In this document: positions 1 to 32,687 of the stretch, one piece after another
Layout of the letters: every line of letters begins with the position of its first letter
Position numbering within the stretch: position 1 is the stretch's first letter
Source of the DNA: a virus
Taxonomy: Duplodnaviria > Caudoviricetes
Direction: 5' to 3' (one strand)
Virus record (IMG/VR): IMGVR_UViG_3300024309_000100
Location: 1 to 32,687 of that record
DNA: 32,687 bases
The notes under the pieces: model-generated
Seen by the model: the letters and a program-made list of their open reading frames with translations, nothing else
Database searches by the model: none
What the model was told of the DNA's origin: nothing
Position numbers and translations under genes: made by a program

Positions 1-777
1 TCAGCGCCGCCGGCCACTCGACCAGGTGGTATAGATCCGCTCCTTCCGGGGTGCCCGACCCCTGCCGATGGTGTAGTCGATGGTCACGGTCCTGCCGGCG
101 AACCGGTCGAATCGCTCCCGCATTGCGGGGTGGTCGTTGATCGTAAGGATCGCTCGCCCCTGCAGGCCCGCCATCAGCTCGGCCATGCGGTCGTACTCAT
201 CGAGGCCGAACGCCAACCCGTACCCTTCGGTCTGCCAGTAAGGCGGGTCCAGAAAGAACAGCGTTTCCGGCGTGTCGTATCTGGCCAGGCAGGCATCCCA
301 CGGCAGCTGTTCAACAACGACGCGGTGCAGGCGAAGGTGCGCCGCGCTCAGATCTTCCTCCAAGCGCAGGAGGTTGATGGACTTCGGGGAGCGCGCGGCC
401 GTGCCGAAATTCTGCCCTGTGACCTTCCCTCCGAATGCCAAGCGTTGCAGATAGAAGAAGCGCGCGGCGCGCTGGATATCAGTCAGCGTGTCAACGTGCT
501 GCAGCTGCGCCCAGCGGAACATTTCGCGGCTGGTCAGCGCCCAGCGGAACTGGCGGACGAACTCGTCCAGATGGTTAGCAACCACCCGGTACAGGCGGAC
601 CAGCTCGCCATGCATGTCGTTGATGATTTCGACCTTCGCCGGCTCACGCGCGAACAGCAGCGCGGCGCCGCCTGCGAACGCCTCGACGTAGGTGTGATGC
701 GGGTTTTCAAAGAGCAGTGGCAGCAGGTGCTGCAGCAACCGGGTCTTCCCACCCGGCCAAGGGAACAGCGTTTTCAC
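1..777 (-). CDS. Dam-family (D12 class) N6-adenine DNA methyltransferase
   Basis: FPWPGGK N-terminus, motif I (EAFAGGAA), motif IV (FLDPPY); GTG at 777 follows AAGGTTGAG; the TTG at 786 is an alternative start. Confidence 0.93.
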   Translation of the reverse strand: MKTLFPWPGGKTRLLQHLLPLLFENPHHTYVEAFAGGAALLFAREPAKVEIINDMHGELVRLYRVVANHLDEFVRQFRWALTSREMFRWAQLQHVDTLTDIQRAARFFYLQRLAFGGKVTGQNFGTAARSPKSINLLRLEEDLSAAHLRLHRVVVEQLPWDACLARYDTPETLFFLDPPYWQTEGYGLAFGLDEYDRMAELMAGLQGRAILTINDHPAMRERFDRFAGRTVTIDYTIGRGRAPRKERIYTTWSSGRRR

Positions 778-817
778 TAATCTCAACCTTTGCGATAACG
801 ATGACCGAGACTGCTCG

Positions 818-924
818 CCCCTCGAGGGGGACGGGGCCTTGGCCGATGCTGGGTGGTGAGATCACCCATGTGGAGGCGTCTGGTCAGTAGTTGCACCTGC
901 TGGCCGGGCGCCCTGTTTTCACTA
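818..924 (+). ncRNA. Candidate structured RNA antisense to the methyltransferase leader
   Basis: Hairpins at 818-829, 850-868 and 875-912; the last is 16 bp with four G-U pairs that work only on the + strand; a closing stem 829-837/910-918 is also possible. Confidence 0.5.
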
Positions 925-1020
925 GTAAATACCGACGTTCAACTCGAACTCGAATATCGAAGTGACAGTCTTAGAGTCGCCGATCTTTGTGGATCAATGC
1001 TTCTAAGAGGCGCGAACCAA

Positions 1021-1677
1021 TTAAACTTGATGAAGATCGAAACTCAAACTCGACGTCGTAACAGTTCCGCTGGAACGCCTCATGTTCAGGGAAATATTTC
1101 CGTCAGCACTTGACGGAACTGCAGATGTAGAAAGCTGCGCGATTTCGATGATCCGGGTTGTGGACAGAACCGAGTACGACGAAGCTCCATTCGTTACAAC
1201 TTGCGAGTTGCCAATGCCGGAAGCGAAGAAGTGAACGAACTGACCTGAATAACTACCCGCCGCCACGCCGGACGGCAACCACGTCCCGCTGTCCACCGTT
1301 GACCACGTTGAAGCGGCAAAATTCGTATTCCGCTGCACCTGCCATGTCCCGTCCGCATTCACTACAAGACGGATCGCGGCCCGCGAATTTCCCGGCGACC
1401 CGGTAACGCCGGGGATGTTGTAGCGCTTGCTGTCGAATCCGAGTTTGTAGACAGCCGTCCCCTTCGCCGCCCACTTATTCGACAAGTCGATGCCGGCCGA
1501 GTCGCGGTAGTTGACGTTCGGGCCTTTCGATCCGAACGCGATGGGCGCATACCGCTCCCGCAAGTCCACACCGTCCGACGTGCGGAAACCCGTGTTCGCC
1601 GGCTTCGGCCCTTCGACATACAGGTCGAACAGGTCATCGAATTCCACGCCAGCACTGTTGCGGAGATTGGTCGCCAT
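1021..1677 (-). CDS. Tail fibre-associated / receptor-binding protein
   Basis: Last gene of the tail cassette; three N-terminal RxSxG[VI][DE] repeats; S/T/G-rich beta-like C-terminal half with visibly lower GC. Confidence 0.65.
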   Translation of the reverse strand: MATNLRNSAGVEFDDLFDLYVEGPKPANTGFRTSDGVDLRERYAPIAFGSKGPNVNYRDSAGIDLSNKWAAKGTAVYKLGFDSKRYNIPGVTGSPGNSRAAIRLVVNADGTWQVQRNTNFAASTWSTVDSGTWLPSGVAAGSYSGQFVHFFASGIGNSQVVTNGASSYSVLSTTRIIEIAQLSTSAVPSSADGNISLNMRRSSGTVTTSSLSFDLHQV

Positions 1678-1685
1678 GTTGGCGG

Positions 1686-2078
1686 TCAGCCCTCGGCGTT
1701 CTCGTCGGCGTCTCCGTCGCCTTCCGCGTCTTCATCCACGACCTCGACCGCGCGCTCGTTGTGCAGGTCGTCGTAGACCGCGCGGATGATCGCGGCAATG
1801 CCAACCGGGCTGATGTTGGACAGGTCGGCGCCGGTGACTGGATCGGTGCCAGCGTTGAAGGTGCGGGCACCGATGGCCGCCAGATCGGTCATCAGCGCTT
1901 CGCGCCCTTCCAGCTTCTCGCCCACGGTCAATCCGTCGGGGCTTGTCAGGTATTCCTCGCCCTGAAAGACGATCTGCGCACCCTGCTGTTGCGGATCGTA
2001 GAAGATGTGCGTCTCGGTGGCGATGCGCTCGACAGTGGAGCCGAGGGCGTTGGTGCGGATGCGGCTGTTGGTGGACAT
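1686..2078 (-). CDS. Hypothetical protein, probably a tail fibre accessory
   Basis: AGGAG SD upstream; tightly packed between two fibre genes; acidic C-terminus. Confidence 0.7.
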   Translation of the reverse strand: MSTNSRIRTNALGSTVERIATETHIFYDPQQQGAQIVFQGEEYLTSPDGLTVGEKLEGREALMTDLAAIGARTFNAGTDPVTGADLSNISPVGIAAIIRAVYDDLHNERAVEVVDEDAEGDGDADENAEG

Positions 2079-2079
2079 T

Positions 2080-3153
2080 TCAGCTCCTATTCGATTCGAG
2101 GGTTGCGATGCGTTCGTCCTGCGCCTGCACGATGGCGTTCAGGTCTTGGAATGCCTTGGCGTAGACGGCCAGCAGCTGCTCGATGTCGTAGCCGCCGTAT
2201 CGACGCGGCTGGCTGGCACCCGGAGGCGTGGCCTCGATGCCCTTGCCGCTGGCCGCCTGCGGGATCACCTCCGCGATGTTCTCGTGGATCAGGAACACTC
2301 GCTCGCGGTTGTCCGGGTTGAACCACTTGCGGTACTTGCCCAGCGTGGTCTCCAGCTTCAGCACGGCATCAAGGCCATACGGGTTCTCGCGGAACGCGGT
2401 CTTCAGTTCGCGCGACGACGTGGGCTGGAAGCCGCCGCTGCCGCCGATCTGGCCGGCTGCCGTGATGGCGCCACCGAAACTCGTACTTCCCCCATCCCCA
2501 TTGATGACCAGTGTCGCTGTGGCGCCATTGTTGACGGCCATGATTTCATTGCCGTCCATGCGGACGTTTGCACCGGTGTCTGGACCGATTTGAAAGGCGT
2601 GGTTTGTCGAGGAAAGGGAGACATCCGTCGTGACAGTGAGACGAATGCGAGGGGCAGTGATATTGCCGGTTGAAGTAACCGGACCGGTAAAATTTGCGCC
2701 GGTCAGAGATGCCTTTCCGGCCAGTGCATCAACAAGGCCATCGATATCGGCCATCACATGCGTATGGTCTATCGCCGCTAGGCCGTTCAACACGGCCACC
2801 AGGTCCTCCACGTCGCCGATCTGGTGCTGGTGACCCACCAAGGCGTAATCGCCGGTCGGCTGCATCCCGTCGAGCGCGTCGCGCAGGCCCGGAATCGTGT
2901 CGATCGTTGCGGCACTGGCGGCAATCTTGCGGATAGCCTGCAACAGCTGCGAATCATCGTCGCGATCCAGTTCCAGGTCGGCGGCCAGGACAACGGCCGC
3001 GAACTCTTCCTGCATCATGTTGAACCAGTCGGCGCCGGGGACGGTCGCGGCTACACCAGCGATGAAGTCACCTGATGTGAAATAACCCGGCGTCCCCGGC
3101 TCTTGGCGAGCAGGCGGTACGGGTACGGCGGTGGCTACATCGATGCGATGCAT
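2080..3153 (-). CDS. Tail fibre protein with C-terminal intramolecular chaperone (Peptidase S74-like)
   Basis: MHRID...GYFT.G...ADWFNMMQEE baseplate-anchoring N-terminus; HxH..DI.GL..AL repeats; SSRELK motif and terminal coiled coil. Confidence 0.85.
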   Translation of the reverse strand: MHRIDVATAVPVPPARQEPGTPGYFTSGDFIAGVAATVPGADWFNMMQEEFAAVVLAADLELDRDDDSQLLQAIRKIAASAATIDTIPGLRDALDGMQPTGDYALVGHQHQIGDVEDLVAVLNGLAAIDHTHVMADIDGLVDALAGKASLTGANFTGPVTSTGNITAPRIRLTVTTDVSLSSTNHAFQIGPDTGANVRMDGNEIMAVNNGATATLVINGDGGSTSFGGAITAAGQIGGSGGFQPTSSRELKTAFRENPYGLDAVLKLETTLGKYRKWFNPDNRERVFLIHENIAEVIPQAASGKGIEATPPGASQPRRYGGYDIEQLLAVYAKAFQDLNAIVQAQDERIATLESNRS

Positions 3154-3154
3154 C

Positions 3155-3673
3155 TTAAATCTCCACGAATTGGCACAGCGTATGCGCCGGCTTCAGGTCG
3201 TCGAATACCGCAGCGAGCGCGGCATCAGTGGCGGCGGTCGCACCCGGCGGCCGTTTATCGATATGCACCTGCCAAACGAACAGCGCGCCGGACAGATACA
3301 GGGGCTCGGCGACGCTGCTGTGTCCCACCCGCCACGGTTGCGGCTCGGTGATCGTGATCGCATACCCGGCCGCCGCGGCGAGGCGGACAAAATAGGGGAT
3401 CGACAGTCCGCCCAGCTCCCCCAGCTTGCTCAGCACCGCCTGCACCCGCTCGGCCTGGCCCACCTGCGGCTTGGAAGCCAGCGCAAGCACTCGCTCCCAG
3501 TCCGAAATGGCGGCGTCAGCCGTAGCCGGATGCAACGCACCCGCAATTGATTCAGCGCGCTGAATACCAGCCTGCAGGGCATTGGCTTCGGCATCGATGA
3601 CAGCACCGACAACAGGACCAGCCGTGTCGTAGGCGACCGGCGGCAGCATCCTGCGCAGCAGGTCCGCAAGCAT
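3155..3673 (-). CDS. Baseplate protein, Mu gp48/YmfQ (DUF2313)-like
   Basis: DWERVL, GGLSIPYF and LKPAHT motifs; follows baseplate J. Confidence 0.88.
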   Translation of the reverse strand: MLADLLRRMLPPVAYDTAGPVVGAVIDAEANALQAGIQRAESIAGALHPATADAAISDWERVLALASKPQVGQAERVQAVLSKLGELGGLSIPYFVRLAAAAGYAITITEPQPWRVGHSSVAEPLYLSGALFVWQVHIDKRPPGATAATDAALAAVFDDLKPAHTLCQFVEI

Positions 3674-4743
3674 CACGGCATCAGCTCCAGCGAAACGCTA
3701 CCCAAGCGCACCCATTCCACGCGGCTCGCGTCGACCACGGGTTCCAGATTGGATGCCGGCGTCAGCAGTTCGCGGTCCACCACGCCAGGCAGGCCAGAAA
3801 TGACGGCTTCCACGCGGCTGCGGTAGAGCATCTCGCCGGGGGCGAGCGAATCCAGCAGCGCAGCCAGTTGGTCCTCTGCCGCTTCCTGCACCGTGTCCAG
3901 GCTGTAGCCATCTGCCAGCCGCACGCGTGCGGTGATCTCGGCCTCAATCAGCGTCGGGCCGAACACAACCGAATCCCAGGCGGTGACCGGGCGCAGTTCA
4001 TTGATACGTGCCTGCACCTGCTGGACAAGCTCGGCCGAGGGCAGGCCCGCGGCGGAAACAATGACCACATCCACCGTACCCAGCCCACGGCGCAGCGGGT
4101 ACACGTAAGCCGCGGTGACGCCTGGCACTTCGCGTGCCCAGCGGCGGTAGTCGTAGCGGTTGCCGCCGGCAGGGGGGCGGCGAATCAGGTCGAGCAGGCG
4201 CGCCAGCAGCTGCGCGTCGCTTTCGGCGTCAGTTCCGCCGGCCAGCGGATCGACCAGGACGGCGGGAGCATCGATGCCCAGTGGCGGGCTGGTCAACGTC
4301 ACATCGCCACTCAACCCGGTCGCATCGCTGCCGGGGGTGACTGCCGCCACGCGCACGGTGGCCCTGCCCGTGGCGCTGATGGTCCCATGCGTGGTGGTCG
4401 TGAGCAGAACGCCAGCGGGATGACGGACGCTGATGCCCACGGGCACCGGTGTGCCAAGCGATCCGGTGACGCGCAGCGCGCCGCTGGCCGTCGTAGCCGG
4501 CTTGCGGCTCAGCCCACGGTCGGCCGCATGCTGCTCCAACCCCTCCGCATCGGCGGTATCGGGGAAGATTTGCCGGTACAGCCATGCCTGGTGCTGGTAG
4601 ACCCCCTCGATGGCCGCAGCCACGCCAGACGCGCGGACATAGTGGTCACTATCGACACCGATGGCGGCATCGGGCAGCACGCTGCGAATGTCGCGCAAGA
4701 TGCCATCGCGGATGGCTTCAAATGTTGGCGGTTGCAGAGGCAT
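3673..4743 (-). CDS. Baseplate J / Mu gp47 wedge protein
   Basis: QIFPDTAD, GGTDAESD, PPAGGNRYDY..WA.EVPGV and RRGLGTVDV motifs. Confidence 0.95.
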   Translation of the reverse strand: MPLQPPTFEAIRDGILRDIRSVLPDAAIGVDSDHYVRASGVAAAIEGVYQHQAWLYRQIFPDTADAEGLEQHAADRGLSRKPATTASGALRVTGSLGTPVPVGISVRHPAGVLLTTTTHGTISATGRATVRVAAVTPGSDATGLSGDVTLTSPPLGIDAPAVLVDPLAGGTDAESDAQLLARLLDLIRRPPAGGNRYDYRRWAREVPGVTAAYVYPLRRGLGTVDVVIVSAAGLPSAELVQQVQARINELRPVTAWDSVVFGPTLIEAEITARVRLADGYSLDTVQEAAEDQLAALLDSLAPGEMLYRSRVEAVISGLPGVVDRELLTPASNLEPVVDASRVEWVRLGSVSLELMP

Positions 4744-4754
4744 TTGAAGGGGCT

Positions 4755-5102
4755 TTAGATAACGCTGACAGGGTGTTCAAAGGTCTGGCGTTGGCCGGCG
4801 CCATCGGTGACTTCGATCACCAACAGGAGCCAACCGTTGGCGCGGCGCGTACTGACTTCGATTGCACGCGCCCGGCCGTCTGCGATCAGCGGTTGCAGGG
4901 CCTGTTCTGCGTATTGCCTTGCGAGTACGGCGACACGCTGCAGGTCCTTCTCGCGCTTCAGTTCGTGCAACCTGCTGCCCAGCGAAGGGGCCGCGAACCA
5001 ACTGCCTACCGGAACTACCAATCGAAGGTAGACCGCGTTGGCAAGGGTCGTGATTCGCCTTCCTGTAAGGTCGCCGGTCTGCGGATCAATCTGCGCGTCC
5101 AT
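4755..5102 (-). CDS. Mu gp46-like baseplate protein
   Basis: GSW...LGSRLHEL.REK and YAEQALQPLI.DGRA motifs. Confidence 0.92.
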   Translation of the reverse strand: MDAQIDPQTGDLTGRRITTLANAVYLRLVVPVGSWFAAPSLGSRLHELKREKDLQRVAVLARQYAEQALQPLIADGRARAIEVSTRRANGWLLLVIEVTDGAGQRQTFEHPVSVI

Positions 5103-5665
5103 TACTGCTCCTGATTCGGTTTTGCGGTCTTGCCCGAACCGGCCTGCACACCACCGTGGTCATGCTGGTTATAGATTTCACGGTCGGCCGCCATCGTGCG
5201 GACCTGGTCGCTGACATCGCCATCGGCATGCACGTCGTTGGTGGCTTCCACCAGCGGCGTTTCAAATCGCACCTTGCTGCTGGCTTTCACCAGCAGCGTT
5301 TCCGTCACCAGCTCCATGACACGGCCACGCTTTAGAAGGATGTGGTCGCCCTCATCGGTGTGCAGTGCCACTTCGCCTGGCTGCAACTGGATGCGGTAAC
5401 GGCCGTCGACGCTGGCGATGATCACGCCGTGGGCCGACGATCCGCCCATCGGCAGGATGACAACCTCGGCCCCTTCCAGCGGGGCGCTGGCGAAGCCGTA
5501 GTGCTGCATCAGCTCCGCCTGCAGCTGCTCGCTGTCCAATCCCTTGACCTGCGCCGGGGGCAGCACCCGAGTGGCGTCCAGGCGCTTGAGCACCCCCCGT
5601 ACTGCTTGCCGGGCCGTATTGCCGGCGCGTTTCGCCGCGCCACGCAGAGCACGTCCCAAGCTCAC
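5102..5665 (-). CDS. Baseplate spike, Mu gp45 / gpV
   Basis: QHYGFASAP, GEVALH and C-terminal HDH metal-binding tip; GTG start. Confidence 0.92.
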   Translation of the reverse strand: MSLGRALRGAAKRAGNTARQAVRGVLKRLDATRVLPPAQVKGLDSEQLQAELMQHYGFASAPLEGAEVVILPMGGSSAHGVIIASVDGRYRIQLQPGEVALHTDEGDHILLKRGRVMELVTETLLVKASSKVRFETPLVEATNDVHADGDVSDQVRTMAADREIYNQHDHGGVQAGSGKTAKPNQEQ

Positions 5666-6768
5666 AGGTACTGCCCTCCGTCATCCTTCGGCTGGCGCTT
5701 CTTGCCCTTCTTGCCGGCGTCCTGGCCGAGAATCCATGCCTTGTCCTCGCGCAGGCGCAATTCGGTGATGGCCCCATGCTGCCGGGTAAGGCGCAACGTG
5801 CGCCCCATGATGAAATAGACATCGTCCAGTGCGTGCGGCTCGCTGGTGACTTCCACACGCTGGCCTGCAGCCCACACGGCTCCATTGGGCGCGCGCCAGC
5901 CCGGCACGATTGCGCGGCCCTCGAATCCCTCCATCAGGCTGTCCGCCAGCAGCTTCTTTGCCCGCGAGGTGGCCAGGCTGGTGCTATCGCAGGCGCTGTC
6001 CACGACAACGCGCGGGCGGAAGATGCCGCGCCTGGCCAATGCTTCATCCTTGGCCAGGGCCTTGAGGGTGGTGCGATTGCTCTCCCAGTCGTCGGCATCA
6101 AAAGCACCGTGCTGGCCCAGCACCGTGACTTCGCTGTACCGCTGCGCGATGCTGCGGCGGACGGTGAGGCGTTCGATGTTGTTGCCCCGGCCATCGCGGT
6201 GCAGCTGCAGGCGCCCGACCGTGGGAACGCTGTAGTCCGGCCCGCCCACGATCAGCGTGCCGTCAGGATCTACCCACGGCCAGACACCGTTGGCTTCGGC
6301 CACCTGCAGCAACACCTCCCACGCGCTCTGCCCTGGCTGTATCTGCACGCGACGGCGCAACGCCGCGTCCGGCACCTGCAGGCGCACCTTGGCAATACCC
6401 AGGGGCTTTGCCACCTGGTCCACGATCTGCTGCAAGGTCGCATCGCGCATGGAAACAAATGGCGTGGAGCAATCGACCAGGAAGCCGGCCAGGTCACGGC
6501 CGATTACCCGCACGGCGTGCGAGCTGCGCGACACTTCATGCTCCACCTCATCCAGCCGCCCGGTAAGCACCAGGTCATCGTCCAACTGCAGCTGGCATGG
6601 CGCGCCCTCGGCGACTTCCACCGGCAAGGTGCCGCTTTGGTCGGTGTGCAACTCCAGCTCGAATGCATCGGCCGCAATCAGCAAGTCGCTATCGACCGAG
6701 AAGCCGGTCCAGCGGGCATTGGAGACCCCGCCAACGCTCAGGCGGATCGAATCAGCGGGCGTATGCAT
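5662..6768 (-). CDS. Baseplate hub, Mu gpP (gp44)
   Basis: VDSDL..AADAF, GRD.AG.LVDCS and QRYSEVTV.GQ motifs; start moved to ATG 6768, which overlaps the gp43 end. Confidence 0.9.
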   Translation of the reverse strand: MHTPADSIRLSVGGVSNARWTGFSVDSDLLIAADAFELELHTDQSGTLPVEVAEGAPCQLQLDDDLVLTGRLDEVEHEVSRSSHAVRVIGRDLAGFLVDCSTPFVSMRDATLQQIVDQVAKPLGIAKVRLQVPDAALRRRVQIQPGQSAWEVLLQVAEANGVWPWVDPDGTLIVGGPDYSVPTVGRLQLHRDGRGNNIERLTVRRSIAQRYSEVTVLGQHGAFDADDWESNRTTLKALAKDEALARRGIFRPRVVVDSACDSTSLATSRAKKLLADSLMEGFEGRAIVPGWRAPNGAVWAAGQRVEVTSEPHALDDVYFIMGRTLRLTRQHGAITELRLREDKAWILGQDAGKKGKKRQPKDDGGQYL

Positions 6769-8101
6769 ACAGCACCTGGCCACGGGCAATCGCATACGGC
6801 GAGCGCAACGAGGGATTGAGTCGCAGCAGCTCCACAGCGCGGCGATGGTCGCCATACCACTGATGGGCCAGCATCCGCAGGCAGGTATCGCTGGTGACGG
6901 TGCGTGCGGACAGCGGCGGGCGGGCAAGGATGACGCGTCGTGCGCCGGCCTGGATCAGTGCGGCGAGGTTGCGTAGCGGCTCAATGACCAGCAGCGCATG
7001 CTCCACGCCGCACAGGCGGCGATGCAGCAGAATCGCCCCCTGCAGCATCGCCCGCGCCTGGTTGCTCAGCCGCTCAATGTCCTGCGGCGCGAGCGTCGCC
7101 TCCGCTCGTTCGGCGTCCAGCACATCGGCCACGGCCTGGGTAAGCGCCAGCGCCTGCTCGCTGGTCACCAGCAGCACCAATCCCAGCGCATGGGCATTGA
7201 GCGGCTCGCCGGGGAAACCCTTGGGGAAATCCTTGTCCAGGGTCGGTTCCACCCCAAGCCGGCCGAACTCCTGCAGGTCGGCCCACGCACGCTCGGCCAG
7301 TGCCGGCAGATCACTGGCGCTGGCCAACTGGCGCGGCAGCAACGTATCCGCCAGCGTTCGGATGTCGATATCCCCGCTGCTGGTCGACGGGACGCTGGCA
7401 TCCAGCAGCCCGCGCACGGACATGGGGACCAATGCCGGCATCGCGATAGGGTCGAGCGATGGCGTCGACTGATGGGCCATGTCGGCCAGCCCGGCGAGTA
7501 GGCCCATCGTCTGGCTGCGCAGTTGCGCCAGGCGCGTGCTGATGCCCGGCAGCCCCGTCAGCTGTTCGACCAGGCCGACGAATCCCCCACCGAGGTAGGT
7601 CTGTGCCTGTGCAACCAAGCCCTCCACGCGTGCGAACAGATCCCGGACCTTGTCGCGCCAGTCATCCGCATCGGCATCATCCAGCCCTGCGATTGCGCCT
7701 TCGGTGGTGGTGAAGGTTCGCTGGAAAAATGCTGTATCTGCCTCGCTCTCCACGAATGCCAGGCCGACTTCGGCGTAGTCCGGCCGCTCTGCATCGTGGG
7801 TGACCTCCCAATCGTCCACGGCCACGGTGAGGCTGCCGTAGATGGGGTGGATCAGCTCGCCCGTACCCGGTGTCTCGACGGCCGCGATCAGCGCCTGCAG
7901 GGCCGACTCGTAGTCGTCGCCGAATACCACCACGCGCATCTGGATCAGCAGCGCCTCGCGGCCGAGGTCCTCGACCGTGTCGCCATTGCGGTAGGGCGCC
8001 CCGTGGCGGGCGAGCGCCCGCTTGCCTTTCAGCCCATCGCCCAGGACCTGCAGCGGCACGCCGCGGAACTGCGCGTCCAGCAGGTTGTTTTCCCAGCTCA
8101 T
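6752..8101 (-). CDS. DNA circularisation protein, Mu gpN (gp43)
   Basis: W...LLDA.FRGV, VEDLGR, GELIHP.YG, and C-terminal LAHQWYGD..RA.EL.RLNP. Confidence 0.92.
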   Translation of the reverse strand: MSWENNLLDAQFRGVPLQVLGDGLKGKRALARHGAPYRNGDTVEDLGREALLIQMRVVVFGDDYESALQALIAAVETPGTGELIHPIYGSLTVAVDDWEVTHDAERPDYAEVGLAFVESEADTAFFQRTFTTTEGAIAGLDDADADDWRDKVRDLFARVEGLVAQAQTYLGGGFVGLVEQLTGLPGISTRLAQLRSQTMGLLAGLADMAHQSTPSLDPIAMPALVPMSVRGLLDASVPSTSSGDIDIRTLADTLLPRQLASASDLPALAERAWADLQEFGRLGVEPTLDKDFPKGFPGEPLNAHALGLVLLVTSEQALALTQAVADVLDAERAEATLAPQDIERLSNQARAMLQGAILLHRRLCGVEHALLVIEPLRNLAALIQAGARRVILARPPLSARTVTSDTCLRMLAHQWYGDHRRAVELLRLNPSLRSPYAIARGQVLYAYAR

Positions 8102-10305
8102 GGGCCGCGCCTCACATCACGCTCGGCCGCGCGGCCGATTTCCGCGTGCAGCCACGGGGTGTCGCTGGTGACCTTTACCTCAATGGGCTTGTCCAGGACA
8201 CGCTCCAGGCGCCGCCCGGCATCATCCAGCAGTTGCGCCGCCCGCTGGCTCTGTGCGGCTGCCTGGGCGGCGTGCGCGCCATCCGGCAGCGCCGGTGCGG
8301 CCGTCTTCACCCGCGTCAGCGCATCGCGCATGGCGGCCTCGCGCTGGGACAGGCTCAGCCCGCCCGGCACCTGGCTCAACGCCTGCTGGTATTGCTCCGG
8401 CGTCACGCCCAGGCGGTCGAGCATGGCTTGGTTGCCGCGGTTGGCGCGGCCCAGCACGCGGCGCAATGGACGGCGTGACCGGCTGGCCACATCCGCCTGC
8501 AGCGTCGGATCGTTCATCCCGTTTCGCAGCGTGCCGGCGTAACGCGACAGCGGCAGAGCAGCCAGTGCAGCCGGCGCAGAAACTCTCAGTGCGAACCCCT
8601 GCAACCAGGTACGCACACCGGCCATGATCGGCTTGCCCTTGCCGCCTGCTGCCGCCGGCAACGGCGCACCACCTGCTCCCTGCGGTGCCCCTGACCAGTT
8701 GGTGACATACACCGGCATGACGCCGGTGGCGTCCTGCAGCGTGCGGCCGACCGCAATGTTCTTCACCGTGTCCAGGCCGCCGTTGACCAGGCTTCCCAGC
8801 TTGCCCAGCGCCGCGCCGCCGGCACGTTGGGTGTAATGCGCAGCGATACCGGTGCCGGCGGCCAGGCCGATCAGTTGGCCACCTGACAGGTTCAGATCAT
8901 CCAGCAGATAGTCGCCGGCGCCGGCCATCGCCTTGTTGATCGGCTGCGCCATGCGATCCATCGTTTCGCGCAGTGTGTTGCGCACGCGGCCGGCAACCGC
9001 GGTGGCACTCTGGCGATTCTCGGCCAGGTCCGATGCCGCAACGCCGCCGGCATTGCCGATGGACTGCTGGATGCTGCGGAAGTCGTCAAGGGCACCACCG
9101 GTCAACAGGAACTGCACGCCTTTCTGCGTATCCAGGTCGGCCTTGCCAAAGGCCCTTGAAATGAACTCCATGCGCTGCCGATCGGTCGTCAGCGCCTCGT
9201 ACTTGGTCTTCATCTCGCCCAGCACGTCGAGCATGTCGCGGCGCGTGCCGTCCTTGTCAAAGAAGCGCACGCCGGTGGCCTTGGCAGCACCGACCATGTA
9301 GTTACGATTGGTGAACAGCCGCGTGGTCGATTCAGCCAGCGTGGCCAGGCGCTCGGGTTGGGCTTCCAGTTTGGACAGGGTTTCAACCATCGCCAGCGAT
9401 TGGTCGAAGCCCATGCCCCCGCGTTGGGCCGCCGGCCCGACGCGCGCGAAGATATCGGCCAGGTTCTCCAGCTCGGCATTGCCGGCCCGGCCGGCGACGA
9501 TCATCTTCTCCAGAATCTCCAGCGCCTGGCCGGGCTTGCTCAGGTCGAACTGGTAGGCATTGGCACCGGTCAGCAATCCCCTGGCCAATACGCTGGAATC
9601 GGCGCCGGTGATCGTGGTGCCGGTGTCGATGGCCCCGATGGTCTCACTGGAGGCCTGGTAGGACAGGCCCGAGGCGATCAGCTGATCAAAGCCACCGGTC
9701 AACGAGTCCAGAGGATTGCCGTTGCGGCGAGCCATGTCCCAGAACTGCCGGCGCAAGCTCTCCTGGTCAGCCGCTGTCATCGAATCGCCGGCCGTCTGCC
9801 GGGTCCGTAGCAGGGTGCGGTCCAGCTTGGCACTGGCCGCGATTTCATGACCGACGACCAGGCCCATGCCCAGGCTGGCCAGCCGGCCTTGCATTGACCC
9901 CAGCGCGGATTTGATCCGGCCGATCTCCGAGATCGCCGTGCGCCCCATGATGCGGAATACACCGCCGCGGTCCGCAACGGATCGGAGCATGCGCTTGATC
10001 CGCTCGCCCAGCCGGTCGGCAGCGGCGCCCACGGCGTTCTGCTGGCGTACCCCCTCGGCCATGCCGTGCTTGATGGCTTCGCCGGCCGATCGGCCCACTT
10101 TCTTCAGCACCTCCATCGACGCGGTGCTTTGCGTGATGGAGGTGCGGATCGCCTTTGACTGCTCGGTCGCAGCACGCTTGACCTGCTCACCGGTAGCGCG
10201 GGCGGTCTTGCCCATCCCGCGCATTCCGGTTTGCGCTTCCTGGGCGGCCCGGCGGCCGCCCTTGGCATCGCCCCGGATCACCAGATTGACATTCATATCG
10301 GTCAT
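8098..10305 (-). CDS. Tail tape measure protein
   Basis: 735 aa, A/G-rich and helical; TP901-like core (AGRAGNAELENLA); PVYVTNW motif; position after the chaperone. Confidence 0.92.
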   Translation of the reverse strand: MTDMNVNLVIRGDAKGGRRAAQEAQTGMRGMGKTARATGEQVKRAATEQSKAIRTSITQSTASMEVLKKVGRSAGEAIKHGMAEGVRQQNAVGAAADRLGERIKRMLRSVADRGGVFRIMGRTAISEIGRIKSALGSMQGRLASLGMGLVVGHEIAASAKLDRTLLRTRQTAGDSMTAADQESLRRQFWDMARRNGNPLDSLTGGFDQLIASGLSYQASSETIGAIDTGTTITGADSSVLARGLLTGANAYQFDLSKPGQALEILEKMIVAGRAGNAELENLADIFARVGPAAQRGGMGFDQSLAMVETLSKLEAQPERLATLAESTTRLFTNRNYMVGAAKATGVRFFDKDGTRRDMLDVLGEMKTKYEALTTDRQRMEFISRAFGKADLDTQKGVQFLLTGGALDDFRSIQQSIGNAGGVAASDLAENRQSATAVAGRVRNTLRETMDRMAQPINKAMAGAGDYLLDDLNLSGGQLIGLAAGTGIAAHYTQRAGGAALGKLGSLVNGGLDTVKNIAVGRTLQDATGVMPVYVTNWSGAPQGAGGAPLPAAAGGKGKPIMAGVRTWLQGFALRVSAPAALAALPLSRYAGTLRNGMNDPTLQADVASRSRRPLRRVLGRANRGNQAMLDRLGVTPEQYQQALSQVPGGLSLSQREAAMRDALTRVKTAAPALPDGAHAAQAAAQSQRAAQLLDDAGRRLERVLDKPIEVKVTSDTPWLHAEIGRAAERDVRRGP

Positions 10306-10514
10306 GCGGGATGGCCTTTTAGCCGACGCCTCTTGCGGCCGGTGCTGATGTAACGTTTCCCGCGCTTACTGGAAGCGGGGTTGAACAGTGCGACGCGGGC
10401 ATCCACCTCCGCCCGCGTCATGCCTCTTATTTCGTCGAGGCGATAGCCGTGCCGGACGAGGGCGTTTTCGATGGCTCGCCAATCTGCGACGGACCGCTCG
10501 CCGGCTTCAGCTTT
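10302..10514 (-). CDS. -1 frameshift extension of the tail assembly chaperone (gpGT-like, about 173 aa total)
   Basis: A-AAA-AAG at 10517-10511; the -1 frame stays open (HGYRLDEIRGMTRAE) to a TGA overlapping the tape measure ATG. Confidence 0.82.
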   Translation of the reverse strand, partial: KAEAGERSVADWRAIENALVRHGYRLDEIRGMTRAEVDARVALFNPASSKRGKRYISTGRKRRRLKGHPA

Positions 10515-10822
10515 TTTGTGAGCTTCGTGTCCTCCTCTTCCAACACCTCGATATCGATGTCGGTCATCTCCGCTTCCAGCAGCGACAGCGTCAGTGCTTC
10601 AGCCGGGATTTCCCCCAGCTTCAGCAGCTGCCTGCGGAACAGTTCCAGGGCGATCTTTCGCACCGGCACATTCGGATACTCGGTCTGGGCACCGATCAGA
10701 TCGCCGACAAGCGATACCCGCAGCACGAACTCCTTGTGCCGCTGGCCGGCGTAATGCACGCCGATGGGCAGGGTGCCGCTGGCCGTCAGGCCATCCCACT
10801 TTCCATGCGAGTTACTCGACAT
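10427..10822 (-). CDS. Tail assembly chaperone (Mu gp41-like)
   Basis: Lies between tube and tape measure; contains the slippery heptamer. Confidence 0.85.
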   Translation of the reverse strand: MSSNSHGKWDGLTASGTLPIGVHYAGQRHKEFVLRVSLVGDLIGAQTEYPNVPVRKIALELFRRQLLKLGEIPAEALTLSLLEAEMTDIDIEVLEEEDTKLTKKLKPASGPSQIGEPSKTPSSGTAIASTK

Positions 10823-11183
10823 AGTGGTTCAGCGCTCCCAAGGTCAGATCGCGGGTGGCTTCATCCTCGGTGCCGTATTTGCTGCCGACCTCCACCAGCC
10901 AGACGCCGCTGTAGGTTTCGCGCTTGCCGCCACCATCCTGCGGTTCGATGGTCAGTTTGGCGTCGAGCATCGATTTCCAGTCCGGCTCGCCGGATTTCGG
11001 GATGGCGACCGTGCAGCGGAGCTCATGCTCCTCGATGCCCTTGGCATGGCCCAACACGCGGCCCTGCCGATTCATCGTTTTGACCCCCTTTCGATTGGTC
11101 TTGGTGGTGGGTTCAAACGACTTGACTTCGTATTCCGTGCCGTTGATTTCCAGCACGATCAGTCCGACGTAGATATCAGCCAT
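10812..11183 (-). CDS. Tail tube protein
   Basis: 123 aa beta-rich protein directly after the sheath; AAGGA SD. Confidence 0.8.
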   Translation of the reverse strand: MADIYVGLIVLEINGTEYEVKSFEPTTKTNRKGVKTMNRQGRVLGHAKGIEEHELRCTVAIPKSGEPDWKSMLDAKLTIEPQDGGGKRETYSGVWLVEVGSKYGTEDEATRDLTLGALNHYVE

Positions 11184-11192
11184 GACGGTTCC

Positions 11193-12296
11193 TTACAGCA
11201 GCAGGTCGATGCGGGCGGCGAACACATGCAGCCCGTTCACGACATCGGTGGGAATTTGGGCGCTGAGCCGGGTGGGGTCCTGCAGCGAGCGCTCGACAAT
11301 CAGCGAAGGGGCATTGGCGGCCACCTCTTCGACGATCTCCAGCTCCTCGCATTTCTTCAGCACGTCGAGCAGTTCGCTGCGCACTTTCGTGGCCGAGGCG
11401 ATGTTCAGCTTGTCGCGCGGGAAGCGCAGGCGAATGCGGTCCCGGCAAGCGCGGCGCACGTAATACAGCGTCCGCATCGTGGTCAGGTCGAGCAGCGCGA
11501 TATCCGGCGCCCCGGCCGCGTTCTTGGTGTACGTGCTGACCGCACGCACGATCTGCACGACTTCGCCGGGGCCGACTTCCAGCGGGGTAACACCGTTGGC
11601 CAGGGCCGTTTCCTGCTCGCCGCGCATCAGCCGCGCGGTAACGGGCGGCGGGGCGATGCCGGTGAGCGCAAGGGTGTTGAGCGGACGTGCCGGGTCTTCC
11701 TCGCTCGCGATCACAGCCGCATACGCGGCGGCGACCTCGGCCGCGGAGCTGGTGGTGCCGGGCAGCAGTGCGATGGTGATGGCGCCGCTGTTGATCACCC
11801 CGGCCAAGGTCGTGGCCTCGCTGAGCGTGCCGGTGCATGCGACCACGCCGATGCGGGATTTCTGATTGATCGAATCGGTGACCGTGTCGATGTGGGTGCG
11901 CAATGCCGTCAGCACGTCCTGGTCCATCCAGGCCGACACCACCAGCTCGTAATCCGCCGCCGCCAGCACATCCAGGGCGGGCTGGATATCCAGCGTGTCT
12001 TCTTCCTGCGGCGGCACCACACCGATCAGGGTCAGGTCGACGTAACGGTTGGCGGTCATCGCTGCGGTGGCCATCGCCTCCGCAACCGGGCCGAACAGCG
12101 CCGCGGCCCTCGCCGCGTCGAATACCTGCACCGGCGTAAGCGGCTCGGCCTTGTCCTGGCCATCGGCAGTGAGCGGCACGATCAAGCACAGCCGCTGGGT
12201 ATTGGTCGGCAGGGTCCGCACCGCCAGGGCAGTGTTGAACTCCATGTAGACCCCCGGCTTGCGGATACCGGCCGGGATGGTGTCGAACTGGATCAT
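11193..12296 (-). CDS. Tail sheath protein, Mu gpL
   Basis: FDTIP..IRKPGVY.EF, DPARPLNTL.L.GI, L.NGVTPL and DVVNGLHVFA motifs. Confidence 0.94.
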   Translation of the reverse strand: MIQFDTIPAGIRKPGVYMEFNTALAVRTLPTNTQRLCLIVPLTADGQDKAEPLTPVQVFDAARAAALFGPVAEAMATAAMTANRYVDLTLIGVVPPQEEDTLDIQPALDVLAAADYELVVSAWMDQDVLTALRTHIDTVTDSINQKSRIGVVACTGTLSEATTLAGVINSGAITIALLPGTTSSAAEVAAAYAAVIASEEDPARPLNTLALTGIAPPPVTARLMRGEQETALANGVTPLEVGPGEVVQIVRAVSTYTKNAAGAPDIALLDLTTMRTLYYVRRACRDRIRLRFPRDKLNIASATKVRSELLDVLKKCEELEIVEEVAANAPSLIVERSLQDPTRLSAQIPTDVVNGLHVFAARIDLLL

Positions 12297-12532
12297 TCTT
12301 TGGTCCCCTTGGTCTTGGTGGCGGCCGGCTTGGGGGCCGTGGATACGGCGTCAACCGGGGCGGGTTCGGTGGTGGTGGTCGACGGGCGGCCGGCGGCCTG
12401 CAGCTCGCCGCTGGCCAGACGGCGGCGGTAGTACGCCGTGCTGGGCACATCGGTGGGCTTGCTTTCGATGTATTGGCGCGGGTTGTCCTCGCGCGGGACT
12501 CTCAAACCGGGGGCGGCGATGACGGTGGGCAT
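12293..12532 (-). CDS. DUF2635 / Mu gp38-like protein
   Basis: APGLRVPRE and YYRRRLASGEL motifs; precedes the sheath. Confidence 0.85.
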   Translation of the reverse strand: MPTVIAAPGLRVPREDNPRQYIESKPTDVPSTAYYRRRLASGELQAAGRPSTTTTEPAPVDAVSTAPKPAATKTKGTKE

Positions 12533-12541
12533 GGCGCTCTC

Positions 12542-13105
12542 TCAGGTGGGGGTGATGCGGTCGACGGCATCGACGGCGTTGTCGTCGGGCTGCAGGTAGT
12601 AGTTCAGGTCAATGCCCTCAATCGGCGGGCCATCCAGCAACGTGGGAATCTCCCAGCTGCCGTCGACGTCGAACGACTGGCCCAGCACCGACAGGTAATC
12701 GCGCTGGGTTTTGCCATTGACCAGGTTGTTGAAGTCAGTGGGTTCCAACCGGCCGAAACCCGGCAGCGGGTCGAATCCGGCCAGTAAGCGGACGCTCTTG
12801 TCCCAGAGCGCATAGGAGCCGAGGCTGCCCTTCATGCCGTGGCGAGTGGCTTGCTCATCCCGCGCCTGGCGCACGGCGATCACCAGGCGGAGGCTGACCG
12901 TGACCGAATAACGGCGGTTGGACTTGCGCGTGAAGCGAGCCTTGGGGGCCGTGACCAGCACCGCGTGGCCCGCGCTGACTGCCTCGGCCAGCATGTCCGG
13001 GTCGCTCAGCTCGCCGCCGTAGCTTTTCAGCACCAGGCGGGGCACGGACGCCTTCAGCGCCGCCAGACGCTGGGTAATGCTGGCTTCCATTACGTCCAGC
13101 ATCAC
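12542..13105 (-). CDS. Mu gp37-like (DUF1834) tail completion/terminator protein
   Basis: SYGGEL motif, position after gp36. Confidence 0.75.
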   Translation of the reverse strand: MMLDVMEASITQRLAALKASVPRLVLKSYGGELSDPDMLAEAVSAGHAVLVTAPKARFTRKSNRRYSVTVSLRLVIAVRQARDEQATRHGMKGSLGSYALWDKSVRLLAGFDPLPGFGRLEPTDFNNLVNGKTQRDYLSVLGQSFDVDGSWEIPTLLDGPPIEGIDLNYYLQPDDNAVDAVDRITPT

Positions 13106-13593
13106 AGCCTCCGCAACGACCGGCGCGTAAAGATGCGCTGGTTGCTCTGCACCACCGGGCTACCACCGCTGCCGGCTTCGCCGTTGCCGCGCGCCGCATC
13201 CTCTTCCATCAGGGCTTTCAGGCGCCTGATGACGTCCTGGTAGCGCAGGCGCACGGTGCTGTCCTCGTTGCCGGCGCTGTCATACAGGTGATAGCGGGCG
13301 ATCTCCTGCAGGTCATCGGCCCACCAGGGCGGCATCGCCTCATCGCCGGCACGGAAGCGCAGGTAATACTGTGCTTCCGTGCTGGCGCGGGTGATGGCAT
13401 TGGTCAGGCGTGCCAGGGCGTATTCGGCCGACTGGCGTTCGTCTTCCGGCCAGTCGTCCAGGTCATCGCCACGCGCTGCCGCTTCCATCTGCCCGGCCGT
13501 GAGCGGCGGCATGTCGCGGGGGACCGCCACATCGGCGATCTCCTTGCCGCCGTAGCGCGTGACCAGGTCGATGGAAAGCGGCAGCGGCAGCAT
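13102..13593 (-). CDS. Mu gp36-like (DUF1320) head-tail adaptor
   Basis: DLV.RYG..EI, IARYHLY, RYQDVIRRL and RIFTRRSL motifs. Confidence 0.85.
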   Translation of the reverse strand: MLPLPLSIDLVTRYGGKEIADVAVPRDMPPLTAGQMEAAARGDDLDDWPEDERQSAEYALARLTNAITRASTEAQYYLRFRAGDEAMPPWWADDLQEIARYHLYDSAGNEDSTVRLRYQDVIRRLKALMEEDAARGNGEAGSGGSPVVQSNQRIFTRRSLRRL

Positions 13594-13844
13594 TACTTCG
13601 CGCCCGCCTTGGCAGCGGTCTTGGTCGGGGCCTTCTTGCCGCCCGCCTGCTCGCCGGCACCCTGGTCGTCCGACTCATCGGCCGCTGCCGGATTGGCGAG
13701 GTGCTGGACGATCAGGTTGGGCTCGGCCTCCAGCTGCGCCAGCTGCTTGTCGGAGAAATAGCCGTCCGGGTAGTCGCTGGGGCGGCTGCTATGCGCCACG
13801 CCAGCGCGGCGGAAGCCATCGATTTTGGAGGTGATGCGAATCAT
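13593..13844 (-). CDS. HI1506-related / Mu gp35-like protein
   Basis: IRITSK.DGFRRAGVAH and QL..LEAEPNL motifs; GAGGA SD. Confidence 0.85.
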   Translation of the reverse strand: MIRITSKIDGFRRAGVAHSSRPSDYPDGYFSDKQLAQLEAEPNLIVQHLANPAAADESDDQGAGEQAGGKKAPTKTAAKAGAK

Positions 13845-13858
13845 GGATTGTCCTCATG

Positions 13859-13885
13859 GACGCCGCAGGGGAAGCCTGCGGCGCC
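13859..13885 (-). promoter_or_regulatory. Hairpin downstream of the major capsid gene
   Basis: GGCGCCGCAGG-CTTCC-CCTGCGGCGTC, 11 bp with one G-U pair, no U tract. Confidence 0.55.
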
Positions 13886-13913
13886 GTTGGTTGAAATCAG
13901 GAAGTGGCTGGGC

Positions 13914-14825
13914 TCAGTCGAGCCAGCTCGGCGCCAGCACTTCGGCGGTGCCGGCCCATTCGTTGCCACCGTCCTTGTCCTTGACCACAATCGACCGGGC
14001 GGCGCCTTCCAGGGCGGACGGCACCACCAGCAGGCGCGGATTGATACCCAGCGGACGGCCACCGTCGCCCTTGAATGCCTTCATTGCGGCACGCGCGGCG
14101 GCATAGCTCTCCTTGGTCAGCGGCTGGCGGCTGGCATAGGCGAACTGCCAGAAGCCGAAACCGACATTCACGCGCGCATCGACGCCGTAGCGGTACTCGT
14201 CGCGCATGAACACCGCCTCGTCCTGGCCATTGGTCATGGCCTTGAGGTCGTAGTCACGGCGCTTCTGGAAGATCAGCGGCTTCAGCGCCCGGCTCACGTC
14301 CATCAAGTACCAGGTCGGCGCATCTTCATCGTCGGGGTCGCCGGCGTCGTAGTTGCTCACGCTGGTCGCCGCGCCGGTGCCATCGGTGTTGGCGTAGACC
14401 GGGTGATCGGTATCGAAGAAGTTCTGGCCGTCGTAGCACAGCGTGCTGACGCCGACTTTCAGCAGGTCGAAGATCAGTTCGTCCGGGTGCGCCTTCGATG
14501 CCCGGCCCATTTCCTCGAACAGCGCGCCGTAAATGCCGAGTTCGTCGTCCTCGATGTCATCCCTGGGCACTCCAACCGAGGATTCAAACTTCTTGTTGGT
14601 GATGCTGTAGCCGTGGGCCTTCATGGCCTTCAGGACACGGTCACCGATCCATTCGCGGAACTTCGGGAACTGGCCCAGCCACCCGTAGGTGTTGCTGCGG
14701 GAGGTGGACGGCACCAGCGTGGCAATCTTCTGCCAGTCGGTCGGCGTTGCGGCCTGGGCGTCCTGGAACTTGCGGTTGAACCCGGTGAACAGGGCCGTGA
14801 TCAGCTGCGGCGTGATGATGGCCAT
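13914..14825 (-). CDS. Major capsid protein, Mu gpT
   Basis: YGWLGQFP..REWIG, CYDGQNFFDTDHPV, KPLIFQ.R and GFGFWQ motifs. Confidence 0.97.
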   Translation of the reverse strand: MAIITPQLITALFTGFNRKFQDAQAATPTDWQKIATLVPSTSRSNTYGWLGQFPKFREWIGDRVLKAMKAHGYSITNKKFESSVGVPRDDIEDDELGIYGALFEEMGRASKAHPDELIFDLLKVGVSTLCYDGQNFFDTDHPVYANTDGTGAATSVSNYDAGDPDDEDAPTWYLMDVSRALKPLIFQKRRDYDLKAMTNGQDEAVFMRDEYRYGVDARVNVGFGFWQFAYASRQPLTKESYAAARAAMKAFKGDGGRPLGINPRLLVVPSALEGAARSIVVKDKDGGNEWAGTAEVLAPSWLD

Positions 14826-15322
14826 CAGCGGCCCTCCTTCTTGAAGGTGTCGACGGGGAGGCCCAGGGCATTGGCGACGTAGGTCTCCTCGGCATTGAGC
14901 GCGGTGGAGCGGTCAGCGGCGGCACCGGCCGGAGCGATGGCATCGGGGACGATGACCGGCGCGGCGGCGATGTAGTCGCGGAAGCGCTGCAGGCCCGCCG
15001 CATCACTGCAGCTGGCGCGGTGGTAATCGACCGTGGCCGGGCTGATCTTGCCGGCCTTCATCGCCGCCTCGATCTCGGCATTGACCGCCGTTTCGTGCTG
15101 GGCGCTGGTGAAATCGGCCAGTTTCTGCTCGGCATTGGCCGCGCGGGTGAGGACGGCATCGTGGTCGGCGCGGGGCACGAAACGATCCAGCGGCGGATGC
15201 TCGCTGTTCAGTGCGGTGGCCTTGACGGTGGTGATGGCAGCGGCGACGGCGTCATCGGAGGCTTCGGCGTTCAAGCCGAGCGCGCCCGTGATCGCCGCCG
15301 TCAATGCGGCGGAACGAACCAT
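14825..15322 (-). CDS. Scaffold protein Z from an internal in-frame start
   Basis: CAGGAG SD ahead of ATG 15322, right after the protease domain, as in Mu I/Z. Confidence 0.65.
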   Translation of the reverse strand: MVRSAALTAAITGALGLNAEASDDAVAAAITTVKATALNSEHPPLDRFVPRADHDAVLTRAANAEQKLADFTSAQHETAVNAEIEAAMKAGKISPATVDYHRASCSDAAGLQRFRDYIAAAPVIVPDAIAPAGAAADRSTALNAEETYVANALGLPVDTFKKEGR

Positions 15323-15802
15323 AGTGGTGGTCTCCTGCGGGGTGGTTTCGGAGTTGAGCGCCGGGAGGCGCAGGTTGGGGGTGTTGGTCAACGCGGCCGA
15401 CACCAGGCGCGCGATGCGGCCGGTGGCCGGGTCGTAGTCGAATACCGGCGAGAGATAGCGGTAGTTCTTGCCGACAACATCACTGGCACCCTGTGCGGTC
15501 CAGGTAACGCGCGCCCACAGCGCACCGGCCCGCTGCTCCAGCGCATGAATCCAGGCAGAGGCCGGCGACTGGCCACCTTGGGGCGCGGCCAGCTGCAGGG
15601 CGTGATTCCAGTCGATGGGCAGATCGACCCCACGGGCGATGAACGCATTGATGACTTCGACGGCGGCAGCGTCGTCGTAGATCCACGTGCGGCCATCACG
15701 GCCGGTGACCTCGGGGCCTGCGGGGATCATCTCGACCCATTCCGGCGGGGCGCCATCGGCGATGGCGGCGGACAGGTCAACATTGAGGGCGATACGGTGC
15801 AT
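14825..15802 (-). CDS. Prohead protease I with C-terminal scaffold Z
   Basis: GRDGR.W, PIDWNH, YRYLSPVF and ALTNTPNL motifs; start ATG 15802 (or 15811). Confidence 0.93.
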   Translation of the reverse strand: MHRIALNVDLSAAIADGAPPEWVEMIPAGPEVTGRDGRTWIYDDAAAVEVINAFIARGVDLPIDWNHALQLAAPQGGQSPASAWIHALEQRAGALWARVTWTAQGASDVVGKNYRYLSPVFDYDPATGRIARLVSAALTNTPNLRLPALNSETTPQETTTMVRSAALTAAITGALGLNAEASDDAVAAAITTVKATALNSEHPPLDRFVPRADHDAVLTRAANAEQKLADFTSAQHETAVNAEIEAAMKAGKISPATVDYHRASCSDAAGLQRFRDYIAAAPVIVPDAIAPAGAAADRSTALNAEETYVANALGLPVDTFKKEGR

Positions 15803-15809
15803 GGGGGCC

Positions 15810-15853
15810 ATGCTCACGGCTCGCCGGCCGGGCGATATTTCGCCGCGGCGTAA
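15810..15853 (-). promoter_or_regulatory. Putative Mor/C-activated late promoter (P_I)
   Basis: TTAC-N8-GAAATAT, 19 nt, GAGCAT; same geometry as the site at 24532-24575. Confidence 0.6.
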
Positions 15854-16052
15854 TCTGCGGATTCCTTTCGGATCGCAGCAGCGACGGTAGCGGCGGGGGC
15901 CGATGTTGCCAACCCCCAAGGGGAGTCACCCCCGCACACCCCGTTTGAAAGCCGTTTAAATCGCCCGCGAACGGCCAGACAGGGGGTGTCCGGTGCGGTG
16001 GCCGCGCCCCCGGCCCCTCCTGGGCCTTACAGGGGCCGTTCTGGCGGTCGGC

Positions 16053-16565
16053 CTATTCGCCGGCCAGGTAGTCGGCCAGCATCTCTAGAACGTCCTGCTC
16101 GTCCTGGCTGGAAAAGCCCAGGAATGGCCGGGCGGGCATGCCAGGATGATGCACCTCGGCGACGACACGGCGGCTCGTCGACGGGCCAAAGGCCAGCGCC
16201 TTGCCATTGCGCGGGCGAATGATCCGCGCCGGCAGGCCGAACTGCTGCGCCCTGGCATAGGGCACGTTGGTGCCGATCCGCACCTGGTTGCCCTCTACCT
16301 GGTAGCGAATGCTGTTCTGCAGGTGCAAGGATTCTCGAAGGGGGCCAGGGCCAACCTTCAGAGCAAGCGTGCTGGCGGCCAGTGGCACCCAAGGGGCGCC
16401 ATTGGGATCGACACCCTGGCCGAAACGGTCGAAGGTGCTGGCCTGCACGATCTCGCCGGTTTCCCCCAGGGCGTCGCGGAGATCGGCCAGGCGATGTTCC
16501 AGTTGCGCCAGGCGTTGCCCCACCTGCCCCCCGTCGATGACGACATCGATGCTCATGCCGGTCAT
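16053..16565 (-). CDS. Virion morphogenesis protein, Mu gpG
   Basis: F..G.DP.G..W.PL, IGTNVPYA..QQFG and MPARPFLG motifs; AGGAG SD. Confidence 0.92.
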   Translation of the reverse strand: MTGMSIDVVIDGGQVGQRLAQLEHRLADLRDALGETGEIVQASTFDRFGQGVDPNGAPWVPLAASTLALKVGPGPLRESLHLQNSIRYQVEGNQVRIGTNVPYARAQQFGLPARIIRPRNGKALAFGPSTSRRVVAEVHHPGMPARPFLGFSSQDEQDVLEMLADYLAGE

Positions 16566-16579
16566 GGCATACTGCTCCT

Positions 16580-16717
16580 GCCCGCGCCTGGTAGAGCCGG
16601 CTTCAGGTAGTCCAGGACGCCTTCATCGGTGCACATGCCGCCCAGGGGCCGGCGCATGATGCTGAAGGTGGTTGTGATGGTTCGAGTCCATCCCCAGCAC
16701 GGGCGCCCCTCTTTTTT
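16580..16717 (+). ncRNA. Candidate tRNA-like non-coding RNA
   Basis: Perfect T-arm GATGG-TTCGAGT-CCATC (16676-16692), D-like arm, long central stem, paired ends, upstream TGG-CATACT, downstream T6. Confidence 0.65.
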
Positions 16718-17988
16718 CACTTGAATCGCTCCAGCCAGCGGTAGTTGGCGCTGGCGAGCGACACCTCAGACACCACCGATATCGTCCTGAGCCAGTTCGA
16801 GGCCAGGCGCTCCCTGCGCAGGGCACGGTGGCTCTTGTCGCGCACGTCCAGTTGGAAGACCAGCTTGATGACGCGCCCATCCCCCAAGCGCCGCGCGAAT
16901 ATCAGCACCGGTTGCTGGGTGGATTGGCCGCCTTCGCCCACATCCCACAGCACGGCCGTTTCCGGATCGGCCAGCCAGCGGGGCAGATTGTTCAGTTGGG
17001 CAGCGATGGTGCCGCGGGCCTCTTTGATGGACCGCAGCGCATGGTGCAGCTGATTGTCCACCGCGCCCAGCAGCGCCGTGGCCGGGGCGGGTGCGGCGAA
17101 TGCCCGGCCACCCGCGTCGATGCCTGCCTCCAGCGCCTGGACGGTGGCTGGCCGGAGAAAGCCCAGCGGGTGAGCCATGCCCTGCGGATATGCGCGCCCC
17201 TGCGCCTGCTCCTCGAGGACGCGGGCCACGGTCGCCGGCCAATCGGCAAACAGGTCCGTGGGCCGCTGCTGCGCATCGGCCAAGGCGATGCGCCGCCAGG
17301 ACGGCGGCAGCTGCATGACGCGCTCGCCCAACCGCACCGCCGCCGGCATCGACCCGGCCGCCATGCCGACGTTGTAGTCAAAGCCCGGATCGATGCCGGC
17401 AATGTCGTCGGGCGGTGTCGGGGCTTCATCGGGGCCATCCTTGCCCATCCGCCGCAGGTCACGCTCTGCCAGCGTGCGGGCGGTGCATTGGCAGCCGTAC
17501 CCGTTGGGACCGTAGTGCGTGTCCCACCACGGGTCATCCGCGCGCAGGATGACGCCATGCCACGCCAGGTGGTCTGGCCGCGGGTGTTTCACCGAATCGT
17601 TGTGGATGTATTGCAGATACGGCCGGCGATGCTTGATCGCCTGAATCTGCGCCCAGCGACCGGCCTGGTAGGAACTGCGCAGATTGGTCGTGTAGATGAT
17701 GCGGGTGCGCCAGTTGCGGCCGCCTTTGTAGTCCCAGCCGGTGCGAGCGACGATGGCGTCGAAGTCGCGGCGGAAATCCTCAATCGTCGCGCCGTCCAGG
17801 ACGGCCCTATCAACCGCCTTGCGCAGGTCATCCAGCAGGTCCACGCGCGCCGCGCCAGCCACCATGAAGCCGTGGGCGTGGTCCCCGCGCTGCAGGTCGC
17901 GCCAAGTTGCCGTGGGCACGTTGACCTTGCGTCGCCAGAACTCGGCCTGCTCGCGGAACGGCACATCGGTGGCGCCGATCTCAGCCAA
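16717..17988 (-). CDS. MuF head morphogenesis protein with ~215-aa C-terminal extension
   Basis: FMVAGA, RIIY.TN...Y.AGRW, RPDH.AWHG, PNGYGC.C and IDPGFDYNVG motifs; TTG start after GGAGG. Confidence 0.92.
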   Translation of the reverse strand: MAEIGATDVPFREQAEFWRRKVNVPTATWRDLQRGDHAHGFMVAGAARVDLLDDLRKAVDRAVLDGATIEDFRRDFDAIVARTGWDYKGGRNWRTRIIYTTNLRSSYQAGRWAQIQAIKHRRPYLQYIHNDSVKHPRPDHLAWHGVILRADDPWWDTHYGPNGYGCQCTARTLAERDLRRMGKDGPDEAPTPPDDIAGIDPGFDYNVGMAAGSMPAAVRLGERVMQLPPSWRRIALADAQQRPTDLFADWPATVARVLEEQAQGRAYPQGMAHPLGFLRPATVQALEAGIDAGGRAFAAPAPATALLGAVDNQLHHALRSIKEARGTIAAQLNNLPRWLADPETAVLWDVGEGGQSTQQPVLIFARRLGDGRVIKLVFQLDVRDKSHRALRRERLASNWLRTISVVSEVSLASANYRWLERFK

Positions 17989-19537
17989 TGCCGGCCTCCT
18001 GCATCAGGTCATAGCGCCCGGCCGCCTGAGCGGCGTTGAGGGCTTCCTGCATGCCGGCGGCGAACTCGTCCAGGCTCAAGCCATCCTGCAGCTGCATCAG
18101 CCCATCGCGCACGTCGTCCAGCGAGCCGGCCTGGTCGACCACGGCGCGGATCTGAGTCAGCCACCCCTCGGTCGCCGTACCCAACCGGCGGTCCAGCTGG
18201 TCCGCCAGTGTGGCCACCCGGTCCCGCTCGGTGCGCTCGGCATTGAGCGCCTGCTGATGGTTCAGTGCCGGCGACTGCACCGGGCTGAGCGCGCGCAGCA
18301 GCACCGCCCCCTTGTCGGGGTCGGGCAGGCCCAGCTTGTCGCGCACCACGCTCTGTTCCACCTCCAGGCCCAGCGGCACCAAGTCCTTCAACGCCTCGAC
18401 CAGTTCCTTGAGGTTTTCCGGCTTCGGAACGAAAAACGACAGCTTCGGGTAGCCCTTCGGACCCGGCCCGAAATTCAGGTCGATGAAGGGCTTTACAAGC
18501 TGCCTTTGCTGGGTGTTTGAAAGGCTGCCCGCGTCGCTGGTGAGGATGTCGCCGCGGATCAGGTTGTGCACCTTGGCCTGTGCCAGGCTGGCGCCGTCGT
18601 CGGCCGTCATCGTCTGCCCGATGAGGCCCTTGCTGACCTGCTTATCCCACCACTCGGCCAACCCGCGGAAAAAGTCACCGGCACCGGCAACCTGCACCGC
18701 CTGTTCGAACTCGATCTTCATCGAATCGGGCATGACCGCTGCCGCATCGCTGCCGAGGTTGGAAACCGCCGCGATCAGCTTGCCGATATCCTCCTCGTTG
18801 GCGCCGGGAGCGTATTTGCCCACGCGCATCGGCAGGCCGAATACATCGGCAAAGGCCATCCAGTCGCGCCACGCCCAGGCTTTGCACATATAGGCAACGG
18901 CGGCCAGTCGAGCCAGGCCACCCCGGATCGGTAGACCACTGCGCAGCTTCGGCGTGTGGACGATGAACTTGTATGGCGCCAAGGGCACGCCGTTGACCAG
19001 GTCGGCCTCGTCCAGCAGGCGCAGCTCGCGGCCGGTATCCCGGTCGAACATGAAATGCCGGGGGTCACGTTCGGCATAGTAGGCCGGCGTCCAGGTCTTG
19101 CCGCTGCGGTCCCACATGATCTCGCTGACCGCATAGCCCTTGCCCAGGGCATCGACCTGGTGCGAGATCATCTCGCCGAACTCGGGTGCTCTTACCACCT
19201 CGCGCAGGGCATCGGCCCGGCGCACGTCTTCCTTGTCGTCGCTGGCCGCCTCCACCCGCGCTTCCAGGCTTGCCAGCGCCAGTTTGCGCGTGCCCAGGAC
19301 CGAGGCGTAGTGCAGATCGCGCTCCTCCATTTCCTCGGCCAGCGTCAGGTAGTCGCGGGCATCACCATCGGCGGCGGCCTGCAGCAGGCTCGCCAGGCGC
19401 GTTGGCGTCAGGCCGCTGGCCACGGACGGATGCCAGGTCGAACGGATGCTCGCCAGCCGCGGGGCGGCCAGCTCCTCGGTCAGCTTGTCGTATTCGATGG
19501 GACGACCGAACTGGTCAACGATGCGAGAGGTGGCCAT
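17981..19537 (-). CDS. Portal protein, Mu gp29 (DUF935)
   Basis: IVDQFGRP, EEMEERD.H, FG.PMRVGKY and SK..IGQTMT motifs; start moved to ATG 19537. Confidence 0.94.
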   Translation of the reverse strand: MATSRIVDQFGRPIEYDKLTEELAAPRLASIRSTWHPSVASGLTPTRLASLLQAAADGDARDYLTLAEEMEERDLHYASVLGTRKLALASLEARVEAASDDKEDVRRADALREVVRAPEFGEMISHQVDALGKGYAVSEIMWDRSGKTWTPAYYAERDPRHFMFDRDTGRELRLLDEADLVNGVPLAPYKFIVHTPKLRSGLPIRGGLARLAAVAYMCKAWAWRDWMAFADVFGLPMRVGKYAPGANEEDIGKLIAAVSNLGSDAAAVMPDSMKIEFEQAVQVAGAGDFFRGLAEWWDKQVSKGLIGQTMTADDGASLAQAKVHNLIRGDILTSDAGSLSNTQQRQLVKPFIDLNFGPGPKGYPKLSFFVPKPENLKELVEALKDLVPLGLEVEQSVVRDKLGLPDPDKGAVLLRALSPVQSPALNHQQALNAERTERDRVATLADQLDRRLGTATEGWLTQIRAVVDQAGSLDDVRDGLMQLQDGLSLDEFAAGMQEALNAAQAAGRYDLMQEAGIG

Positions 19538-19539
19538 GT

Positions 19540-21234
19540 TCACAATCCCTTGGCGGTGCGCCAACCACCACCGCGCTTGATCGTGCGCGTGTGGGCGATG
19601 TTGGGGTTGACGCGGTGGTAGTCGATGACCTGCTCGCCGGACGGATTCAGCGCGGCGAATTGCATCAGGGCACCGGCGATGGCGCCGTCGCCGTGGCGGA
19701 CCAGGTCCGCATCCTTCAGGTCTTTGCGTTCCAGCTTCGGCACCATCGGGGTGCCGTCTACGTACTCCACGGCGCGGTGGTCGTCCTCCAGGGACGCGTC
19801 GCGCGGCAGGGTGATAAACCCGTCCTGGAACAAATCGATGTATTTCGGCATCCATTCGCCGTACCAGGTACGCGACAGGGTCACCTCATGGACCGGCCCG
19901 CCGCCATAGCGGCCAGTTTCATCGTCCAGTTCGGCGCGGCCGTAGCGGTCGCCGGTGTATTCCATCAGCGTCTGGCCGGGGCCGGTGGCGTCACCAGCGA
20001 ACGTCCAGCGCCCAGGCGCGCGCAGCTTCAGGAAGTCCAGCAGCGCCCACAGAATCTGTTCCTGCTGGCGAGTGGGCGCGTTGGCCAGTTCGACCACGAA
20101 CGGCGCCTCGCGGCGCAGGTCTTGCGTGATGCGAGCCGGGATGATGACCGAGAAGTGGCGGTGGCGGGCAAAGTCCATGCCCACTGCCCAGCGACCATCG
20201 AAGCCGTCCATTGTCTTGACCAGGACAGGCAGCAGATTGAGGGCGATCCACTTGGTGCACCACGCCTCGCGGTCGCGCTCGGTACGCCGCGGGAAATCGT
20301 CATCGAACACGATGCGCAGCACCGGCCGCACCTCGGGCATGGCTTGCTCCAGCCACACGCCGGGGATGGCCGACCCATCACCATCGCGGGGGATGCCGTC
20401 CAGCTCCTCGCGCATCGCAGCCTGGCGCGGGCCGTAGGCAGCCCGGATACCGGTGTACCACTCCTTCTTGCCCTCGGCAGTGGGCACCTTCCCGCGCATC
20501 GCACAGACGCGCTCGTACAGCCCGTTGGCTACGGCGTCATCGAATGTGATTCGGATGGCCTTTGAACGCTTGCCATAGCGACCAGCGCGCACGTCCTGCA
20601 CAAGCTGGTTGAACGGGTTTTTCTTGCCCCGGTGGGTGGACCACACCCGGATGCGGCCGCCCCAGATCAGCAGCGCGGTGGCCGATTCCAGCACCTTGGC
20701 CACGTCCTTGTGGAGTGCGGCCTCATCGATGCCGACCTCGCCCTGCAGGCCGTGGATGTTCTCCGGGCGCGAGGACAGCGCGGTAACGCGAAAGCCGCTG
20801 GCGAAGCGGACGCGGAACGCCTGGATATTGCGGCTGGTGCCATCGGGTTGCTGGTCGACGAAAATATGCTGCTCAATCCGGCTCGCCTGACCACGGGCCA
20901 CGATCTGCGCGAACTTGCCGACATAGCCGATGTATTCCAGCCCTTTCTCTCGGGTGTCGGCCATGTACCACACGTTGTCGCCGCCGGCTTCCTTGGCCGT
21001 CGCCGCGGTGATCGTATCGGTTAGCGCCTGGGCGAAAGTGATGCCGGTGCGGCGGCCCTTCTCGCAGACCGCGATGTCCAGGCCACGCTGCATGCGAATC
21101 CAGTCCGTCTGGTGCTTCATCAGCACGCCTTCGGCGCGCGGATCGAAGTTCGCGGGGACGGCGCGGACGTTCTCGGGCAGCTCGTCCCACTCGATGACGC
21201 GCTCGGTATCCGGCAGAGGGGCAAGCACGCTCAT
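19540..21234 (-). CDS. Terminase large subunit, Mu gp28-like
   Basis: EKGRRTGIT Walker A variant, IDEAA Walker B, GMDFAR, DATGPG and RHGDGAIA nuclease motifs. Confidence 0.93.
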   Translation of the reverse strand: MSVLAPLPDTERVIEWDELPENVRAVPANFDPRAEGVLMKHQTDWIRMQRGLDIAVCEKGRRTGITFAQALTDTITAATAKEAGGDNVWYMADTREKGLEYIGYVGKFAQIVARGQASRIEQHIFVDQQPDGTSRNIQAFRVRFASGFRVTALSSRPENIHGLQGEVGIDEAALHKDVAKVLESATALLIWGGRIRVWSTHRGKKNPFNQLVQDVRAGRYGKRSKAIRITFDDAVANGLYERVCAMRGKVPTAEGKKEWYTGIRAAYGPRQAAMREELDGIPRDGDGSAIPGVWLEQAMPEVRPVLRIVFDDDFPRRTERDREAWCTKWIALNLLPVLVKTMDGFDGRWAVGMDFARHRHFSVIIPARITQDLRREAPFVVELANAPTRQQEQILWALLDFLKLRAPGRWTFAGDATGPGQTLMEYTGDRYGRAELDDETGRYGGGPVHEVTLSRTWYGEWMPKYIDLFQDGFITLPRDASLEDDHRAVEYVDGTPMVPKLERKDLKDADLVRHGDGAIAGALMQFAALNPSGEQVIDYHRVNPNIAHTRTIKRGGGWRTAKGL

Positions 21235-21788
21235 TACATGCCCGCCAGCACTTGGTCGCGCCAGAAACTGGCGTCCTCGGCCGTCAGGCCCCGTGCCTGG
21301 GCGGCGGCATCCACACGGGCGGCCGCTTCGTTAAGCGCCTTCTCGCGTGCCTCAGCCTCGATCTGCTTGCGCACGGCCAGGCTGACCCGCTTGCCTTCCT
21401 GCGCGTTCTTGGCGATCTGGCTGGCCTTGCGCACATCATCCAGCTTCGCCTCGCCGGAAGTTCTCAGATTCAACACCGTGTCCGTGGCCAGCAACACCAT
21501 AGCGTTTGCCAGCATGCTGCTGGTGTCGTCGCCGGCATTCTTGCCATAGGTGTTGGCAATCACCTTGGCCTGTGCCTCCACTTCGCGCATCCGCTCGGAG
21601 AAGTCGCGGATGCTGGCGTCATAGCGCTGGAAGCTGCTGCGGCTGACCTCTTCCTCCGGGTATTCCGCCTTGATGATTGCCACCATTTCATCCAGCGTGT
21701 GGCAATTCTCGTTCAGCAGTTCGTCCAGCCGCGCCCGGTACGGTGCGCGATGAACCTTGCCCTTGCGGCGGCGCTTCTGCGGTTGCAT
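21234..21788 (-). CDS. Terminase small subunit-like, Mu gp27 (DUF3486)
   Basis: VSRSS..RY HTH-like motif and GLTAE...W C-terminus; directly precedes gp28. Confidence 0.85.
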   Translation of the reverse strand: MQPQKRRRKGKVHRAPYRARLDELLNENCHTLDEMVAIIKAEYPEEEVSRSSFQRYDASIRDFSERMREVEAQAKVIANTYGKNAGDDTSSMLANAMVLLATDTVLNLRTSGEAKLDDVRKASQIAKNAQEGKRVSLAVRKQIEAEAREKALNEAAARVDAAAQARGLTAEDASFWRDQVLAGM

Positions 21789-21792
21789 GGCC

Positions 21793-22104
21793 TTACCGGG
21801 TCACGTCCAGGACGCCGTCCACGGTCAGGCGACCGTGCACCACGTCCATGCCGCGGCTACGCAGCTGGGCGCCGTACAGTTCCCCGCTGAACTCGCTCAG
21901 CTGCTCCAGCTCCACCAGCTGGTGGGTCTGGAGGAAGCGCAGCGCTTCGATCACCTCATGGCGCTCCACATAAATCCGCAGGAACTGCAGGCCGGCATGC
22001 AGCCGCGAGGAATTGGCCTGCTTGCCGTTCTCTTCCGAGAGCAGGCGCAGCAGCACCAGGCGCAGCTCCTTCTTCTTGTGTTCCTCGTAGGCTTTCGTAC
22101 TCAT
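21793..22104 (-). CDS. Mu gp26-like winged-helix protein
   Basis: RLVLLRLL, ANSS and RGMDVVHGR.TVDGV motifs. Confidence 0.82.
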   Translation of the reverse strand: MSTKAYEEHKKKELRLVLLRLLSEENGKQANSSRLHAGLQFLRIYVERHEVIEALRFLQTHQLVELEQLSEFSGELYGAQLRSRGMDVVHGRLTVDGVLDVTR

Positions 22105-22361
22105 CAGTCTTTCCCCATCAGATACTTTTCGATTGACTTCACCGTCGTCATCTGGGCTTCGACCAGCGATTCCAGGCTCGACAGGCGTTCATAAATCTGG
22201 ATGGTTTCGGCATGGGTGAGCGCGTTCTGCTGCTGCGCTTCCAGCTTCGCCACGCGGTTGGCCAGGCTGTTGTGCATCACCCAAAGCACGAACTGCATGC
22301 ACACCGTTGCCAGGGACGCGACCACGGCCACCACCAGCAAGGTGAGCATCACCGACTCCAT
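22104..22361 (-). CDS. Mu gp25-like membrane/coiled-coil protein
   Basis: N-terminal hydrophobic helix then coiled coil ending IEKYLM; GGAG SD before ATG 22361. Confidence 0.7.
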   Translation of the reverse strand: MESVMLTLLVVAVVASLATVCMQFVLWVMHNSLANRVAKLEAQQQNALTHAETIQIYERLSSLESLVEAQMTTVKSIEKYLMGKD

Positions 22362-22612
22362 GAACTGCTCTCCACGTCCGACGCACAGCCAACGCAGCGC
22401 CGGGTGTGCGGCAACGCCAGCTGGCGTTGCCTGGGAATCTCTTCCCCACATTCGATGCAGTTCATCAGCCCCTCGCTGGCTTCCACGGTCCTGCGGCATT
22501 GCGCCTGGTAGTCCTCGCGCTGCTGCCGCTGTGCCTCCCATGCCGCCCAGCTACGACCTTCGCCCTCTGCGGCCCTATCCGCGTCGTCTTGCACTCGGGT
22601 GTCCCTTGCCAT
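22349..22612 (-). CDS. TraR/DksA-family C4 zinc-finger protein
   Basis: DDADRA (DxxDxA) and CIECGEEIP..R..ALP..RRCVGC motifs. Confidence 0.88.
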   Translation of the reverse strand: MARDTRVQDDADRAAEGEGRSWAAWEAQRQQREDYQAQCRRTVEASEGLMNCIECGEEIPRQRQLALPHTRRCVGCASDVESSSWSR

Positions 22613-22796
22613 TGATCAAGTCGCTCATATCCAGCCAGACGCCCTCGTAGGCGCGTGCCTGCCCTCGCAGCCCGGCCGCTTTCTCGCCGTGCTGCCGCTT
22701 GGCTTCGGCCGTGCAGCGCCGCGCCATCTCGTGGTACTCATCGCGCAGGCGGACCAGGTCCGACACCGTCGCGCCGATGGCCTTCTTTCCGCTCAT
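22575..22796 (-). CDS. Hypothetical protein
   Basis: ATGA overlap with the i-spanin stop; fills the gap in the operon. Confidence 0.6.
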   Translation of the reverse strand: MSGKKAIGATVSDLVRLRDEYHEMARRCTAEAKRQHGEKAAGLRGQARAYEGVWLDMSDLINGKGHPSARRRG

Positions 22797-23172
22797 CGCC
22801 GCAGGCCGGCAGCTGCATCTGCTCCAGCGCCTGGCAGTACCAGGCCCATGCCGTGCGCTGCCATTCCGTCGCCGCTTGCACCAGCCGCGCTTTGCCGGCC
22901 GCGCACTCGTGGTACTGCGCTGCCACCTGGTCGTGGTTGGCGATCAACACCGCCCACAGGTCCGACGTTGCCGCCGGCAGCGGCGGGCACTGCTGCATCA
23001 GGTTCGGTGCCGGTGCCGGGGGCGGCGCCGGCGGCGGCGGGGCCTTGGTTGGCACGGTTCCAGTGCTGCAGGACGTCAGCGCCAGCACGGTCAGTACGCA
23101 GGTCAGGGCGAGACGCCAGCAGTTTTTCCAGCGCGGCGTGCTGTGCAGCGGCGTGTTTGCGGTTCGTTTCAC
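22738..23172 (-). CDS. o-spanin (Rz1-like lipoprotein)
   Basis: Hydrophobic signal with LTSC lipobox, Pro-rich linker, LMQQCPPLP; alternative frame within the i-spanin; GTG start inferred. Confidence 0.75.
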   Translation of the reverse strand: MKRTANTPLHSTPRWKNCWRLALTCVLTVLALTSCSTGTVPTKAPPPPAPPPAPAPNLMQQCPPLPAATSDLWAVLIANHDQVAAQYHECAAGKARLVQAATEWQRTAWAWYCQALEQMQLPACGDERKEGHRRDGVGPGPPAR

Positions 23173-23458
23173 GGTCGTTTTCCAGTTCGGTGGCAATGGC
23201 CTCCTGCCGGTCAGCGGCAGCGGCGTAGTCCAGGGCGGCATTGGCCGCGATCTCGCGCAGCTGCTCGGCCTCGGCCTGCAACTGGTCGATGTAGGTCTGT
23301 TGCTGCTTGCGCTGGCCAATGGCTTGCGTGCCTTCGGCCCAACGGTTGCCCACGTACAGGCCGGCAACGGCGGTGACCACCAGCAGCAACAGCCCGGCCA
23401 GGCCAAGCACCGGCCAGCTCTGCAGCGCGGCAGCCCGCGTGGCGGTGCCACTCAGCAT
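22793..23458 (-). CDS. i-spanin (Rz-like)
   Basis: Single N-terminal TM helix, long coiled coil, WNRAN motif; follows the endolysin; GGAG SD. Confidence 0.8.
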   Translation of the reverse strand: MLSGTATRAAALQSWPVLGLAGLLLLVVTAVAGLYVGNRWAEGTQAIGQRKQQQTYIDQLQAEAEQLREIAANAALDYAAAADRQEAIATELENDRETNRKHAAAQHAALEKLLASRPDLRTDRAGADVLQHWNRANQGPAAAGAAPGTGTEPDAAVPAAAGGNVGPVGGVDRQPRPGGSAVPRVRGRQSAAGASGDGMAAHGMGLVLPGAGADAAAGLRR

Positions 23459-24183
23459 GTCGGCTCTCCTTGCCAGCCGGCGGCGATGTAGGCCGGTTCC
23501 AGCATCAGCAGGATGCGGCGCGGGTAGCCGGTGTTTTCCTTGTGCGCCCAGCCAGCTCGCGCACGGAACGGCTCCACCTGCTGCCAGTCGTCCGGGTTCT
23601 TGCCAGCGGCCAGCGCCAGCCGGCGTTCGCGCAGCATCCACCCCTCGCCGCCGTTGTAGCCGCGCAGTGCAAACACCCAGCGGCTGCAACCCTCCACCGC
23701 TTCGCCACCACCCAGCGGCTGCACGCGGTCGAACAGCCAGCGGTCGTAGAGCGCCGCCGCGAGGATGGCCTGCTGTGCGTTCCACGGGTCGAACTGCGCT
23801 AGCTCGCGCGGATAGACCGTGGCGATCCAGCGAGCGGTGGAAGGGATGAACTGCGCGATGCCAATGGCACCGGCACTGGAACGCGCATCGGCGCGGAAGG
23901 CCGATTCCTGATGCAGCTGCGCCGCCAGCCTTGCACTGCTGCCGTGGACGCCCCACGCGCGGGCCGATGCCTGCTCGACGCGGTGGCGGTACAGCGCCGA
24001 TGCCGGCGCGACGTGCACGGTCGCCTTGCCCGGCTCGGCAGCGGCCGCGTGGCCGACAACCACCATGCTCCACAGCACGGCGGCGAGCAGGATCAGCATC
24101 ACGATGGCGATCATGACTCCGCGCCAGTCGCCGCTGCCGCTGCCCTGCGCCCAGAATGCTTTCCAGCGATCCCAGCGGCTCAT
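23452..24183 (-). CDS. Lytic transglycosylase endolysin with N-terminal membrane anchor
   Basis: QES catalytic motif, GA.GIAQFIPST, YNGG.G and ENTGYP motifs. Confidence 0.92.
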   Translation of the reverse strand: MSRWDRWKAFWAQGSGSGDWRGVMIAIVMLILLAAVLWSMVVVGHAAAAEPGKATVHVAPASALYRHRVEQASARAWGVHGSSARLAAQLHQESAFRADARSSAGAIGIAQFIPSTARWIATVYPRELAQFDPWNAQQAILAAALYDRWLFDRVQPLGGGEAVEGCSRWVFALRGYNGGEGWMLRERRLALAAGKNPDDWQQVEPFRARAGWAHKENTGYPRRILLMLEPAYIAAGWQGEPTC

Positions 24184-24491
24184 CCGATTAGCCCTGCGGC
24201 GATCATCGCGGCCGCGATCAGCACCCCCCGCCGGCTCTGCGCCATCGATTGCTCGAGGCCAGAGAGGTAGCGCGGGTCACTGTTGGGGAACGCGGCGCGG
24301 TCCAGCGTGTAGCCGATGGCACCGGCCATCGTGACCTTGCTGGCCGCCCACAGATAGCTGGTGATCAGCAGGCTGTTGTAGTGGGCCACGATCAGCAGCA
24401 GCACCAGGCTGGCAGCGAAGAACAGCCAGATGTGGCCGATGCGGGCGGCAAGCATGGCAACTGCCGCTTTGAGCTTGATGAACCTATCCAC
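24180..24491 (-). CDS. Holin (2/3-TM family)
   Basis: Hydrophobic helices, GY.LDRAAFP and RRGVLIAA motifs; start GTG 24491 or ATG 24455. Confidence 0.82.
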   Translation of the reverse strand: MDRFIKLKAAVAMLAARIGHIWLFFAASLVLLLIVAHYNSLLITSYLWAASKVTMAGAIGYTLDRAAFPNSDPRYLSGLEQSMAQSRRGVLIAAAMIAAGLIG

Positions 24492-24531
24492 GCGACTGAA
24501 CCCTTTGACGCCCTGCCGGGCCGATACACAA

Positions 24532-24575
24532 AGGGTGCGCACATCGCGCGAGGGGGATGTTTCAGCTGCTTGTAA
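24532..24575 (-). promoter_or_regulatory. Putative Mor/C-activated late promoter (P_lys)
   Basis: TTAC-N8-GAAACAT, 19 nt, CACCCT; lies between the terminator and the holin. Confidence 0.6.
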
Positions 24576-24580
24576 TAAGC

Positions 24581-24602
24581 AAAAACCCCGCCGGGGCGGG
24601 GT
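24581..24602 (-). terminator. Rho-independent terminator ending the early/middle operon
   Basis: ACCCCGC-CCCG-GCGGGGT followed by a T tract, immediately after the Mor/C stop. Confidence 0.88.
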
Positions 24603-25033
24603 CAGGTTGCGGTGTCATCGTAGCCGAACAGGTCGGGGGACGCCCGTCGCGCAATCTCGCGCTGTTTCGCGATGATCTCGTACACGGTCTGGACGGACAG
24701 GTGATACCGCGCCGCCAGCTCCTGCGGTCCCATGTTGCGCTCGGACCAGTCACGATAGACGCGCACATCGCGCAGCGCCCGGCGCAAGACCGTGCCACGC
24801 GGGAAATACACGATCTGCCCGCCTATGGCATTGCACAGGTCCAGCACCACGCTGGGCGCCAGCAGCTCGGAGGCTTCTTCCGTGATGCCGTTCCGCCGCA
24901 GCGTGGCCATTGTCGACGTGATCAGCGTGTTGAGCATCCCTTCCCAGCGGTGTGCCTTGCTCAGGGTCAGGGAATCCAGCGCCCGCTGCATGTCCAGGTT
25001 GTCGTCGTCGCCAAACATATCGCTCGTGCTCAT
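24602..25033 (-). CDS. Mor/C-family transcription activator
   Basis: IGGQIVYFPRG, RD..VY and ELAARYHLSVQTVYEII HTH motifs. Confidence 0.92.
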   Translation of the reverse strand: MSTSDMFGDDDNLDMQRALDSLTLSKAHRWEGMLNTLITSTMATLRRNGITEEASELLAPSVVLDLCNAIGGQIVYFPRGTVLRRALRDVRVYRDWSERNMGPQELAARYHLSVQTVYEIIAKQREIARRASPDLFGYDDTAT

Positions 25034-25626
25034 TGCGCGTCCCCGTGTCTGCTGCGAGCGGCTTGCCGCTCGGATTCGGCCTGCTCCGGGCTGAACTGCC
25101 CCAAGCCTTCCATCTGTGCGATCCACGCCAGCTGGCGCTGCAGCGGCGATTCCTTATGCGGTGATGGGGTGGTGCCCGAGGACGAGCGCAGGTGTTTCCC
25201 TACGCGCGCATCCTCTTCCCGCTGACGCTCCTGCGCGGCGTCGGCCTTGTCGGCCAGGCCGAACACCACCGCGCGCAGGTAGCCGTGGGATTCCAGCGGC
25301 AGTGATAGACCGCTCCGCTGCGCCAGCATCTGTTCGATGCCGGCCACCCACTGCGCCGGGCTGGCTGGGCGGCGCACACCGCTGCGTTCGTCTTTGCACA
25401 CGCTGCCAGCGGCGACCAGGTCCGCGACCTCCTGGGCCAGCTTGACCGCCCGCGCAAGTCGAAGGGCGGTTTTTGCCGGTTTGAACAGACCGAGATAGGC
25501 CAGCACCGCCCGACCCAGCTCCGGTGGCAACCCTGCTGCCACCATCGCCAGACGCTTGCCGTCGTCCTCGGCAAACATCGCGCTGATGTGGGCCTGGGCG
25601 CCGCACTCGGGACACGTCGCTCGCAT
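25030..25626 (-). CDS. Conserved Mu-like phage protein with N-terminal CxxC
   Basis: MRATCPECG, YLGLFKPAK and PL.SHGYL motifs; coupled to both neighbours. Confidence 0.75.
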   Translation of the reverse strand: MRATCPECGAQAHISAMFAEDDGKRLAMVAAGLPPELGRAVLAYLGLFKPAKTALRLARAVKLAQEVADLVAAGSVCKDERSGVRRPASPAQWVAGIEQMLAQRSGLSLPLESHGYLRAVVFGLADKADAAQERQREEDARVGKHLRSSSGTTPSPHKESPLQRQLAWIAQMEGLGQFSPEQAESERQAARSRHGDAQ

Positions 25627-26231
25627 CAGCCGTGCCCCAGCGGCCGTGGTTCGATGCTTTCCAGCACCACACCCATCTGGCGCAGATACTGCCGGTTGCG
25701 CTGCCAGCCGGCCGGCAGGTCGGCGGTCATGGCCTGCCACTGCGCGTCATCAATGCCAAGCGCGATGCGGCGCTCCTCCAGCGCGGCCAGCAGGCCACGC
25801 TTCTCCTGCTCGACGTGCAATGCGGCGATGACATCGCGCAGTTGCCCCTCGGTACGACACCACGCCACGCGGTCAATGCCGTGCATGCGTTTGGTGATGC
25901 TGTCCGCATAGGCCCAGGGCAGGCCCATGTCCGCCAGCTGCGCCTCCACCTTGGTGATCATCTCCGGCATCGCGCGCGCCGAATCGAAGTTGTGCGGCTT
26001 GCCCGGATACGCCACACGCGGCTTCTCGCCAGCCTTCAGGCGCAATTCGTCCAGCACGGCAAACAGCGCCTCGGGTGAAAGCTCGGTGCTGCTTGTGGCG
26101 CCACCCAGGCGCTGCAGGATGGATTCGTACACGTCCCGGTCGAGCCCCAACTTGCGGCGCAGGGCGTGGATGGCCTTGCGCTGGCCTGCCGTGCGCTTTC
26201 CCGCATCACGGACCTGGTAGTAGCTGCCCAT
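25626..26231 (-). CDS. gemA: GemA / Mu gp16 (DUF1018) protein
   Basis: AIH...RKLGLD.D.Y..IL...G..SS..L motif; W.YADSI.KRM motif. Confidence 0.85.
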   Translation of the reverse strand: MGSYYQVRDAGKRTAGQRKAIHALRRKLGLDRDVYESILQRLGGATSSTELSPEALFAVLDELRLKAGEKPRVAYPGKPHNFDSARAMPEMITKVEAQLADMGLPWAYADSITKRMHGIDRVAWCRTEGQLRDVIAALHVEQEKRGLLAALEERRIALGIDDAQWQAMTADLPAGWQRNRQYLRQMGVVLESIEPRPLGHG

Positions 26232-26575
26232 CAGGATTCCCTTTCCACGAACCGCACCAGGTGCGGCAGGTCGGCGTGTCGCTGCAGGCGCCATTCCCAG
26301 GCATCACCCCGCAGCTCGATGTACTTCAGCGCCAACTGCACGTAGAGCATGGCGTCGGGATCACGCGGGTCCTCGGCCTGGTTGGTGTCGCAGAACGATT
26401 GCCCGTCAACCTTCACCCACTTTGCGTAGGCCTCGATGTCCGAGCGTGCCGTGCGGTCGGCTATCCGTCCGGCCAGCTGGGCCAGCGCAGTGCCGCAAGC
26501 CATGCCGGCATCGAACTGCTTTGCCCCTTGGTCGGCCATGTCGCCGGGGGTGTATCCGATCTGGTTCTGGTTCAT
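26231..26575 (-). CDS. Hypothetical protein
   Basis: GGAG SD, ATG 26575, stop overlaps the gemA start. Confidence 0.7.
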   Translation of the reverse strand: MNQNQIGYTPGDMADQGAKQFDAGMACGTALAQLAGRIADRTARSDIEAYAKWVKVDGQSFCDTNQAEDPRDPDAMLYVQLALKYIELRGDAWEWRLQRHADLPHLVRFVERES

Positions 26576-26576
26576 C

Positions 26577-27191
26577 TCACACTCCCGCCATGTCCAGGGA
26601 AATCGATTGGTACTTGCCGTTGGCATCGCGCTCGTACACGCGCACGTAGGCCGTGCTGCCCACCACCTGCACGGCCTCGCCGATGGCGAGCATGGCGCGC
26701 TGCCAACGCTCGTCCTCGATAGGCAGGCGGCGCAGGCCCAGCACCTGCGCGGTGCGGATGTTTCCCTCTTGATCCACCCGGAATGCGTCATTGACGATGG
26801 CCCGCAGTTCCGCGCGCGCGCCTTCGGTCCATTCGGTGAGGCATTCGTCGATCAGTGCTTTGGCGGCCTTCAAACGCTCATCAAAGCGGATGGCCTCCTG
26901 AATCTGCCGGACCACCTTGTATTTGCCGTCGAAGGAAATCAGGCTGGCGTTGCCCTTTTTGCCGCCGATGTGGACGCGGTATTGCTCCGCGCTCAGTTCG
27001 ATGAACGCGGCGATGTCCTCGAAGGCGCGATTCTTCAGTGCCTTCAGCCGGGCGTTTTCCTCCTTCCATGCCTGCACGATTTCCTGCACCAGGGCGTCGC
27101 GGGCCAGGTCGATGGGCTTGATCAGTACCTCGGCCACAAGGCGCCCCTGCGGGTCGCGGCGGTAGCCATCGGGGATGGTTTCGATATTCAC
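26577..27191 (-). CDS. DUF3164 family protein
   Basis: IKPIDL.RD.LV, GGKKGN..L.SFDG and FDERL.AAK.LIDEC..EW motifs. Confidence 0.9.
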   Translation of the reverse strand: MNIETIPDGYRRDPQGRLVAEVLIKPIDLARDALVQEIVQAWKEENARLKALKNRAFEDIAAFIELSAEQYRVHIGGKKGNASLISFDGKYKVVRQIQEAIRFDERLKAAKALIDECLTEWTEGARAELRAIVNDAFRVDQEGNIRTAQVLGLRRLPIEDERWQRAMLAIGEAVQVVGSTAYVRVYERDANGKYQSISLDMAGV

Positions 27192-27343
27192 GGGTTTTCT
27201 TCCTTGGCCGGTGCCGGCCCTTGTGGTTCCAGCGGCGTGCCGAAATGCTCTTCAAAGCGGCGGTGAAGCGAATCGACAATCCGGCCGCCAATGCAGGGCG
27301 GCAGGTCGTCGTCCTCGTAGATGTCCTCGACGTACCGGGTCAT
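27188..27343 (-). CDS. Small hypothetical protein (51 aa)
   Basis: 4-nt overlaps with both neighbours. Confidence 0.6.
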   Translation of the reverse strand: MTRYVEDIYEDDDLPPCIGGRIVDSLHRRFEEHFGTPLEPQGPAPAKEENP

Positions 27344-27639
27344 CGCGCACCGGCCCTTGCTGCTGCCGCCTGGCTGGTTTCCTCCCATTCCAGGAGGCAG
27401 CCGTGGAACGGGGCGATGAACACCGCGCGGGTGCAGCCGTTGAAGGTCTGCCTGTGGCGCAAGGCGCCCTGGATGAACGAGCCGACCGGCGGTGGATCGA
27501 TCACGATCCGCGCGCGGCGTTCCGTGATCTTCACCTCGCGCGGTGTGCACCCGGTGCGGCCAAGCTCGAACATGGCGCCCAGCAGCGCCTTGGCGTGGCC
27601 GTGGATGCAGTCGAACGCGACGTTCTGCTGATTGCTCAT
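27340..27639 (-). CDS. Hypothetical early protein
   Basis: GAGGA SD, ATGA coupling; GCLLEW ending typical of small Mu-like early proteins. Confidence 0.72.
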   Translation of the reverse strand: MSNQQNVAFDCIHGHAKALLGAMFELGRTGCTPREVKITERRARIVIDPPPVGSFIQGALRHRQTFNGCTRAVFIAPFHGCLLEWEETSQAAAARAGAR

Positions 27640-28073
27640 GGCGTGGTTTCCTCAGTGGCAGTGGTGGCCTGGCGGATCACCCGCACCAGGCGCGCGGCAC
27701 CGGCGTAGCTGATGCCGCGCAGGGCTTCGGCGAGCGGGATGCCCCGCGGCATCAGCACGCGGGCATCGGTCATGTAGCCGGCCAACCGGTCATCCACCGT
27801 CGAGGTGTCGATGCCGGCGGCGTTGAGCAGGCGCAGGATTTCCCTGCGCTGCGGCGCGGTGCTGTTGGCGACCATGTTGGCCGTGCCATTGCGCAGCGGC
27901 GCGGCCTTCAGCGCGATGTCCATCAGCTGCCGCACGGTCAACTGCTCGACCTGCAGGCCGGTGGCGGCGATGGCTTCGACAGCCAGGCATTTTTGCTGCA
28001 GGGAAGCAGCGGCCAGTTGGCCGATGACATTGGTGGCGACCAGCAGGTCGGCTGTGATGATCTGTGTGTTCAA
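27636..28073 (-). CDS. Hypothetical early protein
   Basis: TTG start after GGAGG, overlapping the upstream TGA. Confidence 0.65.
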   Translation of the reverse strand: MNTQIITADLLVATNVIGQLAAASLQQKCLAVEAIAATGLQVEQLTVRQLMDIALKAAPLRNGTANMVANSTAPQRREILRLLNAAGIDTSTVDDRLAGYMTDARVLMPRGIPLAEALRGISYAGAARLVRVIRQATTATEETTP

Positions 28074-28279
28074 TTCCCACCTCCCTCCTGGGCAGCGGCG
28101 TCCTGCGTTGCGAGGCGGTCCTCGTAGCCGGCCAGGTTGCGGCGGATGATGCGCAGGCAGTGCAGCCGTTCCTCCACGCTCAGCGCGGTGTTGTCTCGGA
28201 TGCGGGCCAGGCGCAGGCACACGGCCAGCACGTCGCCGGCAGCCTGTACGTGGGGCGTGGGCGTGGTGGCCGGGTTCAC
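28070..28279 (-). CDS. Small hypothetical protein
   Basis: GTGA overlap with the MuB stop; GGGGG/GGAG SD. Confidence 0.6.
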   Translation of the reverse strand: MNPATTPTPHVQAAGDVLAVCLRLARIRDNTALSVEERLHCLRIIRRNLAGYEDRLATQDAAAQEGGGN

Positions 28280-29259
28280 TCGAACACCCCCAGCTCGCGC
28301 GCAGCCTGGCCGATGGAGTCGCAGCAGATCGGCTTGCGGCTGGCTTGCGCGTAGGTGGCCGCAAGCCGGATCACCTTGTTCAGCACGCGCAAGGCGCCGG
28401 GCTTGGCGGCGATATCGCGGATGCGCTCCCGGCACTTGCCGTCATCGATGCCCCACGCCTTGATGATCGCGTCGGCATCGCCTTGCGTGGCCCGCTTGAT
28501 CAGCGTTTTCTTGCCGACCCGCGAGTAGAGGCGGTCGAGGTACGCCGCGCGGTTGCCGCCGGTCATCTGCGTGTAGACGCGCTCGTTGCCGGCGAACACC
28601 AGGCCGATGCCGCACTTGTCGTTGAACCAGCGGATGCCATCCATTGCTTGAACCGTCAGGTGCTGGGCCTCGTCGACGACCAGCAGCCCGCCCGTGTTGC
28701 GGACCTTGGTTGCAATGGCGCGCTGGAGGTAGGAGGCGCTGCGGACGTAGTCCCGCAGGCCCACCCTGATGGCGATTTCCTCCAGCACGGCGAGCAGCGA
28801 GCCGGTGGCCGCACTCAGTTCCACGTGCCAGACGTTCGGTGCGATGGCCTGGTACTGCTCGATGGTCTTGCTCTTGCCGATGCCGGCGGCGCCGACGATC
28901 AGCACAAGGTCGGCCGCCACTTGCGCGTAGCGCAGGTCTCCGAGAATGCGTTTGCTGGTGGGCGTATCGACCCACGCCGGGGCCATCGGCAGCGATTCGG
29001 TGGACGCCTGCGCGTCGTAGGCGTTGAGCCACTTGGCGATCTTCATCGCCGTCGCCTGCATGTTGCCCTTGTAGGTATCGCCCAGGAACTGGCTCAGCGT
29101 GGCGCCGGACATGTCCGCCTCGCGGGCAATGCGGTTCTGGCTGTAGCCGTTGCCGGCCTCCGAGATCATCCGCACGCGCTCCCGCATGTCGGACATCTGC
29201 TCCTGGCTGAACTCTTCCGGGATGCTGTTGCTGGCGGCGGCATTCATGGCATGCGTCAT
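28276..29259 (-). CDS. MuB-like AAA+ target-selection ATPase
   Basis: N-terminal HTH (SQ..IAREA.MS.ATLSQFL...Y.G), Walker A GAAGIGKS, Walker B LLVVDEAQHL; GAGGGA SD before ATG 29259. Confidence 0.95.
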   Translation of the reverse strand: MTHAMNAAASNSIPEEFSQEQMSDMRERVRMISEAGNGYSQNRIAREADMSGATLSQFLGDTYKGNMQATAMKIAKWLNAYDAQASTESLPMAPAWVDTPTSKRILGDLRYAQVAADLVLIVGAAGIGKSKTIEQYQAIAPNVWHVELSAATGSLLAVLEEIAIRVGLRDYVRSASYLQRAIATKVRNTGGLLVVDEAQHLTVQAMDGIRWFNDKCGIGLVFAGNERVYTQMTGGNRAAYLDRLYSRVGKKTLIKRATQGDADAIIKAWGIDDGKCRERIRDIAAKPGALRVLNKVIRLAATYAQASRKPICCDSIGQAARELGVFE

Positions 29260-29429
29260 GTGTTCCCTCTGGTCTTGCGGGTGGTGGCGGAAGTAGTGCG
29301 CGAGCGGCACTTTCATTGGGTGGAGCGCGGGACAGGCCGGGCGCTTGATCGCGCTCTTGCGCGCCTGGTAGCGCAGCAGCCGCGATCCCGGCAGCCCGGC
29401 ACGGTCAAGGCGGATATCGGGCAGCCCCT

Positions 29430-31436
29430 TCATTCGTCGGCTCCCCTGGGCTGGTAGAAGCTGCCGGCCCGTTGCTGGCTCGCCAGGCGTTCCATCAGGT
29501 CGCCGAATGCCGCCTCGCGGTCATCGGTGCCGGTGCGCTGCAGCTGCTCCTGCGGAGCCGCCTGCGGCTTCGGGGCGCGCTTGCCGAACATCGGCGCGAC
29601 CACGCCGGCCGGCGGCAGGTGTTCCGGCACAGGGGCCGGCAGTTGGCTGGCGAGCTTCGCAGCGGACATGCGGCGTTCGGCCACCAACTGCTGCTGTGTG
29701 GCACGGCGGAACTGCTTCTTGGCGCGCGCGTGTTCTTTAGCCGACACCGTGTCTGCGAAGCCGACGGCGGCGATGCACTCGGCGGTGCCGAGATGCACGT
29801 TTGCCAGCGAATACACCTCGACGCTTGTGTGCAGCGCTTCGGGGTCGAAGCGAAGCATCACCTTCTTGCCGGCGTGCGCCGCGATGGCCTCGCTCCAGTA
29901 GCGGTTGCCGGCCAAGCGCACGGCGCCGTCGCGCGCATCCGAGGTGACCACCTCGGTCGCCAGCAGCAGCTGGCGCAGCTGCTCGCCGGTGGCCTTGCGG
30001 ATCGTGGACTGCGCGTAGCTGGCCGCGAACACCTGGTCGAAGCTGTGTTTTCCACCGCACACCCGGCTGCGCCTGCCCTCGCGGGCGTTGTGGGCAGCGA
30101 TTTCCTCGTTCAACACCCGCACGAACTCATCCAGCGCCACGGCCTTGCTGCCGTAGTTCTCGGGCTTCGCGTCGGGTTTGTTGCCGGTGTAGGCGCCAGC
30201 AAAGGCGGGGTGCTTGGCGATGCGGTCGCACATGTCGCGCCAGGCGCGTTCGATAGGCTTGGCCTGGCCGTGGTACGGCGTAGTCCAGTGGATTTCGCAA
30301 TCCATGTCGGTCAGGATGCCGACCGGATCATCCGGCTTCACCTTGAAGCGGAAGCGGTTGGGGACGCCGCCCGTCAGCATCTTGCTGGCGAAGCCACGGC
30401 CATTGTCCAGCCACACTTTCTCGGGGATGCCGTAGCGCTCGATGACGTCGCGGAAGGAGAACCGCACCAGGTCGGCCGATTCGGTTTCGGCAATCCGGTA
30501 GCCCAGCACCTTGCCCGAGTAGAGACACTGCACGCCCACTAGGATGGGCCGCGCGATGGTGCCGTCCGGCCAGCGCACGAACACGTCGAACTTGTGGCCG
30601 TCGGCGTTCACCGCTTCCAGCGCATGGAACACGCTGCGGTCGCGCTCCTGTGCCGGGAACGTGCGGTCGAATGCCTCCCGACCTTGGCGAGCCAGCACCA
30701 GCACACCGCGCGGCAGCTCCGCTTTGATGCGCCGCTCGAAGGTCTTCAGCGACGGCAGCACCCAGCCATGCACCCGCGCCAACCGCTGCATGCGCTCGTA
30801 GCAGCTGGAGGCAGTGGGCGCTTCCACCCGCAGATAGTCGGCCTTGAACGCATCCCATGCCTCGGTCGGAATCTCCGCAGTCACGGTGCGGCCGGCATAC
30901 GCCGGCACCAGCAGTGCCAGACGGTGTTGCTTCTCGACACCTGCCACCAGCGCGGCCCAGCGGCCCAAGGTGGCAGCACTGGCGCCGCGCGCGTTCTCGC
31001 GCTGCAGCTGCGCCGCGACCAGGGCACGGGCGTCGAGCAGTGGATGACCATCTGCCACCAGTTGCTCCACCGCCTGCAGGGCGCGCAGGCGGCGGTGTGC
31101 CTCGTCTTTCAGCGGTTGCTCGACGGCCTCATAGCGCTGCCAGGCGGACTTGATCTGGGCGTCGCTGGCGGCCGTCGTGCCCTTACGGGGTGTCGGCGGC
31201 GCGACGGGATGGATGTCGGGCTGCTGGCGCAGCAGGATTGCGGCTTGCACGTCTGCCGGCAGGGCCGGCATGGCGTAGTACCGCTTCGCACCACCGCGAC
31301 CGGTACGCGTTTCGTAGGCCCAGGCTTCCTTGGTTGCACGCAGTTCAACCGCGCGTTTCGTGATGCCCAGCGCACTGGCAAGGGTCGCCAAGTCGGCGGG
31401 GGCGTGGCTGGCCCGAATGGCGTTCCCATCAGCCAT
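29430..31436 (-). CDS. MuA-like DDE transposase
   Basis: N-terminal Mu-type HTH (GRGG...Y...ALP), catalytic ADGH / LDNG / KPIER motifs, C-terminal RFDP..L domain. Confidence 0.97.
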   Translation of the reverse strand: MADGNAIRASHAPADLATLASALGITKRAVELRATKEAWAYETRTGRGGAKRYYAMPALPADVQAAILLRQQPDIHPVAPPTPRKGTTAASDAQIKSAWQRYEAVEQPLKDEAHRRLRALQAVEQLVADGHPLLDARALVAAQLQRENARGASAATLGRWAALVAGVEKQHRLALLVPAYAGRTVTAEIPTEAWDAFKADYLRVEAPTASSCYERMQRLARVHGWVLPSLKTFERRIKAELPRGVLVLARQGREAFDRTFPAQERDRSVFHALEAVNADGHKFDVFVRWPDGTIARPILVGVQCLYSGKVLGYRIAETESADLVRFSFRDVIERYGIPEKVWLDNGRGFASKMLTGGVPNRFRFKVKPDDPVGILTDMDCEIHWTTPYHGQAKPIERAWRDMCDRIAKHPAFAGAYTGNKPDAKPENYGSKAVALDEFVRVLNEEIAAHNAREGRRSRVCGGKHSFDQVFAASYAQSTIRKATGEQLRQLLLATEVVTSDARDGAVRLAGNRYWSEAIAAHAGKKVMLRFDPEALHTSVEVYSLANVHLGTAECIAAVGFADTVSAKEHARAKKQFRRATQQQLVAERRMSAAKLASQLPAPVPEHLPPAGVVAPMFGKRAPKPQAAPQEQLQRTGTDDREAAFGDLMERLASQQRAGSFYQPRGADE

Positions 31437-31888
31437 CAACGGACCCTCCGCGCCATGTCTTTCAGCGCCCGGATTTCCTCACCGGCCTGTTGCCGCACGC
31501 GCTCCAGTCGACCGATTTCCGCGTCCAGGGTGGCGGCGCCCAGCAGCAGCTGGCCGCCCAGGACACTGCCGTGCCAGCCGCCAAGCCGCGTGCTGCTGCA
31601 AACGATCTCCAGCACCGGGGCCAGCCACAGAGGGCAGTTGAACTCCTCTCGGGATTCGGCCGTGTAGCCGTCCAGCATGTTCTTGGACACGTCGCGGCCG
31701 GCAAGCCGGCTGGCGCGCGAGGCGACCTCGTAGCGGTCCAGGCCGGCGGCGTGGGCGTCTTTCAGCATGTCGCCCACCAGCAGGCTCACCGGCTGGCGGA
31801 AGTCCATGCTGCCGGGCACCGGCGCCGCCGGGCGGGGCAGCGCGAACATGTCGCCGGTGAGGGCATCCGAGCGGGTACGGCGCTTCAT
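31436..31888 (-). CDS. Conserved early DNA-binding-like protein preceding MuA
   Basis: DRYEVASR.S.L.G.DVSK.MLD.YT..SRE..N.P helix-turn-helix-like pattern; stop overlaps the MuA start. Confidence 0.78.
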   Translation of the reverse strand: MKRRTRSDALTGDMFALPRPAAPVPGSMDFRQPVSLLVGDMLKDAHAAGLDRYEVASRASRLAGRDVSKNMLDGYTAESREEFNCPLWLAPVLEIVCSSTRLGGWHGSVLGGQLLLGAATLDAEIGRLERVRQQAGEEIRALKDMARRVR

Positions 31889-32331
31889 GCTCGGATGCCC
31901 CCACCTACGGCCGCTCGCTGGGTCCCACAGGCGAGGGTGTCTGCGGAAGCACATACCTGCTCCCCAGCTGCCGGGGTTTTCGCGGTCAGGTTCGCGGGGC
32001 ACTCACCGGCCAATCCCCACCCATTGCGCCGGGCCAGCGTGTAGATGGAACCCTTGTGGCTGGTAGGCTCGCAGGCGCGACCCAACCACCCCCCAACCAC
32101 AGAGGTTCCAGTGACCGAAATAGCTGCCAGCGCCGTGCAGGAAATCGCGTTCAACTTCATGCAGCGCTGCTTCATCGGCGCTGCACCGAATGGCAAGCCG
32201 GAAGAAAAATCGATCTCGGAGCTGCGGGAGTTGCTTTGTTCCATCGACGAGCTGCTGCCAATGGAGGTCCACACTTGGAGCGAAGGGCGGAGGACAGCCC
32301 TATACAGGCTGCTGAGCAACTTTGTGATCAT
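31885..32331 (-). CDS. Possible hypothetical protein
   Basis: ATGA overlaps at both ends, but largely antisense to a better-supported + gene. Confidence 0.35.
   Translation of the reverse strand: MITKLLSSLYRAVLRPSLQVWTSIGSSSSMEQSNSRSSEIDFSSGLPFGAAPMKQRCMKLNAISCTALAAISVTGTSVVGGWLGRACEPTSHKGSIYTLARRNGWGLAGECPANLTAKTPAAGEQVCASADTLACGTQRAAVGGGIRA
32061..32069 (+). promoter_or_regulatory. Putative extended -10 promoter for the antisense gene
   Basis: TGG-TAGGCT about 40 nt upstream of an AGAGG SD and GTG. Confidence 0.45.
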
Positions 32332-32449
32332 TCTTCAGCTCCAACCAGGGCTTCAGTTCCCTGGCGAAGTGCGCAGCTCGATGCCCGATCGCTTGCGACA
32401 GCCGCTGATGTCGCTTCTCGGAACTGCGCCAGATCCCAGCGATCTTTAA
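32111..32449 (+). CDS. Antisense hypothetical protein (112 aa), moron-like
   Basis: AGAGG SD at 32101-32105, GTG start, globular helical composition, lower GC than the flanks. Confidence 0.6.
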   Translation: MTEIAASAVQEIAFNFMQRCFIGAAPNGKPEEKSISELRELLCSIDELLPMEVHTWSEGRRTALYRLLSNFVIILQLQPGLQFPGEVRSSMPDRLRQPLMSLLGTAPDPSDL

Positions 32450-32687
32450 TCGCGGTGTCCAAAATTTGGTGGAGGCTGTCCAGCAGCTGCCTGCCCGGCG
32501 CGGGCTCCCTCTCGGCGCTGGCTTTCGCCGCCCGTGCCAAGGCGAGATAGCGCTCCCGGCGCTTCACCGCGTCCACGGCGGCATGGGTCAAGCCGACCTG
32601 CAGGTGATGGACCAACGCCCGGTTGGCCTCCCGCGCCATCGCCACCAGGGCGTGGGCTGGGTATGCGTGGAGGGAGGCAGTGTTCAT
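32328..32687 (-). CDS. Hypothetical early protein
   Basis: 119-aa ORF in operon orientation; 3' end overlaps the + gene. Confidence 0.6.
   Translation of the reverse strand: MNTASLHAYPAHALVAMAREANRALVHHLQVGLTHAAVDAVKRRERYLALARAAKASAEREPAPGRQLLDSLHQILDTAIKDRWDLAQFREATSAAVASDRASSCALRQGTEALVGAEE

Follow-up and report, generated by a model that had tools for sequence, protein, structure and literature searches.

The question raised by this locus is what a predicted tRNA-shaped non-coding RNA does directly behind a MuF gene, in the place where an immunity gene would usually be found. The window, i.e., the whole 32,687-nt stretch that was analyzed, is a 32.7-kb provirus record of a Mu/B3-like prophage, in which Mu-like genes for transposase, B, portal, MuF, G, protease and major head protein were identified on the − strand. 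The gene for the MuF head protein (423 aa; 16717..17988, − strand; Phage_Mu_F domain at residues 54–170) ends with its stop codon at 16717–16719, and the RNA element was found on the + strand inside the 151-nt gap (F-G gap) between this stop and the start of the bordering gene G, which is predicted to encode a tail completion protein (Phage_tail_S; 16053..16565, − strand). MuF polymorphic toxins, as outlined in Jamet 2017 (PMC5576092), likewise have the MuF domain behind the portal gene and a C-terminal effector-like domain, with the partner directly behind the MuF stop as the usual immunity slot. The first-pass annotation had reported no small immunity ORF behind MuF, and this was borne out: an immunity ORF directly downstream of MuF, the hallmark of a MuF polymorphic toxin-immunity pair, was absent in the window, and none fits within the F-G gap. 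An off-frame ORF of 85 aa (16880–16623, − strand), which shares sequence with both the MuF end and the RNA, was taken to be a shadow ORF. Besides, an ORF resembling a DNA adenine methyltransferase was found at the end of the tail module (1–786, − strand).

The RNA was predicted, from folding and from a match to the general model R2 described below, to be a 125-nt long-arm variant (16580..16704, + strand). The −10 box, closing stem, T-arm and T6 tract proposed earlier were all re-located at the same positions. The extended −10 box TG-G-CATACT (16565..16573, + strand), which overlaps the gene G start on the opposite strand, is present as claimed, but the box itself is a weak CATACT, and a promoter/terminator scan detected neither a promoter nor a terminator at the window RNA. 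It is followed by the 5′ strand of an acceptor-like closing stem (16580..16591, pairing with 16693/16694–16704), a U8-A9 linker with a D-like arm for which more than one pairing register fits (16592..16614, GG at 16606–16607), a long irregular arm in the anticodon-arm position (16618..16670) and the T-arm (16676..16692), all on the + strand. The T6 tract (16712..16717, + strand), a possible 3′ end, was found as described, overlapping the MuF stop, yet a T-tract is unconserved, being kept in only 4 of 32 homologues.

The T-arm GATGG-TTCGAGT-CCATC, with a 5-bp stem and a TTCGAGT loop, was the only T-arm with at least 4 bp in the window when both strands were considered. A 5-bp T-arm was obtained in none of 5000 shuffles of the F-G gap, and somewhere in 7.5% of 200 whole-window shuffles. 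The tRNA features present in the window RNA were this T-arm, with its TTCRAN loop, and the D-loop GG. In the folding ensemble, the T-stem (pair probabilities 0.93–0.96), the long arm (0.86–0.92) and the outer 5 bp of the closing stem (0.93–1.0) were favored, whereas the inner part of the closing stem reached only 0.03–0.09 and the D-stem drawn in the first-pass annotation, at 0.01 or less, was unsupported; a competing hairpin (16587–91/16612–16; p 0.9) outdid both. The long arm thus stood, although its inner part as drawn leaves out two bulged bases. A canonical tRNA register was also found to fit (G7 = 16591, U8, A9, G10...G18 G19 U20 A21 G22...C25 A26, C66 = 16693), with 3/4 pairs in the D-stem. 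The overall fold stability was no better than that of shuffles (z −0.09), and the full cloverleaf lay 4.8 kcal/mol above the computed optimum. The cloverleaf predicted for the window copy rests on homology, not on its own folding energy.

The earlier view that this is no tRNA gene was confirmed by ARAGORN and Rfam (including RF00005), neither of which gave a match in the window, and the position of the anticodon arm is indeed taken by a 53-nt irregular arm without a 7-nt anticodon loop, with no CCA at the end. A 5-bp anticodon stem with a 7-nt loop was absent in the window and in the homologues, in which this middle arm varies freely in length and sequence. With its 5-bp T-stem and no anticodon arm, the window RNA also differs from the allo-tRNA form (8/4 or 9/3; 12-bp acceptor branch, short T-stem, long V-arm). 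BLASTN of the F-G gap against phage records gave three short chance matches only, and apart from the source contig nothing homologous to the window RNA at the DNA level turned up; the covariation reported below therefore excludes its long arm. One RNA sequencing run gave flat contigs with a depth of ~17 over genes and gap alike, which is uninformative on transcript and strand.

MuF loci were drawn from phage records, viral contigs, genomes and metagenomes. A complete gene with a MuF-C domain was present in 191 loci (144 non-identical); five were dropped before clustering (one truncated at a contig end, three with frameshifts and one broken), and the remaining MuF genes were clustered into 56 representatives with <70% identity. 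Dozens of related prophages were found to hold such an RNA gene tail-to-tail with MuF. Antisense behind intact MuF alleles, a shared design was observed, consisting of a closing stem, a 2-base linker, a D-like hairpin with GG, a variable arm, a linker and a T-arm, the closing strand ending at the MuF stop. Thirty-two representatives with a canonical T-loop were scored automatically (closing stem mis-called in 2), and nine further ones with degenerate or displaced T-loops, including the B3-type, were judged by eye. In all 32 the closing stem ended −7 to +12 nt from the MuF stop, GG was present in the D-loop of 30, and 29 had TANNNT within the 20 nt that precede the closing stem (64/416 background 20-mers); an encoded CCA end, which is optional in bacteria, was found in none of the 32.

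Covariation, the lack of which had been named beforehand as speaking against the RNA, was found in a plain MAFFT alignment of 29 sequences (compensatory change in 13/18 pairs) and in a second MAFFT alignment of 17 diverse sequences (14/17 pairs). These counts exceeded all 500 shuffles and all slid controls, with kinship among sequences inflating such counts. The closing stem is one of the elements with covarying pairs in the homologues. A G-C pair in columns 18/89 of alignment A6 was rejected as pairing evidence, as it never varies. The D- and T-loop bases were invariant across hosts. In a single case (L225:2462–2552, − strand), D-loop G18 and T-loop U55 were changed together to A and G, respectively, which is consistent with a preserved elbow contact. 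The RNA element is real and conserved, and at the level of aligned sequences the compensatory changes and the conserved −10 show selection on the predicted RNA.

Model R1 represents the short RNA subtype, and model R2, built without the window RNA, is general. The best R2 match in the window was 16603–16706 (20.9 bits versus 15.2 bits for the next one; rough E 0.003); as R2 puts the 5′ strand at 16603, this match backs the T-arm and its flanks, not the proposed closing stem. R2 misses the B3-type and other RNAs with degenerate T-loops. R1 gave no match in the window, the window RNA being unlike the RNAs of its nearest MuF relatives; long-arm variants were found in the window, L173 and L330. 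In phage B3, a 32-aa hypothetical ORF34 is annotated opposite the predicted RNA (L002:2740–2838) and is probably no gene.

One homologue (L295, 1 of 11 further loci) passed the Rfam tRNA threshold with 32.1 bits, and the RNA family is for this reason probably tRNA-derived; ARAGORN detected none of 30 homologous loci. A decayed host tRNA fragment, which the first-pass annotation had named as a finding that would speak against its reading, was not encountered, yet tRNA ancestry is likely. Such ancestry is what would be expected if the RNA were a neutral decayed tRNA remnant or a C4/CI-like antisense regulator of another phage gene. This is extremely unlikely, given the selection indicated by the compensatory changes and the −10, the lack of any Rfam match, to C4 or otherwise, in the window and 20 loci, and loops without complementarity to phage targets: the longest complementarity of the window RNA to the remaining prophage was 13 nt, which was equaled by 13% of shuffles and is thus not above chance.

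The last 175 residues of the window MuF (16720..17244, − strand; His316, Arg319, Asn398, Thr402) were shown to be homologous to the C-terminus of Mu gp30 (HHalign 96.8%, E 2.9e-10). Pfam gave no match for these residues, and MuF_C was detected, below cut-off, in four relatives only. The domain model (pLDDT 89.8) resembles viral MuF-C proteins (BFVD matches named MuF C-terminal), with His316 in a helix and Thr402 in a strand. The same family is treated in the PBECR section of Iyer 2017 (PMC5512222), which counts MuF-C among the PBECR domains. There, MuF-C is described as having His in the first, N-terminal helix and Ser/Thr on a late strand, and as including the Mu gp30 C-terminus, a domain called inactive. 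In a wide fold search, in which all Z-scores were low (4.7–3.8 for BrnT, colicin D, RelE, YafQ and CDI toxins), 14 of the 15 first rows were ribonuclease toxins or toxin-antitoxin complexes, these among them, headed by BrnT (Z 4.7; rmsd 3.8, 76 aligned), colicin D (Z 4.5; 3.1, 84) and RelE (Z 4.5; 4.4, 79). Foldseek against the PDB with the domain model gave nothing significant at E 0.001, a PDB sequence search by domain profile gave one irrelevant match, and the C-terminal domain by itself found nothing in a viral scan; the profile was matched by at least 270 clusters at 50% identity. As judged from homology and predicted structure, the tail of the window MuF is a MuF-C/PBECR domain, a predicted RNase.

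The presence of the RNA was found to follow the H-x-x-R motif of this domain, whose residues are probably catalytic. Among the 56 representatives, 34 had H-x-x-R and an RNA in the slot, none had H-x-x-R without RNA, seven had no H-x-x-R and kept the RNA, and 15 had neither (scoring was visual for three loci in which G had not been located and for one gap filled by an ORF). Several of the seven motif-less representatives with RNA have Lys, Arg or another motif at this position. In 14 representatives the gap measured ≤15 nt; none of these had H+R, and they were scattered over several places in the tree. The broken gene dropped from the set (L326) had H+R and no RNA. In Mu gp30 the homologous domain lacks the H-x-x-R helix, F and G overlap by 4 nt and there is no RNA, and MuF alleles such as those of JBD18, PM105 and Bhz63 are degenerate at equal length, with G abutting or overlapping them. 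Cultured Pseudomonas phage B3 offers an intact pair, and JBD18, PM105 and Mu offer natural controls without it.

Equal occurrence of the T-arm beside short MuF genes had been named as evidence against the pairing; the T-arm was found behind none of 31 short MuF genes, and where G was located the gap behind short MuF was ≤23 nt in 20 of 26. It was likewise found behind none of 89 long MuF genes of other families. The proposal that the T-arm occurs only with long MuF thus held in that short MuF lacks it, but the RNA tracks the intact H-x-x-R and not length as such. Gene G is not the partner of the RNA, because the RNA remains at the MuF stop where 360–1100 nt have been inserted before G. Together with the covariation and the co-occurrence with H-x-x-R, this supports the pairing with the MuF C-terminal domain that had been claimed. 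Fisher's test of RNA versus H+R gave p 1e-8 with kinship ignored. On the tree, RNA state changed six times and motif state nine times, with loss in several parts, and an underpowered independent-pairs test on supported branches gave four pairs (two the same way, none opposite, two uninformative; p 0.5). With only two supported pairs informative, correlated evolution of RNA and motif is suggested by the sequences.

The RNA could also be independent counter-defense cargo that lies at the F-G junction by chance and serves as a decoy, either for host anticodon nucleases or for defenses that sense tRNA. Copies away from MuF-C exist and the junction receives other inserted genes too, in line with such cargo; however, it is very unlikely, given that the RNA has no anticodon loop, that its presence follows the MuF active site, and that neither short MuF genes nor other MuF tail families have it behind them. 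Both this decoy reading and the C4-like one fit worse because they leave the dependence on the MuF active site unexplained.

As the simplest account, it is somewhat more probable than not that the tRNA-shaped RNA binds and neutralizes the predicted MuF RNase as antitoxin or decoy, replacing an immunity protein. We infer this antitoxin role from the layout, the covarying fold, the MuF-C identity and the co-occurrence with an intact motif; the RNA appears to be needed only while the nuclease is intact, lies in the immunity slot, has its own predicted promoter and has the shape of the substrate that colicin-D-like enzymes usually act on, which argues for an antidote. In this mechanism, the RNA would be transcribed from a host sigma-70 promoter, both in the lysogen and at an early stage of infection, while MuF would be packaged in the head and enter the next cell alongside the DNA. 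There the colicin-D-like MuF domain would cleave tRNA or a comparable RNA of the host; the PBECR section of Iyer 2017 (PMC5512222) suggests that PBECRs may not cut tRNA. The RNA would keep the enzyme occupied by presenting a tRNA elbow that has neither an anticodon loop to cleave nor a CCA end to charge, and lysogens would be shielded against both their own MuF and the MuF of sibling particles. Upon decay of the active site, the RNA would be lost and F and G would overlap again, as in Mu. A strict cognate pair is made less likely by the fact that the window RNA differs from the RNAs found with its closest MuF relatives, and such subtype differences among close relatives suggest that the shared elbow, not the arm, matters, or that cassettes were swapped.

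Two further explanations would produce the same link to the active site. One is a type I-like cis-antisense antitoxin, with the convergent RNA pairing with the late mRNA at the F-G junction and causing its decay, or blocking leaky MuF expression in the lysogen, and the tRNA shape serving stability only. The RNA and the intercistronic stretch of the late transcript show full complementarity, the closing stem of the RNA ends near the MuF stop in all 32 scored homologues, and an exchange of RNA subtypes would be tolerated. We consider this unlikely, as the RNA barely overlaps the MuF coding sequence, lies 1.3 kb from the MuF start and would give no protection against a virion-delivered protein, and as neither the invariant D- and T-loop bases across hosts nor tandem copies would be needed. 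The other is that the MuF RNase depends on the RNA as substrate, guide or cofactor for processing, activation or targeting. It predicts the same co-loss, and the freely varying middle arm could hold specificity, but no consistent complementarity was found beyond the chance-level 13 nt given above, and the RNA occupies the usual immunity slot (Jamet 2017, PMC5576092); this role is decidedly unlikely. Neutralization by the RNA, if true, would explain a large group of MuF nucleases without an immunity gene, provide a testable function for the C-terminal half of the Mu-like head protein, and add tRNA mimicry as a means of inhibiting an RNase toxin.

In type III toxin-antitoxin systems (ToxIN, CptIN, TenpIN, AbiQ), an RNase is restrained by a structured RNA encoded alongside, and the antitoxin RNAs are pseudoknot repeats that lie upstream on the same transcript and are cut by the toxin. 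The MuF locus is similar to ToxIN-like pairs in that a predicted RNase has a structured RNA encoded beside it. It differs in that the RNA is a predicted cloverleaf, encoded on the opposite strand downstream of the gene and served by a predicted promoter of its own, and in that the proposed toxin is a virion protein of predicted BECR fold. The type III layout, with a tandem-repeat antitoxin upstream and co-transcribed, was not found; the window has a single convergent downstream copy, and tandems occur in a minority of homologues. The pair would thus act like type III without its layout, and is possibly a new class. Other small RNAs with T-like loops that mimic tRNA or are processed by RNase P are YrlA, among the bacterial Y RNAs, and phage C4/CI RNAs; unlike these, the MuF RNA has no Rfam match to either, no Ro60 partner and no antisense target. 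Allo-tRNAs and irregular tRNAs, as described by Mukai et al. (PMC5389517), include some that are non-translating and near toxin genes, and share a 4-bp T-stem with the short subtype of the homologues (the window T-stem has 5 bp), but they retain an anticodon and long variable arms and resemble tRNA-Sec, whereas MuF RNAs have a fixed partner and no anticodon loop or CCA.

The first-pass annotation knew of no description of such a pairing, and this held: an RNA partner of MuF-C/PBECR was not found in the full-text literature searched, a body that takes in few subscription papers; tables of Jamet 2017, Iyer 2017 or large RNA-motif screens (e.g., PMC10690425) could still list such RNAs. The PBECR section of PMC5512222 names no RNA partner or immunity factor and gives the activity as predicted only, and term searches of PMC10690425 and PMC8265657 gave nothing relevant.

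More broadly, and with somewhat less than an even chance, virion-delivered BECR RNases neutralized by exchangeable non-coding RNAs instead of immunity proteins may form a widespread class of phage conflict modules, with tRNA mimics for MuF-C, other folds for PBECR2 and sister families, and orphan and tandem copies as immunity arrays. Among 150 Pasteurellaceae genomes, R1 gave 42 matches in 30 genomes; matched by eye, 38 of the 42 were within ~600 nt of a MuF-C match, and 33 of 34 strong MuF-C matches had the RNA. The four R1 matches away from MuF-C were orphans or weak.

Long MuF genes with PBECR2 or other tails were observed to have gaps of 80–150 nt behind the MuF stop that contain, on the antisense strand, different structured elements with −10-like boxes and no T-arm (L017, L018, L019, L022, L029, L030, L044, L054, L062, L065, L087, L149 and L153, among others). 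Degenerate-looking PBECR2 alleles (L007, L035, L052, L101) had no gap when judged by eye. In L012 and L093, Arg replaces His, and a 585-nt gap with an ORF of 160–190 aa and no T-arm lies behind MuF. Two unlike tandem RNAs were found behind the MuF stop in L237, L235, L247, L210, L218, L231, L310 and L313; these look as if the RNA of an earlier cassette outlived replacement of the MuF tail, and the arrays resemble stacked immunity cassettes. Orphan RNA copies were found at L364:1800–1888 (G857:C1), L360:1501–1591 (G815) and L365:1816–1907 (G913:C22), the L364 copy being located behind a D5-like primase gene, with a Mor-like gene and Mu-like head genes following downstream. In Pasteurellaceae-type prophages, the F-G junction was also found to hold short convergent ORF pairs (L173, L206, L216, L220, L225, L226, L233).
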